64,000 nt of DNA, taken from Bacteroidales bacterium (lineage in GTDB: Bacteria; Bacteroidota; Bacteroidia; Bacteroidales; F082). A program made the translations under genes and the position numbers. The stretch covers positions 4,621-68,620 of the forward strand of contig JAZNSO010000007.1 in the NCBI GenBank assembly GCA_045591245.1, given 5' to 3'. The notes under the pieces are model-generated. The model was not told where the DNA came from. It saw only the letters and a program-made list of their open reading frames with translations, and did no database searches. Shown here piece by piece: positions 1 to 64,000 of the stretch. Every line of letters begins with the position of its first letter. Within the stretch, counting starts at the first letter, position 1.

Positions 1-1131
1 GCCGTCTTTCTCAATGACAAAACTGACAAAGACTCTTCCTTCAATCTTGTTATCAATCGCCGATTGTGGATACTTGATATTTTTACCCAAATATTTCATC
101 AATTCATTAGGACCGCCAGGAAACTGTGGCATTTTTGTAGCTACATTATAAACGGTGTCATTTGGGAAATTACCTGTAACTGTTACCGTAACAGATTCTT
201 TAGTTATTGTTTTATCACCATCAGATTCAACATCATATTCTGTAGAAACATCTATTCCTCGAACCTGATTTTGCGGTTTCGGATTATCGCATTGTGTATT
301 CAGCAAAATCAAGAGCGCGAATACGGGAAGAGTCAGTAACATCCTAATTACCATCTTCTTTGACTTTTGTTTTTGTGTAATCATAATAATTCTTTTTTTG
401 GTTAATAAAAAACTGAAGTTATTGGCTATAGCGTTATAATCGTCAGCCGTGCACTGCTGCAATAATAACATCATATAGTTCGATTTATCGGCCTCGTTTT
501 CAACGGTTTCATTATCCGCTATATACTCATGCAAGCCTTGCAGTTCCTTCTTCATCTTATAGATAAACGGATTGAACCATTGAAACGAAATCATAATTTC
601 CATTAAGATAATATCCAAAGAATGAAGATGCCTAACATGACTCATCTCATGTTTTAAAATCAATGGATTTGTATTATCAGGAATGAAAATATTGTTAAAG
701 AATGAGAAAGGAATATGATTTTCAGAAGTATAGATAACATTAAATCCGTCAATTATTTCCTGCTTCTTTCCCACCTTAATTTTATGAATCTTATAAATGT
801 TAAAAATTATTTTTATAAAGGAAATCACTACACCTATGATATATATGAGTGATATTATCTGTATGAATGAAAGCGAATTATTTTTAACATTTTCCGCTTC
901 AACATTTACATTATTGTCATTTAAAATCTTAATATTTTCTAATGTTAAAAAATATTCAGGTAAAGGTTTAGAAATTTCTATCGAGATGAAAGGAAATACG
1001 AATGCGAAGACCGACATCGTCAGTAATGTCATACGACAGATTTCAAACCTGTTACATTTTCCGAACAATAGTTTATAGGTATAATACAGAACTATCGTCG
1101 CTATGAATGTCAACAAAACTTTTGTCATCAT
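1..1131 (-). CDS. BlaR1/M56-family signal-transducing metallopeptidase with a C-terminal TonB-type domain (3' end runs off the window)
   Basis: Absent from the ORF track because it has no stop in the window. My translation of the minus strand from the ATGs at 1131/1128 is open down to base 1 (MMTKVLLTFIATIVLYY...). It contains the M56 zinc motif in LKHEMSHVRHLHSLD (HExxH). It ends in PQFPGGPNELMKYLGKNIKYPQSAIDNKIEGRVFVSFVIEKDG, a TonB C-terminal signature. It starts 4 nt after the BlaI-like stop. Confidence 0.8.
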   Translation of the reverse strand, partial: MMTKVLLTFIATIVLYYTYKLLFGKCNRFEICRMTLLTMSVFAFVFPFISIEISKPLPEYFLTLENIKILNDNNVNVEAENVKNNSLSFIQIISLIYIIGVVISFIKIIFNIYKIHKIKVGKKQEIIDGFNVIYTSENHIPFSFFNNIFIPDNTNPLILKHEMSHVRHLHSLDIILMEIMISFQWFNPFIYKMKKELQGLHEYIADNETVENEADKSNYMMLLLQQCTADDYNAIANNFSFLLTKKRIIMITQKQKSKKMVIRMLLTLPVFALLILLNTQCDNPKPQNQVRGIDVSTEYDVESDGDKTITKESVTVTVTGNFPNDTVYNVATKMPQFPGGPNELMKYLGKNIKYPQSAIDNKIEGRVFVSFVIEKDG

Positions 1132-1134
1132 AAT

Positions 1135-1512
1135 TTATTTATTTATAACGTCATCAATCATTTTCTTTAGTTCTTCAAGCTGCTCGATCGTAAAATTCTC
1201 TTTCTTGGCAAAAGCCGATACAAGTTCCGTATAGGAATTGTTAAAATAATTTTTCACAAGAGTGTTGAGAGAATTCCGGGAATAATCTTCTTTCGAGATA
1301 AGCGGATAATAACGATTAGCTTTACAGAAAGTCTCGTGTCCGACGAAACCTTTTTTCTCTAAGATTCTAACTATCGTGAGAACAGTGTTATACGCCGGTT
1401 TAGGTTCAGGAAAATTCGACATTATTTCATTAGCGAAGCCCTCGCCTATCTTCCAGATTACGTGCATCACCTGCTCTTCTGCTTTCGTAAGTTCTTTAAT
1501 ACTATTTTCCAT
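1135..1512 (-). CDS. BlaI/MecI/CopY-family transcriptional repressor
   Basis: ORF 1135..1572, which I start at ATG 1512 (MENSIKELTKAEEQVMHVIW...). It shows the winged-helix penicillinase-repressor pattern (...AYNTVLTIVRILEKKGFVGHE...). It is paired with the downstream M56 gene as in blaI-blaR1 modules. Confidence 0.85.
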   Translation of the reverse strand: MENSIKELTKAEEQVMHVIWKIGEGFANEIMSNFPEPKPAYNTVLTIVRILEKKGFVGHETFCKANRYYPLISKEDYSRNSLNTLVKNYFNNSYTELVSAFAKKENFTIEQLEELKKMIDDVINK

Positions 1513-1570
1513 TATCAAATTATTTTTAACATTTAACGATGCAAATATATAATTTATTTTATAACTTCGC

Positions 1571-1586
1571 AACTAAATTTTTAGTT
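1571..1586. promoter_or_regulatory. Inverted repeat AACTAAA-tt-TTTAGTT upstream of the blaI-like gene (candidate operator)
   Basis: 7-bp arms read directly, about 60-75 nt upstream of ATG 1512. The context is AT-rich, so a chance match is possible. Confidence 0.2.
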
Positions 1587-1652
1587 ATATGTAAAAAAAA
1601 ATAAATTTAATAAATGACAATAGAATAATTAAATAAGATTAAAGATTATAAA

Positions 1653-1754
1653 TCACAGTAATTCACGTAATTGTTCTTTTAAAAATGGCAAATCATTTTG
1701 AACTGTCTCCCATACTTTTTCGGGAGAAATAGTATCTTTAACAACTTCTCTCAT
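1653..1754 (-). pseudogene. Decayed HepT (DUF86/HEPN) toxin remnant, 33 codons
   Basis: Not in the ORF track. The minus-strand ATG at 1754 overlaps the end of the MntA gene, as in mntA-hepT operons. It reads MREVVKDTISPEKVWETVQNDLPFLKEQLRELL*. The tail resembles the conserved C-terminal helix of DUF86 proteins. The roughly 80-100 residues that would carry the RxxxxH HEPN motif are missing. Confidence 0.45.
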
Positions 1755-2052
1755 AAATTAAGATTTTGTCCTCGTTTACAGACTTCTGTGCAAATGGAAG
1801 CAAAGTACCATCTTCCACTAAATCAACTTTTTGTTTAAGCAAATCCTCTAACTTACAGATGATATCTGCATATTTAAAAAGACTTATCTTTGCACCATCA
1901 ACAAATGTAACCATAATATCAACATCACTTTCCGACGATTCCTCTCCTCGTGAATACGAACCAAACAACCACGCTTTCTCGATTGGAAGCGTCGCAAAAT
2001 AATTCTGAATAATTGGAATAATATTATTTTTTGTTGCAGTATTCATAATCAA
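1738..2052 (-). CDS. mntA: MntA-type minimal nucleotidyltransferase (type VII TA antitoxin family)
   Basis: 104 aa with GSYSRGEESSESDVDIMV, the GSxxRG...DxD nucleotidyltransferase motif. It is followed by the HepT remnant. Confidence 0.8.
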   Translation of the reverse strand: MIMNTATKNNIIPIIQNYFATLPIEKAWLFGSYSRGEESSESDVDIMVTFVDGAKISLFKYADIICKLEDLLKQKVDLVEDGTLLPFAQKSVNEDKILIYERSC

Positions 2053-2070
2053 GTGATGTCACATCTCCTG

Positions 2071-2102
2071 CAAATATAACAATTTATTTTAAATATTGTT
2101 AT
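2071..2102 (-). promoter_or_regulatory. Candidate promoter plus palindromic operator of the mntA module
   Basis: Minus-strand TATATTTG (plus caaatata, 2071-2078) matches the Bacteroides -7 box TAnnTTTG, 19 nt upstream of ATG 2052. It is overlapped by the palindrome ATAACAAT-N11-ATTGTTAT (2076-2083 / 2095-2102). Confidence 0.3.
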
Positions 2103-2351
2103 GTTCGGACTATGAAATTTAAATTTTTAAATCATCTCAGAAAAAAACAACTTATTTTATTATCTGATAATTGTGATAGAATCCAAAGGACAAGACAAAA
2201 TTCACATAGTGCGGATTATTCTCATACAATGATTTATTTTTACTCAATGGGAAAACGGAATAAATTTCCATACAAAACATGTGTGATCTTTTATCTATTT
2301 TTTCTTTCAAAAACGCCAAATCTTTTTTTTTATTCTTCGCAAAATATTTCT

Positions 2352-2389
2352 TAAATTTGTCGTTCATAACTTATATTTCTATAAGTTAT
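2352..2389 (+). promoter_or_regulatory. Candidate promoter (-7 box TAAATTTG) and perfect 10-bp inverted repeat in front of the RND operon
   Basis: TAAATTTG at 2352-2359. ATAACTTATA-tttc-TATAAGTTAT at 2366-2389, at or just after the predicted transcription start and 38 nt before ATG 2427. Confidence 0.3.
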
Positions 2390-2426
2390 TTTCTCACTAC
2401 AAAACAACAACAAATTAAACTTGAAA

Positions 2427-3596
2427 ATGAGCAATTTAAGTAAATTAAGAAAATTATTTTTTATCGGAATTATCGGTTTGTCTATGACATCATGTCAGGA
2501 GAAAGTGGTTCCACAGAAGAAAGCAGAAACAATTTATAAGACATTAACCGTAGAAAAAAGCGATCAGATATTGAGAAGCGGTTTCGCCGCCACCATCAAC
2601 GGCTGCCAGACCGTAGAAGTTCGTCCGCAGGTCAGTGGCATGATTACGGACATCCGCATCAACGAAGGCGACTTCGTGCGTAAAGACTCTACCCTTTTCG
2701 TCATCGACCAAACGCCATATAAAGCCGCTTACGAGATAGCGACAGCCAACGTGATGAGTGCCGAGGCAAACCTCTCGACAGCGCAGTTAGTTCTTGAAAG
2801 CAGCAAGGAACTTCTTGAACAAGATGTCATCTCCGAGTTTGAACTCATGACAGCACAGAACGACCTCGCCGAAGCCGAAGCTAAATTGGCGTTGGCAAAA
2901 GCCGAGATGAACAGTGCATACAACAACCTTTCTTATACTTACGTAAAATCACCTGTCAACGGTGTCGCTTCCATGATACCTTATCGTGTCGGCGCATTGG
3001 TAAACAGCAGCATAAGTCAGCCTTTAGTCACAGTATCCGACGACAGCAGAATCTTCGCTTATTTTTCCATGGCGGAAAATCAGATGTTAGATATGATTCA
3101 GGAATACGGCTCGTTGAAAGCCGCCATCAAGGACATGCCTGCTGTAGAATTGGTGATGAGCAACGGCAAGACATACAATCATAAAGGTAAGATCAACGCC
3201 GTGAGTGGAACCATCAGTGCGAGCACGGGAGCTGTTAGTTTCCGCGCCGTATTCCCAAATCCCGACCGTCTCTTACGCGACGGCGGCAGCGGAACAGTCA
3301 TCATACCGACCTCACACGAAGACTGCATCGTAATACCTCAGACCGCTACATTTGAACTACAGGAGAAGATATTCGTTTATAAAGTCGTTGACGGCAAGGC
3401 ACAATCGGCTGCCATCACCGTCATGCCTCGTAACAACGGCATCGATTATATAGTGACGAGCGGCTTGGAAGTCGGCGACGTCATCATCGCAGAAGGTGCA
3501 GGTTTGGTAAGAGAAGGAGCTACTATTAAGACAGCTGAAGAAGCCGACAGCCAACAGCCAACAGCTAACAGTCAAAATAACAACGGAGGTAATTGA
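2427..3596 (+). CDS. RND efflux periplasmic adaptor (membrane fusion protein), lipoprotein
   Basis: ORF 2421..3596 begins with TTG; the first ATG is at 2427. Lipobox LSMTSC. HlyD/AcrA-like layout (VEVRPQVSGMITDI..., coiled-coil hairpin, beta-barrel). It is followed by the RND pump. Confidence 0.9.
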   Translation: MSNLSKLRKLFFIGIIGLSMTSCQEKVVPQKKAETIYKTLTVEKSDQILRSGFAATINGCQTVEVRPQVSGMITDIRINEGDFVRKDSTLFVIDQTPYKAAYEIATANVMSAEANLSTAQLVLESSKELLEQDVISEFELMTAQNDLAEAEAKLALAKAEMNSAYNNLSYTYVKSPVNGVASMIPYRVGALVNSSISQPLVTVSDDSRIFAYFSMAENQMLDMIQEYGSLKAAIKDMPAVELVMSNGKTYNHKGKINAVSGTISASTGAVSFRAVFPNPDRLLRDGGSGTVIIPTSHEDCIVIPQTATFELQEKIFVYKVVDGKAQSAAITVMPRNNGIDYIVTSGLEVGDVIIAEGAGLVREGATIKTAEEADSQQPTANSQNNNGGN

Positions 3597-3598
3597 TT

Positions 3599-6500
3599 AT
3601 GAATATCAGAACATTCATCGACCGTCCGATTTTCGCCGGTGTCATCTCTGTGATAATAGTGTTGCTCGGTCTCATTTGTCTCGTCGGACTTCCTGTCGAA
3701 CAATATCCGGAAATCGCGCCTCCTACAGTAAGTGTTTCAGCGAATTACGCCGGTGCTAATGCCGAGACAGTACAGAACAGCGTCGTCGTGCCTTTGGAAG
3801 AAGCCATCAACGGCGTGGAAGACATGATGTATATGACATCATCAGCCAACAACAACGGTTCGGCTAACATACAGATTTATTTCCGTCAGGGAACAAACCC
3901 CGACATGGCTACTGTCAACGTTCAGAATCGTATAGCTTCAGCACAAGGATTGTTACCTGCAGAAGTAACACGTAGCGGCGTGACAGTACGTAAGCGACAG
4001 ACGAGTCGTATCAAGGCTCTAGCTGTTTATAGTCCTGACGACTCTTTCGACGAGAGATTCATAAGTAATTATTTAAAGATCAATATTGAGCCGAGATTAT
4101 CGCGTATCGCTGGCGTCGGCGAAGTCGATGTCAGAGGTGCCGACTACTCGCTTCGTATCTGGCTCGACCCGGCTAAGATGGCGAAATATTCTCTCATTCC
4201 TTCCGACATCTCGGCTGTATTGGCAGAACAAAACTTAGAAGCAGCCACCGGAACTCTCGGTGCCGACTCGGAAAACACATTCCGTTACACATTAAAATAT
4301 AGAGGTCGTTACGATAAAGAAGAAGACTACGCCAACATGGTGATTCGCGCCGATGCCGACGGTACTTTATTAAGACTTAAAGACATCGGAACTGTGGAAT
4401 TAGGTTCAAGAAGCTACGACTACATTGGAAAGGTAAACGGACATCCAGGAACCACATTGATGATCTCACAGACTTCAGGCTCCAACGCCAACGAAATCAT
4501 CGAAGCCATCGACAAGGAAGTGGAAGAAATCCGCAAGACCTTACCGAAAGGCATCGAAATCGTTGACTTGATGAGTACCAAAGACTTCTTAGACGCTTCT
4601 ATTGCTAACGTCATCGAGACACTTGTCTTAGCCGTCATCTTGGTTATCTTGATAGTCTACATCTTCTTACAGAGTTTCCGTTCCACCTTCATCCCTGCCA
4701 TCGCCATCGTCGTTTCACTCATAGGAACATTCGCATTCTTGATGGTAGCGGGATTCAGTCTCAACATGATCACGCTCTTCGCCTTAGTGCTCGTCATCGG
4801 TACTGTCGTTGATAATGCGATTGTTGTGGTAGAAGCGGTGCAAGCCAAATTCGACGCAGGATACACCTCGCCATATAAAGCCACCATCGACGCGATGCAA
4901 GGCATTTCCAACGCATTGATTGCAACGACATTCGTTTTCATGGCGGTGTTTATCCCAGTATGTTTCATGGGAGGAACTACAGGAACGTTCTATACGCAGT
5001 TCGGTCTTACGATGGCTGTTGCTGTAGGTATCTCACTCATCAACTCCATCACGTTAAGTCCGGCATTATGTGCATTATTGATGCAACCTTACGTCATAAA
5101 AGAAGACGGAAGCATGTCGTTCTCAACACGTTTTCATATAGTCTTCGACGCAGGTTTCAAGGGCGTAGTAAACAAATACAGAAAAGGTGTTCTCTTCATG
5201 TTCAAGAACAAATGGCTGTCGGTGATATTAGTCATCGTTGCTATCGGCGGACTTTTCTATATGTTAGAACACACCAAGACAGGTCTCGTCCCGAAAGAAG
5301 ACATGGGTTCTATAAACATTGACGTTCAGACACCTCCAGGAACTAACTTAGGAGAGACGGTGCGCGTCATGGAAATCATTGCATCACGCTTAGACGAGAT
5401 TCCTCAGATAGAATCATATTCCTATACAACAGGTTGGGGCATGATGAGCGGTGCAGGACCTTCGTGCGGAGGCTTCACCATTCGTCTCAAACCATGGGAA
5501 CAACGTACAGAAACAGAAGACAATATCGACTTCGTGATGGAAGACATTTATTCAAAGACATCCGACATCACCTCGGCTAAGATCATAGTCTTCACCCGCG
5601 GTATGATTCCTGGCTACGGAGCAAGTAGCGGTTTTGAGGTGCACATCCAAGACCAAAAAGGCGGTAAGTTAGAAGACCTTCAAAAAATCACCAACGACAT
5701 CATAGCAGCTCTGAACGAGAGACCAGAGATCAGCAGAGCATCAACATCTTTCGACACCAAATATCCTCAATATCTTTTGGAAGTCGATGCTGCGAGATGC
5801 AAGCGTAACGGCGTTTCTCCAGGCGAGGTTCTCAACGTGATGGCTGGCTACGTCGGCGGAAGTTACGCATCAAATATGAACAGATTCTCAAAGCTCTATC
5901 GTGTCATGATACAAGCCTCGGCAGAACATCGTTTAGACACCGAATCGCTCAACAATATGTTCGTAAGAAATAAAAACGGAGAGATGTCACCGATAGGTCA
6001 ATATGTTACATTGACACGTGTTTACGGACCACAGTCTATCTCACGTTTCAACCTTTTCTCATCAATACAAATCAACGGACAAGCTGCCAACGGATACTCA
6101 TCCGGAGAGGCGATCCAAGCGGTCAGAGATGTCACCGACGAATTATTGCCGGCAGGTTACGGATACGAATTCGGAGGAATGTCGAGAGAAGAAGCATCAT
6201 CGAGCAGCTCGACAGCGATGATATTTGTAATCTGTATAGTATTCATCTACTTAATACTTTGTGCTTTATACGAAAGTATCTTCATTCCTATCGTCGTCAT
6301 ATTATCAGTACCATTCGGATTGGCAGGCAGTTTCTTGTTCGCCAATATGTTCGGATTGGAAAACAACATTTATTTACAGATCGGACTTCTGATGCTGATA
6401 GGATTGTTAGCAAAGACAGCCATCTTGATTACCGAATACGCATCAGCGAGAAGAACAGAAGGAATGTCAATACCGATGGCAGCGATGTCGGCAGCAAAGG

Positions 6501-6730
6501 AAAGATTAAGAGCCATCTTAATGACATCATTGACAATGATTTTCGGTATGTTACCGATGATGTTCGCAACAGGTGTAGGTGCTAACGGCAATATCTCCAT
6601 CGGCGTGGGAACAGTAGGCGGAATGCTCATCGGAACGATAGCGTTATTATTCGTAGTGCCAGTTTTATTTATTATCTTTAGAAATATTGAAGAAAAAGTA
6701 ATGCCTAAAAGAAATAAGGAAATAGAATAA
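3599..6730 (+). CDS. RND (HAE1/AcrB-like) efflux permease
   Basis: About 1040 aa starting MNIRTFIDRPIFAGVISV..., with 12 TM segments and two large periplasmic loops. ATG 3599 lies 3 nt after the adaptor stop. Confidence 0.95.
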   Translation: MNIRTFIDRPIFAGVISVIIVLLGLICLVGLPVEQYPEIAPPTVSVSANYAGANAETVQNSVVVPLEEAINGVEDMMYMTSSANNNGSANIQIYFRQGTNPDMATVNVQNRIASAQGLLPAEVTRSGVTVRKRQTSRIKALAVYSPDDSFDERFISNYLKINIEPRLSRIAGVGEVDVRGADYSLRIWLDPAKMAKYSLIPSDISAVLAEQNLEAATGTLGADSENTFRYTLKYRGRYDKEEDYANMVIRADADGTLLRLKDIGTVELGSRSYDYIGKVNGHPGTTLMISQTSGSNANEIIEAIDKEVEEIRKTLPKGIEIVDLMSTKDFLDASIANVIETLVLAVILVILIVYIFLQSFRSTFIPAIAIVVSLIGTFAFLMVAGFSLNMITLFALVLVIGTVVDNAIVVVEAVQAKFDAGYTSPYKATIDAMQGISNALIATTFVFMAVFIPVCFMGGTTGTFYTQFGLTMAVAVGISLINSITLSPALCALLMQPYVIKEDGSMSFSTRFHIVFDAGFKGVVNKYRKGVLFMFKNKWLSVILVIVAIGGLFYMLEHTKTGLVPKEDMGSINIDVQTPPGTNLGETVRVMEIIASRLDEIPQIESYSYTTGWGMMSGAGPSCGGFTIRLKPWEQRTETEDNIDFVMEDIYSKTSDITSAKIIVFTRGMIPGYGASSGFEVHIQDQKGGKLEDLQKITNDIIAALNERPEISRASTSFDTKYPQYLLEVDAARCKRNGVSPGEVLNVMAGYVGGSYASNMNRFSKLYRVMIQASAEHRLDTESLNNMFVRNKNGEMSPIGQYVTLTRVYGPQSISRFNLFSSIQINGQAANGYSSGEAIQAVRDVTDELLPAGYGYEFGGMSREEASSSSSTAMIFVICIVFIYLILCALYESIFIPIVVILSVPFGLAGSFLFANMFGLENNIYLQIGLLMLIGLLAKTAILITEYASARRTEGMSIPMAAMSAAKERLRAILMTSLTMIFGMLPMMFATGVGANGNISIGVGTVGGMLIGTIALLFVVPVLFIIFRNIEEKVMPKRNKEIE

Positions 6731-8076
6731 TGAAAAAGATATTAATACCTATATTATTATTGTTGACAATTGTCTCGATGAACAGTTGTGCTTTGTATAA
6801 AGAATACGAGCGTCCTGATATTGCTTTCGTAGATAGTCTCTACAACAGAATTCCGACAGCAGACGACTATGAGTCAATAGCTTCTCTCACTTGGAAAGAA
6901 CTGTTTGCAGACACACTTCTTCATAGTCTGATAGAATTAGGGTTAGAAAACAACACCGATTTAGAGATAGCACGCTTGAAAGTAGAACAAGCAGAAGCCA
7001 CTTTAAAGACTTCCAAATTAGCATTCTATCCGAATGTCTCATTCTCTGCGCAAGTCGGAGCCAACCAGAACGGATCCAACTACAGCCTCGCCCCCACCGC
7101 TTCATGGGAAGTCGATGCTTTCGGCAGATTACACAACACCAAAGAAGGAGCTAAGGCAGCACTCGCAGCGACGGAGGCTTATCAGCAGGCAGTACAGACT
7201 CAGCTCATCGCGACGATTGCAGATGCCTATTACACACTGCTCATGCTCGACGAACAATTAGACATAAGCAAAAGGACATTAAACACTTGGGAAGAAAATA
7301 TCAGGACATTATCGGCTTTGAAGAGAGCCGGCAAGACCAACGAAGCTGCTGTACTTCAGGCAAAAGCCAATAAAGTCAATGTGGAAGCTTCTATATTAAG
7401 TTTAGAGAAGCAAATCATAGAACAAGAAAATTCATTATCAGCGTTGTTAGGACTTGTGCCACAAGAATTTGAGCGTAACGCTTTATCGGAACAAGTATTT
7501 CCAGATACATTATTGATGGGACTTCCTTTATCGAGTCTCGTCAACCGTCCTGACGTAAGACAAGCTGAGTATAAGTTAGTTGAAGCCTATTATGCCACCA
7601 ATGTAGCGCGTTCCTACTTCTACCCTTCTATCACTTTAAGCGGAAGTGCTGGATGGTCGGGAGTCAGCGGCAATCCAGGCGACTTCATTTTCAATGCAGT
7701 AGGCTCTTTGATGCAGCCAATCTTCAATCAAGGCAAAAACAAAGCGAGGTTAAAGATAAGCGAGTCGCAACGACAAGAAGCCTTGTTGAATTTCAAGCAG
7801 ACTTTGTTAGACGCAGGCACTGAGGCAAACAACGCCTTGATTTCATGGCAGACAGCACGTAAGAGATTAGACAGCGACAAGTTACAGATTGTGTATCTGA
7901 AAGGAGCTGTCATGAATACGCAGCTTCTCATGAAGAACGGACAAGCCGATTATTTGGAAGTTTTGACAGCTCAGAAGAATCTGTTACAGGCAGAACTGAC
8001 TGAAACAAACGACAAATATCTTGAAATACAGAGCGTTATTTCATTATATCATGCGCTTGGAGGAGGAATGGAGTAA
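6730..8076 (+). CDS. Efflux outer-membrane factor lipoprotein (NodT/TolC family)
   Basis: TAATG overlap with the permease stop. Lipobox VSMNSC. Duplicated TolC-like helical repeats. Confidence 0.9.
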   Translation: MKKILIPILLLLTIVSMNSCALYKEYERPDIAFVDSLYNRIPTADDYESIASLTWKELFADTLLHSLIELGLENNTDLEIARLKVEQAEATLKTSKLAFYPNVSFSAQVGANQNGSNYSLAPTASWEVDAFGRLHNTKEGAKAALAATEAYQQAVQTQLIATIADAYYTLLMLDEQLDISKRTLNTWEENIRTLSALKRAGKTNEAAVLQAKANKVNVEASILSLEKQIIEQENSLSALLGLVPQEFERNALSEQVFPDTLLMGLPLSSLVNRPDVRQAEYKLVEAYYATNVARSYFYPSITLSGSAGWSGVSGNPGDFIFNAVGSLMQPIFNQGKNKARLKISESQRQEALLNFKQTLLDAGTEANNALISWQTARKRLDSDKLQIVYLKGAVMNTQLLMKNGQADYLEVLTAQKNLLQAELTETNDKYLEIQSVISLYHALGGGME

Positions 8077-8236
8077 GTACATCATCCTATCCCACTTAAA
8101 TCTATTTTGTAATAAGTAGGGAGTTCATTATTCTTCTCAATAAACATCACCATATAGATTGGTGCAAGGATTCAAATGTGCCATAAAAGTTTCTCCTAAA
8201 ACCTAAAAATAATGTAAAAATATCAAGAATTTTTCT

Positions 8237-8244
8237 TATCTTTG
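8237..8244 (+). promoter_or_regulatory. Candidate -7 promoter box TATCTTTG
   Basis: Matches TAnnTTTG, 10 nt upstream of ATG 8255, implying a very short leader. Confidence 0.3.
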
Positions 8245-8254
8245 TAGCAACAAG

Positions 8255-8629
8255 ATGAAAAAATCGTCGAAATATATAATACTCATTATCACACTCTTTG
8301 CTATCATATATTGCAAAGGTGAAATGGTTTCGCCGAAAGATAATATCCCCGAACTGATTAAACTGCTTGCTGAAGAAACTGAATCGCTCTCAACAGATTC
8401 TCCAGATTCATGTAACGCACAATTAATCAACTTCACAAACTCACGACATTTAAACAAAAGTACATTACGACGCGACAATTGCCAGCGTCATTTTTTATAC
8501 CTAATAAAAGTTAATAAGGCTTCATACGAAACGCCTTCTTATTGTATTGTTAACAAATCTACATTAAAGTATCCCTTCTCTTCCGAACCAACTCATCGCC
8601 TGATAAGTCTCGGAAAACTCATTATTTAA
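8255..8629 (+). CDS. Hypothetical small lipoprotein or secreted protein
   Basis: 124-aa ORF with an N-terminal signal (MKKSSKYIILIITLFAIIYC) and a promoter box directly upstream. There is no recognisable domain, and the C-terminal half may be non-coding read-through. Confidence 0.4.
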   Translation: MKKSSKYIILIITLFAIIYCKGEMVSPKDNIPELIKLLAEETESLSTDSPDSCNAQLINFTNSRHLNKSTLRRDNCQRHFLYLIKVNKASYETPSYCIVNKSTLKYPFSSEPTHRLISLGKLII

Positions 8630-8791
8630 TTAGGATTAAAGACATTGACTAATGTCCGAAGGGACAGAAGAATGAAAGAACAGAGTGGCAGAGTAAAAAT
8701 TAAACTTTATACTAATTAACTCCTAACTTTAAACTACTCTAAACTATAAAATAAACTCTAAACTATTAACTATAAGCAATAAACTTTAAAA

Positions 8792-10543
8792 ATGGGTATA
8801 TTACAGATTTTCACATTATTAGGAGCATTGGGCATGTTCCTTTACGGAATGAATTTGATGAGTTCCGGTTTACAAAAAGCTGCTGGTGACAAACTCCGCG
8901 GCTTGCTGTCAGCAATGACATCTAATCCTTTCAAAGGTGTCCTCACTGGTTTAGGAATCACATCAGTGATACAATCTTCAAGTGCAACTACCGTCATGGT
9001 AGTCAGTTTCGTCAACGCGGGACTTCTTACATTAGCGCAGGCTATCAGCGTTATCATGGGTGCCAATATCGGTACGACAGTGACAGCATGGTTAGTATCG
9101 TGGCTCGGTTTCAAAGCCGACATTTCAATCCTCGCCGTCCCTTTGATGGCATTGGGTTTCATAATGTCAATATCAAAGAAAAGTCAAAGAAGAAACATTT
9201 CCGAACTTATCGTAGGTTTCTCTCTTCTATTTTTAGGGCTTTCTCTTATGAAAAACTCAGTCCCAGACCTTCAACAAACTCCTGAAGTACTTTCATTCAT
9301 ACAAGGCTGGCAAGGTCACGGTTTCGGCTCAGTCTTAATATTCCTTTTATTCGGAACAATACTTACGCTCGTACTACAATCATCGTCAGCCACGATGGCA
9401 TTAACGCTCATCATGTTGAATATGGGATGGATCAGATTCGACATGGCATGCGCTATGGTTCTCGGCGAAAATATCGGCACGACCATCACTGCTAATATTG
9501 CAGCCGCTGTCGGCAACACCTCCGCCAAAAGATCGGCATTGGCACACACCGTCTTCAATGTCTTCGGCGTGATATGGGCTCTTATATGCTTCCCGTTCTT
9601 CCTTAAATTGATAGGCTTCATCACAGAACATCTCTTCGGCGTGCCTAATCCAGCGGCAGAAGGTTTCGCTGTTGAAGTCACAAAAGACAAGGCAGGACAG
9701 ATTTTACAAAGCGACTCACAGACAGCAGCGCTCTACGGACTCTCGATGTTACATACGCTCTTCAACACCATCAACACCTTCATTCTTATATGGTTTATCC
9801 CATTGATTGAAAAGATAGTATGTTCTATCATAAAGGAATCTAAGAATCAAGATAACGAAGCTTTCCGCTTGAAATACATCTCTGCTGGTCCTATGGCGAC
9901 ACCAGAACTTGCTACAGAACAAGCATTTGAAGAAATTATACATTTCGCTCAAATCTCAAAAAACGGTTTTGAATATGCCAGAGCTGCCGTAAACGAAAGC
10001 GACACTGACAGGTTTGAGACATTGAGGGAGAAACTTGTTAAATATGAAGAGATTTCCGACCGTATTGAACATGAGATCGCTGCATTCCTTAACGCAGTAT
10101 CAACAGGAGAAATAAGCGAAAGCACATCAAACAAAATCAAAGCAATGTACAAGATAATCGGCGAACTTGAGTCATTGGGCGATTCTGGCGAATCAATCAG
10201 CAGAATACTTGCAAGGAAAAACATACATAACAAGACCTTCGATGCTGATACCATAAAGAAACTCAACAATATGGCAGATCATGTCATCGCTGCATACGAT
10301 GTCATGATTGAAAATCTCACGGCAGCTCATGACGGCAAACTCGACAATATCTCAAACGCATATAATGCCGAAGACCGTATCAATAATCTCAGGAATAACC
10401 TTAGAGATGCCGAGATTGAAGATATAGAAAACGGCGACAAAAACTATCAGACAAGCGTTTATTATATGGACCTCGTGAGTGAATTCGAGAGAATGGGTGA
10501 CTTTATGATCAACGTTTCTCAAGATCTTGTAAAAACATTCTAA
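8792..10543 (+). CDS. Na+/phosphate cotransporter family protein with PhoU-like C-terminal domain
   Basis: Two Na/Pi-cotransporter repeats (VIQSSSATTVMVVSF and VLQSSSATMALTLIM) and a C-terminal helical PhoU-like region. Confidence 0.9.
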   Translation: MGILQIFTLLGALGMFLYGMNLMSSGLQKAAGDKLRGLLSAMTSNPFKGVLTGLGITSVIQSSSATTVMVVSFVNAGLLTLAQAISVIMGANIGTTVTAWLVSWLGFKADISILAVPLMALGFIMSISKKSQRRNISELIVGFSLLFLGLSLMKNSVPDLQQTPEVLSFIQGWQGHGFGSVLIFLLFGTILTLVLQSSSATMALTLIMLNMGWIRFDMACAMVLGENIGTTITANIAAAVGNTSAKRSALAHTVFNVFGVIWALICFPFFLKLIGFITEHLFGVPNPAAEGFAVEVTKDKAGQILQSDSQTAALYGLSMLHTLFNTINTFILIWFIPLIEKIVCSIIKESKNQDNEAFRLKYISAGPMATPELATEQAFEEIIHFAQISKNGFEYARAAVNESDTDRFETLREKLVKYEEISDRIEHEIAAFLNAVSTGEISESTSNKIKAMYKIIGELESLGDSGESISRILARKNIHNKTFDADTIKKLNNMADHVIAAYDVMIENLTAAHDGKLDNISNAYNAEDRINNLRNNLRDAEIEDIENGDKNYQTSVYYMDLVSEFERMGDFMINVSQDLVKTF

Positions 10544-10580
10544 TAATCCAATCAACGTTTTATCAAACATTTAATAAATA

Positions 10581-10621
10581 AAATCTCCAGATTTTCGATT
10601 GAATTTCTGGAGATTTTTTAT
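10581..10621. terminator. Bidirectional rho-independent terminator between convergent genes
   Basis: AAATCTCCAGA-N14-TCTGGAGATTT followed by TTTTA, with an A-rich run on the other side. Confidence 0.6.
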
Positions 10622-10651
10622 TAACGTAGTAAGAGTTTCTGTTATCAGCAA

Positions 10652-13393
10652 TCAGCTAAGCAATTTCTTAATCGCTCTCATTGCTTCACCGACAAACAAT
10701 ACAGGGAATGTTCCTACAATGATGTAGAGCCATTCAATCATTTTCAAAGGAGCGACATTGAACATTTCGCCGCCAAAAGTTACAATAAGATACTGTCCGC
10801 CGCATATTACGAGCAAAGCTAACCCGAAGCCAGCCAAAACGTCTTTATTGAACAAGCCTTTCAGTGCGGAGCCTTCGCTATGGAATGCTTTGGCATTGAA
10901 TAAATTCCAGAATTGTAAGAATACGAATATAGAAAATATGAACGTTTGTTCTACTGGCGATATTCCTTGTGACGACTTAAAGTTGAAATAATTTTTGAAA
11001 TAGTCAGCAAATGAGAAATCTGCTAATGAAGTCACATCAGCGTGTTTGAAATATTGGACGAGACCAAACATAAGAAGAACGAAGAAAATACCGACTCCGA
11101 AAATAGACCACATCATTGGTTTTGTAATGATATTTGCTTCTCTGCTACGAGGTTTTTCTTTCATCACCATTTCTGAAGGTGGCAGAGATGCCAAAGCGAG
11201 AGCAGCGAAAGTATCCATGATAAGGTTAACCCAAAGCATCTGAGTTACAGTAAGAACCATTTCTGTTCCTAGCAACGCACCGAGCATAACGATAAGGCAA
11301 GCAGCTACATTAATTGTCATTTGGAATACCACGAAACGTTGGATATTGATGTAAAGAGATCTACCCCACATCACGGCGCGAGCTATACTATTGAATGAGT
11401 TGTCGAGAATTGTTATGTCGGAGGCCTCTTTAGCCACTGTGGTTCCGTCGCCCATTGAGAGGCCGACTTGAGCAGCTTTCAATGCAGGAGCGTCATTTGT
11501 ACCGTCACCGGTAACAGCGACGACTTCTCCTTCACTTTGCAACAATCTGACCAGACGTTCTTTATCCATAGGACGAGCGCGCGACATAATCTTAATATTA
11601 TGAACAACAGAAATAGCCTCTTCATCAGAGAGAGCTTCCCAATCTTTTCCTGTTATGTGATTAACTTCTTTAGAATCAGTGCCTAGCCATAAACCAAGCT
11701 GACGACCGATTTCCATTGCTGTACCAGGAGTATCACCTGTAACGATCTTAACGTCAATACCTGCTGACATACAATTCTTTACTGCTTCTGCAACATCGCT
11801 GCGGATTGGGTCAGCTATAGCGACTACGCCCAGTAAAATAAAGTTTTCTGCCACGAGGTCATCTGTATTAGGATCGAATGATTGTTCGTTAGGATCGCCT
11901 ACTTTATAAGCGAAAGCGAGAGTACGCATTGCCTTACCTTGATATTCAAGAAGTTGTCTTTCAACATCCAAACGATAAGGAGTAATATCCACATTGCCTT
12001 CTGGCATCGCAATTTTATTACAATGTCTCAATAAAATCTCAGGAGCTCCTTTTACATAAAATATAGGTTTTCCCATAGCAGGCGACTCTACGATAGAAGC
12101 CATGAATTTATATTTCGTCGAAAACGGAACTTGTTGATACATCTTCACACCTTCTCTAAGTTGCATATAATCAACGCCTTGTTTATTAAGCCACAATAAC
12201 AAGGCTCCTTCAGTAGGATTTCCTATTGCCTTGATTTTTTTCTCATCACTGAAATCGAGGAATGCTGTTGTATTAAGTGCGAGACTTTCTTTTATAAGGT
12301 TACTAATCTCATTATCAGAAAGTTGTTTTTCAGGAAGAGCAGGGAAACTCATATCATTAACGCTCATTTGGTTCTGAGTAAGAGTTCCTGTTTTATCTGT
12401 ACAAATCACAGTAGCAGCTCCCATTGTCTCACAGGCGTGCATTTTTCTGACGAGGTTATTTGCGGTAAGCATTCGTTTCATACTCAATGCCAAACTCAGA
12501 GTTACGCTCATCGGAAGACCTTCTGGAACAGAAACCACTATTATTGTGACTGCCATCATCAATGTATTAAGAAGATAATGAGCGAAATTCAGCCATTCGA
12601 ATGTTTCGCCTGTTGTGAAGTACATCACAAGACGCATTACTAAAATCACAGAAGCAATGATATAACTTGCGACAGTGATAATCTTTCCGAGATGATCTAA
12701 TTGATTATCAAGAGGAGTTTTTATATTATTATCGATTTGAGAACCTTGATAAACCTTACCCCATTCTGTTGCGTCGCCTACCTTATCGACTATCATAACG
12801 CCATGACCGTCGATGACCTTACTTCCGCGGAGAACATAGTTTGATGGATAAGTTGCGTCTTTCTTAAACTCTTTAGGATCGATTGTTTTCGTCGCCATAG
12901 GTTCGCCAGTCAAGTCTGATTCATTGACTTGCAACGAGAATGCATCAATAAGTTCGCCGTCAGCAGGCACTTCATCACCTGTTTCTATGATAACCACGTC
13001 ACCGACAACAATTTCCTTACGACCAATGACTGTAATATTTCCATTACGAACGACTTTCACTTCCTCATCGTCGCTGACCTTATTAAGCACTTCGAATTTT
13101 TTATTTGCGCTGACCTCAAAGGCAAAACCTATGCATGTTGCGAGCATTATAGCGACGAAAATTCCTATTGGTTCAAATAACACCGCAATTCCTTCATCAG
13201 TTGTAAAGAATTGATACAGAGACACTCCTATTGACAAAGCCAATGCTATCAATAAGATTCTAATGATAGGATCTGTAAATTTTTCCAGAAACTGATGCCA
13301 TAGAGATTCTTTCTCTGGCGGTGTCAAAACATTGGAGCCGTGTTTCTTACGACTTTCTTCAACTTGATCGTTAGTTAAACCTTTGTTCATCAT
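10652..13393 (-). CDS. Calcium-translocating P-type ATPase (PMCA/P2 type)
   Basis: 913 aa. ICTDKTGTLTQN phosphorylation site, TGDGTNDAPALK hinge, LTGEP actuator motif, VPEGLP in M4. Confidence 0.95.
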   Translation of the reverse strand: MMNKGLTNDQVEESRKKHGSNVLTPPEKESLWHQFLEKFTDPIIRILLIALALSIGVSLYQFFTTDEGIAVLFEPIGIFVAIMLATCIGFAFEVSANKKFEVLNKVSDDEEVKVVRNGNITVIGRKEIVVGDVVIIETGDEVPADGELIDAFSLQVNESDLTGEPMATKTIDPKEFKKDATYPSNYVLRGSKVIDGHGVMIVDKVGDATEWGKVYQGSQIDNNIKTPLDNQLDHLGKIITVASYIIASVILVMRLVMYFTTGETFEWLNFAHYLLNTLMMAVTIIVVSVPEGLPMSVTLSLALSMKRMLTANNLVRKMHACETMGAATVICTDKTGTLTQNQMSVNDMSFPALPEKQLSDNEISNLIKESLALNTTAFLDFSDEKKIKAIGNPTEGALLLWLNKQGVDYMQLREGVKMYQQVPFSTKYKFMASIVESPAMGKPIFYVKGAPEILLRHCNKIAMPEGNVDITPYRLDVERQLLEYQGKAMRTLAFAYKVGDPNEQSFDPNTDDLVAENFILLGVVAIADPIRSDVAEAVKNCMSAGIDVKIVTGDTPGTAMEIGRQLGLWLGTDSKEVNHITGKDWEALSDEEAISVVHNIKIMSRARPMDKERLVRLLQSEGEVVAVTGDGTNDAPALKAAQVGLSMGDGTTVAKEASDITILDNSFNSIARAVMWGRSLYINIQRFVVFQMTINVAACLIVMLGALLGTEMVLTVTQMLWVNLIMDTFAALALASLPPSEMVMKEKPRSREANIITKPMMWSIFGVGIFFVLLMFGLVQYFKHADVTSLADFSFADYFKNYFNFKSSQGISPVEQTFIFSIFVFLQFWNLFNAKAFHSEGSALKGLFNKDVLAGFGLALLVICGGQYLIVTFGGEMFNVAPLKMIEWLYIIVGTFPVLFVGEAMRAIKKLLS

Positions 13394-13412
13394 AAAAAAA
13401 AATATTTATATT

Positions 13413-13898
13413 TTATCTATTTTCTTTTTCTAACAATTTTCTAAATTTTTGTTTATTGTCATCGTCTCTGAAATAAAACATATCACTTATATTATCCATG
13501 CTTATCTCCTTTGTAATATAAGTAACATACATATTGCCAATAAGTTTTGTTTCTGACTGACAAACGGTTTTTATTCCACTAATATACTTGTATGTAGACA
13601 CCAGCGATGTATCGATATAAATTTCTGAATAAGCATCACCTTCAGATGTCATTCGTTCCGCGACGCGAGTAACAGCCGAATTCACCATTTTAGCCAATTC
13701 ACACTCAGCACATATATTAGCCATCTTTCTTGACTCATTGATAGCTTTTGAATGATTACCGAACAAGACCTCCTGACATCCATAAGCAGTATATCTGAAG
13801 AAAGCATTATCAGATTTATATTCTGAACAATCATTATCTTGTGCTGCAATCACATCCACCATAAACAAAAACAGAATGCAAATGTACAATTTTTTCAT
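13413..13898 (-). CDS. Secreted Cys-rich protein of unknown function (LPP20-like pattern)
   Basis: 161 aa with signal MKKLYICILFLFMVDVIAAQ. ATGA overlap with the upstream gene. Only 19 nt before the ATPase ATG. Confidence 0.7.
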   Translation of the reverse strand: MKKLYICILFLFMVDVIAAQDNDCSEYKSDNAFFRYTAYGCQEVLFGNHSKAINESRKMANICAECELAKMVNSAVTRVAERMTSEGDAYSEIYIDTSLVSTYKYISGIKTVCQSETKLIGNMYVTYITKEISMDNISDMFYFRDDDNKQKFRKLLEKENR

Positions 13899-14812
13899 CG
13901 TTCAATTATCTTCCAATTAGCATATAAACAATTATTTTTCAACGAAAGATTTACAAGTGAACACGACAAATTAGTTTTCATCACCATACGTGCAATATTT
14001 TGAGACTTATCATTATAAGAAGCATCTTTTTCATTGGTAATTTGTCGCATCGAGTTCTCTATCACAATATTTTCTGATTCAAACATAGACAAAGCCTGGA
14101 AGAAACTATCGACAAAAGCATTCCACAATCCGAATTCACATTTTGAGAAGACCATTTCATCTGATGTATTTCCATAATCATTATATGAATTCATTGTTTT
14201 CTTCAAGTCGGAATAATACTCTTCTATATATGATCTTTTAAAATATTTGTTATTATCAATCGTTGAATTCCAAAGCATTTCCTTAATTAAATCTGTAGTT
14301 TGGGTTAACATTATTTGCTTTTCTCCGTAATCAGCTGCCTTATTGTAACTATCATAATGGTACATAAATGAGCCTTTTGCTGTTACAGAAACAGCATTCT
14401 CATCTGCATCAATAATATTAAGGAGAACTATTGTTTCATTATATTTGGTTCGGAATATCTTTTCCACCTTATATGATAAGGTATCCGCTACAGTTTCAAA
14501 CTCAGCTATCCAATGTGATCTTTGGTTATTAAAATCATCATTATGATGTATTGCATTAAAATAATAATATTCATAAACTGATGCTAATTCAGCATCTTTT
14601 TCTATAGCATAAAAAGCCAATGCTCTATGTACAGCTTGATAATATGCTATTATAGTATCGCTACTTGGATCGGACACGCCCAAACATCCGCCTTCAAAAA
14701 ACCAACTTGGCAATTCCTCTCCATAAGTAACGGGGGAATCCTCTTGTCCCCCCGTATTACTTGCATTTAATGTTCCTGCATATAGCAGTAAAATAATAAA
14801 TAAGTTTCTCAA
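13895..14812 (-). CDS. Secreted protein of unknown function
   Basis: 305 aa with a signal-like N-terminus RNLFIILLLYAGTLNAS. The start codon at 14812 is TTG and there is no in-frame ATG nearby. Confidence 0.6.
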   Translation of the reverse strand: MRNLFIILLLYAGTLNASNTGGQEDSPVTYGEELPSWFFEGGCLGVSDPSSDTIIAYYQAVHRALAFYAIEKDAELASVYEYYYFNAIHHNDDFNNQRSHWIAEFETVADTLSYKVEKIFRTKYNETIVLLNIIDADENAVSVTAKGSFMYHYDSYNKAADYGEKQIMLTQTTDLIKEMLWNSTIDNNKYFKRSYIEEYYSDLKKTMNSYNDYGNTSDEMVFSKCEFGLWNAFVDSFFQALSMFESENIVIENSMRQITNEKDASYNDKSQNIARMVMKTNLSCSLVNLSLKNNCLYANWKIIER

Positions 14813-14823
14813 CGTTCTATAAA

Positions 14824-15369
14824 TTATTGTAATTTACTCATTTCTTCATCAAGAACTTTTTTGAATTTTTCGTACTCAAAATCTGTTCTGAGTTTTTCAT
14901 CATTTGAAATTTGACTTGCGATGCCATCTAATATTGACTTACCTGTAAGTTCCACACAAGCATAGCAAATTGTTGTACCAGGTTGGCTACCTGGCACTGT
15001 AGCTTCGCAAATCACAGGAGTTCCTTTAAGTTTTTGATTTACAACTGTGCGAGCAATTTCTTGTACACGTTGATTGAATTCACTTTCTGCATCTGCAATG
15101 TATTCACTTGTGTAATTATCAATAACACTTTTTACTGTAGCATCAACCATTGCTGCCAATTGTACACGAGCATTATTAGCAGCTAAAGAACGTGCTTGCT
15201 GAATTTGTCTGTCGCTACCAGCAACATGTTGTCCTAAATAACGAAAGACATCTGATGTAGCTTTGCATTCTGGACATGGTAAATTTGATGCGACTTGTTT
15301 GCCAGAACCACAGGAAACCATTACTAATGCCATTACGACAATTCCTAAAAATAAAGAAATCTTTTTCAT
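14824..15369 (-). CDS. Lipoprotein of unknown function (LPP20-like pattern)
   Basis: 181 aa with lipobox ALVMVSC-GSGKQ. An Ala-rich helix (ARSLAANNARVQLAAMVDATVKSV) is followed by a Cys-containing beta segment. Confidence 0.75.
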   Translation of the reverse strand: MKKISLFLGIVVMALVMVSCGSGKQVASNLPCPECKATSDVFRYLGQHVAGSDRQIQQARSLAANNARVQLAAMVDATVKSVIDNYTSEYIADAESEFNQRVQEIARTVVNQKLKGTPVICEATVPGSQPGTTICYACVELTGKSILDGIASQISNDEKLRTDFEYEKFKKVLDEEMSKLQ

Positions 15370-15500
15370 TTTGATTAATTTTTTAATTACGCCTACTCTT
15401 TGCTTTTCGGCTTCCGCATATTATTTGAATTTAATTTATTTTGTTACTATCTAAACGTATCTGATTCTTATTTTTACTACACTTATAATTGAGATAAGAT

Positions 15501-16436
15501 TTACATACTGATATTTACCTTATGTATTATTTTCTTCTTTCCTAAACTATAACGTATTTCCACATAATTGTCATCCTGCTCATAGCAATCGAAGGTATTA
15601 AAAGTCACAACAACCTGACATCCACTATGTCTTCTATTAAAGTCTCTTGCACATTCACTTCTGAGTTGAGGGAGCGACTTTGTTTTCATTACCTTTTCTC
15701 CATGCATCAACTGTATCACAATGGTACCTCGGTCGTTAGAATTACTGTTCTCCAATACTTCAACATAAATGCCCTTTATCGCATTTTCATAGAGTACAAT
15801 GATATTTTCCAATTTGGAAACTCTTACAGAGTTATCTTGATGCTCCACCTTCATTGCTTTCATCTGAGAAATATTCTCCAGCATAACATCAATATCATCT
15901 ATTTTTTCAAGTGAATTTCTATAACCATCTATTTTATCATTGACAGCCTTTTCTTGAGCATTATATATATCTATAAGTTCTTGCAAATCATATTGTGTGA
16001 ATGGATATAAAATATAATAATCGTAACAGCTTTCTTTTGTTTTTTTATTGACATAACGTTCCCAATAAATATTAGCTTTTGACAAATCAATACCCTGCAA
16101 TGCTGGCATTTTTGCAATTTGTGCCTTGGTAACCCTTTCTGTCTGTTGCCTGTATTCTGCTTCACTTCCAACAACAATTTCCTCATCTTTTATTACGACT
16201 TCAGAACTAATGATAGTTGCAATAGATGATGCAATTTGATTTTTCAGACTTATCAAAACCTCTGTCTTGGCATCTTCTATTGTCTCAGCCTTATACGCCA
16301 CAAACAAATACGGGTCACTACTTGATGCCCAATTGGGTTTTTCATTTGCACTTTTTTCAACTAATTTAAAATCTTTCTGAGCCAATGATACAAATGGCAA
16401 AAAAAACAAGATTAATACTAATAATTTTTTTCTCAT
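15501..16436 (-). CDS. Secreted protein of unknown function
   Basis: ORF 15501..16463, which I start at ATG 16436 (MRKKLLVLILFFLPFVSLAQ). That start is 4 nt after the upstream stop. Confidence 0.7.
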   Translation of the reverse strand: MRKKLLVLILFFLPFVSLAQKDFKLVEKSANEKPNWASSSDPYLFVAYKAETIEDAKTEVLISLKNQIASSIATIISSEVVIKDEEIVVGSEAEYRQQTERVTKAQIAKMPALQGIDLSKANIYWERYVNKKTKESCYDYYILYPFTQYDLQELIDIYNAQEKAVNDKIDGYRNSLEKIDDIDVMLENISQMKAMKVEHQDNSVRVSKLENIIVLYENAIKGIYVEVLENSNSNDRGTIVIQLMHGEKVMKTKSLPQLRSECARDFNRRHSGCQVVVTFNTFDCYEQDDNYVEIRYSLGKKKIIHKVNISM

Positions 16437-16440
16437 ATCT

Positions 16441-17121
16441 TTACTCGTCAATCCAAGACACATCAGGATTATTATTTTTAATATTATTATTTGATTGCGA
16501 TTGTTGTTCCGCTGAAATCTTACTTAAAATATCTATAGAATTCTTATAGCAATCTAATTCTACGTCTATTTGAGGAATCGCGTTGAGTTCATTAAGTGCT
16601 TCGTCATACATACCCATTTCCAAATATGTCGCGATAGTCTCCATCACCTTATCGCATTCATTCTCATAATATTCAACGATTCTATTTTTTGCATTGACAA
16701 TCATCTTCTTGAGTTTAGGGTCGCGTGACTTAATTGACTTAATGGCTTCTGTGACAGCTTTATTCTCATTATCAGCGACACCTTTCTTTGTCATTATCTC
16801 CTGAGACAACAAAAGTTTTCTACTATTATCGACAATGAAACAAGATATTTCCACTTCTGCGACATAATTAATTGGTACTGTTGTCGTTGGCTCTATCGAA
16901 AGGACAGTGATAGAAGGCACCAACAAAAACTTATTCGAATTGTCGGTCGAGCCTATTCCATTAAGCGATACAGCCTGATTCAATCTGTTATACAACATCA
17001 TAGCTGCATCTTCGGTGATATTATCTGTAGAAACAGGCAACACTCTGATTGACTGAGCTTTTGAAACTAATGACATTGATATCAAAAACAGTGTCATCAT
17101 CAAGATATTAATTCTTTTCAT
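16441..17121 (-). CDS. Secreted protein of unknown function
   Basis: 226 aa with signal MKRINILMMTLFLISMSLVSKAQ. The C-terminal region is helical and TPR-like (YLEMGMYDEALNELNAIPQ). Confidence 0.7.
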   Translation of the reverse strand: MKRINILMMTLFLISMSLVSKAQSIRVLPVSTDNITEDAAMMLYNRLNQAVSLNGIGSTDNSNKFLLVPSITVLSIEPTTTVPINYVAEVEISCFIVDNSRKLLLSQEIMTKKGVADNENKAVTEAIKSIKSRDPKLKKMIVNAKNRIVEYYENECDKVMETIATYLEMGMYDEALNELNAIPQIDVELDCYKNSIDILSKISAEQQSQSNNNIKNNNPDVSWIDE

Positions 17122-17122
17122 A

Positions 17123-18106
17123 TTATTTCTCTCCTATTATAATCCAGACTTCACCGAGTCCGCGTTCATAAATTTTACTTTCAATCAAAAAAGGTTCTTT
17201 TTTCAGATAACTTCTAAGTCCATTGGCGAAACCTCTTGCGTCTAAAGCCGACAATCTTCCGTTACGTTCTTTGTACAAAGGAATTCTAACTTGTTCAAAA
17301 ACAAGATAAGTGCTCGTTGCGTTAGTTCTTGTCGGGGCATGATTTACTGTATTATCTTCCATCCAATATGAAATAATGTCTGTAAGTTCCAGATAATCAT
17401 CTTCAAAGTCAAATTCTGTTTCTAAATCGACATCAGAATTATCCCACACTCTGAATTTCAGGACCACTTCACGACCGTTTTTTGCCATATCTTCAAAATG
17501 AGCCATCAGTTGTGAACAAAACGAATCCATGTAATTCAGAACTGCTTCTTCAAGCAACAGATTTACAGGAGCAGTCGTTGAAGGATTCCCCACTCCGGAA
17601 TTAGCAGCGATGACTTTATTTGTATAAGCATCTAAACCTCTCATATTGTATGAGATATAACGTTGAGGACCTTTTTGCATCACTGTATAGTCTAGATCAA
17701 TTATAATATCTGCCTTTGCAGTTCTTTTCACTTTATCTAACATGGACTCAGTGATATACGCGCCAGAAGACGAACTTTCCAGGAGACTCATTTCAACAGA
17801 TTCCTGCTGAATAGATTTAAGCGTTTGTTCAAGGTCTTTCAACGGGAAACCTCTTTCTGCCATAATTTGAGACAATTCCGATATGACAAGACGTAAATCT
17901 TCAATATTATCTTGCTTGAAAAGGTTAGCGACATCGGAAACCACCTGTTTGTTTCCGTTCTCATCCACCCATTCTGTAGTATAACCATGACGCGAGCAAT
18001 AGGCATCAGCTGGCATTATCATAATAGTCGGTTTCTTAGCTTGAGCCATCAAACTAACTGATACAAAAACAAATATCAAAGATAAAAACAATTTTCTCAT
18101 AAGCAT
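17123..18106 (-). CDS. Secreted protein of unknown function (possibly DUF6175-like, from memory only)
   Basis: 327 aa with signal ...FVSVSLMAQA followed by KKPTIMIMPADAY. First gene of the block. Confidence 0.7.
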   Translation of the reverse strand: MLMRKLFLSLIFVFVSVSLMAQAKKPTIMIMPADAYCSRHGYTTEWVDENGNKQVVSDVANLFKQDNIEDLRLVISELSQIMAERGFPLKDLEQTLKSIQQESVEMSLLESSSSGAYITESMLDKVKRTAKADIIIDLDYTVMQKGPQRYISYNMRGLDAYTNKVIAANSGVGNPSTTAPVNLLLEEAVLNYMDSFCSQLMAHFEDMAKNGREVVLKFRVWDNSDVDLETEFDFEDDYLELTDIISYWMEDNTVNHAPTRTNATSTYLVFEQVRIPLYKERNGRLSALDARGFANGLRSYLKKEPFLIESKIYERGLGEVWIIIGEK

Positions 18107-18127
18107 TTTACTTGATTAATTCGTATG

Positions 18128-18135
18128 CAAATTTA
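18128..18135 (-). promoter_or_regulatory. Candidate -7 box (minus strand TAAATTTG) for the six-gene block
   Basis: Plus-strand caaattta. It lies 22 nt upstream of ATG 18106 and just downstream of the 18166-18195 terminator. Confidence 0.3.
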
Positions 18136-18165
18136 ATTTTATTTTTTAAATATCCAATCAATTCA

Positions 18166-18195
18166 TACAAAAAAAAGTCATCGGATGATGACTTT
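18166..18195 (-). terminator. Rho-independent terminator of the DUF4251-like gene
   Basis: Minus strand: AAAGTCATC-atcc-GATGACTTT followed by a T run. Confidence 0.6.
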
Positions 18196-18224
18196 TCTGA
18201 TTGGCAAATAATATGTAGAATTAA

Positions 18225-18875
18225 TTATGGTAGTGGATAGATTGTCGATGCATTTTCTGGCGAGACAATATCGCCAGTAAATGTGACTTGCCCGCCATCA
18301 TTGGAGAAGAAAATTATTCTTCCAGTTCCATTTGCCTGAACATAAACTTTGAAGTTAACAGGAATGACTCCAGTCCAGGTTCTAAACGAGCCCGTTATGA
18401 CAAAAGGTCCGTCTGAATCAGACATATCCACGCTATACGACAGCAATGTAGCAGGAGTGTTAGGAGTATCCCACGACTGCCAGTTCCATCCTGGCCAGCC
18501 AGGAGCGTTATATCCAGGACCAACGCCAGGAACTCCTGGACCATACCACGCCAAAGGTGCTGCAACAGAAGATGATACTGGATTATCAAATTCTATGCTT
18601 ATCGCAATCTTATCGCCTATTATGGCAAAATAATTTTGGAATGAGGAAACCGGCGACTCCTGTCCGAAAGGACCAATGAAAGTATTGGCTTCCAATACCA
18701 ATGTGGTGTCTTTGACCAACTTGACCATTTCTGCACGTGACTGTGCCAATTCCATCGCCTGACGTGCTCTACGTTCTGCGCGACGTTCCGTACGTTCTGT
18801 CTTGCCCGCACTCTGTGCAAAGAGCGAACCGCTAAAAACAAGAAGTAATGTTAATGTTAATAATCTAGATCTCAT
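18225..18875 (-). CDS. DUF4251-like secreted protein with a Gly/Pro/Trp-rich insertion
   Basis: 216 aa. A signal peptide is followed by the basic helix TERTERRAERRARQAMELAQSRAEMVKLV and then LVLEANTF..., which is the DUF4251 layout as I remember it. Confidence 0.65.
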   Translation of the reverse strand: MRSRLLTLTLLLVFSGSLFAQSAGKTERTERRAERRARQAMELAQSRAEMVKLVKDTTLVLEANTFIGPFGQESPVSSFQNYFAIIGDKIAISIEFDNPVSSSVAAPLAWYGPGVPGVGPGYNAPGWPGWNWQSWDTPNTPATLLSYSVDMSDSDGPFVITGSFRTWTGVIPVNFKVYVQANGTGRIIFFSNDGGQVTFTGDIVSPENASTIYPLP

Positions 18876-18930
18876 AATATTTGATGTTTTCTTATCTAAA
18901 CACCAAATATCTCTTTTTGTTTAAATAAAT

Positions 18931-18973
18931 ATCAGCGACAGAATTTTCTTACCGATAAAAAACTGCCGCTGAT
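18931..18973 (-). terminator. Candidate terminator after pepE
   Basis: Minus strand: ATCAGCGGCAG-N21-CTGTCGCTGAT (one G-U pair), followed by an A/T-rich tail. Confidence 0.35.
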
Positions 18974-18996
18974 ACTAAAGGACAATGTTATTTAAA

Positions 18997-19758
18997 TCAT
19001 ATAACGTATTGTGTTACATCAGCATTAGGTTCAAGTTCAAGAGGTTCTACACCATACTTAAACACCATCATTTTCTTTCCGCCTTTCAGATAATATCTGT
19101 CGCCGACCACCCAAATAGCAGAAGCCTCGCGAAGACCGATAACTTTCATATTCTGATTAACAGCAAGATATTCATTAATACGATCCTGACGTGTTTCGCC
19201 ACCGTGTTTAATCATCTTGTCGATTTCAGGATGAGGATCCAAATAGTGAGGATTTATCTGGAATGGTATCAGATTCAATGTGTTGAAAGATGCAGGCTGA
19301 ACGATAGGCATATCGTTTGTTGTACATAAAGTAGGGCAAGCAATATTTGATCCTGCGCTCCAACCGATGTAAGGTTTGCCTTCTCTAGCGACTTTTGAAA
19401 TAGCGTCCATCAAACCATATTTGTGAAGTTCTGCTACCAAATGGAAAGTGTTGCCGCCGCCAACTACAATACAGTCAGCATCACTAACAAGTTGAATCTT
19501 ATCTTCAACTTCATGAACAGAAACGAAATTTGTCAATCCTAATTTTTCTTCAAAGACTTTTTTTACTCTTGATGTATAAGCGTCATAACTTTGAGGATAT
19601 GGATTACCATTAATAAATACACCTGCAAAAGGCACGAAAACGATTTTGCTGTCGCCTGCAAGTTTGTTTTTTTCACAGAAAGACTCAAGTTGTGTCATTG
19701 GCCATGCCAAATATGTCTCTCCAAAATTTGTCGAATTGCTTATTAATAAAAGGTTCAT
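18997..19758 (-). CDS. pepE: Dipeptidase E (peptidase S51)
   Basis: I start it at ATG 19758 (MNLLLISNSTNFGETYL...), matching the PepE N-terminus. GWSAGSN is the nucleophile region. Confidence 0.85.
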   Translation of the reverse strand: MNLLLISNSTNFGETYLAWPMTQLESFCEKNKLAGDSKIVFVPFAGVFINGNPYPQSYDAYTSRVKKVFEEKLGLTNFVSVHEVEDKIQLVSDADCIVVGGGNTFHLVAELHKYGLMDAISKVAREGKPYIGWSAGSNIACPTLCTTNDMPIVQPASFNTLNLIPFQINPHYLDPHPEIDKMIKHGGETRQDRINEYLAVNQNMKVIGLREASAIWVVGDRYYLKGGKKMMVFKYGVEPLELEPNADVTQYVI

Positions 19759-19859
19759 ATCAATTTTATTTATTTCCACAAAAGTAAACATTTTTTCATT
19801 ACATATCTTATTTTTTCTTACCTTTGAATCAAATATTTGGTTTATTAAAATTTTAAAAT

Positions 19860-21854
19860 ATGAAAATTAAGTCACTGATAATCTGTTTTTCAATTCTGTT
19901 AATTACAAATTTAGCATTCGCACAGAAGGAATACCTCTTGCAGTCGCCTGACAAAAAGGTAAATATCACCATAAAAGCAGGAACCGACTTTCTGACTTAT
20001 TCCGTAACCCACGGCAACACAATCATAATCAAGGACTCCCCTATCACCTTGGAGCTTAGCGACGGTAAAATATTAGGTGCCAATCCTATCGTAAGAAATT
20101 ACAAGACAGAAACAGTCGATAAACTCATAAAAGCTGAATTCTACAAGAAAGAATACGTAGAAGATTATTATAACGAAATGACAATCAGCTTTAAAGGAAG
20201 TTACAACATTCAATTCCGAGCATATAATGACGGCGTAGCATACCGTTTCTGCACAAAATTCACAAAGCCAATCAACATCGTCAAAGAAGGAATCCATTAT
20301 AATTTTGACGAGGATTATGCAACACATATACCTTACGTTAATGTAAAAAGAAGCGAACTCGATTTCGTTAACAGACAGTTTTTCAACTCTTTCGAAAACA
20401 CTTATACAATTACGCCAATTTCTGAAATTGAAAACGACAGACTGGCATTCTTACCTATCTTAATATCACTTAAAGACGGTAAAAAAGTAGTTATCACAGA
20501 AGCCAACTTAGAAGATTATCCTGGAACATATCTGATGAAAAGCATGGAGGAAAACAGCCTTCGAGGCATACACGCTCCATATCCCAAAACGGAAGTTCAA
20601 GGCGGACATAACATGTTGCAATCTGTTGTGAAAGAACGAGAAAACTTTATCGCAAGAATTCAAGGTACACGCGAGCTTCCTTGGCGATGCATGGTTATCT
20701 CGACAGAAGACAAAGAATTAGCGAACAACGACATGGTTTACCGTCTCGCAGCTCCATCGAGAGTTGAAGACATCAGTTGGATTGTCCCTGGAAAAGTCGC
20801 ATGGGAATGGTGGAACGCTTGGAACATTAAAAACGTTGATTTTGAATCAGGTATAAATAACGAAACATACAAGCATTATATCGATTTTGCTTCAGAATAC
20901 GGCATCGAATACGTCATTTTAGACGAAGGATGGGCTGTCAACAAAAAAGCTGACTTGTTTGACGTAGTTCCTGAAATTGACATTGAAGAACTCGTTGAAT
21001 ACGCTGATAACAAGGGAGTTGGCATCGTTTTATGGGCTGGTCATATTGCAATGGAACGCGACATGGAAGAAGTCTGCAAATATTATTCAGAATTAGGTAT
21101 CAAAGGTTTTAAAGTTGATTTTATGGACAGAGACGACCAGAAAGCCGTTAATTTTTATTATAAAATGGCAGCCTTCGCCGCCAAATATCATCTCATTGTA
21201 GATTTTCACGGAGCATATAAACCTACAGGTTTGAATCGTACATATCCTAACGTCTTAAATTTTGAAGGCGTGTTCGGATTGGAACAAGTAAAATGGGCTC
21301 AAGACATTGATTTAGTGACTTATGAAACGACAATCCCTTATATAAGGATGCTTGCCGGACCGATGGACTTCACACAAGGCGCAATGCGTAACGCCAACAA
21401 AGCTAACTACAGAGCAGTGTGGAGCGAACCTATGAGTCAGGGAACTCGCTGCAGACAACTTGCTGAGTATGTTATATTTGAATCTCCTTTCAACATGCTT
21501 TGCGACAGCCCGAGCAACTACAGAGACGAAGACGAATGCACGAAATACATCGCTGAAATCCCAACAGTGTGGGACGAAACAATTGCCTTGGACGGAAAAG
21601 TCGGAGAATATACAGTCATAGCTCGTCGTTCAGGCGACAGATGGTACATAGGCGGCATCACAAATTGGGACGAACGAGAAATTGAAATCGACTTGACAGA
21701 ACTCGGATTGAAAAATGACAAAGGAATAGAATTCCGCGACGGCATCAACGCCAATAAAATCGCTGAAGATTATGTCAAAAGCAGCATCATAATAGAAAAT
21801 AATACCTACACCGCCAAGATGAGTAAAGGCGGAGGTTTTGTTCTGATTTTATGA
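19860..21854 (+). CDS. Glycoside hydrolase family 97 (SusB-like alpha-glucosidase/alpha-galactosidase)
   Basis: 664 aa with a signal peptide. GH97-like N-terminal beta domain and GIKGFKVDFMDRDDQKAVNFY in the catalytic barrel. Confidence 0.85.
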   Translation: MKIKSLIICFSILLITNLAFAQKEYLLQSPDKKVNITIKAGTDFLTYSVTHGNTIIIKDSPITLELSDGKILGANPIVRNYKTETVDKLIKAEFYKKEYVEDYYNEMTISFKGSYNIQFRAYNDGVAYRFCTKFTKPINIVKEGIHYNFDEDYATHIPYVNVKRSELDFVNRQFFNSFENTYTITPISEIENDRLAFLPILISLKDGKKVVITEANLEDYPGTYLMKSMEENSLRGIHAPYPKTEVQGGHNMLQSVVKERENFIARIQGTRELPWRCMVISTEDKELANNDMVYRLAAPSRVEDISWIVPGKVAWEWWNAWNIKNVDFESGINNETYKHYIDFASEYGIEYVILDEGWAVNKKADLFDVVPEIDIEELVEYADNKGVGIVLWAGHIAMERDMEEVCKYYSELGIKGFKVDFMDRDDQKAVNFYYKMAAFAAKYHLIVDFHGAYKPTGLNRTYPNVLNFEGVFGLEQVKWAQDIDLVTYETTIPYIRMLAGPMDFTQGAMRNANKANYRAVWSEPMSQGTRCRQLAEYVIFESPFNMLCDSPSNYRDEDECTKYIAEIPTVWDETIALDGKVGEYTVIARRSGDRWYIGGITNWDEREIEIDLTELGLKNDKGIEFRDGINANKIAEDYVKSSIIIENNTYTAKMSKGGGFVLIL

Positions 21855-21950
21855 TCTTTTTAACATTTATATTTGAAGAAATATTTGTAGAAATTCAGTT
21901 CTTGGTTAGAGATTTTTTTTGCAAATTTGCACCTTTAAAAAAATAGTGTT

Positions 21951-23297
21951 ATGAGTGAAGCGAAAGGAGCCTTATTATTAGGAACTGAAGATGTTGGCAA
22001 GTTATTGAAGAAATATGCTACACCAGCAATTATTGCAATGACAGCGTCGTCGTTGTATAATATGGTAGATAGCATTTTCATTGGACAAGGTGTTGGACCT
22101 CTGGCAATTTCAGGTTTGGCAATCACTTTTCCATTTATGAACTTAGGTGCCGCCATCGGCGCGATGGTCGGTGTTGGCGCATCGACGGTTACCGCCATGG
22201 AACTCGGCAAAAAAAATTACGCCAAGAGCTGCCGCGCTTTAGCAAACACCATAATGCTCAATGTATTCTTCGGAATGTTATTCACCGTTATATGTTTAAT
22301 CTTTCTTAAACCTATTTTATTCTTCTTCGGCGCAAGCGAAAACACTCTGCCCTACGCTTACGAATATATGCAGATAATACTCATAGGCAACATTATTACG
22401 CACTTATATCACGGTCTCAATTCAGTATTAAGAGCTTCAGGACACCCCAACGAGGCAATGATAGCGACAATCATAACAGTCCTTGCAAACGTATTCCTCG
22501 ACTGGCTTTTCATCTTCCCTCTTGGAATGGGAATCCGCGGAGCTGCATTAGCAACAGTATTGGCACAAACTATACCGCTCATCTATCTCTTCAAGATTTT
22601 CTCAAACAAAAACGAACTGGTACATTTTGATAAAAAAGATTTCATCTTCGACATAAAAATAATAAAAGACATACTCGCCATAGGAATATCCCCATTATTA
22701 TTAAACTCCGCACTTTGCGTCATTGTCATCTTGATAAACAACGGTTTAAAGAAATTTGGCGGCGACTTGTCCGTCGGAGCCTACGGCATCGTCAACAGAG
22801 TCACATTCTTCTTCACCATGATTGTGATGGGAATAACTCAAGGAATGCAACCTATCGTAAGCTACAACTACGGTGCGAGACAATACGAACGCGTCACCGA
22901 AGCTCTTAAAAAAGCTATACTTCTTGCTATCGCGACATTAAGTTTCGGATGTCTCATCGGTGAGACAACTCCAAGATTCGTGTGTTCACTTTTCACTAAC
23001 GACGAGGAATTACTAAATTATTCCGTCGAGGGCATGAGAATCGTGATGGCAACATTCCCAATCATCGCCCTGCCTATCGTAATCGGCAATTTCTTCCAAA
23101 GCATAGGAAAAGCAAAAAAATCAATAGTTTTGTCATTATCTCGACAAGTCTTGTTTCTTATACCTTTATTAATAATACTGCCTAACTTCATAGGGATAAA
23201 AGGCGTATGGTGGAGCATTCCAATCTCAGATGTCATTGCGACTTTGCTTTCTATTGTGATGATATACAGATACTATAAATTCGATGTAAAATCTTGA
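21951..23297 (+). CDS. MATE-family efflux transporter
   Basis: 448 aa, 12 predicted TM segments, typical MATE N-terminus (...LLKKYATPAIIAMTASSLYNMVDSIFIG). Confidence 0.9.
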   Translation: MSEAKGALLLGTEDVGKLLKKYATPAIIAMTASSLYNMVDSIFIGQGVGPLAISGLAITFPFMNLGAAIGAMVGVGASTVTAMELGKKNYAKSCRALANTIMLNVFFGMLFTVICLIFLKPILFFFGASENTLPYAYEYMQIILIGNIITHLYHGLNSVLRASGHPNEAMIATIITVLANVFLDWLFIFPLGMGIRGAALATVLAQTIPLIYLFKIFSNKNELVHFDKKDFIFDIKIIKDILAIGISPLLLNSALCVIVILINNGLKKFGGDLSVGAYGIVNRVTFFFTMIVMGITQGMQPIVSYNYGARQYERVTEALKKAILLAIATLSFGCLIGETTPRFVCSLFTNDEELLNYSVEGMRIVMATFPIIALPIVIGNFFQSIGKAKKSIVLSLSRQVLFLIPLLIILPNFIGIKGVWWSIPISDVIATLLSIVMIYRYYKFDVKS

Positions 23298-23341
23298 CAA
23301 TAAAGCGAAGATACAAATTCCAAGTTAAAAAAAGACTAACG

Positions 23342-24085
23342 ATGAAAAGATATTTTTTACACCTTGCTTATAACGGGGCGCGATACCACGGATGGCAAAT
23401 TCAGCCCACTGCCATTTCTGTACAAGAAGAACTGGAAAAATGTCTAAGCATGAAACTCGGAGATAAAATTAGCGTTACAGGATGCGGAAGAACAGACGCC
23501 GGAGTCCACGCACGCAATTTCTACGCACACTTCGATGTCGAGAAAGAGATTTCCGACTGCAAAGAATTTGTCCATCGTCTTAATATCTTTTTACCCAACG
23601 ACATTGTCGTGTATAAATGCTGGGAAGTTGACAACAATTTGCACGCTCGTTTCAACGCTACGTCAAGGACTTACCATTATTACATAACACAAAACAAAAA
23701 TCCATTCCACAATCACGACGCTTATTATTACTATGGGAATCTCGATGTGGAATCGATGCAGAAAGCCGCCGACATCTTGTTCGAATACACCGATTTCACA
23801 AGTTTCTCAAAATTACATACGCAAGTTCAGACCAACAACTGCAAAATAATGAAAGCTCGTTTCTTCAAAGAAAACGAATTGTTAGTTTTTGAGATAAAAG
23901 CCGACAGATTCTTGAGAAACATGGTTCGCGCCATCATCGGGACTCTATTAGAAGTCGGACGCGGCAAGATGAGCACCAGTCAGTTCCGAAGCGTAATAGA
24001 AAACAAGAACCGCTGCTCAGCAGGAACATCAATGCCTGCTCATGCCCTATTTCTTGAGGACATCACCTACGACCAAATCCCATAA
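23342..24085 (+). CDS. truA: tRNA pseudouridine(38-40) synthase
   Basis: I start it at ATG 23342 (MKRYFLHLAYNGARYHGWQIQP). Catalytic GCGRTDAGVHA motif. Confidence 0.95.
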   Translation: MKRYFLHLAYNGARYHGWQIQPTAISVQEELEKCLSMKLGDKISVTGCGRTDAGVHARNFYAHFDVEKEISDCKEFVHRLNIFLPNDIVVYKCWEVDNNLHARFNATSRTYHYYITQNKNPFHNHDAYYYYGNLDVESMQKAADILFEYTDFTSFSKLHTQVQTNNCKIMKARFFKENELLVFEIKADRFLRNMVRAIIGTLLEVGRGKMSTSQFRSVIENKNRCSAGTSMPAHALFLEDITYDQIP

Positions 24086-24260
24086 AATATCAATTTGTTG
24101 AACAACTCAAGATTTTGTTCAATAGATGGAAAGATTTATTTATCAACATTTTCTCACTCAATTTTGTGGATAACTTATCAGAAAAATTATTGTTTTTTTA
24201 TTTTATTAAATTTAAATTTGTAACGATAGAAAACTCAATAATTAATTAAACACTTACGTT

Positions 24261-24980
24261 ATGTCGATATATCTATTAGCGGATGATGTTTTTGATTTTC
24301 CATCTGCAAACTTAGCTAACAAAGACGGACTGCTTGCCATTGGAGGTGACCTATCGCCAGAGAGACTTATCATCGCCTACTCTTCGGGAATTTTCCCTTG
24401 GTATTCTGAAGGCGAACCCATATTATGGTGGTCGCTCGATCCTCGTATGGTAATGAAACCAACAGAAATGAAAGTCACAAAATCACTAAGGAAAACTATA
24501 GATTCCAACAAATATTCATGTTCTTTCGACACCAATTTCGACAAGGTCATTGAAATGTGCGCCAACGTAGAAAGAAAAGACCAAGACGGAACATGGATCA
24601 GCGAAGACATGATTGCTGCGTACAAGGAACTGCATAGGTTAGGATTCGCGCACTCCGTTGAGACTTATTGCGACAACGAATTAATTGGCGGATTATATGG
24701 AGTTTCCATAGGCAGCATCTTCTGCGGAGAGTCGATGTTTCACACAAAGACCGACGCATCAAAAGTGGCATTATACAACCTATGCGAATTTCTCATCCAT
24801 AACAACTTCGACATCATTGATGTCCAGCAAGATACGCCTCATTTCAGAAGAATGGGCGCATATACAATCCCAAGAAAAGACTTCCTGAAGCTATTAAAAA
24901 CTTACGTCAAACATCCTTCTTTAGTAGGAAATTGGGGCGATGGTAGCGCAAGCTGGAAAGAAGTGGTTATCAGCGAGTGA
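24261..24980 (+). CDS. aat: Leucyl/phenylalanyl-tRNA--protein transferase
   Basis: GIFPWYSEGEPILWWSLDPR and CGESMFH motifs, 239 aa. Confidence 0.9.
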   Translation: MSIYLLADDVFDFPSANLANKDGLLAIGGDLSPERLIIAYSSGIFPWYSEGEPILWWSLDPRMVMKPTEMKVTKSLRKTIDSNKYSCSFDTNFDKVIEMCANVERKDQDGTWISEDMIAAYKELHRLGFAHSVETYCDNELIGGLYGVSIGSIFCGESMFHTKTDASKVALYNLCEFLIHNNFDIIDVQQDTPHFRRMGAYTIPRKDFLKLLKTYVKHPSLVGNWGDGSASWKEVVISE

Positions 24981-24999
24981 AATGTGTGACAGACAAAAA

Positions 25000-26052
25000 T
25001 CACAATTGTTCTGTCAGTTTATCAATAAAATCAATCCAATTGAAACTGTCGTACGACTGTCCCGTTCTGACAACAACAATATTCTTGTCTTGATTTACAT
25101 AGACGTACTGTCCCATGAAACCGACAGCTACATACGCATTGCTATCTGTAATCCTCCATCCATATGAATAATAATAGCCGTCTTCGTCTTTAAATTTATT
25201 GTATTTTGTAAAACTTTCTTTAACCCATTCTTCCGGAACTATCTGATTCCCATTATAGAATCCATTATAAAGATATATGCATCCAAATCTTGCCAAATCG
25301 ATTGGTGCCGCATTAATACCACAAAAACCTTTCACCTGATTATTGCTTTTGCTATCGACACTCCAAGTCGCGTCGTGCGACATTCCAGCTTTCTGCCACA
25401 ATTCTTTCTCAAAAAAATTAACAATATTGACTCCAACAGCTCGCTCTATCGCCATACACAACAACAATGTATTGACATTCTGATAACTGTATTCCCTTCC
25501 TGGTGTTTTGGATATCTGATATTCGTTAACGATTTTTCTTAAATCCGTAGAGAAATAAATATTTGCCACCTTCATAAATCCGTCGGAATCCAGACCTGAA
25601 CACATATTGAGAAGCATCTCTATTGTTATATCTTTAAAATCATATAGTTCTGGAATATAATTAGTTATCGGTTCTTTTATGCTTTTTATATAACCGTCTT
25701 CAATAGCAATGCCAAGCAATGACGAGACAAACGATTTTGAAATAGAAAATGTCGGTGTCGTAGGATGTTGCAAGGTGTCGTAAAAATATTTCTCATAAAG
25801 AATACTATCATTTCTTATTATAATGAAAGACAATGTCTTATTATTTTCCAAAAAAATATCTAAATCAAGGTCATCATCGAATGACGAATCTGCACTTTTG
25901 AGGAAGTTATCAGAATATTTAGGTTTATTAATTTTTACATTATCAAAATAATATTGGTCTCGAAAATTAGGTATTCTGTACGCAAACGACTTATCACTGC
26001 ATGACGATACAATAAAAACAATTGATATTAGGAAAAATAACTTTATTTTCAT
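25000..26052 (-). CDS. Serine hydrolase (class C beta-lactamase / PBP4* superfamily)
   Basis: I start it at ATG 26052 (MKIKLFFLISIVFIVSSC...). SxxK motif in FSISKSF. Confidence 0.8.
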   Translation of the reverse strand: MKIKLFFLISIVFIVSSCSDKSFAYRIPNFRDQYYFDNVKINKPKYSDNFLKSADSSFDDDLDLDIFLENNKTLSFIIIRNDSILYEKYFYDTLQHPTTPTFSISKSFVSSLLGIAIEDGYIKSIKEPITNYIPELYDFKDITIEMLLNMCSGLDSDGFMKVANIYFSTDLRKIVNEYQISKTPGREYSYQNVNTLLLCMAIERAVGVNIVNFFEKELWQKAGMSHDATWSVDSKSNNQVKGFCGINAAPIDLARFGCIYLYNGFYNGNQIVPEEWVKESFTKYNKFKDEDGYYYSYGWRITDSNAYVAVGFMGQYVYVNQDKNIVVVRTGQSYDSFNWIDFIDKLTEQL

Positions 26053-26143
26053 AAAAAAATGTCTTACAATTCGTAGTAATAACAAATCATAAGACATTTA
26101 ATAATGTAAAAAAAATTATTTTTATGTTAATGAAATTAAAAAC

Positions 26144-27292
26144 TCATATTTTAAGCGTATTAAGATTTTCAACCGGATTAGCATAAATCTTTAAGAAAAT
26201 ATTTTCGAGTTCACTCATCTCGCCGGTCACTCTGCAAGGAAGTTTGCTCAAACCATTTTTCATATATTCGACAAACTGCTCCTTGTCTTCCTTAGCATAG
26301 AATTCTTCATATTTATATGACTTATTAAGAATATCGTAAGCTATATAATTGTTTTTGTACAACTTATAATTATTCAAGATTCTATAATCTATAATCTTTC
26401 CAAGATGAGCGAATTTGTTGTTTTTCTCAAATGAGTCGCAATATTCAAGTTCTTGTTCAGTGATTGGTTTTGTTATCGAGATATGAATCTGACCTTTCGG
26501 CTGCATAATTCCAGTAATGATACTTCTCAAATCTTCGCCCTGTTCCTTTATATACTTCTGATAATTAGATATATATATTTCCATGGTTTTCAAGAAGTCG
26601 CAAGGTTCATATTCGTACGATATAGAAATCGGGAGTATATTAATCTGTTTGAGGTTCTCGACGAAAGGTTTGTCGCTGCTCAACGAAAACATTTTCAAAA
26701 CACCTAGTTCAGTTTTGTCGTCGCCGTCTTTTGTTCTTCCGTTGCGTTGAGCAATCCATACTGACTGTTTTTTCTCAGTAATGACATGTCGCATATAATT
26801 AGAGACGTGCAATGAATCTTTGTAAAAATCCTTTGCGCTGCCGCCTCTCGAAATCTTGAACATCTTATTTATTTTTCCAAAATCGATGACAAAGTCGCCC
26901 TGCATAAGATTGCTGCCAAATGTTATCTCAAAGGAATCAATATCGTTCTGATGAAATATATAACCCAACAATGTTGCATCTAAAGCAATGTCTCTATGAT
27001 TGTTAACTAACATATAATTAGTATTCCTATCGACGTTTTCAATTCCGCCATAAGTCAATCCAGATGAGGTTTTCTTTATGATACTGTCAACGGCTCTATA
27101 CATGAATCCGTATTGGAAATCCGCGATACACTTGTAGTTTAGGAATTCGTTTCTGTATGTTTCAACATCCACTTCAGGGAACACTGTGTTGATAACAATT
27201 GGAAAGTATTCGCTGGCGGCCAATCTCTTGATTGCCTCAACGGCTTCACTTTCGTTGTAAGGTCTGATGTCATCAAAATTTTCCATAATCAT
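26144..27292 (-). CDS. PlsC-superfamily glycerolipid/lysolipid acyltransferase-like protein
   Basis: 382 aa. NHRDIALDATLL is an acyltransferase block-I-like motif. ATGA overlap with the upstream ligase gene. Confidence 0.65.
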   Translation of the reverse strand: MIMENFDDIRPYNESEAVEAIKRLAASEYFPIVINTVFPEVDVETYRNEFLNYKCIADFQYGFMYRAVDSIIKKTSSGLTYGGIENVDRNTNYMLVNNHRDIALDATLLGYIFHQNDIDSFEITFGSNLMQGDFVIDFGKINKMFKISRGGSAKDFYKDSLHVSNYMRHVITEKKQSVWIAQRNGRTKDGDDKTELGVLKMFSLSSDKPFVENLKQINILPISISYEYEPCDFLKTMEIYISNYQKYIKEQGEDLRSIITGIMQPKGQIHISITKPITEQELEYCDSFEKNNKFAHLGKIIDYRILNNYKLYKNNYIAYDILNKSYKYEEFYAKEDKEQFVEYMKNGLSKLPCRVTGEMSELENIFLKIYANPVENLNTLKI

Positions 27293-28584
27293 TTTCTTTT
27301 ATCAATAAATTTAACAGGTTTACGGCTCGTCGCTGGGAAATTGATTTTCTGTATTTCCTCCACAGGCAGAATTTCGACTTCGCAAGCTACTCTAATACGC
27401 GCTCTAAATCTGTCTTTCAATTCCTTGACAGCATCAATACTCGGCTTATATTTAAGACCTACTTTCACCGTCACTTCGTCTGTTCCCGCAGAACTATAAT
27501 CTACGTATATGACGTAATTTTCGACGAAATCTGTATTGTCTAAAATATCGAATATTGCCGGAGGATATAGAGTGGTGCCTTTTAATTTTATCATATTGTT
27601 TTTTCTTCCCACCAACGGACTGATTCTGAACGAATGTCGTCCGCATTTACATGGTTCGGTGTGAATGCTTGCCATATCGCCAGTGCGGAATCTCAACAAA
27701 GGCATCGATTCCACGCCAAGTGTTGTGATTACAACTTCACCGACTTCTCCATCCTTAACAGGTTTATCGTCGTCACCGATAATCTCAACTATTATAAGTT
27801 CAGGATGATGATGACCTCCGCATCCATATTCACATTCAGGAAATGTAGTTGACATCTCTGTAGACGAATACGTTGCAAACAAATCGGCATCCCATTTCTC
27901 TTTAATTTTGCTGCCTAAAAGGTTAAGATTGAAATTTTGGTCACGCAAGCCCTCTCCTATTCCGATGATACGTTTCACGCTGGAATTCTTATAATCTATA
28001 TTGTGTTCCTCAGCATATTGTATCAGACGAAGTATGAAAGATGGCACACACATAATAGTATCAGGATTCATTCTCTGAATCGTATCCCACTGAAGCTCAG
28101 GTATTCCATTACCTACGCGAATGATGCTCGCTCCTAATTCTCTGATGCCAAGGAAATACGCCAATCCCGCCATGAATCTTTTGTCCATGGTCGTCATTAG
28201 TTGCAGAATATTGCCAGGTTTTAGTCCTGCGCACATGAAAGAAATCTTCTCATTATACGCCAATCGCTGCAAATCCTTTTCACTGCAAGCAAAAATCACA
28301 GGCTCGCCTGTCGTGCCTGAAGTCGTGATATAATCGACAATCTTTTCTTTCGGAACACAAAGAAAGTCTGAATTGTATTTCTGGAGGTCGTTTTTTTCTG
28401 TAAAAGGAATCTCCTGTAAAGACTCAATAGTATTTATCTTTGATATATCTATATGATTTTCAGAGAATAATCTTTTATAATATGGAGATTTCTCGTTGAG
28501 ATACTGCATCAGCTCAACCAATCTCTTCTCTTGATATTTCTTTATCACCTCAAGAGGCTGATATTCAATTTCCGGATACAACAT
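27289..28584 (-). CDS. Phenylacetate-CoA ligase (PaaK)/F390-synthetase-like adenylate-forming enzyme
   Basis: 431 aa. TSGTTGEP AMP-binding motif and a short PaaK-type architecture. Confidence 0.85.
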   Translation of the reverse strand: MLYPEIEYQPLEVIKKYQEKRLVELMQYLNEKSPYYKRLFSENHIDISKINTIESLQEIPFTEKNDLQKYNSDFLCVPKEKIVDYITTSGTTGEPVIFACSEKDLQRLAYNEKISFMCAGLKPGNILQLMTTMDKRFMAGLAYFLGIRELGASIIRVGNGIPELQWDTIQRMNPDTIMCVPSFILRLIQYAEEHNIDYKNSSVKRIIGIGEGLRDQNFNLNLLGSKIKEKWDADLFATYSSTEMSTTFPECEYGCGGHHHPELIIVEIIGDDDKPVKDGEVGEVVITTLGVESMPLLRFRTGDMASIHTEPCKCGRHSFRISPLVGRKNNMIKLKGTTLYPPAIFDILDNTDFVENYVIYVDYSSAGTDEVTVKVGLKYKPSIDAVKELKDRFRARIRVACEVEILPVEEIQKINFPATSRKPVKFIDKRK

Positions 28585-28588
28585 ATTA

Positions 28589-29461
28589 TTATGGTTTTCT
28601 TATGACATCAATGCTACAAAGCCATTCTAAAAGCAAATCCTGCCATTTTGATTCTGCGGTGAATTCGCAATCTTTCATTCCATAACCATGACCGCCCGTT
28701 TCAAAAAGCATGAATTTATGATTTATATTCTTATCTGTCAATGCCTTGTCTAATACTACGCTATTGCGATAGTCAACAACATCGTCATCCTTAGACGCTT
28801 GAACATAAATTGGAGGCATATCGTCAGGAATATTCAATTCTAAAGAAAATTTATCAATGGTTTCCTTCGTCAGATTGTCTTCTCCGATGAGATTTTTTCT
28901 TGACTTGAAATGAGCTAATTCATCCTGCATCGAGACGACAGGATATATCGCAGCAATCCAATTCGGGCGAAGACCCACTTTTGTCTCAATACCTAAAGCC
29001 TTGAGATAATTGGTTTTACCATAGACGCCGCTCATTGTCACGAGATGACCTCCTGCCGAATATCCTATGCAACCGACCCTCGTGGTATCAATGCCGTAAT
29101 CATCAGCATTTTCCTTCACGAACTGAATGCAACGCTGAAAATCTTCTATCATTGCAGGATGGTGAAAACCCTGACATGCAGTTCTATAGCACAAAACAAA
29201 AGCCGAAACGCCTTGTTCGTTAAACCATTCGGCGGTTTTTATTCCTTCGTGCGGAACGCCAAGATGATGGTAACTTCCGCCAGGACATATTATCACGGCT
29301 GCGCCATTATTGTTATCAGAAGAGGCTGGATAGATTAAGATTTCTTTCTTAGCTTTCTTCATCGACTCAACACCTTCCCAAACTCTAATCTTCGATTGAG
29401 AGAAAACCAGATTAGAGACCAAGAAAGTCATCACAAATAATATCAGAAATCTTTTAATCAT
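28589..29461 (-). CDS. Secreted alpha/beta-hydrolase (esterase/lipase)
   Basis: ORF 28589..29548, which I start at ATG 29461 (MIKRFLILFVMTFLVSNLVFSQ signal). GYSAGGH nucleophile elbow and CPGGSYHH oxyanion region. The longer N-terminus would run through the hairpin repeats. Confidence 0.8.
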   Translation of the reverse strand: MIKRFLILFVMTFLVSNLVFSQSKIRVWEGVESMKKAKKEILIYPASSDNNNGAAVIICPGGSYHHLGVPHEGIKTAEWFNEQGVSAFVLCYRTACQGFHHPAMIEDFQRCIQFVKENADDYGIDTTRVGCIGYSAGGHLVTMSGVYGKTNYLKALGIETKVGLRPNWIAAIYPVVSMQDELAHFKSRKNLIGEDNLTKETIDKFSLELNIPDDMPPIYVQASKDDDVVDYRNSVVLDKALTDKNINHKFMLFETGGHGYGMKDCEFTAESKWQDLLLEWLCSIDVIRKP

Positions 29462-29472
29462 ATATATTGTCC

Positions 29473-29584
29473 TATATTGAAACGTGTCAATGACATCTTG
29501 TTTATTATTGTTTATTTGACGTTTTATATTGAGACGTGTCAATGACATCTTGTTTATTATTTTAAGGTGTCATTGACGCGTCTC
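29473..29584. repeat. 37-bp direct repeat (x2, 1 mismatch) plus an inverted third copy of its 17-nt core, forming a 17-bp hairpin
   Basis: TATATTGA(A/G)ACGTGTCAATGACATCTTGTTTATTATT occurs at 29473-29509 and 29525-29561. GAGACGTGTCAATGACA (29531-29547) faces TGTCATTGACGCGTCTC (29568-29584). Confidence 0.8.
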
Positions 29585-29589
29585 TACTA

Positions 29590-29949
29590 TTATTCAATAA
29601 TCTCTTTTACCTCTTCTATTGTCAACTGACGATATGCGGGCATCTTTCCTTCTTCAAAACTAACCTCAAAATATTCTTCATCGTAAAAAGAAAGTTTTGA
29701 GTTGGTGTCGGGATTACATTCTATATAAACAATATTGTTTGTATCTAGATTCTTTGCCCTGCAGATCTGTTCCATCAATGACTTGCCTGCGTATGTTACT
29801 GATGTTCCAGGGTTGTCTTGGTACAACTCTGTGACAATGACGTAATTTTTATCATTTTTATTGATGATTTTCAAACCACAGCTGCTCGGCATTTCCCATT
29901 GACCTGCAAACTTAAAAATCTCGTCGTAATATTTTTCTGAAACTTTCAT
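29590..29949 (-). CDS. Hypothetical cytoplasmic protein (119 aa)
   Basis: No signal peptide. Contains ELYQDNPGTSVTYAGKSLMEQI. Lies inside the cluster, 9 nt after the previous gene. Confidence 0.6.
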   Translation of the reverse strand: MKVSEKYYDEIFKFAGQWEMPSSCGLKIINKNDKNYVIVTELYQDNPGTSVTYAGKSLMEQICRAKNLDTNNIVYIECNPDTNSKLSFYDEEYFEVSFEEGKMPAYRQLTIEEVKEIIE

Positions 29950-29958
29950 TTTAACTTA

Positions 29959-30654
29959 TTAAAAATCGCTAATAATTGTAAATTCTTTAAATAAATTCAA
30001 TATATACATTACAGCATCATATTCTGCCTTATAACTAGCATTCTCGCTTTCTATCAATGAGTCATATTCTGATACTTTTTCATTATCAACTCGATTCTGA
30101 TTCAACAATTGTTCTCGTTCCTTTTTCAAACTATTTACCCTTTGCCAATGAATCATATTTGATGGACCTTCTGATTTTGCTTCACCTCTTATTGACCTCC
30201 TATTTGTGTAAAAATCATTCAAAACATAACGATATTTACCATCACGAATGTCAATTACACACTTAAAAGTGACCTGACTTTTATGTCTTAAAAATGAAGC
30301 AGCAGAGTTTCCAAAGATTTCAACATTAAATAAATCCGTTCCTATAGGAAGTTCTATTTCAAAACAAATCTTTGTCAAACCCCAAAGGAGATCATTAACA
30401 CTACATTGATAAGTATGTTCCAAATCATAAACCCATTCTTCCAATAGCCCTTTTATAGAATCCGCCGACATATTACAATGAATGACATCCGAATAGATTA
30501 TCTCTCCGTTCTCATTCTGATTGAACAGACACTCGCCCATTGGTCCGTTTGTGTCGAAAGCAGCATGATTAAAGTAACTGCCATATTTAACCTGCGAATT
30601 TGCATTTAAAGAAACTATGGCTATTGAAATTATGAGCAATATTTTTTTTATCAT
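29959..30654 (-). CDS. Hypothetical secreted protein (231 aa)
   Basis: Signal MIKKILLIISIAIVSLNANSQ. ATGA overlap with the radical SAM gene. C-terminal coiled-coil-like segment. Confidence 0.6.
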   Translation of the reverse strand: MIKKILLIISIAIVSLNANSQVKYGSYFNHAAFDTNGPMGECLFNQNENGEIIYSDVIHCNMSADSIKGLLEEWVYDLEHTYQCSVNDLLWGLTKICFEIELPIGTDLFNVEIFGNSAASFLRHKSQVTFKCVIDIRDGKYRYVLNDFYTNRRSIRGEAKSEGPSNMIHWQRVNSLKKEREQLLNQNRVDNEKVSEYDSLIESENASYKAEYDAVMYILNLFKEFTIISDF

Positions 30655-31937
30655 TTCAAATCTGTTTTAATTTTTCTAACGACATCCTTTCCAAACGATT
30701 TATTGATAAGTCGTCTGTCTCTTGGACGATATGTGCCGTCTTCCATTTCTCTCATCATAACTTTAGAGAAGAGCTTGAACATCTTTTGTTCCTGACTTTC
30801 ATCTTGATAGAATGTTTTCCAAGCGTAATCATAAAGTTCTTGCAATTTCTCTGGTGTCATGTATTTTGGTTGATAAACCACTTGACCTGCATTGAAATGA
30901 TCCCAATCATGGTCGAAAATACGACCCTGACGCATTAAGTCATCGTAGGCTTTTGTATGTGGGAAAGGTGCCAATACTGTGAACTCTGCCAAGTCCAAAT
31001 CAATCTCCAACAAGAAATCGATAAGACGTTTGATGTCGTCTTCTGTTTGATTGTCGAGTCCAAGTAGAATTGTTCCTTCTACACCGATACCATAATCATG
31101 ATAACGTTTAACACGTTCTTTGATATAATCTGAGGTGTCATAAACGGCTTGATATACGTACCAAGCTCCTGCTTGAGCTGCCAAATCAAGTACTTCTGGA
31201 TCATCTTCTATTGTGTGACTAATCCATTTTTTCTTGAAAGGAATAAGCTCTTTGAAAAGTTCCATTTCCCATTCCTTATTCTGTGCCAAAGAGTTATCTA
31301 CGATAAACAAACGATTGTTATCGATTGTAGCGAGATCTTCCACCACTCTTTCTATTGGACGAGGGCGGAAGCAGCGACCTCCGAGATAAGATACAGCGCA
31401 AGGATAGCAGCTGAAACGGCATCCACGCGATGCATGGAACAAGTCAACCATTGGCACGCCTTTGTGATTATACAAGTCGCGTTTGTACAAGTCTCGTCTT
31501 GCAGGACCAACACTTTCGATTGGAGGCTGCTGTCCCATATAATTATATACTTTCTTCAAAGTGCCGTTTCTCAAGTCGTTAATGACTTCTTCCATACGTC
31601 CTTCGCTTTCGCCTAAGAAAACAGAGTCTGCATATTGCAAAGTCTCCTCTGCGTGAAGCATTGTGGAGATACCTCCGAAAATCACTTTCTTCCCTCTTTT
31701 GCGATATTCTGTAGCAATTGCCCAACCACGTTTCACTTGAGTAGTGAGCATCATTGAAATAGCAACGAAATCACATTCTTCATCGAAATTCAGTTCTTCA
31801 ACGTTCTCATCAGTAAAAGAAACTTCTACATAATCAGGCAAAGAAGCCGCAAAAACAACAGGTCCGTGAGGCGGTAAATTAAAAGTTGTCTGTCCTGGAA
31901 GTTTGTTCCATCTTGGGTATATAAGTTTACATTTCAT
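30651..31937 (-). CDS. B12-binding-domain radical SAM protein
   Basis: N-terminal cobalamin-binding-like domain and CxxxCxxC in ASRGCRFSCYPCAV. Confidence 0.9.
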   Translation of the reverse strand: MKCKLIYPRWNKLPGQTTFNLPPHGPVVFAASLPDYVEVSFTDENVEELNFDEECDFVAISMMLTTQVKRGWAIATEYRKRGKKVIFGGISTMLHAEETLQYADSVFLGESEGRMEEVINDLRNGTLKKVYNYMGQQPPIESVGPARRDLYKRDLYNHKGVPMVDLFHASRGCRFSCYPCAVSYLGGRCFRPRPIERVVEDLATIDNNRLFIVDNSLAQNKEWEMELFKELIPFKKKWISHTIEDDPEVLDLAAQAGAWYVYQAVYDTSDYIKERVKRYHDYGIGVEGTILLGLDNQTEDDIKRLIDFLLEIDLDLAEFTVLAPFPHTKAYDDLMRQGRIFDHDWDHFNAGQVVYQPKYMTPEKLQELYDYAWKTFYQDESQEQKMFKLFSKVMMREMEDGTYRPRDRRLINKSFGKDVVRKIKTDLK

Positions 31938-31977
31938 ATCTAAAATATTTTATTTTACGCAAAGATAATATTTTTTA

Positions 31978-33477
31978 TCATTCAAATTCATTTATCTGGT
32001 TAATTATAAATTCTTTTCCCAACAATTCGCTGGCTGTTATTACAGAACTAATTATAACACCCAGAACTCCGTGAGAATTTGTATTTTGCCCAGTCAAAAG
32101 CAGGTTTGGTATCTTGGTTCTCTGCGATATTGTTGTTTGAATTGGAGATGCCACATCACGAACTACTCCGTATGTCGAGCCTTCTTTTGTCGATGTATAA
32201 TCTTGATACGTAAGCGGAGTCGAAGTCCAATAATTTTCAACTTTACTTAAAGTTCCTGGCATATCTTTTTCTAAACATTCGAGCAATTTCTCAGCCTTAA
32301 TTCTCTTAAATTCCTCATAATCAACACCTCTATTACCAATCTTTGTTCCATCCCATTTCGCTACATCAGCATAATTCATATATGAAAACAAAATCGCTCC
32401 TTTTGCGAACTTCTGATTTTTTTCGGAACATTGATGCATATACAGATAACTCTTAGGCCAGTTTCCGTCATTATAACTCTCACAATTCCAAATAGATGAA
32501 TCTCTATATTTAAAGAAGTTGCTATTAAGGTAAGGAAGGGTATTTTCCTTAAATTTTATATATACTGTGAATGTAGAAACAGTCTGTTCCATACTGCAAA
32601 TTCTTTCACGGTAGGCTTTTCTAATCAGATGAGAATCAATCATCTTCAATAAATATTCAGGATGTATCGAGGAAATTAAATATTTTACTCCCACCTTATT
32701 TCCATTTTTTAGTTCAATAGCTGTTACTTTCTTATCATCACAAACAATTTTGGTCACTTCGCTATTGTTAAACAGACCTACGCCCATATTTTTCAATGAT
32801 TTAACAAGTGACTCAGCGATATTATCGCTGCTACCGACAATTCTATACGCGCTGTTAATATAGAAATCGCTGATAAGCGCGTGGATGTAAAGCGGAGTCT
32901 TGTCTTTTAAACCCGCATAAAGCGGAATATTTCCTGTCAAGACATTTTGCAGTGTCTCATTTGATGTTATTTTTGATATATATTCATTGATGCTGGTCTT
33001 AATATGTTCAGGATCAAGAATATTCAATGTATCAAAACCTTTAAAGGAATAATAAGGAGAGTTCTCTGTTACATTATGTATCGCTTTGACATAATTTTTT
33101 ATATCATTGACATTATTTGGGAATTTCTTTGCCAGAGTTTCAATAAAATTCTCATGTCCGTTGGCATAACAATATCTTTCTCCCTTAAAATCAATGATAT
33201 CGTAACAAGACTTATCTAATGATGATAATTCAATATCATTGAGTATTGAGAGATAATTAAAATATTTATGCAAAATCTGCCCCTGTTCTATACTTCCGAC
33301 ATAATGCATTCCGGTTTCAAAAGTCACTCCTGAACGTTTAAAAGACTGCAGACAACCTCCAAACTGTGCATTTTTCTCAAAAACCGCGACCTTATAACCA
33401 TTTTTTGCAAGGATGTAGGCAATCGACAATCCGCTCAGTCCACTTCCTATAACGGCTACTTCGTAGTTATTCTCCAT
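31978..33477 (-). CDS. Phytoene-desaturase-like NAD(P)/FAD-dependent oxidoreductase
   Basis: The ORF begins with TTG at 33486; I start it at ATG 33477 (MENNYEVAVIGSGLSGLSIAYILAKNGYKVAVFEKN, a Rossmann dinucleotide fold). Confidence 0.85.
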   Translation of the reverse strand: MENNYEVAVIGSGLSGLSIAYILAKNGYKVAVFEKNAQFGGCLQSFKRSGVTFETGMHYVGSIEQGQILHKYFNYLSILNDIELSSLDKSCYDIIDFKGERYCYANGHENFIETLAKKFPNNVNDIKNYVKAIHNVTENSPYYSFKGFDTLNILDPEHIKTSINEYISKITSNETLQNVLTGNIPLYAGLKDKTPLYIHALISDFYINSAYRIVGSSDNIAESLVKSLKNMGVGLFNNSEVTKIVCDDKKVTAIELKNGNKVGVKYLISSIHPEYLLKMIDSHLIRKAYRERICSMEQTVSTFTVYIKFKENTLPYLNSNFFKYRDSSIWNCESYNDGNWPKSYLYMHQCSEKNQKFAKGAILFSYMNYADVAKWDGTKIGNRGVDYEEFKRIKAEKLLECLEKDMPGTLSKVENYWTSTPLTYQDYTSTKEGSTYGVVRDVASPIQTTISQRTKIPNLLLTGQNTNSHGVLGVIISSVITASELLGKEFIINQINEFE

Positions 33478-36400
33478 GACAATCAATAATATAGTTAAAT
33501 AATACTTCTTCTTTTTCCTTTTGTAAATATATTAAATTTCGTGGAAGAGACGCACAATTGCTTGCTGTAAGATAATTTTCTTCATCTTCTATTATGGCTG
33601 TAAAATTGGCATTTTTACGCACCAATGCTACCAACAACGAAATTTCTCCCATTCCAACATTTCTCAATAATATATTTCCTTCATCAGGAATATTTGATAT
33701 CAATTCCTTATAATTATCATTCATCGACAATGACTTACGCACTTTTTTCAATACATCCCTACCTTTGTAAAGATAATTATTTACAATTTCATCTGCATAA
33801 TAATCTGCAGTTTCTATCTCTTTACATAATTCAGAATACTTTTCCTTGTACATCTTGCGTGTTTCCTTGCAAAGTTCTTGATAATCAATATTATCTGTGC
33901 AAATACGAGGTAATACCTCAATATGAAGTTCACCTTTTTTAAGAAGCATATATTTTTTTGGAAGCACATATCCGAAACCATGAATCATCACAGGTATTAT
34001 ACTCACATTCAGTTCTTTAGCGAGATAAAAAGCACCTTTATGGAAACGTAGAATGGAACAATCTTCGGAGCGCGTTCCTTCCGGGAAAATCGCGATAGAA
34101 TATCCTTCCTGCATTTTATTTCTTAAAGGTCCAATGTCCTCGACATCAAATTTTTCAGCAGGATAAAAATCCGCATAGCGAATTATCCAACGATAAAACG
34201 GCGCGTTCCAAACCCATTTATTTGTAACGACAATTATTTTGTGCGACAAGGCCAATATTGCCATTAAGTCAATGTGTGCCTGATGATTACAAATCATAAT
34301 TGCAGGTTTATCGAAAGGATTTTCTTCTCCTGAATTATTTTTAATAGTACAATTTGTCATAGGGATTTTTTTCAAGACGAACTTGCAAATCCATTGAAGA
34401 TGACGATGATATGTTATCTTATGTTTCTCGCTTCGACCACCAATCGTCAACAGGAAGAAACCGAGAAATGTCAAATAAAATGAGCCAATCAAGAAACAAA
34501 CAAAAGCGAAGACAGTATAAGAAAGGTTCTTTATAGTAATAGGATTGCTTCTTTTTTGACCTTTTTTTGTGGTAAGCCATTTGAAAAAAAACGAAGGTAT
34601 TATGTAAGCCGCGAGTACTACACAGAACATTCCGACAATAACGACTTGTCCTAACTGCTTCATTGCCGGATGCTTAGCTAAAATCAAACAACCTATTCCG
34701 ACAAACATAATCAAGGCAGAAAGCGCGACAGTACTTTTGTACGTGGAGAGCATTTTCTTACCGAATCTATTTTCGTAGAGACAACCTTCCATCATAAAAA
34801 TTGTATAATCGTCGCCCATGCCAAAAATAAATGTCGCAAGAATTATATTCACTATATTAAATTGAATGTCAAATACATTCATAATTGAAAGAATCCAGAG
34901 CCAACTTATGGCGAGCGGCAAGAATGCTATCATACTTAATTCTATTCTTCCAAACGAAACCAATAAGAAGAAAAACACTATGAAACTGCAAATATATAGC
35001 ACGAAATCAAAATCATCTGACAATGAACTCACTACAGTCGACAAAGCAGATTCTTGACTGAAAGCGAAAACTTTATTGTTAGAATATTTCTTATCGTTTT
35101 TCAAATTATTTTTAACATTTTCAAAGTCGTCAGGGTTTATATGTATCACAGAAAAAATCATCGCTCTGTTTTCTTCGTCAATAATGTAATTATCAGCGAG
35201 ATTATTAGTCAAAGTCTGGAAATATTCAGCATCTTGAACTTCAAAATCTCTGGTTATCAATTCCTTGAAATTCTTAAAGGCATCTTTCTTAAAACCTATT
35301 TTCTCTGCCGCAGCTTCAATTTCAGGATAAATATTTTTATCTTTCCAATAGTTTTCCCATAATTCAAGTCGTTTTTCCTGTTCCTTTTTTGAAGGTAGAT
35401 AAACATCGATTGATGTTAGTCTCAAGTTGCTGTCATTATTTGCAAGTTTCTCTAAGTCAGGGAGTATCTCTTCATAATTATTCAGAGCGTTTTCTAAATT
35501 TTCACCGTCAGCGACGATATAAAGTGTTTTGTCGGAATTTTCTGTATTAGTTATAAGTTTTTTCATCAGAACTTTTTGTTCGTCAGTCATATAATTGATT
35601 TTACTCATATCGGCATCGAAACCTGCCTTTCCGATAAAAAACGATGCTACAGTCAACGCAAAAATCACGAGTATTAGAACTCTGGAGTTTTCAAACTGAA
35701 TATCAGTGAATTTCTTAAAAAGTCGTTTTGGTTCTTTTGAATAGAACCTGCTTTTTTCAGGAACGATATGCGGCATTACGAGAAGTACGAAAAATATTGT
35801 TCCGACAAGCAGCATTGATGCGAAAACGCCTAGATTTTTCATTGCAGGAGAACTTATAAAAAGCAAACTCAGAAAAGCACCTACCGTAGTTATATTACCG
35901 ATTGTCAATGGATTGACAATATCATTCAATGTCTGCCGCGTTCCAAAACCGTGATATTTATGATCCAAGACGTGAAGCGGATAATTAGCAGCGATTCCGA
36001 TTATTATAGACGAGATTCCTACTGCAATGAGCGAAACTTCGTCCGACAATAAGGAAGTAATTCCCAAGGCGAAAATCATTCCGAATAATAGCGAAAGCGG
36101 AAGTGCGACAATTATTCTAAGAGAGCGGTATGAATAAGCTAAAATTATAATTATCAATATTATAGCTATTGATATTGTCAAAATACTATCTTTTTTAATT
36201 TGCTCTGCATTGCCTACAGAGACATACGCTGCTCCGAAAGGCAAAACATCAACATCTTTTATCAGATTCTCAGTTTCTTCTGCCGACTTGTCAATTAACT
36301 TAGTGAGTTTCTTGTTGTTAGCAGTCTCACTCAAAGGATATTTTGATTCAATCATCACGACTGCTTCACCGTCTTTGTTGAAAATATATCCATCCTTAGA

Positions 36401-36991
36401 ATTGAAATTGTCGTTCATCTTAAAGTTACTCAAGCCATTCAGAAGTTCACTGGAAATAAAAAGCGGGTCATTAGTCATCACCGACTTCATCATTCCGCCA
36501 TGAATAGTTCCAAGAATGTTTTTATCATTTTCTATTTGCTTGAAAATGTTTTCTTTAACAATTAAGCTATCTATTCTTTTATAATCATCTTTCTTTAGAA
36601 AATAAGGCAAATTATTTGAAATGAAATTCATCTTTTCAATGATTTCCGATTCATCTATAGAATATTGAATTTTATTCGTATAATCTTCTATATTATTATC
36701 ATACAATGAATTAACAAAAGCATCTATAGCATCATACATCAAAAAATCGTCTGCATCCTCATTAGTTTTTGAGAAATATACCATTATTGTATTTGAAGTC
36801 CCAAGGTGTTGAAGAGCATAATTTTCTCTTTCGTTATTTTTGTTTTCTGGAAGGAAACCAGAAATATCTTCACTAAAGTCTATTTTCGAGGCGAAAAAGA
36901 CGCAAACTATTGTTATTATGATAGTTATAGCAAAAAGAAGTGATTTCTTTTCACTGAAGAAGTCATATATTTTAAGAAAGAATTTTGTCAT
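33467..36991 (-). CDS. Fusion protein: MMPL/RND-like exporter + PlsC-type lysolipid acyltransferase + C-terminal methyltransferase-like remnant
   Basis: 1174 aa. About 800 aa carry two bundles of TM helices. Next come CNHQAHIDLMAI (HxxxxD) and FPEGTRS acyltransferase blocks. The last ~150 aa contain ILLRNVGMGEISL, which resembles SAM motif I. Confidence 0.85.
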   Translation of the reverse strand: MTKFFLKIYDFFSEKKSLLFAITIIITIVCVFFASKIDFSEDISGFLPENKNNERENYALQHLGTSNTIMVYFSKTNEDADDFLMYDAIDAFVNSLYDNNIEDYTNKIQYSIDESEIIEKMNFISNNLPYFLKKDDYKRIDSLIVKENIFKQIENDKNILGTIHGGMMKSVMTNDPLFISSELLNGLSNFKMNDNFNSKDGYIFNKDGEAVVMIESKYPLSETANNKKLTKLIDKSAEETENLIKDVDVLPFGAAYVSVGNAEQIKKDSILTISIAIILIIIILAYSYRSLRIIVALPLSLLFGMIFALGITSLLSDEVSLIAVGISSIIIGIAANYPLHVLDHKYHGFGTRQTLNDIVNPLTIGNITTVGAFLSLLFISSPAMKNLGVFASMLLVGTIFFVLLVMPHIVPEKSRFYSKEPKRLFKKFTDIQFENSRVLILVIFALTVASFFIGKAGFDADMSKINYMTDEQKVLMKKLITNTENSDKTLYIVADGENLENALNNYEEILPDLEKLANNDSNLRLTSIDVYLPSKKEQEKRLELWENYWKDKNIYPEIEAAAEKIGFKKDAFKNFKELITRDFEVQDAEYFQTLTNNLADNYIIDEENRAMIFSVIHINPDDFENVKNNLKNDKKYSNNKVFAFSQESALSTVVSSLSDDFDFVLYICSFIVFFFLLVSFGRIELSMIAFLPLAISWLWILSIMNVFDIQFNIVNIILATFIFGMGDDYTIFMMEGCLYENRFGKKMLSTYKSTVALSALIMFVGIGCLILAKHPAMKQLGQVVIVGMFCVVLAAYIIPSFFFKWLTTKKGQKRSNPITIKNLSYTVFAFVCFLIGSFYLTFLGFFLLTIGGRSEKHKITYHRHLQWICKFVLKKIPMTNCTIKNNSGEENPFDKPAIMICNHQAHIDLMAILALSHKIIVVTNKWVWNAPFYRWIIRYADFYPAEKFDVEDIGPLRNKMQEGYSIAIFPEGTRSEDCSILRFHKGAFYLAKELNVSIIPVMIHGFGYVLPKKYMLLKKGELHIEVLPRICTDNIDYQELCKETRKMYKEKYSELCKEIETADYYADEIVNNYLYKGRDVLKKVRKSLSMNDNYKELISNIPDEGNILLRNVGMGEISLLVALVRKNANFTAIIEDEENYLTASNCASLPRNLIYLQKEKEEVLFNYIIDCHGE

Positions 36992-37054
36992 GTTGTTTAT
37001 TGAGGAGTTAATCTATAACAAATATAATATAATTTTCAGTAATTCTATCTATTA

Positions 37055-37795
37055 TTACTTGCCTAATAATTTTCTCAAAAACATCGAAGGATAACCATAA
37101 AGTATTGCTACAAAGCACATTAAAGTATTTAAAATTGATATTCTGATAAAATCGCGACCTTTTCTGAAGTGAGTCACTCTCTCACCCACTGGAGCATAAT
37201 ATACTTTTATCGGTATGCTTATCAGTTTGATATTACGCCAAGCCATTCGTTGAAGATATTCCAACTCAGACTCATAACGCTTTGAAAACGAGCGTAACTT
37301 TCCCATTTTAAAGATAGGATACGCGCGATAACCAGTTTGCGTATCGGGAAGATTCTTGCCGGTTTGTATAGTAAACCAGAAGTTTGAGAATTTATTGGCG
37401 AAAGTGTTTCCCGCAGGCATATTATCTTGTTTCAAGAACCTGCTGCCGACAACCATTGCGCCGTAATTATTATCTATAGTTTCTAAAAAAAGCGGCAGGT
37501 CAGACGCAAAATGCTGACCATCAGCATCGATGCTTATCGCATAATCGAAGTTATGATTATTTGCGTAATCGAAAGCAAGATTAAGAGCTGCACCTTTTCC
37601 TTTATTAGGCGAATAAGAAAGAATCGTTATTTTATCGGCAATTTTTTGAAGGTTAGCAGCACTTTTGTCGGTGCAGCCGTCCAATACAACAACCACATTT
37701 TCAGAATATTGAGTAACAGACAAAGCCACATCAGCGACAGTCTTCTCGTTATTATAACAAGGTATTACTACACAAATCTTTGACTTATCAAGCAT
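37055..37795 (-). CDS. Family 2 glycosyltransferase
   Basis: VVIPCYNNEKTVADV and SIDADGQH motifs, with a C-terminal TM segment. Confidence 0.85.
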   Translation of the reverse strand: MLDKSKICVVIPCYNNEKTVADVALSVTQYSENVVVVLDGCTDKSAANLQKIADKITILSYSPNKGKGAALNLAFDYANNHNFDYAISIDADGQHFASDLPLFLETIDNNYGAMVVGSRFLKQDNMPAGNTFANKFSNFWFTIQTGKNLPDTQTGYRAYPIFKMGKLRSFSKRYESELEYLQRMAWRNIKLISIPIKVYYAPVGERVTHFRKGRDFIRISILNTLMCFVAILYGYPSMFLRKLLGK

Positions 37796-38144
37796 CTTCC
37801 AATATCATATTAATCTTTGCAAAAACTTGTTGTTCCTGAGTATCGCTGATATTTATCTTCGCTTGTAACTTGTTTTCAAGCTCAGAAATATTTACGTCAA
37901 AAAGAATTTCACTGTGTTCTCTTGGAGAAATAAGTTGCAAGAACTTGATATTCTTAATGTTTTTTATGTTTAATTTTCTATTTGTCTTTCTTTCTATCAG
38001 TTCTCGACAAATCTCGGTCATGCAAGCTCCCGGCAAAATAGGATTGCCTTCAAAATGAACCTTAAAAATGACATTATCATTATCCAACTGTATAACCGTC
38101 TTACTTTCTTCTTCCTTGATAATATTATAAAGATTATTAAACAT
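37788..38144 (-). CDS. Hotdog-fold dehydratase-like protein (FabA/FabZ-like)
   Basis: 118 aa. FKVHFEGNPILPGACMTEI matches the HF..P.LPG dehydratase signature. Confidence 0.65.
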   Translation of the reverse strand: MFNNLYNIIKEEESKTVIQLDNDNVIFKVHFEGNPILPGACMTEICRELIERKTNRKLNIKNIKNIKFLQLISPREHSEILFDVNISELENKLQAKINISDTQEQQVFAKINMILEDA

Positions 38145-38153
38145 AAGAATTTA

Positions 38154-38783
38154 TTAGAAGTTAAACAAAGTATTATCTATATTTTGATTTATATAAATAT
38201 CTGACAAAGTGATTGTTGTCAAATCATAATTATTATCGATGATTTCAATTTTATGAATAAGATAAGATGATTTGTCGAAATGCAATATCATATTGCCAAA
38301 AACGTTTTTCATCTTATTTTTTTTGGGTTTCATATTGACGATGATATAATTCTCATTTTCCTCGTATGTTGGCATGAAATTATTTTCATCGATGATGGAT
38401 TTATTTGATATTCCGTTATTTATAAGTTTTGCTATTTCTCTAAAAATCAGATGTTCTTCTATAGGCATAATATTAGAGCCACTTTTATTTACAATCTTAA
38501 CGCTATCATTTTTAAGAACAAATTCTTGATTTTCAGGATTTTTATTATTCCAGAGAAGAATATCAGGTGCTACGAAAAACACTTCACCTTCATATATAAT
38601 GTTATCTTCAAGCAAAGAAACCGACTTCTCCTGAACGTAATTACAACTCAGATTTACGATATTTTCACAAGATTCTATAATATTTTCCTTTATATCATTG
38701 ATTTTCATCTTATCTGTAATCTGTTGAGATTCAGCAGATAACACAGTCAATAATAATACAAAAGATATTAAAAGAGTTCTCAT
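38154..38783 (-). CDS. LolA-like lipoprotein-carrier-fold protein
   Basis: 209 aa with a signal peptide and the LolA-like pattern (...YEGEVFFVAPDILLWNNKNPENQEFVLKND...). Such proteins are typical of aryl-polyene clusters. Confidence 0.6.
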   Translation of the reverse strand: MRTLLISFVLLLTVLSAESQQITDKMKINDIKENIIESCENIVNLSCNYVQEKSVSLLEDNIIYEGEVFFVAPDILLWNNKNPENQEFVLKNDSVKIVNKSGSNIMPIEEHLIFREIAKLINNGISNKSIIDENNFMPTYEENENYIIVNMKPKKNKMKNVFGNMILHFDKSSYLIHKIEIIDNNYDLTTITLSDIYINQNIDNTLFNF

Positions 38784-38786
38784 ATT

Positions 38787-39143
38787 TTACTGTTTTACCA
38801 TGAAAAACACACCTATTACGATGAACAACACGCCAATCCATCTTGTCGCTGGTATTGATTCGTGAAAGATGAAGGCGGCGGCTAACATTCCAAAGATATA
38901 ACTCAGACTTGTCACTGGATAAGCCAACGAGAAGTCGAAGTTTTTAAGCATATAAAGCCACAGCACAGTGGCGATGCCGAATCCTGCGCCGCAAGCAGCG
39001 AGAGGCCAATTTAACAGAAGGTCCTTGAAGTAGTTCCATGTCCATTCAAAACTTCCCATACGATTCATGGCGAGTTTAAGGAAGACCTGCCCCGATGCGA
39101 GGAACAGACATTGAAACAATGCTATTACTATGAATCTCAACAT
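38787..39143 (-). CDS. Small 4-TM membrane protein (EamA/SMR-like half transporter)
   Basis: 118 aa, four hydrophobic helices, overlaps the upstream gene by 7 nt. Confidence 0.6.
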   Translation of the reverse strand: MLRFIVIALFQCLFLASGQVFLKLAMNRMGSFEWTWNYFKDLLLNWPLAACGAGFGIATVLWLYMLKNFDFSLAYPVTSLSYIFGMLAAAFIFHESIPATRWIGVLFIVIGVFFMVKQ

Positions 39144-40111
39144 GTAAGCAATATTAATGAATGATCTTTATTTTCGTAGTGATTATATAGCAAGACATTT
39201 CTGACTTTCCTGCCTGAATGACTTACACCTTTTTTGAGGCATTCATAAGCGTAGCAAATGCTGTATGCAGAAGCCGTAAACGATTCTCCGAAAATATTTT
39301 TATAACCTACAGACCTATCTTTCATATTAAAAATATTCTCAAAATTATCATAGACATTATTATTAGTTGCGTCATTATTACGTCCTGTGACTAACAAATC
39401 TATATCATTTACAGCAATATTATTTTCAGAACACATTCCATTAACAGCATCGATAATTTTATGTTTATCAGGCATATACAACATCTTAACATCAGATATT
39501 TTAACATCGCCCTCTTTTGCCAACACCATAGAAACAGCTGTTTCACCGGCAATACCTCCATTCCAGAAACCAACCCTATTCAGCAATGTAAAATAATCTG
39601 GAGTCATCTCATCGTGAGCTCCGACCAAGACATTGTTAAACTTACCTAATTTCATTTTCACGAATGCGTCCAGCAACGCACTTTCAAAAGACACGCCTCT
39701 GTGAACGTGAGTATTATTGTAGCCGTGACATTTAATTTGCACTGCGATATACGAGCTAATCGTATTGTGAGTAGAGTTGATAAAGAATGTAGGTTGAAGA
39801 CAGTTTTCGCCTTGTTCACTCAAAGCTTTCAAGAATTTTTCCGTATTTTCTATACATCCCAGACCAGTAGCAGTAATTATTGCGTCGGGTATCTCAATTT
39901 TGGCATTTTTCAAAGCTGTGAGCGATGTCGCCATGGCTCTTTTCAATATCAAGCCCATTCTTCGTGCAGCGATAGGATTTATAAAAGGTTTATAATCAGG
40001 GTCAATGGCTCTTACATATTTTTCATCATATTTTACAGGTTCAGAGAACCATTTGTTGCTTAGAGGTTCTTGCACAGATATTTGTGCGCATGATTTCAAG
40101 TAGATATTCAT
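39137..40111 (-). CDS. Ketosynthase-like chain-length-factor-type protein (no active-site Cys at the expected position)
   Basis: 324 aa with a thiolase-fold pattern. The position normally holding the nucleophilic Cys reads INSTHNTISSYIAV. ATGA overlap with the KS gene upstream. Confidence 0.7.
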   Translation of the reverse strand: MNIYLKSCAQISVQEPLSNKWFSEPVKYDEKYVRAIDPDYKPFINPIAARRMGLILKRAMATSLTALKNAKIEIPDAIITATGLGCIENTEKFLKALSEQGENCLQPTFFINSTHNTISSYIAVQIKCHGYNNTHVHRGVSFESALLDAFVKMKLGKFNNVLVGAHDEMTPDYFTLLNRVGFWNGGIAGETAVSMVLAKEGDVKISDVKMLYMPDKHKIIDAVNGMCSENNIAVNDIDLLVTGRNNDATNNNVYDNFENIFNMKDRSVGYKNIFGESFTASAYSICYAYECLKKGVSHSGRKVRNVLLYNHYENKDHSLILLTC

Positions 40112-41307
40112 ATTATATCCTCCTTAATTTTTGAAAAGATACATACAGTGTCGTTGCCTCCGAATCCGAAGGAATTAGACATGATATGTTCCAAACGTTG
40201 AGGGATAGTATCTTGGTGTAATGGTTCAAAAGAATGATCTTCAATTTTATTACTGAAATTCAGGTTGATAGGCATATAATTTTCCAAGAGAGACAATACT
40301 GATATGACGCCCTCTACTCCACCGGCAGCACTTGTAGTATGTCCGATGAATGATTTTATAGAAGCTACAGGAGGCATTTTATCGCCGAAGACTCGCATCA
40401 GGGCTTTGCCTTCGCTAATGTCGTTACCCTGAGTTCCTGTTCCGTGAGCATTGACATAGTCTATATCGCCAGGTTTAAGTCCAGCCTCTTTGAGAGCATC
40501 GTTCATAGCCAAAAATGCGCCTTTGCCATCAGGAGACGACGCTGTCTGATGGAAAGCGTCGCAACGATTAGCACAAGATGACAATATACATAAAGGCTTG
40601 ACCTTACGTCTCTTAACAGAGTTTTCCGACTCAATGACAAGATAGCCTGCACCTTCGCCCAAATTAATTCCTGCACGAGTCTGGTCGAAAGGACGACATT
40701 GTTCCTTATCCAATATCATCAATGTATTGAAACCATTGAGGTGAAATTTCGTGATACATTCGCTGCCACCAACGACAGCTACATCACAACGACCGCTCTG
40801 TATCAGTTCCATACCAATCTGTATCGCATTAGCAGCAGAAGAACAAGCTGTTGACAATGTCGTCATCATCTCAAAGCCTTGATATGGTTCTGCTATCATC
40901 TCAGTACAAGTTCCGCAATCGTGAGTCTTGATGAATTCCTTGTGATTATCATTGTTAAGGAAGTCAAGATAGAACTGCTCACTCTTATCCATGCCGCCAA
41001 CTGTCGTTCCAGAGATAAAGACTGTCCGTTGCTCTGAAGGATTGAGCGTTGCATTTTCCATTGCTTCTTTCAGTGCCAACTTACCTATCAATGCCGTACG
41101 AGTCATTATAGCATCATGCTGAATATTAAGCATATCCATCATTTCCTCATTACTATAAGGCACCTCACTCACAGGCAAGTCGTGAGAAGTGCCAAGATAA
41201 CGAATCTTACCGATGGCAGAACGATGTTCGCGCAGGGCTTTCATCGTGGCACTTCTCCCGTAACCTAAACCGCTGATGATCCCAACACCTGTTACAAATA
41301 CGGTCAT
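40108..41307 (-). CDS. Beta-ketoacyl-ACP synthase
   Basis: The ORF starts with TTG at 41313; the first ATG is at 41307 (MTVFVTGVGIIS). Active site LSTACSSAANAI, plus NAHGTGT and GHTTSAAG His motifs. Confidence 0.9.
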   Translation of the reverse strand: MTVFVTGVGIISGLGYGRSATMKALREHRSAIGKIRYLGTSHDLPVSEVPYSNEEMMDMLNIQHDAIMTRTALIGKLALKEAMENATLNPSEQRTVFISGTTVGGMDKSEQFYLDFLNNDNHKEFIKTHDCGTCTEMIAEPYQGFEMMTTLSTACSSAANAIQIGMELIQSGRCDVAVVGGSECITKFHLNGFNTLMILDKEQCRPFDQTRAGINLGEGAGYLVIESENSVKRRKVKPLCILSSCANRCDAFHQTASSPDGKGAFLAMNDALKEAGLKPGDIDYVNAHGTGTQGNDISEGKALMRVFGDKMPPVASIKSFIGHTTSAAGGVEGVISVLSLLENYMPINLNFSNKIEDHSFEPLHQDTIPQRLEHIMSNSFGFGGNDTVCIFSKIKEDII

Positions 41308-41313
41308 AATCAA

Positions 41314-41571
41314 TTATTTTGTTCTGTTTTTTTGAACGTATTCAGCCATTGTTACAATAGACTTGAAGATTTCCTTGCCTTGATTTGGATCTTGCAACTT
41401 AATGCCGTAGTTCTTTTCCATCAAAACGATAAGTTCAAGAGCATCAATAGAATCCAAACCCAAACCTTCACCGAAAAGAGGAGCGTTTTCATCGATGTCT
41501 TCTGGTCTTACTTCTTCTAAATTTAATGTCTTGATAATTTCTTCTTTTAATTCTTTAATTAAGTTTTCCAT
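41314..41571 (-). CDS. Acyl carrier protein
   Basis: 85 aa. GLGLDSIDALELIV phosphopantetheine attachment motif. Confidence 0.9.
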   Translation of the reverse strand: MENLIKELKEEIIKTLNLEEVRPEDIDENAPLFGEGLGLDSIDALELIVLMEKNYGIKLQDPNQGKEIFKSIVTMAEYVQKNRTK

Positions 41572-41575
41572 AATT

Positions 41576-43312
41576 CTATTTGCTTAATGATTTTTTAATT
41601 AATGTTAATTCTACTTCATAATTTCCTTTTAATGCTTCGACCCAACCGAACAAAATATAATTTACTGATTTTGTCGAGAAAACATTATTAACCTGACGCA
41701 TCATCATTTCTTTAGAATAATTTTCAGATACATAAAATGACGTTTCGCCAAAGATTTTATTCCTGATTGCCATTTCGCCAGCGACGATATTAGGCAGAGT
41801 GTAAACAAAGACTGAAGGACTTGGAAAATAATTATCTTTATCTTTTATACTCTGGAGATAAATCAGATCGTCGTCAGACGAAGAGCTCCTGTTACAAAGA
41901 ATTATCGCCATATCTTTCTTAGGAGTTTCAATATCTAAACCGGCTTCGCGGAGCATCAAATCAGATACAATAAATCCAGCTTTGCTGAGATTGTCCATCT
42001 TGAAGAATTTTGGATACGATATTTTTTCCCTTCTATAAAAACTATCAAGGACGTTACCCGACACATCTTCCAATTCATGCTTAACACCATTGATATATAA
42101 CATGTTATTCTTCAATTTACCTTCAATGATTTCTTCAAAAGCATGGATTATATTACGAGACTTTACATTATCTTTATCATTTATGTTAATTTTCTTAAAC
42201 AATAAAGCCGCATTGCTTCCGCCGAATCCAGATACCATTTTAACAAACATTGTCTTATCGGTGGTCATGTTTTCCATTGCGATGTTAACATCATGTTTTG
42301 CACCTACCTCATGGCAGTTGGTGCTTTTCAGGATAATGCCATCATTTATTGCCTGCATCGAGATTATAGATTCAAGCAAACCGGCGGCTCCCAAAGTATG
42401 TCCGAAATGAGCTTTCAAAGAATTAGTCGGAATATGCTTCATTTCAATTCTGTTAAGCGCGAGAGCTTCCATCTCGTCGTTATAAATTGTTGCAGTTCCA
42501 TGAGCATTAACGAAGGCAATATCTTCTTTGTCAATATCTTCAGTTATCGATACCAGACAATTGTACAAGCCTTCAGCTTCTATAGATGGAGCCGAAATAT
42601 GACGAGCATCATTACGAATCGCGCCTTTTATCAAAGCTATTTTGCTATTTGCCTTGTTTTCTTTGGAATAAATTATTGTGGCAGCAGCCTCGCCAAGGTT
42701 CAGACCATGACGATTTTTATCAAAAGGCTGACATTGTTCTTGCGATAATGCCTTGAAAGACTGAAAACCAGAAACGATAAACTTGGATAAGACCTCACCT
42801 CCAACGACGACACAATTCTCGTAGCACGAATTTTCGATGAGACGTAATGCATCCACTTGAGCAGCAGCACCTGATATACAAGCATTTGAAATAACAAGAG
42901 GTTCATTTTCATTTCTGAAGAACGATGTTATTTTTTGCGCGGAATGCCACAGATAATTTTCGTCCGTCATCTCGTCAGTAAGATATGAAACATTCCCTTT
43001 TGTCGTTGAGAATATAAATAAGGTATCCTTATCTTTCAAGTCAAGACCAGCTTCATCGTTAGCTTTCTTAACTGAAAGCAGCAACATTTTCTCAAACTTC
43101 GTAAAAGAACTTAATTCTATATCTTTAAAATTGACAATCAACTCATTATCAAGTCTTTCGTCATCTATTAGCGAAGCAAAGAAAGGTTCTGGGATATCGA
43201 ACGTATTTTCATGTAACGACAATCCTGTCAATCCATTCAACACTGCTTCATAGTTTTCTTTTGCAGAAAAACCCAATGAAGATATTATATTATTTCCGAC
43301 GCAAAATATCAT
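41576..43312 (-). CDS. Beta-ketoacyl synthase with ~190-aa C-terminal thiolase-like extension
   Basis: 578 aa. SNACISGAAAQ Cys, NAHGTAT and GHTLGAAG His motifs within the first ~390 aa. The tail (YPKFFKMDNLSKAGFIV...PSVFVYTLPNIVAGEMAIRNKIFGE) resembles a Cys-less KS N-terminal half. Confidence 0.85.
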   Translation of the reverse strand: MIFCVGNNIISSLGFSAKENYEAVLNGLTGLSLHENTFDIPEPFFASLIDDERLDNELIVNFKDIELSSFTKFEKMLLLSVKKANDEAGLDLKDKDTLFIFSTTKGNVSYLTDEMTDENYLWHSAQKITSFFRNENEPLVISNACISGAAAQVDALRLIENSCYENCVVVGGEVLSKFIVSGFQSFKALSQEQCQPFDKNRHGLNLGEAAATIIYSKENKANSKIALIKGAIRNDARHISAPSIEAEGLYNCLVSITEDIDKEDIAFVNAHGTATIYNDEMEALALNRIEMKHIPTNSLKAHFGHTLGAAGLLESIISMQAINDGIILKSTNCHEVGAKHDVNIAMENMTTDKTMFVKMVSGFGGSNAALLFKKININDKDNVKSRNIIHAFEEIIEGKLKNNMLYINGVKHELEDVSGNVLDSFYRREKISYPKFFKMDNLSKAGFIVSDLMLREAGLDIETPKKDMAIILCNRSSSSDDDLIYLQSIKDKDNYFPSPSVFVYTLPNIVAGEMAIRNKIFGETSFYVSENYSKEMMMRQVNNVFSTKSVNYILFGWVEALKGNYEVELTLIKKSLSK

Positions 43313-43734
43313 CCTTCTCTAAGTCCGTTTTTAATTTTCCAATTGATAAAAAAGTCAGGAGGATAAAGCACCAAGCGATAATCCTTATCCATAAACACTT
43401 GTGTTGTATAGCCTTTCGCTGCCAATTTACCATCTCTCAGATTATATATTTCATATTCGAAGATGATTTTAGCGGCGTCACAGTCTTTAAACTTTATTTC
43501 CACCCTAGCTTCGTCACCATAAATCAAAGGGCTTTTATACTCTACGCGAATATCCACCAGAGGAGCATAATAACCTTCCGCAAAGATTGTAAGATAGTCG
43601 AGATTATATTCTTTTCCAAACGCTTCGCGTGCATCTTCAAAGAAAGTCACATAATGACCATGCCATGTTATATTCATCGAATCAACTTCATTAAAGCGCA
43701 CCCTAATTGTCGTAGAACTTTTCAATTCCATCAT
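43309..43734 (-). CDS. 4HBT/YbgC-type acyl-CoA/ACP thioesterase
   Basis: 141 aa. VRFNEVDSMNITWHGHYVTFFEDAREAF hotdog thioesterase signature. Confidence 0.8.
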   Translation of the reverse strand: MMELKSSTTIRVRFNEVDSMNITWHGHYVTFFEDAREAFGKEYNLDYLTIFAEGYYAPLVDIRVEYKSPLIYGDEARVEIKFKDCDAAKIIFEYEIYNLRDGKLAAKGYTTQVFMDKDYRLVLYPPDFFINWKIKNGLREG

Positions 43735-44165
43735 CCTATCTCCTTATCTGTCAACGATATTTTCATTTCGCACTTGGCTATAAGTTCATCATTGTTATAG
43801 ACTTCAGCCTCGACCAAAGTTATCGCGAACACTTCGCTTATAACCTTAACTTTAGTGATTAGGCGACTACCAACTTCTGGTAATTTTTTTATAATCAAGT
43901 CCTTAATAGAACCTATAACTCCGATTTTCACGGATTCATTTTTATGATACATATTAATATAACCGATTCTCGCTGCGCAAGTCTGTGCTATATTTTCCAT
44001 TATTCCCGTTTCAAGGAACATACCATCCTTGCAGAATAAGTTATCTTCTCTGATAACCAAATCCGTTGACGACTCTATCTCATTGAATGACAGCAATCTA
44101 TCAACCAATACAAAAGGTCTTCTCTGCGGAATAAGTGTTAATATGTCAATATCTTTTATTTCCAT
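43731..44165 (-). CDS. FabZ-like 3-hydroxyacyl-ACP dehydratase
   Basis: 144 aa. LIPQRRPFVLVDRLLSF N-terminal motif, hotdog fold. Confidence 0.75.
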   Translation of the reverse strand: MEIKDIDILTLIPQRRPFVLVDRLLSFNEIESSTDLVIREDNLFCKDGMFLETGIMENIAQTCAARIGYINMYHKNESVKIGVIGSIKDLIIKKLPEVGSRLITKVKVISEVFAITLVEAEVYNNDELIAKCEMKISLTDKEIG

Positions 44166-45253
44166 TATTTAATGCATTTTATCAAGGAATGACCTTTTCC
44201 TAATCCGTCATAGACTTTGTCTATCTTCAAACCTGCTTTTTCAACATAACTGAAGAGGTCCTCAGAATGGAACATCTTGCTATTGCCGTTAGCCAAAGCT
44301 GTGAAATACAACGAAATCTGTGTAAGACAATAGGCAGCGGTCTCAAACTTTTGTCTGTCCCACAATGTTTCCATGATATATAAAGAACAACCTTCTTTCA
44401 TTGACTTAGCAGCTCTTGACAATATGCTAATGACCTGCTCTTCTGAGAAGCAATCCAAGAATTGGCTCATCCAGATGGCATCGAAATCTGTTGGGAATGA
44501 AGTATTTTCATCAAGAAGATTTGCTCCATATCCATGAATTCTGTCAGCGCCATCCTTGTCAGCGACTTGTTTGCGCATCATTTCCAGTTGCTGCGGCAAA
44601 TCCATGATTGTCACATTAACATCTTTGTTGAAGGAGACGCATCGCAATGCAAAACGTCCAGTATTACCGCCAACATCAAGTAATTTTTTAGTATTATTGT
44701 TGAAGACTATTTCGAGAGCTTCGTTAAATGAATTGTCGGAATAATAATGATCGAAGCCGAACCAGCTTTTCTGTACTTGTTCAGGAAGTTGCGAAAGACC
44801 TTCATAAATTGTAGGCCACTCGCCGAACACTTTAAGACCTTCCGGTTTTCCGTTCAAGAGAGCTTCTTCCAAGTTAAACCATCCGAGATAATTCACGTCG
44901 TGATTGAAATCCATATCGACTCTGACAAGAGGGTCATTTTGGAGAAACCATCCAGCCTTTGAGACAGTAAATCTGTCATTTTCATAAAGGACAGTACCTA
45001 TCGTCAATGAAGCTTCAAGCATCACTTTCACAGCATAACTTGAGAGACCCGTTTTCTCGACGAGCTCTTCCATTGTTAGACCGTTTTTGCTATCGATGAG
45101 CATCTGCAATATACCGAATTTCACCATCAGACGGGAAACCTGGAACACTATAGGTCCAAATGAAATTTCATGTGCAAGACGTTGAGCTTCAAGAGCTGTC
45201 ATCTGTTCCTTACCATATCTTTTTTCCAATGCAGGAAACATTTTCATTTTCAT
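44165..45253 (-). CDS. Class I SAM-dependent methyltransferase with N-terminal winged-helix dimerisation domain (OMT-like)
   Basis: I start it at ATG 45253 (MKMKMFPALEKRYG). SAM motif I LLDVGGNTGRFA. Confidence 0.85.
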   Translation of the reverse strand: MKMKMFPALEKRYGKEQMTALEAQRLAHEISFGPIVFQVSRLMVKFGILQMLIDSKNGLTMEELVEKTGLSSYAVKVMLEASLTIGTVLYENDRFTVSKAGWFLQNDPLVRVDMDFNHDVNYLGWFNLEEALLNGKPEGLKVFGEWPTIYEGLSQLPEQVQKSWFGFDHYYSDNSFNEALEIVFNNNTKKLLDVGGNTGRFALRCVSFNKDVNVTIMDLPQQLEMMRKQVADKDGADRIHGYGANLLDENTSFPTDFDAIWMSQFLDCFSEEQVISILSRAAKSMKEGCSLYIMETLWDRQKFETAAYCLTQISLYFTALANGNSKMFHSEDLFSYVEKAGLKIDKVYDGLGKGHSLIKCIK

Positions 45254-45264
45254 AATAATAAGTT

Positions 45265-46173
45265 TTATAACGACTTTTGTTCTCCCCAAAAGTCATAAAA
45301 GTTAAACCATTGATCTAGATAATTTCTTAAGACCGATTCTAATTCTTTAGCATAATTTCTGGCGAGCTGTTCTGAACGTTGTCTTATATTAAGACTTCCA
45401 TCATATTGAATCTCATTGACATATACTGTGTAATTCCAGACTTTTTCCCTCATTATAAAGATGCTTATCATTTTGACATCAGAATGAGCGGCAGTGATAA
45501 AAGGTCCCATTGGAAGAGATATCTCCTTATCTAAGAGACTGACTTTTATAGACTTATTACTTCCCAACATTCTGTCGCAAGGCATACTGACGATATTGCC
45601 CTCATCCAAAGCATTTTTTATTTTGAAGATATGCGACATATCGACAGAAGCCACAATACCCACAATATTGTTTTTCTCAAGCATCTCCAATCTTCTTGCT
45701 TGAATGTCAGGAGATTCGCCGCCAAATATCAGACTATGAATTTTCTTTTTGTCCTGATGAAGAGCATAACCAGCGAGTTCGAAATTTCCGACGTGGGCAC
45801 TTCCAATCATAAAGCCTTTCTCGTCATTGCAAAAATTCTCGAACAAATCCTCGTTGACGATTTTTATGGAGAATTTATTTTTCTTCGCCATGATGGCAAG
45901 TCTATCCAACATCATTTTTCCAAAGAGGAAATTGTTCTTAAAAGTCCTAAGAAAAGACCTGAATTTGCCGAACCCGCAGATGTCGTGATAATATTTCACT
46001 ATTGCTTTTCTCTCATTCCTATTGAATATCACAAAGAAAGGAATAGCAAAAGCCATTATGAAATACATGAATCTCAATCCAAAGATACGTATCAGGAACA
46101 CCAAAGAACACTGACCGAAGTCACCGCCTTGCGTCTTGCCTTTCCATTTGCTTTGAACCAGATTATCGCTCAT
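45265..46173 (-). CDS. LpxL/HtrB-family lysolipid (lipid A-type) acyltransferase
   Basis: 302 aa. N-terminal TM helix and GSAHVGNFE (HxxxxE) motif. Confidence 0.75.
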   Translation of the reverse strand: MSDNLVQSKWKGKTQGGDFGQCSLVFLIRIFGLRFMYFIMAFAIPFFVIFNRNERKAIVKYYHDICGFGKFRSFLRTFKNNFLFGKMMLDRLAIMAKKNKFSIKIVNEDLFENFCNDEKGFMIGSAHVGNFELAGYALHQDKKKIHSLIFGGESPDIQARRLEMLEKNNIVGIVASVDMSHIFKIKNALDEGNIVSMPCDRMLGSNKSIKVSLLDKEISLPMGPFITAAHSDVKMISIFIMREKVWNYTVYVNEIQYDGSLNIRQRSEQLARNYAKELESVLRNYLDQWFNFYDFWGEQKSL

Positions 46174-46177
46174 AGAA

Positions 46178-46423
46178 TCATCCGTTTACCTTTGACTCGA
46201 TATAATTATAAAAATCATTCAAAGTCTTGACATCTTTCATATCTTCTGGTCTGATTTTAAAGCCAAAAGTTCTTTCCACGATTACAACGATGTCAACGAA
46301 GTCGAGACTATCGATACCTAAGTCTTTGGTTAGCAATGCATCTCTATCGAGGACATCTTCTTCTATTTCGATTTCTTCAATCAAAAAGTTATTTACTTTT
46401 TCTTCAATTTCTGTTCTTGTCAT
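46178..46423 (-). CDS. Acyl carrier protein
   Basis: 81 aa. DLGIDSLDFVDIVV motif. Confidence 0.9.
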   Translation of the reverse strand: MTRTEIEEKVNNFLIEEIEIEEDVLDRDALLTKDLGIDSLDFVDIVVIVERTFGFKIRPEDMKDVKTLNDFYNYIESKVNG

Positions 46424-46426
46424 AAC

Positions 46427-47644
46427 TTATATGTTTTTAATGATTAATGCGCTATTTGTTCCTCCGAATCCGAAAGAATTTGATAATACAATATTTAATT
46501 TCTTTTCTACTGTTTCAGGAATTATATTCAACAACTTTGAATATTCGTCACCTTCTGTGTAATTGATGTTAGGAGCTATAAACGAGTTTTTCATCATCAA
46601 GATGGAATAGATGGCTTCGCTTGCTCCTGCCATCCAGCACTCGTGACCAGTCATTGATTTTGTTGAAGATACAGGAGTTTTATGTTCAGCGAACAGTTGA
46701 GCCAAGGCTTTAGCTTCTTGGTAGTCGCCTTGTGGCGTTGATGTTGCGTGTGCGTTGACATAATCGATGTCTTCTGGTTTTATGCCTGCTTCGTTAAGAG
46801 CTCGCATTATTGCGCGATAGCAACCTTCGTCGCTTGGTTGTGAGATATTTCCTCCGTTGGATGAGAACCCGTAGCCTATCACCTCAGCATATATTGTTGC
46901 GCCGCGAGCCACGGCATGTTCATATTCCTCGAGCACCAAACTCGCGGCGCCACCGCTTGGAACGAGACCGTCTCTATCTTTATCGAAAGGTCGCGATGCC
47001 TTTGTTGGCTCATCGATGCGCGTTGAGAAAGTGCTGATACCATCGAAACTTCCCATAGACAGATAATTGGTTTCCTGTGCGCCTCCGCATAACACCATAT
47101 CTTGCAATCCATTACGAATCATCATCGCTCCGAGACCGATGGCGTGAGAACCGCTGGCACAGGCAGCACTGATAGTCATATTGATGCCTTTTAACTTAAA
47201 AATCGTCGCGAGATTCATACTCACTGTGGAATTCATCGACTGGAAAATAGCAGAAGAGCCAATCAAAGTAGTGTCTTTTTTCTCTACCGCTATTTCATGT
47301 GATTTAATCACCGCTTTTGCAGACGAGTCATTACCGTAAAGTATTCCTATTTCGTTGTTTTCCAAATAATCTTCATCAATCTTAGCGTCTTTCCAAGCTT
47401 CTAGAGTTGCCAAATATGCATATTCACCTTGTTCAGCGAGATACATTCTTAACTTTCTATCCAAGACACCTTTAAGTTTAGGAGCCTCAACTATTCCAGT
47501 CAATGGCGAACGATATCCGTATTCTATTCTCATCGGGTCGATACCAATACCGGAACGTCCCAAACGCAATGATTCACAAACCTCTTCTTTATTCTTTCCA
47601 ATACATGAGTAGATACCCATGCCCGTTACTACTACTCTTCTCAT
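46427..47644 (-). CDS. Beta-ketoacyl-ACP synthase (FabB/FabF-like)
   Basis: I start it at ATG 47644 (MRRVVVTGMGIYS), 1 nt after the FabG stop. ISAACASGSHAI Cys, NAHATST and GHECWMAG motifs. Confidence 0.9.
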   Translation of the reverse strand: MRRVVVTGMGIYSCIGKNKEEVCESLRLGRSGIGIDPMRIEYGYRSPLTGIVEAPKLKGVLDRKLRMYLAEQGEYAYLATLEAWKDAKIDEDYLENNEIGILYGNDSSAKAVIKSHEIAVEKKDTTLIGSSAIFQSMNSTVSMNLATIFKLKGINMTISAACASGSHAIGLGAMMIRNGLQDMVLCGGAQETNYLSMGSFDGISTFSTRIDEPTKASRPFDKDRDGLVPSGGAASLVLEEYEHAVARGATIYAEVIGYGFSSNGGNISQPSDEGCYRAIMRALNEAGIKPEDIDYVNAHATSTPQGDYQEAKALAQLFAEHKTPVSSTKSMTGHECWMAGASEAIYSILMMKNSFIAPNINYTEGDEYSKLLNIIPETVEKKLNIVLSNSFGFGGTNSALIIKNI

Positions 47645-47645
47645 A

Positions 47646-48374
47646 TTAAGTATATAAACCTCCATTAACTGAAATTACTTGTCCTGTGATATACGACGCT
47701 TTTTCTGATGCCAAGAATGCCACTACAGAAGCCACTTCTTCTGGTTTTCCGAAACGGCCCATAGGTATCATAGATTTAAGAGCTTTCTCGTCAAGGTCTT
47801 TGGTCATATCGCTAGCGATAAAACCAGGAGCGATGGCATTGACCGTAACTTTACGAGGAGCGACTTCCTGAGCCAATGCCTTCGTTGCGCCTATCAACGC
47901 TGCCTTGGCAGCCGAATAGTTTGTCTGTCCTGGCAAACCTTTCAATCCCGACAAAGAAGCCATATTGATAATTCTGCCATAACGTTTGGTCATCATGTAT
48001 TTAACCAAATATTTTGTCACATTATAGAAACCACCCAATGTGGTATTGATAACATCATTCCATTGATTATCTTGCATAAAGACGAGGACATTATCCATTC
48101 TAATTCCGGCATTGTTAACCAAAACAGAAATATATTCGTCGGGATGCTGTTCTTGCCAAGAATTCAAGGCTTCTTCAACAGCTTGAGCGTCACTCACATT
48201 GAACTGCAACAATTCAGCACTCTGACCTTTGCTTTCGATGATTTCCTTAACCTCTTGTGCAGCTTCTTGATTTGAAACATAATTGATGATGACAGAATAA
48301 CCTTCTTCTGCTAAGGCGATGCACACAGCCTTGCCTATTCCTCTGGAACCTCCTGTAACTAATGCGTATCTCAT
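47646..48374 (-). CDS. fabG: 3-oxoacyl-ACP reductase (SDR)
   Basis: ALVTGGSRGIGKA cofactor motif and YSAAKAA catalytic motif, 242 aa. Confidence 0.95.
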   Translation of the reverse strand: MRYALVTGGSRGIGKAVCIALAEEGYSVIINYVSNQEAAQEVKEIIESKGQSAELLQFNVSDAQAVEEALNSWQEQHPDEYISVLVNNAGIRMDNVLVFMQDNQWNDVINTTLGGFYNVTKYLVKYMMTKRYGRIINMASLSGLKGLPGQTNYSAAKAALIGATKALAQEVAPRKVTVNAIAPGFIASDMTKDLDEKALKSMIPMGRFGKPEEVASVVAFLASEKASYITGQVISVNGGLYT

Positions 48375-48377
48375 CTT

Positions 48378-49901
48378 TTATCTTTTTAAGTATGAAATAA
48401 TATTTTCTATATCCTTATATTTTATGCTATCTTCAACAAAGACAGGCACTATCGAACGTAATTCTTCATACACCTTTTTCGTTGCTGATGATAACTTATC
48501 TTGTATTTTCAAGCAATCTACAGCTTGAATTATTGTCATAAAATGTATTGCTATAACCTGATATGCGTTCTCAACAACCATGTTTGTAAGTTCTGCCGAG
48601 TTGCTCCCCATACTTACAATATCCTGATTATCATTATTATTAGGTATAGAGTGTATAGAATTCGGCATTGACAAAGTCTGCGACTCTGCTGTTGTTGAAG
48701 TTGCTGTAAATTGACAAGCCTGGACTCCATAATTAAGACCGAGAACTCCCAGATTGACAAAAGGAGGAAGTATGCCGTTTATGCGGTCGTGACACAAATA
48801 ATTCAGCTGACGCTCAGCGAGCATCGTCATTTTTGTGATGCCAATCTTGAGTTTATCCATCTCGTACGAGATATAATCACCATGGAAATTGCCCCCATGA
48901 TAAACATTATTTGTTCTATAATCGACTATTGGGTTGTCACAAGCAGAAGCATATTCATCTTCAACGACTTGAACGGCGTTTTTTATCTCTTCATAAATAG
49001 GTCCTAAAATCTGAGGTACGCAGCGCAATGAATAATAAGGCTGCACCTTATGAGCGAAGGTCGTGGTGTCGGCATGACTGTTGTCATACAATTCATCTTC
49101 TCTTCTCAAAGTGCATTGACTGTCTTTAAGAATCTCACGCATCATTTGAGCAACGAATATCTGACCTTCATGATGTTTTGCGGCATTAAGTTCGTGTGTG
49201 AGGAAATCATCATAAGAAGACGCTATTTCATTCACCAATGCTGATGCTACTATGCTGTGATTAAACAATTTCTGAGAGTGAATAAGATTTACCGCAGCGA
49301 TTCCCGACATCATAGAAGTTCCGTTAGTAATACAAAGTCCTTCTCTGATATAAATATTGATTGGTTCCAATCCATTCTCTTTCAACACATCTGAGGTATT
49401 TCTCCATTCGCCATTGTAATGCACTTCACCTTCACCGATAAGCGTAAGCGCGATATGTGCCAGCTGTACCAAATCGCCACTTGCTCCGACACTGCCATGA
49501 CGAGGTATCTTTGGGAATATGCCTCTGTTGATAAACTCTACAATCAGTTCTGCCACAGAAAGATGCACGCCAGAATATCCTTGAACCAAAGTGCCGACCC
49601 TTGCTATCATTGCTGCCTTCACAAAAATATCGTCTAATGGTTCGCCTGCACCCGTCGAGTGACTGCGTATGATATTATACTGCAAGTCTTTAAGAAATTT
49701 GTCGTCAACTCTAAACTGAGCCATCGGACCAAAACCTGTATTGATTCCGTATATAACCTTGTCGGAAGAGAAATCCTTTAGGAATTCATAACTCTTGTTA
49801 ATATTATCTTTCGCTTTATCAGATAGTTGCAACGTAGCACCCTCAAAAAGTACACTGCGAATTTCCTCTAACGACAATCTGTTTTCTAAATAAACAATCA
49901 T
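48378..49901 (-). CDS. Aromatic amino-acid ammonia-lyase (HAL/TAL/PAL family, MIO-forming)
   Basis: 507 aa. GSVGASGDLVQLAH contains the Ala-Ser-Gly MIO triad. It is the first gene of the polyketide-like cluster. Confidence 0.9.
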   Translation of the reverse strand: MIVYLENRLSLEEIRSVLFEGATLQLSDKAKDNINKSYEFLKDFSSDKVIYGINTGFGPMAQFRVDDKFLKDLQYNIIRSHSTGAGEPLDDIFVKAAMIARVGTLVQGYSGVHLSVAELIVEFINRGIFPKIPRHGSVGASGDLVQLAHIALTLIGEGEVHYNGEWRNTSDVLKENGLEPINIYIREGLCITNGTSMMSGIAAVNLIHSQKLFNHSIVASALVNEIASSYDDFLTHELNAAKHHEGQIFVAQMMREILKDSQCTLRREDELYDNSHADTTTFAHKVQPYYSLRCVPQILGPIYEEIKNAVQVVEDEYASACDNPIVDYRTNNVYHGGNFHGDYISYEMDKLKIGITKMTMLAERQLNYLCHDRINGILPPFVNLGVLGLNYGVQACQFTATSTTAESQTLSMPNSIHSIPNNNDNQDIVSMGSNSAELTNMVVENAYQVIAIHFMTIIQAVDCLKIQDKLSSATKKVYEELRSIVPVFVEDSIKYKDIENIISYLKR

Positions 49902-49924
49902 TTTCTTGATTATGAATAATTAAA

Positions 49925-49964
49925 ACATAAAAACTGTTGCTGATAAAAGATGCTCATCAACAGT
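49925..49964 (-). terminator. Terminator-like hairpin + U tract between the B12-uptake genes and the ammonia-lyase gene
   Basis: Minus strand: ACTGTTGATGAG-N8-ATCAGCAACAGT (7+3 bp, one internal mismatch) followed by TTTTTATGTTTT. It ends 23 nt before ATG 49901. Confidence 0.45.
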
Positions 49965-49984
49965 AGATTTACACCTTGAAAATG

Positions 49985-49992
49985 CAAATATA
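49985..49992 (-). promoter_or_regulatory. Candidate -7 box (minus strand TATATTTG) upstream of the ammonia-lyase gene
   Basis: Plus-strand caaatata. Plus-strand CAAA elements (minus TTTG) at about 50006-50013 fit a -33 element. Confidence 0.3.
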
Positions 49993-50159
49993 ATAAAAAA
50001 TCTGTCAAACAAATAGTTTTTTCCTAAATAAATCATACAATTTCAACACTTCAAACACATAAAAAAACGCATCCTATCTTGCAAAAAGAACGTGATTATT
50101 CACATCTTCTTACAGACAGAATGCGATTACTCTATTTAGAAATGTTATTTCGTTTTATA

Positions 50160-51224
50160 TCAGTTAAATAACATAAAACCTGGGATTATTCCCGTCTGGA
50201 ATGAAGTTACAAATTCGCCGTTTGATGTCAGACGCAAGACTTCTCCGTTTTGCACATAATTTTTCACATCGGTGAGATAAATATCGCCGTCTTCCGAAAC
50301 AGCCACATTAGTGAAAACTCGTCCTTGATTTTCGACGAGAGGCGATGCTGGCAAAGTTTCGTCATCAACTGACATTTTATAAAGATTCAAAGAACCGAAG
50401 CCGCCGTTCAGGAAATAAAGCGTTTCCATATCACTATCTATCGCCAATGACGATGGATAGTCGCCGTCGGCAAAGTCAAAACGTCTGACGACTTTGCGCG
50501 TTGCTGGATTGATACAGAATAAAACAGGTTCGCATGGAGGCATATATCCGCCGCTGCATAAAACCCAGATATTATCATTTTTATCAAGTACTATAGAATT
50601 CGGTTCCGGCGCAACATCCATAGCGTCAACAAGTTGGTCTGTATTAACATCGACAAACTGTATCGTTGAATTCGATGTTTCTGGCTGATAGAAATTAGAC
50701 CAGTTCGTCACAACGACCTCATCACCGACGCGCACCATCCTCTCGGTAGTGTTTCCCAAATCCACGAATCCTGTTTTCTGCATAGTCTCCGGATTTATAA
50801 CCCAAAGTCCGGTTGATTCCTGGTCAGAGACATACGCTTTGTTTTTATCTATCGACATGATATGTCGCGGCGATGTAAATCCATCCAATTTAACATTGAA
50901 TTTCATTGTTTTAGGATCGACTTTATAAATATACTTGCTATTATTTACCACGATATACATTCCTGTTTCATCAATTGCCATTGAATTGGCGACATCGCCG
51001 AGCGGCGACGAATTGACTCTGTAAAAAAGATTGTTTTCCACGGTATCAGCCTCAGGATCATAGAAAGAAAGCGAGGAGTTGGCATACGTGAAAGTTCCTT
51101 CGTTCAAGATGAAAAGTCCTTTTGCAACAGATGTTTCTGTCGGTGTTACAGGCTCTTTTCCATCGCATGATACAAATGTTAAGAAAATGCTTAAAATAAA
51201 AATGTTAAATAATTGTCTTTTCAT
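50160..51224 (-). CDS. Beta-propeller surface lipoprotein, BtuG-like (YncE-like repeat protein)
   Basis: 354 aa with lipobox LTFVSC-DGKE and a repetitive beta-rich sequence. It lies directly downstream of a riboswitch-controlled TonB-dependent receptor, as described for Bacteroides BtuG. Confidence 0.55.
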   Translation of the reverse strand: MKRQLFNIFILSIFLTFVSCDGKEPVTPTETSVAKGLFILNEGTFTYANSSLSFYDPEADTVENNLFYRVNSSPLGDVANSMAIDETGMYIVVNNSKYIYKVDPKTMKFNVKLDGFTSPRHIMSIDKNKAYVSDQESTGLWVINPETMQKTGFVDLGNTTERMVRVGDEVVVTNWSNFYQPETSNSTIQFVDVNTDQLVDAMDVAPEPNSIVLDKNDNIWVLCSGGYMPPCEPVLFCINPATRKVVRRFDFADGDYPSSLAIDSDMETLYFLNGGFGSLNLYKMSVDDETLPASPLVENQGRVFTNVAVSEDGDIYLTDVKNYVQNGEVLRLTSNGEFVTSFQTGIIPGFMLFN

Positions 51225-51240
51225 AGTTTTATGTTTAAGT

Positions 51241-51312
51241 CAACGGACAACGGTCAACAGACAACAGAAATCATCCATAAAACCATTGTACATTGTCAAT
51301 TGTTAATTGTTA
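51241..51312. repeat. Two blocks of four 7-nt tandem repeats in inverted relationship
   Basis: Plus strand: caacgga caacggt caacaga caacaga (51241-51268). After 16 nt comes attgtac attgtca attgtta attgtta (51285-51312). The last unit contains the btuB-like stop codon. Confidence 0.8.
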
Positions 51313-53265
51313 ATTAATTTTAAATTCCAAATAAATTTCGTAACTACGTCCTGGCATTGCTCGCCAAAGGACGGTTTGATAATCTTTGTTTGTTAAGTTA
51401 TTGATTTTAAATTCAATTCTAAAATTATTTAATTGTTTACCGAATGAAATATGATGTAGCATATAATAAGGTAAGTCATAAGCGAAGAACTCGTCATCGT
51501 TCATGCTTGTTGTACGTTTGCCTGTGAATTCAAAAGTATAGTTCATATTCCACGATTTCCATTTTATCTCAGCGAAAGCGTTGGCATGATGCTTCGGGAT
51601 ATAAATCAATTGTTTTCCTTCAGAATCATACTGTTGCGCGAATTCGCTTTCATCAGTAGTGTGTGAATAGACATAATTTCCTGATACAGAGAATATCCAT
51701 AAGGCATATCTGTAATTCATCTTGAGATGCGTTTCAAAACCTCGAGCCAATACTTCTGAGACATTTTTCGGAACCCAATATCTGTAAGTCGTTGGCACCC
51801 ACTGAATCCAGTCGTTAACTTTTGAATAATATAATCCGCTTCTGAAATCTAAATTGAAATTAACATTCTCGTAAAGATAATTAATGTCAAAATCGAAAGT
51901 CTTTCCGTTCTCGGCTTTGAGATTTTCATTTCCGCCAGGATTCCAATACAAATCATTCAAAGTAGGAGTTCTGTAGTTATGACTATATCCCGCGTTGAAA
52001 GTCAATCCTTTGACGAGATGCGTTTTGTATGCCACGGTCGCCGTCGGGAAAAATCCAGCAGATTCATCATCGACAATGTCGTTGCGAAGAGTCATTCTTA
52101 AATCGAGATTCTCATAAATCTTACCATCGACGGATGCGTATAAAGAAATTGTATTTCTGTTCTTTATCCCATCGTAATTAGAAGAACTCACATTCTCATG
52201 ATCCCATTGCGCTTTAGCATAAAGAGTCCACGACTTATACAATTCCTGTTTTAAATCGAAGATTTGACGGAATACATTCGACTTATTCAAGGAATTCGTC
52301 TGGGTCACCGGCAAGCCGTTAGAAGTATAAGATTCCAGAAAATAATTCTGTTTCTCGTAGAAGTAAGCCGATTTCACTTCCACCCTACCCGACTTCCAAT
52401 AAATCTTGTAAGATATGAAGTTACGCGAGAAATCGTTGTCGGTGAATTCCTTAATGTTGTTAAACACATTAGGCATAATCTGCGGATAATTTCTGTGACT
52501 CCATTGATTCCAAGAAACAATTGTCAGCAGCGAGTTCTTAAAACGCATTTGCATTTCCGGCATAACGCCATAATCAACGAAATCAGCGTTTTTCTGTTTC
52601 ATTTCCTGATGCGGAATTGTCGCTATGTTATTATAGGTAAAGTCGTTATCGCTGGAACTACGATATGCTTTTAATCTCGTAATGAAATTATTTCCCGAAT
52701 ATCCAAGCGTCACGTAAGAACCCCAAGTATTGAAGCTGCCGTAAGTTTGTTTTAAATCCAACAGCAGACCTTCACTGAATTTCTGTCTGTTAGCGACATT
52801 AACCACTCCGCCGAGCCCACCGCTGTTTGCAGAAGTCTTGCTTCCCCATTGCAATGAAACTTCGTCGGTAAAGAAAACCGGTATGGTACTGAAATCCACT
52901 TCGCCGAGAAACGGAGAATTAATCTGCAGTCCATTCCAAAGCACTAAAGTATGACTCGCTGTTGTTCCTCGAAATGAGGCTGATGACGTTCCTCCAGGAC
53001 CGTAAGTCTTGATAAACACAGGCGAATGTTGAATGAGTAACTGCGAAAGCGAAACAGTCTGCAAACGTTTCATTATCGCAGTGTCGATTTTACGTTCCAT
53101 TGCTCTGTCCTTCAAATTGCTGTTGATATACGACGCGCTTATCTCGACAGATTCGAGGATAATAGTATCGTTCTGCGCACATACATTAAAATTCAGTGCG
53201 AGAATAAAAGATATTATCATTAATAGCCAACGCATATTTTTATACACAGCTGCAACTTTAATCAT
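51310..53265 (-). CDS. btuB: TonB-dependent receptor, cobalamin-type (BtuB-like)
   Basis: About 640 aa. The alternative start ATG 53235 gives MRWLLMIISFILALNFNVCAQ. It has a plug domain and a beta-barrel, and is preceded by a cobalamin riboswitch. Confidence 0.85.
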   Translation of the reverse strand: MIKVAAVYKNMRWLLMIISFILALNFNVCAQNDTIILESVEISASYINSNLKDRAMERKIDTAIMKRLQTVSLSQLLIQHSPVFIKTYGPGGTSSASFRGTTASHTLVLWNGLQINSPFLGEVDFSTIPVFFTDEVSLQWGSKTSANSGGLGGVVNVANRQKFSEGLLLDLKQTYGSFNTWGSYVTLGYSGNNFITRLKAYRSSSDNDFTYNNIATIPHQEMKQKNADFVDYGVMPEMQMRFKNSLLTIVSWNQWSHRNYPQIMPNVFNNIKEFTDNDFSRNFISYKIYWKSGRVEVKSAYFYEKQNYFLESYTSNGLPVTQTNSLNKSNVFRQIFDLKQELYKSWTLYAKAQWDHENVSSSNYDGIKNRNTISLYASVDGKIYENLDLRMTLRNDIVDDESAGFFPTATVAYKTHLVKGLTFNAGYSHNYRTPTLNDLYWNPGGNENLKAENGKTFDFDINYLYENVNFNLDFRSGLYYSKVNDWIQWVPTTYRYWVPKNVSEVLARGFETHLKMNYRYALWIFSVSGNYVYSHTTDESEFAQQYDSEGKQLIYIPKHHANAFAEIKWKSWNMNYTFEFTGKRTTSMNDDEFFAYDLPYYMLHHISFGKQLNNFRIEFKINNLTNKDYQTVLWRAMPGRSYEIYLEFKIN

Positions 53266-53429
53266 TAAACAAAAGCCTGTTGTCCGTCACCTTTAGCCTT
53301 TTGTCTTTAATCATTAGTCTTTTAAATAACACCATAGTTTTAAGTTTTAATTAATAAATAAGTTAATTAACATAAAACTTCCAGTAAGATTTGTCGATTA
53401 AATTTTAAGATTATTCTCGACCGACTCTT

Positions 53430-53615
53430 TTCCCGAAAGTCTTGATTGTCTGACAACTGGCAGGTCTTCTGACTTACTCCTTACGTCTGACGTCTTCCCA
53501 TCTTTTTAGGAAAAGAAAGTGACTTAATGTCTGACGCTGTTAGAGTTCACAGCAGCGGGAACTGTTCAGGATTCGCACCTGATTCCCTATTGAGTCCTTA
53601 CGGACACCATTTATC
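53430..53615 (-). promoter_or_regulatory. Cobalamin (B12) riboswitch
   Basis: Minus-strand RNA reads ...AAUAGGGAAUCAGGUGCGAAUCCUGAACAGUUCCCGCUGCUGUGA...GUCACU...GGGAAGAC...AGUCAGAAGACCUGCC. That is the conserved core plus the B12 box, in the 5' leader of the TonB-dependent receptor. Confidence 0.85.
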
Positions 53616-53620
53616 GTTTG

Positions 53621-53628
53621 CAAAGATA
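53621..53628 (-). promoter_or_regulatory. Candidate -7 box (minus strand TATCTTTG) of the riboswitch transcript
   Basis: Plus-strand caaagata, immediately upstream of the riboswitch 5' end. Confidence 0.35.
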
Positions 53629-53640
53629 GTAAAAAAATCC

Positions 53641-53672
53641 GAGAAATTGAGAACCTGAGAATCTGAAAAAAT
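53641..53672. repeat. Four tandem 8-mers GAGAAnnT
   Basis: gagaaatt gagaacct gagaatct gaaaaaat, lying between the divergent btuB and rubrerythrin promoters. Confidence 0.6.
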
Positions 53673-53729
53673 GTTTCAAAGAATACATACACAATTCGAC
53701 AAAATCGATGATAATATCAAAATTATTTA

Positions 53730-53761
53730 TTTGACGAATATTTTTAAAAAATATATATTTG
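53730..53761 (+). promoter_or_regulatory. Candidate rubrerythrin promoter (TTTG -33 element, TATATTTG -7 box)
   Basis: TTTG at 53730-53733 and TATATTTG at 53754-53761, with a 20-bp spacer, about 75 nt upstream of ATG 53835. Confidence 0.4.
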
Positions 53762-53834
53762 CATCATCAACATAAAACAAAAAGGGACATTATTTGTTAA
53801 AATTAATAATTCACTAACATTAATTCGTTTTATC

Positions 53835-54410
53835 ATGAAAAGTATCAAAGGAACAGAAACTGAAAAGAATTTATTAAAGTCATTTGCAGGTGAATCACAA
53901 GCTCGTTCACGTTACAAATTCTTTGCATCCAAAGCTCGCAAAGAAGGTTACGAACAGATAGCAGCTGTATTTGAAGAGACAGCGGAACAAGAGAAAGAAC
54001 ACGCAGAACGTTTCTTCAAGTTCTTGGAAGGCGGCATGGTAGAAATCACAGCCACATTCCCAGCAGGCGTCATTGGCACGACTATGGAAAACCTACGCGC
54101 AGCAGCAGAAGGCGAGAACGAAGAATGGGCCGACCTCTATCCGGAGTTCGCACGCATCGCAGAAGAAGAAGGTTTTGCAGCGATAGCTACAGTATGGAAG
54201 AAAATCTCTGAAGTAGAAGCATTCCACGAACAACGTTATCGTCGTTTGTTAGCACGCGTCGAAGCTGGTCAGGTATTTGAACGCGATGAAGAGATTGAAT
54301 GGCAATGCCGTAACTGCGGTTACGTACACAAAGGCAAGTCAGCACCTAAGATGTGTCCTGCCTGCGCACACGAGCAAGCATACTTCGAACCAAAAAGAGA
54401 CAATTATTGA
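53835..54410 (+). CDS. rbr: Rubrerythrin
   Basis: 191 aa. N-terminal ferritin-like diiron domain (ExxH repeats: EKEHAERF, EAFHEQRY). C-terminal rubredoxin-like CRNCGY...CPAC. Confidence 0.95.
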   Translation: MKSIKGTETEKNLLKSFAGESQARSRYKFFASKARKEGYEQIAAVFEETAEQEKEHAERFFKFLEGGMVEITATFPAGVIGTTMENLRAAAEGENEEWADLYPEFARIAEEEGFAAIATVWKKISEVEAFHEQRYRRLLARVEAGQVFERDEEIEWQCRNCGYVHKGKSAPKMCPACAHEQAYFEPKRDNY

Positions 54411-54452
54411 TTTAAATTATAAAATTCGAATTTTAGACATTTGATATAAAAT

Positions 54453-54492
54453 AGTCCCTCAGAGTTGTGATGATTCTGAGGGACTTTTTGTT
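54453..54492. terminator. Rho-independent terminator between convergent rbr and prsW-like genes
   Basis: AGTCCCTCAGA-N11-TCTGAGGGACT followed by TTTTTG. Confidence 0.65.
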
Positions 54493-54501
54493 TAAGGTTT
54501 C

Positions 54502-55284
54502 TCAGTTTTTAAAAATATCGTTTAGTTCTTGTTTAGATTTTTCCATGTCTTCTTCATCATTTTTAAGATGTTCTTTAATCTTCTGACTTCCGAATTTCCA
54601 CATCTTAAAGCAGAAGTAGATGAATAAGACTATAAAAGCAAGTCCCACAACACCAGCGATTTCTTCGTTCACTTCCGTAAGAGACTCCATCAATGCAGCG
54701 GCGGCAATTAATATGGAGTCGTAAAGTCCGTGGACTATGACTGGTGCCACAAAGGTCAGGATTCTATTTCTCTTTACGTTATTTTTGTCGAAGGTTGCAA
54801 GCGAATAATAGTAGCCCATCACGATGCCGAAACAGAGATGCCCAGGAACGGCAGTGAAAGCGCGGGCTATACCTGTTGCCATATAACTATCTATATTTCT
54901 GGTCAAATAAAGAACATTTTCCAATGCCGCGAACCCCATAGAGACACAGGCTGCATAAACGATGCCGTCCATTTTTTCATCGAAGTATTTGTTGTTTCTC
55001 ACTACGATCCATAAGATAAAAAGCTTGGCAGCCTCTTCTGGAATAGCAGCTCCGAAAAATGAAGTTCTTATTGCATCTGAAACAGAAGTAACTTCATCTG
55101 AGAAAAAACCCAGATACATCAGAGGCACCGACACCATGAACGACAAAGGCACTGATAATAATCCTAACAAAAACGCTCTAACCAACTGTCCGACAGGCTC
55201 TGGAGACAAGCTATCTTTGCTGTTGATATAATATATCAAAACCAATACCGGCAATAATGCCACAATAAATAATACAATGTCCAT
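54502..55284 (-). CDS. PrsW-family intramembrane metalloprotease
   Basis: 260 aa, polytopic, with EEAAKL and HGLYD motifs. Confidence 0.85.
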   Translation of the reverse strand: MDIVLFIVALLPVLVLIYYINSKDSLSPEPVGQLVRAFLLGLLSVPLSFMVSVPLMYLGFFSDEVTSVSDAIRTSFFGAAIPEEAAKLFILWIVVRNNKYFDEKMDGIVYAACVSMGFAALENVLYLTRNIDSYMATGIARAFTAVPGHLCFGIVMGYYYSLATFDKNNVKRNRILTFVAPVIVHGLYDSILIAAAALMESLTEVNEEIAGVVGLAFIVLFIYFCFKMWKFGSQKIKEHLKNDEEDMEKSKQELNDIFKN

Positions 55285-55328
55285 TTTTCTCTATCGCTTT
55301 GTTATACACTCTAATATTAAGATATTTT

Positions 55329-56054
55329 TCACATAGCGAATCTCTCACCTTTTTTATATTCCTTCACCTTGCCTTTCAATTCTCCGTTTTTGTATGTGCA
55401 TTCCGACTTGATACTGCCGTCTTCATAAAACTCTATAGCAGCTCCGTTCGCCACATTATTGGAAAACATCTTCTGGCTCTTCACCTTTCCATCATCGTAA
55501 TATGTCTCCTGAAGTCCTTCGAAAAGTCCGTTTTGATAAGTGTACATCACAGCCTTATTTCCTTGCATCTTATCAGCGTAAGAATACCAAATCGTCGTGC
55601 CGTGTCTTTTTCCGTCCTTATAATCAGACTCTTCCTGGAGAAAACCGTTGTCATAACATATTATCGACCTGCCATCTTGTTTTCCTTCTTTATATTCTTG
55701 TTTGCATGAAAGACGACCGCCTTTATACCACACACAGCTCTGACCGTCAATCATATCGTTCTTATAGTCAATCTTCTTGATTATATTCGCCTGCTTATCG
55801 AATTCCATATAAAGGCCATCTTTTTTGCCGTCTTTATATTGTATAATGAAATGCGGCAAATCTGTATTAGGGTGATTTTCAACCCACGTTCCATTCTTCA
55901 TTCCATTCAAGACCTCACCTTCAACCTTGATGGTACCAAAATATTTTTCATATCTTCCATCTTGAACATCAGATGTTTTGATATTGTAAATCTGCTGAGA
56001 AAAAGCAACAGCAGCAAACATCATTATTGTAAAAGCGAATATTATACGTTTCAT
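55329..56054 (-). CDS. Secreted MORN-repeat-variant protein (YwqK-like)
   Basis: Signal peptide followed by repeated units YKDGKKDG, YKEGKQDG, YKDGKRHG, YQNGLFEG, YYDDGKVK and YKNGELKG. Confidence 0.8.
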   Translation of the reverse strand: MKRIIFAFTIMMFAAVAFSQQIYNIKTSDVQDGRYEKYFGTIKVEGEVLNGMKNGTWVENHPNTDLPHFIIQYKDGKKDGLYMEFDKQANIIKKIDYKNDMIDGQSCVWYKGGRLSCKQEYKEGKQDGRSIICYDNGFLQEESDYKDGKRHGTTIWYSYADKMQGNKAVMYTYQNGLFEGLQETYYDDGKVKSQKMFSNNVANGAAIEFYEDGSIKSECTYKNGELKGKVKEYKKGERFAM

Positions 56055-56061
56055 GATATTG

Positions 56062-56120
56062 TATTTTATTAAAAGGACGTATCAATGTGCATTTTACAAT
56101 ACAAGCCATCGACACGTCCT
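56062..56120 (-). terminator. Rho-independent terminator of the nfnAB-like gene
   Basis: Minus strand: AGGACGUGUCGAUG-N19-CAUUGAUACGUCCU (14 bp including two G-U pairs) followed by UUUUAAUAAAAU. Confidence 0.6.
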
Positions 56121-56125
56121 ATCAT

Positions 56126-56153
56126 ATTGTTAATTGTTAATTGTTAATTGTTG
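56126..56153. repeat. Four tandem heptads ATTGTTA (minus strand TAACAAT) spanning the stop codon of the nfnAB-like gene
   Basis: attgtta attgtta attgtta attgttg. The gene's stop TAA is at 56137-56139, inside unit 2. Confidence 0.8.
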
Positions 56154-58422
56154 ATTTACTCTTGATATATTCATCTATACCTTTAGCGGCTTTCTTACCT
56201 GCACCCATAGCGAGGATTACAGTAGCTGCTCCACTGACTGCGTCACCGCCTGCGAATACGCCTTCGCGTGTTGTCTGCATTGTGACTTCATCAGCGATAA
56301 GACATTTATGTCTGTTAGCCTCGAGTCCTTTTGTCGTACTAAGAATCAATGGATTTGGAGATGTTCCAAGCGACATGATAACCATATCAACATCAAGAAT
56401 GAAGTCTGACTTTGGTTTTTCTATCGGACTTCTACGACCTGAAGCGTCTGGTTCGCCAAGTTCCATTTCGGCACATCTCATTCCAGAGACCCAACCGAAA
56501 TCGTTTCCTAAAATTTCTTTAGGATTTGTCAGGAGAAGGAAGTTAACACCTTCTTCCTTAGCGTGATGCACTTCTTCTGCACGAGCAGGAAGTTCTTGTT
56601 CTGAACGACGATAGACGACATATACTTCTGCTCCGAGACGCAATGCTGTACGAGCAGCGTCCATAGCGACGTTACCGCCACCGGCGACAGCGACTTTCTT
56701 ACCTATATAGTTAGGTGTCTCGTAACCTTCTTTATAAGCGAACAACAAGTTGTTTCTTGTCAGGAACTCATTTGCAGAGACGACACCGCAGAGGTTTTCA
56801 CCAGGAATATTCATAAATTTAGGAAGACCTGCACCAGAACCGATAAATACAGCCTCGAAATTTTCTTCACCCATCAAATGATCGATGGTAACAGTACGAC
56901 CGATGATGACGTCTTTTTCGAACTTAGCACCGAGTTTTTTGAGGTTTTCTATTTCGTGACGAACGACAGTCTCTTTTGGAAGACGGAATGAAGGGATACC
57001 GTATGACAACACGCCGCCTAATTCGTGAAGAGCTTCAAAAACAGTAACATCGTAACCCATCATAAGGAGATCTTTTGTACAAGTAAGACCTGCTGGACCG
57101 CTACCGACGACAGCGACTTTATGTCCGTTCTTTGCACTTGGTTTCTCGAATTCCACATTGTTTTCGCGAGCCCAGTCACCGACAAAACGTTCAAGTTTAC
57201 CGATTGCGATTGGTTCGAATTTCTTACCCATCACGCAAGAACCTTCACATTGTGACTCTTGAGGGCAAACGCGGCCGCAAACTGATGGCAAGGCTGAGTT
57301 TCTGTTGATTACGCGCGCTGCATCTTCGAAATTACCTTCAGCGACGAAATGAACGAATTGAGGGATTTCAATATTGACAGGACAAGCCTTGACACATTGA
57401 GGAGTCTTACAGTTCAAGCAGCGTTGAGCTTCAATGATAGCCTCTTCTGCATCGTATCCGTAACATACTTCTTCGAAGTTCGCAGCTCTTACTTTCGGAT
57501 CTTGTTCACGGACTGGAACGCGTTTCTTGTTGTCGCGCATTTCTTCTACGATACCTCCGACATGACATTGATGACCTTCTTCTTTTTCCTCTCTTTCAAG
57601 AATCTTATGACCTTCAACGTTGTTATACATCGCCTGACGTTTCATAACGTTGTCGAAATCAACTAAAGCACCATCAAATTCCGGACCATCGACGCAGGTG
57701 AATTTTGTCTCGCCGCCGATGCTCACACGACATGCACCGCACATACCAGTGCCGTCAACCATGATTGAGTTAAGACTTACAGTGCATTTGATGCCGAGTT
57801 TTGAAGAAAGCTGTGAAACGAATTTCATCATGATGAGAGGTCCGATAGCGATAACTTCATCATATTGTTTTCCTTCATCGACAAGACGTTGCAACATTTC
57901 TGTCACAAGACCTTTATATTGTGAAGAGCCATCGTCAGTTGTCACATACAAATTAGAGATGGCATCAAGTTCTTTTTCATAAACCAGAAGACTCTTTGTT
58001 TTAGCGCCGACAATAACGTCAGCTTTAACGCCGTGTTCATACAACCATTTGACTTGTGGGTAAATAGGTGCGATACCGACACCACCGCCAACGAAAACAA
58101 ATCTCTTGTTTTTACGTTCTTCGTCGCTGAGATGAACAAACTCAGACGGTCTTCCCAAAGGACCGACAACATCAGAGAGCTTATCGCCAACATTATATTC
58201 AGCCATTTTTCTTGTTGATTTACCGATGGCTTTAAACACTATGACGATAGTACCTTTTTCAACATCATAATCGCTAATTGTCAAAGGAATACGCTCTGAT
58301 TTCTCTGTCATTTTCACGATTAAAAATTGTCCTGGCAAAGCCGATTGTGCCAAACGAGGAGCTTCTATCTCAAGCAAATAGGTTTCTTGAGCTAATTCTT
58401 CTTTTCTAACTATGGTGAACAT
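56137..58422 (-). CDS. Fused NfnA/PyrK-like FAD/[2Fe-2S] reductase + NfnB/GltD-like NADPH oxidoreductase (glutamate synthase small-chain family)
   Basis: I start it at ATG 58422 (MFTIVRKEEL). The N-terminal ~280 aa are a PyrK-like module with CGACRV...C. Next come Cys clusters CLNCKTPQCVKACP and CGRVCPQESQCEGSC. Two Rossmann motifs follow, VAVVGSGPAG and VAVAGGGNVAMD. Confidence 0.9.
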   Translation of the reverse strand: MFTIVRKEELAQETYLLEIEAPRLAQSALPGQFLIVKMTEKSERIPLTISDYDVEKGTIVIVFKAIGKSTRKMAEYNVGDKLSDVVGPLGRPSEFVHLSDEERKNKRFVFVGGGVGIAPIYPQVKWLYEHGVKADVIVGAKTKSLLVYEKELDAISNLYVTTDDGSSQYKGLVTEMLQRLVDEGKQYDEVIAIGPLIMMKFVSQLSSKLGIKCTVSLNSIMVDGTGMCGACRVSIGGETKFTCVDGPEFDGALVDFDNVMKRQAMYNNVEGHKILEREEKEEGHQCHVGGIVEEMRDNKKRVPVREQDPKVRAANFEEVCYGYDAEEAIIEAQRCLNCKTPQCVKACPVNIEIPQFVHFVAEGNFEDAARVINRNSALPSVCGRVCPQESQCEGSCVMGKKFEPIAIGKLERFVGDWARENNVEFEKPSAKNGHKVAVVGSGPAGLTCTKDLLMMGYDVTVFEALHELGGVLSYGIPSFRLPKETVVRHEIENLKKLGAKFEKDVIIGRTVTIDHLMGEENFEAVFIGSGAGLPKFMNIPGENLCGVVSANEFLTRNNLLFAYKEGYETPNYIGKKVAVAGGGNVAMDAARTALRLGAEVYVVYRRSEQELPARAEEVHHAKEEGVNFLLLTNPKEILGNDFGWVSGMRCAEMELGEPDASGRRSPIEKPKSDFILDVDMVIMSLGTSPNPLILSTTKGLEANRHKCLIADEVTMQTTREGVFAGGDAVSGAATVILAMGAGKKAAKGIDEYIKSKSTINN

Positions 58423-58803
58423 AATTAAATAATATTTTGTAAAATTAATGCTTAATGAATTTAAGCGGCAAAGGTAAGAAAAAAGTCCAAAGAGAAAAGA
58501 CAAAAATCAAAAGTTTTTTATTTAAAAAAATCTATAATTTACATTACATCTACCAGCCATATCCTGTTCAAATATTTCAAAAAAACATTGTACATGCAGT
58601 TTCTTAAAATCTTTTAACGAAACAAGCATCTTTTTAGTTAATATTCATTCACATATCATTTTTCACTCGATTTTTATGATAAAAATCATTGACAACGCTT
58701 TTAAGAAGTATTATTTTTGCAACAGGGATTCCCAATATTAATAGAAAATTAAACTCAAATAAAAACTTTGAATAATCAAGTCACATAATCCTTGATATAA
58801 TTT

Positions 58804-60720
58804 ATGAGCGAGCTGACAAGAAACATATTACAACGATATTGGGGATATTCCTCTTTCCGTCCTATGCAGGAAGACATCGTCGATTCTGTGATTGACGGAA
58901 AAGACACATTAGCGTTGCTTCCTACAGGCGGCGGCAAATCCATCTGTTTCCAAGTTCCAGCAATGACAATGGAGGGTATCTGTATCGTCATAACGCCACT
59001 CATCTCGCTTATGAAAGACCAAGTGATGCATCTCAGGAAAATTGGCATCCCAGCATCCGCTATATTCACGGGAATGCATCCCAGCGAAATAGAAGCAGCT
59101 TACAACCAAGCCGTTTTTGGAATGCTGAAGTTTCTTTATGTATCGCCCGAACGTCTTATGACAGACGCTTTCATCGAGGCTTTGAAGAAAATGAAAGTCA
59201 ATCTGCTTGCCATCGACGAGTCGCACTGCATCTCACAATGGGGTTATGACTTCCGACCACCTTATCTTAAAATAGCAGAGATAAGGAAATATATCCCGAA
59301 CACTCCCGTCATGGCTCTGACAGCGACAGCAACGCCCAAAGTCGTGGAAGACATACAATACCGTCTTGGATTCAAGAAGAACAATGTATTTCAGACGAGC
59401 TACGAGCGTAAGAATGTAACCTACAATGTGATACACGAAGCCGACAAATACGGTTTGATGTACCGTTTGCTCAGCAAGATGCATATTGGCAGTGGAATTG
59501 TCTATGTCAGAAGCCGCAAACGCACCAAGATTATAGCAGAATGGTTGCATTCGGTTGGAATAAGCGCGTCATTCTATCATGCTGGACTAGATGCAAAGAC
59601 GCGCGACCAGCGGCAACAATTATGGATGGACGGAAAGATAAAAGTTATCGTTGCCACCAATGCTTTCGGCATGGGAATTGACAAACCCGATGTTAGACTC
59701 GTCATCCATCTGGATTTACCCGACAGTCTTGAGGCTTATTTTCAAGAGGCAGGACGAGCTGGCAGAGATTTGCAACCTTCTGAAGCATTCCTTCTGGTTG
59801 CAGATACCGATATAAACAAATTAAACGAAAACCTTCAAAGTTCATATCCTGACCTTAACAAGATAAGGACAATTTACGATGCTTTGGGGAATTATCTTCA
59901 AATTCCTATAGGAGCAGGTGAAAACCAGACATATAACTTCGACATGAACGACTTTGCACAATACTACAATTTCCCTCTTATAGAAGTTTATAGCGCAATA
60001 CAACTTATTGAGCGAGAAGGCTTGTTAGCCACATCAGAAGCTCTCAATAATCCATCGAAAATCCATATAAAAGCGAACCGTGAAGATTTGTATCGCTTTC
60101 AGATTGAATACAAAGAATACGATACACTAATCAAATTTTTGTTAAGAAATTTGCCAGGTATCCTCAGCGATTTTGTCAATATAAGAGAAGAAGTGATTTC
60201 TGCCAAAACTGGAATTCCTATAGATAAAGTTTGTCGTCAGTTAAAGAACCTCGACAGCATGAACTTCATGACTTATATTCCACGTAACGACAGACCTCAG
60301 ATTCAATATATTACAGAAAGGTTAGATACCAAATATTTCACTTTATCTGACGAAATTTATAAAAACAGAAAAGAAGATGCCAGTAAGCGTGTCAAGGCTG
60401 TAATTGATTTTGTAAACAATGACGATGATTGCCGAAGCATTCAACTTCTGAGATATTTCGGCGAGAACATAAAAAAAACGTGCGGAAAATGCGATGTTTG
60501 TTCATCAAAAAATAAACTGAATATCAACAATAAAGATTACCAGGAAATCAGTGAAAGCATCATAAAGGAATTACGTGAAAGCGACAATAATGTCTATGAA
60601 ATATTAAAAAAAGTCAACAATCACCATGAAGAGAAAGTAATTCACACCATCAAATGGATGCTCGACAGCGACATTATATTGCAAAGCGATGAAGGGACTC
60701 TGAAGTTAAAGCAAACATAA
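58804..60720 (+). CDS. recQ: RecQ-family ATP-dependent DNA helicase
   Basis: LPTGGGKS Walker A, AIDESHCISQWGYDFRP (DExH), and a RecQ C-terminal region with CRSIQLLRYFGE...CGKCDVC. Confidence 0.9.
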   Translation: MSELTRNILQRYWGYSSFRPMQEDIVDSVIDGKDTLALLPTGGGKSICFQVPAMTMEGICIVITPLISLMKDQVMHLRKIGIPASAIFTGMHPSEIEAAYNQAVFGMLKFLYVSPERLMTDAFIEALKKMKVNLLAIDESHCISQWGYDFRPPYLKIAEIRKYIPNTPVMALTATATPKVVEDIQYRLGFKKNNVFQTSYERKNVTYNVIHEADKYGLMYRLLSKMHIGSGIVYVRSRKRTKIIAEWLHSVGISASFYHAGLDAKTRDQRQQLWMDGKIKVIVATNAFGMGIDKPDVRLVIHLDLPDSLEAYFQEAGRAGRDLQPSEAFLLVADTDINKLNENLQSSYPDLNKIRTIYDALGNYLQIPIGAGENQTYNFDMNDFAQYYNFPLIEVYSAIQLIEREGLLATSEALNNPSKIHIKANREDLYRFQIEYKEYDTLIKFLLRNLPGILSDFVNIREEVISAKTGIPIDKVCRQLKNLDSMNFMTYIPRNDRPQIQYITERLDTKYFTLSDEIYKNRKEDASKRVKAVIDFVNNDDDCRSIQLLRYFGENIKKTCGKCDVCSSKNKLNINNKDYQEISESIIKELRESDNNVYEILKKVNNHHEEKVIHTIKWMLDSDIILQSDEGTLKLKQT

Positions 60721-60723
60721 TCA

Positions 60724-60766
60724 CAAAAAAATGCATAACCATTACGGGAGTCCGAACAGTTATGCA
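60724..60766 (-). terminator. Rho-independent terminator of the HU gene (possibly bidirectional)
   Basis: Minus strand: TGCATAAC-N19-GTTATGCA followed by TTTTTTT, 23 nt after the HU stop. Confidence 0.55.
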
Positions 60767-60788
60767 CTAAGACTTTTTATGAATTAAA

Positions 60789-61058
60789 TTATAAACCTTT
60801 TACGAGTTCTGCACCAGCTTTAAATTTAATAACTTTTTTCTCTGGAATCATAATTTCAGCACCAGTCTTTGGGTTACGACCTTTTCTTGCCGGATGTGTG
60901 CTTGCTGAGAATGTTCCAAATCCTATCAATGAAATACGTTCTCCATTTTTCAAAGCCTCTGCTGATGCATCCATGAATGCTTCAAGAGCTTTTTTTGCCT
61001 CTACTTTTGTCATACCAGCTTTCTCTGCCATTATGCCTACTAATTCTGCTTTATTCAT
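60789..61058 (-). CDS. hup: HU-family DNA-binding protein
   Basis: 89 aa. MNKAELV...GFGTFSASTHPARKGRNPKTGAEIMIPEKKVIKFKAG. Confidence 0.95.
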   Translation of the reverse strand: MNKAELVGIMAEKAGMTKVEAKKALEAFMDASAEALKNGERISLIGFGTFSASTHPARKGRNPKTGAEIMIPEKKVIKFKAGAELVKGL

Positions 61059-61352
61059 ATTAATTTGTTTTTAATAGGTTATTAAACAATTACTTAATCA
61101 TTTCGCATACAAATCTAAATAATTATTAATGAAAAAACAAACATTTTTCTTTATTTTTTTAATAATTTTATTTATAATGACTTACGTGTTTTTTGACAAT
61201 TTTCGAAAACACTAATATTTATTAAAACTTTTGAATAATTTTCGTCTGCCTTCAAAAGGATTTCTATATCAAAAAAAAACATTTACGACAATGAAAAAGA
61301 GGTTGCAGAGAGTAAAAAGAGTACTTTTTTTCGATATAAATTCACATCTTTT

Positions 61353-61384
61353 ATAAAAAAAAGACGCCATAAATGACGTCTTTT
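61353..61384 (-). terminator. Rho-independent terminator of fmt
   Basis: Minus strand: AAAGACG-N10-CGTCTTT followed by TTTTTTT. Confidence 0.6.
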
Positions 61385-61431
61385 CAATATTTTTCAATTA
61401 ATAGATTGTAATTTAGTCCGCTAAATAACGA

Positions 61432-62394
61432 TTACTGCACTCTTAATTTTCCGTTCAATCTCGCACCTCTCAAGAAATCAGTCACCGGCATTGCTTTTTT
61501 GCCTGCTTGCTGCAAAACATTTATAGAGATACAGAAATCTTTTAACACTACTTTCAAATATGACTTTCCGTCGGTCTTGACCTGATACAATTCATCATCA
61601 GAAGATGTTTTTTCACACAAACTAACGTCAAAGATTTTCAAGTCGAGCACGTCACCGCTTTCAGCAACAAATTGTGTGTGTGCGGCAGGATAAGGCGACA
61701 AACCGCGTATGAAGTCATACACAGACTTAGCATCTTTGGTCCAGTCGATTTTGCAGTCTTCCTTGAAAATCTTAGGAGCTGGTTTCAACCGCAAATTATC
61801 TCTCTTTATTATAATTTCTTGAGACTGAGATTTAACGGTTCCATCCTCCAACATTTTTATTGTCTCCACAACAACACTGTTACCCAGTAACATAAGTTTA
61901 TCGTGGAGCGAACCAGCAGTCTCATTTTCTTCGATCGGCACCACAACTTGCTTTATAATCTCACCAGTATCTATTTCTTTATCGAGAAGGAATGTTGTAA
62001 GGCCTGTTTCTTTTTCACCATTAATAATTACATGGTTTATAGGAGCTGCACCTCTGTACTGAGGCAACAGTGATGCGTGAAGATTGAAAGTTCCCATCGA
62101 AGGCATACTCCACACGACTTCAGGCAACATTCTAAATGCCACAACCACAAATAAATCAGCATTATACGAAGATAGTTCGTCAAGAAATTCCTGCGATTTC
62201 AAGCTGACCGGCTGCATTATTGGCAATCCGTGTTTCATCGCAGTTTCTTTAACATCAGAACACTGTATCTTCTTTCCTCTTCCTGCAGGTTTGTCTGGAA
62301 CTGTAACCACAGCAGCCACTTCATAACCAGCAGCAATTATCGCATCCAATTGCGACGACGCAAATTCAGGTGTACCAAAATATACTATTTTCAT
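61432..62394 (-). CDS. fmt: Methionyl-tRNA formyltransferase
   Basis: I start it at ATG 62394 (MKIVYFGTPEFA). The longer ORF begins with TTG, and a TATATTTG -7 box (plus 62413-62420) lies within it. HASLLPQYRGAAPI motif. Confidence 0.95.
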   Translation of the reverse strand: MKIVYFGTPEFASSQLDAIIAAGYEVAAVVTVPDKPAGRGKKIQCSDVKETAMKHGLPIMQPVSLKSQEFLDELSSYNADLFVVVAFRMLPEVVWSMPSMGTFNLHASLLPQYRGAAPINHVIINGEKETGLTTFLLDKEIDTGEIIKQVVVPIEENETAGSLHDKLMLLGNSVVVETIKMLEDGTVKSQSQEIIIKRDNLRLKPAPKIFKEDCKIDWTKDAKSVYDFIRGLSPYPAAHTQFVAESGDVLDLKIFDVSLCEKTSSDDELYQVKTDGKSYLKVVLKDFCISINVLQQAGKKAMPVTDFLRGARLNGKLRVQ

Positions 62395-62432
62395 ATTGAT
62401 ATTTCTTTTTTGCAAATATAGAAAAACTAAAC

Positions 62433-63638
62433 TTAACTACAAGTCTTACATCTCAAATATTCATTTTTAGCGTATAGAATGAAAAATATAAATGAGACGA
62501 TACTTACCAAAGCAGCCATCATAAACGCGGTTCTGTACCCACCAATATGTTCAGCGACATAACCGCCGCCGATAATTCCCACACCAATGCCTAAGTCCCA
62601 GCTTGTCAATATTGTAGAATTTGCCGTTCCTCTTTGGTCGTTCGATGCCATATTCAAAAACATCGTTTGTACAGCAGGGTACGTACTTCCCTGACCGAAG
62701 CCAATGACTATCGCGGAGATATAATATCCGTACAAGTTCTGCCACAAAGCAAACATCGTATATCCAATAGCGACGACGATAACGCCGTATGTTGCATTTC
62801 GCACGACATGACCTTTGCTCAAAGAACGAACACCGACGAAACGCGACAATATCAATCCAAATGCAAAAAGCATGAAAAAAGTACCCGTTCCTGTCGTGAT
62901 ATGTAAAACATCTTGACTATAAATCGCTATATATGTAGAGAGTATGCCGTATGCCAAAGCTATCAACGCGATGCATATACCTTGACTCCAACCTTTTAAG
63001 AGAAGAAATCTATCAAGCGACATTTTCTTCTTATCCATGATTGGCGGACGATATTTACATTCCACTTTAGTATTAATGAGAAGTCCGATTAAAGCAAAAG
63101 CCAACGAGACAGCGAACAAAATATTGTAATTATTGAAACGTGTGAAAATCCACAGACTCATAACAGGACTTAAAGCCATTGCGAAATTATTGCTAAGTCC
63201 CCAATAGCCAATTCCTTCACCTCTTCTTTGAGACGGAAGCACATCGATAGCGACGGTGCTACTCGACACAGATGTCAGTCCGAAAGGCGCGCCATGCAAC
63301 GTTCTTATCACAGCGAACAGAATCAGCGAACCAGTAATATAATATCCCAAGAAAAAAAGAGCGAAGGCAGCATAGCCTATCAGCAGTATTTTTTTTCTTG
63401 GAAATCTATCGACAATATAACCGCTAAAGATTCTTATAGCGAGAGCAGCGACGCTGTAACCGCTTAACACTAAGCCAATTGTTGCCTTGTCGGCATTAAA
63501 GATATCTCTCAGGTAAAGCGGCAGAATCGGTGTCACAAAATAAAATGAAAAATAAAGCATAAAATTAGCTATCCACACTCTCAAATAATTTCCGGCGAAT
63601 AACTTAGGTTTTTCTTCCAATTCTGTTGTCTGTTCCAT
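62433..63638 (-). CDS. MFS transporter
   Basis: 401 aa, 12 TM segments, with DRFPRKK between TM2 and TM3. Confidence 0.85.
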   Translation of the reverse strand: MEQTTELEEKPKLFAGNYLRVWIANFMLYFSFYFVTPILPLYLRDIFNADKATIGLVLSGYSVAALAIRIFSGYIVDRFPRKKILLIGYAAFALFFLGYYITGSLILFAVIRTLHGAPFGLTSVSSSTVAIDVLPSQRRGEGIGYWGLSNNFAMALSPVMSLWIFTRFNNYNILFAVSLAFALIGLLINTKVECKYRPPIMDKKKMSLDRFLLLKGWSQGICIALIALAYGILSTYIAIYSQDVLHITTGTGTFFMLFAFGLILSRFVGVRSLSKGHVVRNATYGVIVVAIGYTMFALWQNLYGYYISAIVIGFGQGSTYPAVQTMFLNMASNDQRGTANSTILTSWDLGIGVGIIGGGYVAEHIGGYRTAFMMAALVSIVSFIFFILYAKNEYLRCKTCS

Positions 63639-63652
63639 AAGTAAAATACTCC

Positions 63653-63684
63653 AAAAAAAACACCCGACTCTTTCGAATCGGGCG
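63653..63684 (-). terminator. Rho-independent terminator of the TPR gene
   Basis: Minus strand: CGCCCGA-N10-UCGGGUG followed by U8. Confidence 0.6.
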
Positions 63685-63707
63685 TTAATATTTTTTAACG
63701 TTAAAAA

Positions 63708-64000
63708 TTACATTTCTGCTTGAGCTCTAGCGATATATTTTTCGATGCTGAAAGCTTCGTTGCTTGTTGGATATTCTGATTTAATTTTTTTGTATAACTC
63801 AACAGCTTTTTGGTAGTTACCTGCCATTTCGTAAGTCATACCAGATCTGAGTAAATACATTGGAGATGTGAAAGTATTTTCTGACTTAGCAGCTGCGCTT
63901 TCATAGTATTTAGCAGCTTCTGCTGTATTGCCAAGTTCTAAATTTGCATCGCCTAAAGCACCCAATGCCATTGATGAAATAATTACATCCTTACCTTTAT
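63708..64000 (-). CDS. Tetratricopeptide-repeat protein, C-terminal part (5' end beyond the window)
   Basis: The reading frame stays open upstream of the listed Met through base 64000. TPR-like ...GNTAEAAKYYESAA...AGNYQKAVELYKKIKSEYP. Confidence 0.6.
   Translation of the reverse strand, partial: KGKDVIISSMALGALGDANLELGNTAEAAKYYESAAAKSENTFTSPMYLLRSGMTYEMAGNYQKAVELYKKIKSEYPTSNEAFSIEKYIARAQAEM

Follow-up and report, generated by a model that had tools for sequence, protein, structure and literature searches.

An SHS2-like fold is common to FlgP, Lpp20 and FlgT, the first and last of which form rings associated with the outer membrane (PMC12222027). The GNA1162/CsgG gene cluster is widespread and its role is unknown (bioRxiv 10.1101/2021.05.19.444899). 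We compared these and related systems with a block of six genes, g1 to g6, that precedes a Ca2+ ATPase gene in the window, the 64,000-nucleotide stretch of Bacteroidales DNA analysed as a whole. A literature search for a system of this gene composition found no described match, and the earlier note on this DNA had likewise known of none. We read the block as a lineage-specific copy, trimmed and then decorated, of an envelope gene module that recurs throughout Bacteroidota and is uncharacterised; its proteins would form a periplasmic scaffold tethered to the outer membrane. The odds of this reading are put at roughly even (about 0.5). The features, read along the minus strand, are the following.

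18166..18195, minus strand: upstream intrinsic terminator, hairpin then U8, which ends a DUF4251-like gene and isolates the block
18128..18135, minus strand: candidate -7 promoter box of the Bacteroidota type, TAAATTTG, 22 nt ahead of the first g1 ATG
17123..18106, minus strand: g1, secreted DUF6175 protein, 327 aa, the most conserved member of the module
16441..17121, minus strand: g2, secreted protein, 226 aa, fold not assignable
15501..16436, minus strand: g3, secreted protein, 311 aa, with alpha/beta N-domain, helical hairpin and beta-sandwich
15390..15420, minus strand: DUF805b-like RNA element, from a near-match to Rfam RF02914 and conservation
14824..15369, minus strand: g4, LPP20-like lipoprotein, 181 aa, lipobox VMVSC
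13895..14812, minus strand: g5, secreted protein of 305 aa with a TTG start and no assignable fold, a clade-restricted accessory gene
13413..13898, minus strand: g6, non-lipidated paralogue of g4, 161 aa
10652..13393, minus strand: PMCA-type Ca2+ P-type ATPase, 913 aa, TIGR01517
10581..10621, minus strand: downstream intrinsic terminator, hairpin and U-rich tail, 3' of the ATPase

The six signal-bearing reading frames described in the earlier note are all present at the coordinates listed. Each N-terminus has one to three K/R residues and then a hydrophobic stretch of 12 residues that averages 2.2-3.2 on the Kyte-Doolittle scale; the ATPase scores -0.66. The single lipobox that had been noticed was confirmed in g4 (VMVSC, followed by GSGKQ). 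The other five signals look like signal-peptidase-I signals and end in AQ or NA, in agreement with the AQ endings reported for most of them. Sec would export all six proteins.

Conservation was assessed in 80 genomes, 20 with close and 60 with distant loci. The conserved core consists of g1 (DUF6175), g2 and g3, to which a g4-type lipoprotein is usually added. The gene for g2 lies directly 3' of g1 in 20/20 close and 51/53 distant loci, and g3 is kept in 20/20 and 50/53, respectively. A small LPP20-like protein is encoded at most 5 genes from g1 in 30 of the 37 well-flanked distant loci. The six proteins, taken by the earlier note as one set, therefore separate into a core (g1-g3), a frequent member (g4) and variable add-ons (g5 and g6); of the six-gene synteny, the g1-g2-g3 part is conserved, and g5 and g6 occur in some close relatives only. 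We considered whether there is any machine at all. The genes might instead encode fast-evolving periplasmic or vesicle-cargo proteins with unrelated or redundant roles, linked by nothing but a shared promoter. The G+C content of g2-g6 (32-34%) is lower than that of the neighbouring genes, g2 and g3 diverge rapidly (43-74% identity within the close clade vs 81-90% for g1), g4, g5, g6 and a gene of ~185 aa are gained or lost among close relatives, and the g5 family is nearly an orphan. However, the order g1-g2-g3 is preserved from gut Bacteroidales to Prolixibacteraceae and Paludibacter, at 49-58% g1 identity, and the g1-g2 junction is invariant across the close clade, with a gap of exactly 1 nt in every genome. 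We regard this explanation as distinctly unlikely.

The member of the module with the highest conservation is g1. It matches Pfam DUF6175 (PF19672) over model positions 1-293 of 293 with 338.4 bits (E 4.2e-101), above the curated cut-off of 23 bits, and has 5861 homologues, of which all those listed carry PF19672. The start codon is probably the second ATG (18100), since the homologues are 325 aa long. The signal ends in SLMAQ, followed by AKKP; it contains no Cys and hence no lipobox. The AF2 model (pLDDT 81, pTM 0.72) was compared with the PDB by Foldseek. Matches included CsgG (4uv2, E 1.7e-4) and GNA1162 (4hrv, E 1e-3), as well as PelC, the PelBC transporter, a DUF330 protein and FlgT (3w1e). 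The superposition on PelC (5t11) had a target-normalised TM of 0.62 with an rmsd of 4.6 Å over 186 columns, and that on GNA1162 (4hrv) a target-normalised TM of 0.56-0.58. For CsgG, ~225 columns aligned with a TM of 0.28 (query-normalised) or 0.38 (target-normalised) and an rmsd of 12 Å. The modelled g1 fold thus resembles CsgG, PelC and GNA1162, as a partial match with a query-normalised TM of 0.28 and E values of 1e-4 to 1e-2. To PelC/GNA1162 (DUF799) the g1 model is similar across the entire small domain, and the resemblance is one of fold only. At E<=1, g1 had no CsgG match in Pfam or NCBIfam and no match to Pfam DUF799. Of the CsgG family traits, g1 has neither the profile match nor the N-terminal lipobox Cys; membership in PelC/GNA1162 (DUF799) was set aside because sequence match and lipobox are both missing.

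Searches of Pfam, NCBIfam and PDB sequences with g2 gave no match. The AF2 model of g3 (pLDDT 83) consists of an N-terminal alpha/beta domain, a helical hairpin and a C-terminal beta-sandwich. LPP20 is the commonest weak Pfam match in the g3 family (12/43 members, best E 1e-4), which is weak evidence for an LPP20-like N-terminal domain. A profile-profile link between g3 and g4 had a probability of 91%, dropping to 37% after removal of the signal peptides.

In the distant loci the core has upstream companions: a gene for a secreted protein of ~169 aa in 46/56 loci, and one for a protein of ~550 aa in 28/48. The latter has a barrel-like C-terminus with the consensus ending GLRxEF and looks like an outer-membrane beta-barrel candidate. 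It had no match in Pfam or the PDB, and neither gene was found anywhere in the window. These neighbours bring up a second alternative, in which an outer-membrane exporter of polymer or protein uses the module as its periplasmic accessory, with g1 as a PelC/CsgG-like funnel under the barrel and g3 handling the cargo. That PelC, the PelBC transporter and CsgG rank among the top structural matches of g1 would fit this function, as would the GLRxEF-ending protein that the core usually follows in distant lineages, which ends as outer-membrane barrels do. Long forms of g3 carry additional CarboxypepD_reg and Laminin_G_3 (lectin-like) domains, which would suit a cargo-handling role. Yet the barrel gene is wholly missing from the window and its clade, although g1-g3 are retained, genes for a glycosyltransferase, polymerase or substrate do not recur consistently beside the module, and the barrel assignment comes from a sequence pattern without any Pfam or PDB match. 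An exporter is therefore a possibility that we rate as unlikely.

In addition to the core, the window carries g4, g5 and g6. The lipobox of g4 is not followed by acidic residues at +2 to +6, and g4 thus lacks the lipoprotein export signal defined for Bacteroidota (PMC5080379). Being lipidated and without a surface-export signal, g4 is predicted to sit at the outer membrane, facing the periplasm. Independently of the g3 family, LPP20 is also the top recurring weak Pfam match in the g4/g6 family (18/47 members, best E 2e-4), and the sole PDB sequence match of the g4/g6 profile is Lpp20 (5ok8, E 0.13, 114 positions covered). Window g3, g4 and g6 had no match to Pfam LPP20 (PF02169, gathering score 25.9 bits) at E<=1. 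Of the three, g4 alone has the outer-membrane lipoprotein trait of LPP20, namely the lipobox; the signals of g3 and g6 are of the non-lipoprotein type. These profile matches suggest that the g3, g4 and g6 families are remote relatives of LPP20 that fall outside the family proper. By BLAST, g6 clusters with g4 (25% identity in the alignment, with an invariant Cys common to both); its signal ends in AAQ, followed by DNDC, without a lipobox, and it was found only alongside g5. The full-length, TTG-initiated form of g5 is backed by nine homologues that retain the N-terminal signal. Among the genomes compared, g5 occurs in only 10, the window and 9/20 close relatives, and at E<=1e-3 only 38 representatives were found among 1.84 billion proteins. 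Pfam and PDB searches with g5 gave no match. Close relatives have none of these three genes, g4 only, or g4-g5-g6, and the ~185-aa gene is variably present in the same way. Both g5 and g6 are recent, variable additions; g6 is a g4 duplicate that is not lipidated. The earlier note had left room for families of known function: g1 does belong to a Pfam family and fold or remote-sequence assignments were obtained for four of the six proteins, with no known function among them.

Between g3 and g4 lies a gap (15370-15500) in which the earlier note found no hairpin or promoter box. It is not empty. The DUF805b-like RNA element at 15390-15420 ends ~22 nt ahead of the start codon of g4 and scores 34.7 bits with Rfam RF02914, 0.9 bit short of the gathering score of 35.6 (E 4.6e-6 over the 64-kb window). 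The sequence is near consensus, with 31/35 model positions matching, and the element is nearly invariant in 15/15 g4-bearing close relatives (16 genomes in total) amid variable, AT-rich flanks. Covariation gives little support to its stem here. From the family name and description, we take DUF805b RNA to be associated with a position upstream of DUF805 genes. The window element has the same 5' leader position, but precedes an LPP20-like lipoprotein and not a DUF805 membrane protein. No DUF805 gene was found downstream of the element; the next gene is g4, or a small barrel-like gene in Paludibacter loci. Through this element, g4 and the genes after it would probably have an expression level of their own, apart from that of g1-g3.

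The arrangement of the block was then compared with the proposal that it forms one unit of ~7.5 kb with the ATPase. The ORF coordinates bear out the tight spacing: gaps of 1 nt (g1-g2), 4 nt (g2-g3), 131 nt (g3-g4) and 11 nt (g4-g5), an ATGA overlap at the g5/g6 junction, and 19 nt from g6 to the ATPase. Both proposed flanking terminators are upheld by their RNA folding energies, with -15.1 kcal/mol (z -4.2; 0/200 shuffles fold equally well) at 18166-18195 and -19.9 kcal/mol (z -7.8) at ~10581-10621. A scan between the genes of the block gave no terminator-like site. The -7 box proposed at 18128-18135 is present, and 19/21 related genomes have a TAnnTTTG box ahead of the block, 16-80 nt from its first gene. 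Across the window, however, the motif has chance frequency (71 found vs 69 expected), and the box alone is therefore weak evidence. The 200 nt ahead of the ATPase ATG contain no TAnnTTTG box. Since a strong terminator is followed by a promoter-like box, no terminator was found inside the block, and the ATPase comes after 19 nt without a box of its own, a single transcription unit from ~18135 to ~10581 is plausible as a prediction, and the ATPase is probably co-transcribed with the block in this genome. This part of the proposal is indirectly supported; the functional link to Ca2+ export found no support.

The ATPase itself was correctly recognised as PMCA-type (TIGR01517, 645 bits vs the curated equivalog cut-off of 507) and has E1-E2_ATPase, Cation_ATPase_N, Cation_ATPase_C and Hydrolase domains. 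In principle, block and pump could be one functional system: the pump might supply periplasmic Ca2+ for the folding or assembly of the six secreted proteins, or these might act as buffers or sensors of the Ca2+ that it exports. The short gap, with neither terminator nor -7 box ahead of the ATPase, speaks for this, as does the position of the ATPase 3' of the block in 20/20 close relatives (g1 identity >=62%), regardless of the number of intervening small genes and with a gap of 9-56 nt in 15/21 genomes. However, the whole neighbourhood is collinear in these relatives, flanked by peptidase E, the DUF4251-like gene, MATE and GH97, so that adjacency carries little functional signal. The ATPase was found in 0/60 distant loci that keep g1-g2-g3 (up to 10 kb on each side) and in 0/36 of those with at least 9 kb of downstream sequence. 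In six close relatives a gap of 196-479 nt separates the last small gene from the ATPase, which is there preceded by a TAnnTTTG box of its own. Pfam and NCBIfam searches found no Ca-binding domain in any of the six proteins. One functional system is thus very unlikely, and the synteny with the ATPase, which the earlier note proposed to test across Bacteroidota, holds in the close relatives only. The adjacency is a gene-order trait of one family-level clade and not of the module. Within the clade, a functional tie could nevertheless explain why the ATPase has stayed next to the block in all 20 genomes while genes between them came and went.

We return to the scaffold as the preferred reading. 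The module would combine a CsgG/PelC/GNA1162-type fold in g1, as modelled, with LPP20/FlgP-type domains in g3, g4 and g6, as their profiles hint. Both fold groups form oligomeric rings or discs beneath the outer membrane, and from this analogy we infer that the proteins build a periplasmic scaffold or funnel tethered to the outer membrane. This scaffold would serve the barrel protein in relatives; in the clade of the window it would work without a barrel, or with one encoded elsewhere. The fast evolution of g2 and g3, which would be unusual for a rigid machine, counts against a scaffold. So do the missing barrel partner, the partial fold match of g1 and an LPP20 assignment that lies below the Pfam threshold for every window protein.

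The CsgG channel and the non-curli csgG/GNA1162 (DUF799) cluster of Proteobacteria provide the best Foldseek matches of g1 (4uv2, 4hrv), and that cluster, like the locus, is a conserved set of small envelope proteins. In contrast to these systems, g1 is not a lipoprotein and has no Pfam match to either family, equivalents of CsgE, CsgF and CsgA are missing, and phylum and partner genes are different. In comparison with the PelC-PelB exopolysaccharide exporter (5t11, 9h80), g1 superposes on PelC with a target-normalised TM of up to 0.62, and in many relatives it lies two genes after the protein with the barrel-like C-terminus, an arrangement reminiscent of a porin with a ring beneath it. Unlike PelC, g1 is twice the size, with an extra C-terminal domain, and has neither lipobox nor sequence match; pel-type synthesis genes are not found nearby, and the window lacks the barrel candidate. 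Like the lipoprotein g4, Helicobacter pylori Lpp20 (HP1456, 5ok8) is an outer-membrane lipoprotein encoded beside other small secreted proteins, there in a small operon. Its match to the g4/g6 profile, the only one among PDB sequences, reaches E 0.13 only, the other operon members show no homology here, and the envelope function of Lpp20 is unclear. In the FlgT/FlgP (LPP20 family) flagellar rings and basal disc, which are associated with the outer membrane, the pairing of folds is the same, FlgT-like (3w1e among the g1 matches) with LPP20/SHS2-type proteins that polymerise beneath that membrane. The locus, however, carries no flagellar genes, and the LPP20 similarity of its proteins is sub-threshold.

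The earlier note described six consecutive secreted-protein genes (g1-g6) followed by the gene for a PMCA-type Ca2+ P-type ATPase. All six minus-strand open reading frames were confirmed, as follows.

17123-18106, minus strand: g1, 327 aa
16441-17121, minus strand: g2, 226 aa
15501-16436, minus strand: g3, 311 aa
14824-15369, minus strand: g4, 181 aa
13895-14812, minus strand: g5, 305 aa
13413-13898, minus strand: g6, 161 aa

The signal peptides reported for g1-g6 were found in each product, with one to three basic residues followed by a hydrophobic stretch (mean Kyte-Doolittle value 2.2-3.2 over 12 residues, versus -0.66 for the ATPase N-terminus). g4 carries the expected lipobox (VMVSC-GSGKQ), and the signals of g1, g2, g3, g5 and g6 resemble ordinary Sec signals. 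The start codon of g5 is TTG; its long form is real, because nine homologues retain the same N-terminal signal. The true start of g1 is probably two codons downstream of the listed one. The tight spacing was reproduced, with gaps of 1 nt (g1-g2), 4 nt (g2-g3), 131 nt (g3-g4) and 11 nt (g4-g5), a 4-nt ATGA overlap of g5 and g6, and 19 nt between g6 and the ATPase gene. Both flanking terminators were recovered, upstream as a strong hairpin of -15.1 kcal/mol (z -4.2) followed by U8 and downstream as a hairpin of -19.9 kcal/mol (z -7.8). A terminator scan detected none between the genes of the block. The 913-aa ATPase scored above the curated model (645 bits, cut-off 507), in agreement with its PMCA-type assignment. 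The Bacteroidota -7 box (TAnnTTTG) noted at the block start recurs before the first gene in 19 of 21 related genomes, but the motif occurs at chance frequency across the window and is therefore unusable as a statistical signal. G+C content is 32-34% in g2-g6 (13400-17000), compared with 38-43% for the ATPase and upstream genes.

Relatives of g1 were sought by scanning one genome per species, which gave 213. We retrieved 80 loci, including up to 10 kb of DNA on either flank, and compared them by tblastn and clustering of our own ORF calls. Twenty are close loci (g1 identity at least 62%); the lineages among the 60 distant ones include Alistipes-like genomes, Parabacteroides, Paludibacter, Prolixibacteraceae, Lentimicrobiaceae and termite Prevotellaceae. 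By synteny, the six genes do not travel as one block: the g1-g3 core is conserved, whereas g4-g6 vary even among close relatives. g2 lies directly 3' of g1 in 20/20 close and 51/53 distant loci, and g3 is present in 20/20 and 50/53, respectively; all close genomes share a g1-g2 gap of precisely 1 nt. Within the close clade, g3 leads directly to the ATPase in four genomes, g4 stands alone in six, and nine carry the full g4-g5-g6 set. g6 falls in the same cluster as g4, lacks the lipobox and is found only alongside g5, which is itself nearly an orphan (38 representatives among 1.84 billion proteins). No g5 or g6 remnants were detected in those relatives whose ATPase gene follows a long gap. Genes g2-g6 diverge much faster than their neighbors, with close-relative identities of 43-59% for g3 versus 81-90% for g1 and 90-95% for the ATPase.

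The distant loci carry additional genes. A secreted protein of about 169 aa is encoded 5' of the core in 46/56 of them, and a protein of about 550 aa 5' of that gene in 28/48; the consensus C-terminus of the latter, GLRxEF, resembles those of outer-membrane barrels. Neither gene was found anywhere in the window. Of the 37 well-flanked distant loci, 30 encode a small g4-type or short g3-type protein no more than five genes away from g1. An additional gene for a secreted protein of about 185 aa without family match, found in several close-clade genomes, is located between g3 and g4 or after g3 and sometimes in two tandem copies; the loci that carry it are L002, L006, L008, L010, L011, L016, L019, L020 and L021-L025, and it is not in the window. 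In several distant lineages a secreted protein of about 875 aa adjoins the module (L021-L025, L033, L036, L060 at 14306-16933, L065, L071 and L078; about 477 aa in L033 and L036). It has no Pfam or NCBIfam match and may be a further module component. Just 5' of the block, before the terminator, the window encodes a seventh secreted protein (18225-18875, minus strand, 216 aa) that has a Gly/Pro/Trp-rich stretch and matches DUF4251 only weakly (23.6 bits, under the cut-off of 27). This gene keeps its position in all 19 closest relatives, and in four of them the ~169-aa module gene lies between it and g1.

The proposed linkage of the protein set to Ca2+ export was not supported beyond one clade, as the ATPase lies 3' of the block in 20/20 close and 0/60 distant loci, each covered for up to 10 kb on either side. 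Peptidase E, a DUF4251-like secreted protein, a MATE transporter and a GH97 enzyme are also collinear in the close clade, and therefore adjacency of the ATPase there is expected from common descent. A tempting but unsupported calcium-export link is thereby removed. Co-transcription of the ATPase with the block is nevertheless likely in the window, judged from the short gap before it, where we found no hairpin and no TAnnTTTG box within 200 nt. Six relatives have g4 without g5-g6; in these, 196-479 nt separate the last small gene from the ATPase, whose ATG is preceded at 62-140 nt by a TAnnTTTG box.

The g3-g4 gap had been described as having no visible hairpin or promoter box. It holds a near-threshold match to an Rfam RNA family.

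15390-15420, minus strand: DUF805b RNA match, 34.7 bits (gathering threshold 35.6), E 4.6e-6 for the whole window

The core of this element, GCGGAAGCCGAAAAGC-AAAGAGTAGGC, shows hardly any variation across all 15 g4-bearing close relatives, and the element is missing wherever g4 is missing. Its 3' end lies 21-27 nt before the g4 ATG (about 22 nt in the window), and the surrounding AT-rich spacers are variable. Two Paludibacter loci have a divergent copy 19 nt 5' of a small barrel-like gene, the first of the module there, with GAC/GUC in place of the stem UGC/GCA. Structural support is thin, as RNAalifold gave a different 3-bp stem with zero covariation. A search of 1.4 Mb of loci with our own sequence model returned no further copies. 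An internal promoter before the element is unlikely, since a TAnnTTTG box precedes it in only 2 of 16 genomes. We read the element as an intercistronic or leader RNA element that probably tunes g4 and the downstream genes. The gene 3' of it, g4, is not a DUF805 gene; the orphan DUF805b motif would thus gain a new gene association.

Elsewhere in the window, a cobalamin riboswitch aptamer was detected at 53442-53626 on the minus strand (98.6 bits, gathering threshold 31.5). A TolC-like outer-membrane factor (6730-8076, plus strand, 448 aa) adjoins ORFs of 1043 and 389 aa (2427-6730, plus strand); from the ORF lists only, these three look like an RND efflux operon.

None of the six proteins had been assigned a function. 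Profile searches left g2 and g5 without a family, but placed g1 in Pfam DUF6175 (E 4e-101), annotated only as a DUF. This family is large (5861 clusters in one search, 4741 in another), and its members are labelled solely as DUF or hypothetical. An exact-sequence look-up of g1 in public assemblies returned no record, and a search that began with a Paludibacter homologue revealed no cultured, named carrier. The ~550-aa and ~169-aa families, like g2 and g5, gave nothing above noise in Pfam, NCBIfam and PDB-sequence profile searches. The g1 structure predicted with AF2 (pLDDT 81, pTM 0.72) matched several proteins located at or near the outer membrane, namely CsgG (E 1.7e-4), GNA1162/DUF799 (E 1e-3, target-normalised TM 0.56-0.58) and PelC (target-normalised TM up to 0.62, rmsd 4.6 Å), as well as a DUF330 lipoprotein and FlgT. 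These matches are partial with respect to g1 (query-normalised TM 0.28), which lacks a lipobox and does not match in sequence the CsgG, GNA1162, PelC, DUF330 or FlgT families; the modelled likeness to CsgG, PelC and GNA1162 is one of fold, not of family membership.

The AF2 model of g3 (pLDDT 83) comprises an N-terminal alpha/beta domain, a helical hairpin and a C-terminal beta-sandwich. Its whole-model Foldseek matches to MHC/Ig proteins (TM about 0.2) were non-specific, caused by the multi-domain build, and were discarded. Long g3 forms in Alistipes-like genomes carry added CarboxypepD_reg and Laminin_G_3 domains. For the g4/g6 family, the sole PDB sequence match was H. pylori Lpp20 (E 0.13) and the commonest weak Pfam match was LPP20 (18/47 members), which was independently also the commonest for the g3 family (12/43). 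A profile-profile match between g3 and g4/g6 fell from 91% to 37% (64 columns) after signal-peptide removal, and all remaining inter-family matches were signal-peptide artefacts. The LPP20 link of g3, g4 and g6 therefore rests on the independent Pfam and PDB matches, and we regard it as weak. The Bacteroidota surface-export signal is K-(D/E)2 or SDDDD (PMC5080379). Because basic, not acidic, residues follow the lipid-modified Cys, g4-type lipoproteins lack this signal, and they are predicted to be oriented towards the periplasm.

FlgP and FlgT assemble into rings associated with the outer membrane and have an SHS2-like fold in common with Lpp20 (PMC12222027); PelC and CsgG are ring-forming according to their PDB titles. 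From what these folds do elsewhere, we infer that the g1-g6 products would be exported by Sec and assemble under the outer membrane as an oligomeric scaffold. In this scaffold, g4 would be the lipid anchor, g1 a CsgG/PelC-like ring element, and g3, g4 and g6 LPP20/FlgP-like units. Other lineages would encode a barrel partner 5' of the core, whose gene the clade of the window would have lost. We give the scaffold picture overall a probability of roughly one half; the comparative findings stand on far firmer ground than the mechanism.

The Bacteroidota envelope departs in many respects from the textbook picture based on Proteobacteria, and, to our knowledge, no role is known for many of the envelope genes conserved in Bacteroidota. 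In line with the earlier note, our literature search surfaced no described system of this composition. It returned no paper mentioning DUF6175 and nothing relevant on LPP20 with CsgG or on DUF805b. What looked like a six-gene oddity becomes a phylum-wide module of defined make-up, for which there are DUF6175 homologues in the thousands, fold-level leads (CsgG/PelC-like, LPP20-like), a predicted location and a set of listed partner genes. A bolder reading, which we regard as rather improbable, is that DUF6175, g2, g3, the LPP20-like lipoproteins and the barrel-like and 169-aa proteins encoded 5' of the core in other lineages constitute an unrecognised Bacteroidota-wide outer-membrane apparatus. 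The apparatus would consist of a ring or disc beneath a barrel of its own, serving export or envelope anchoring and built of the folds of proteobacterial curli/Pel export and flagellar discs; a DUF805b-type RNA leader would regulate it in this clade, where it would be co-expressed with a Ca2+ pump. The module fits best as a variant of outer-membrane-associated, ring-forming lipoprotein systems, and should it turn out to be a ring-forming machine, it would be a new example of the reuse of CsgG/PelC and LPP20 folds in outer-membrane structure.
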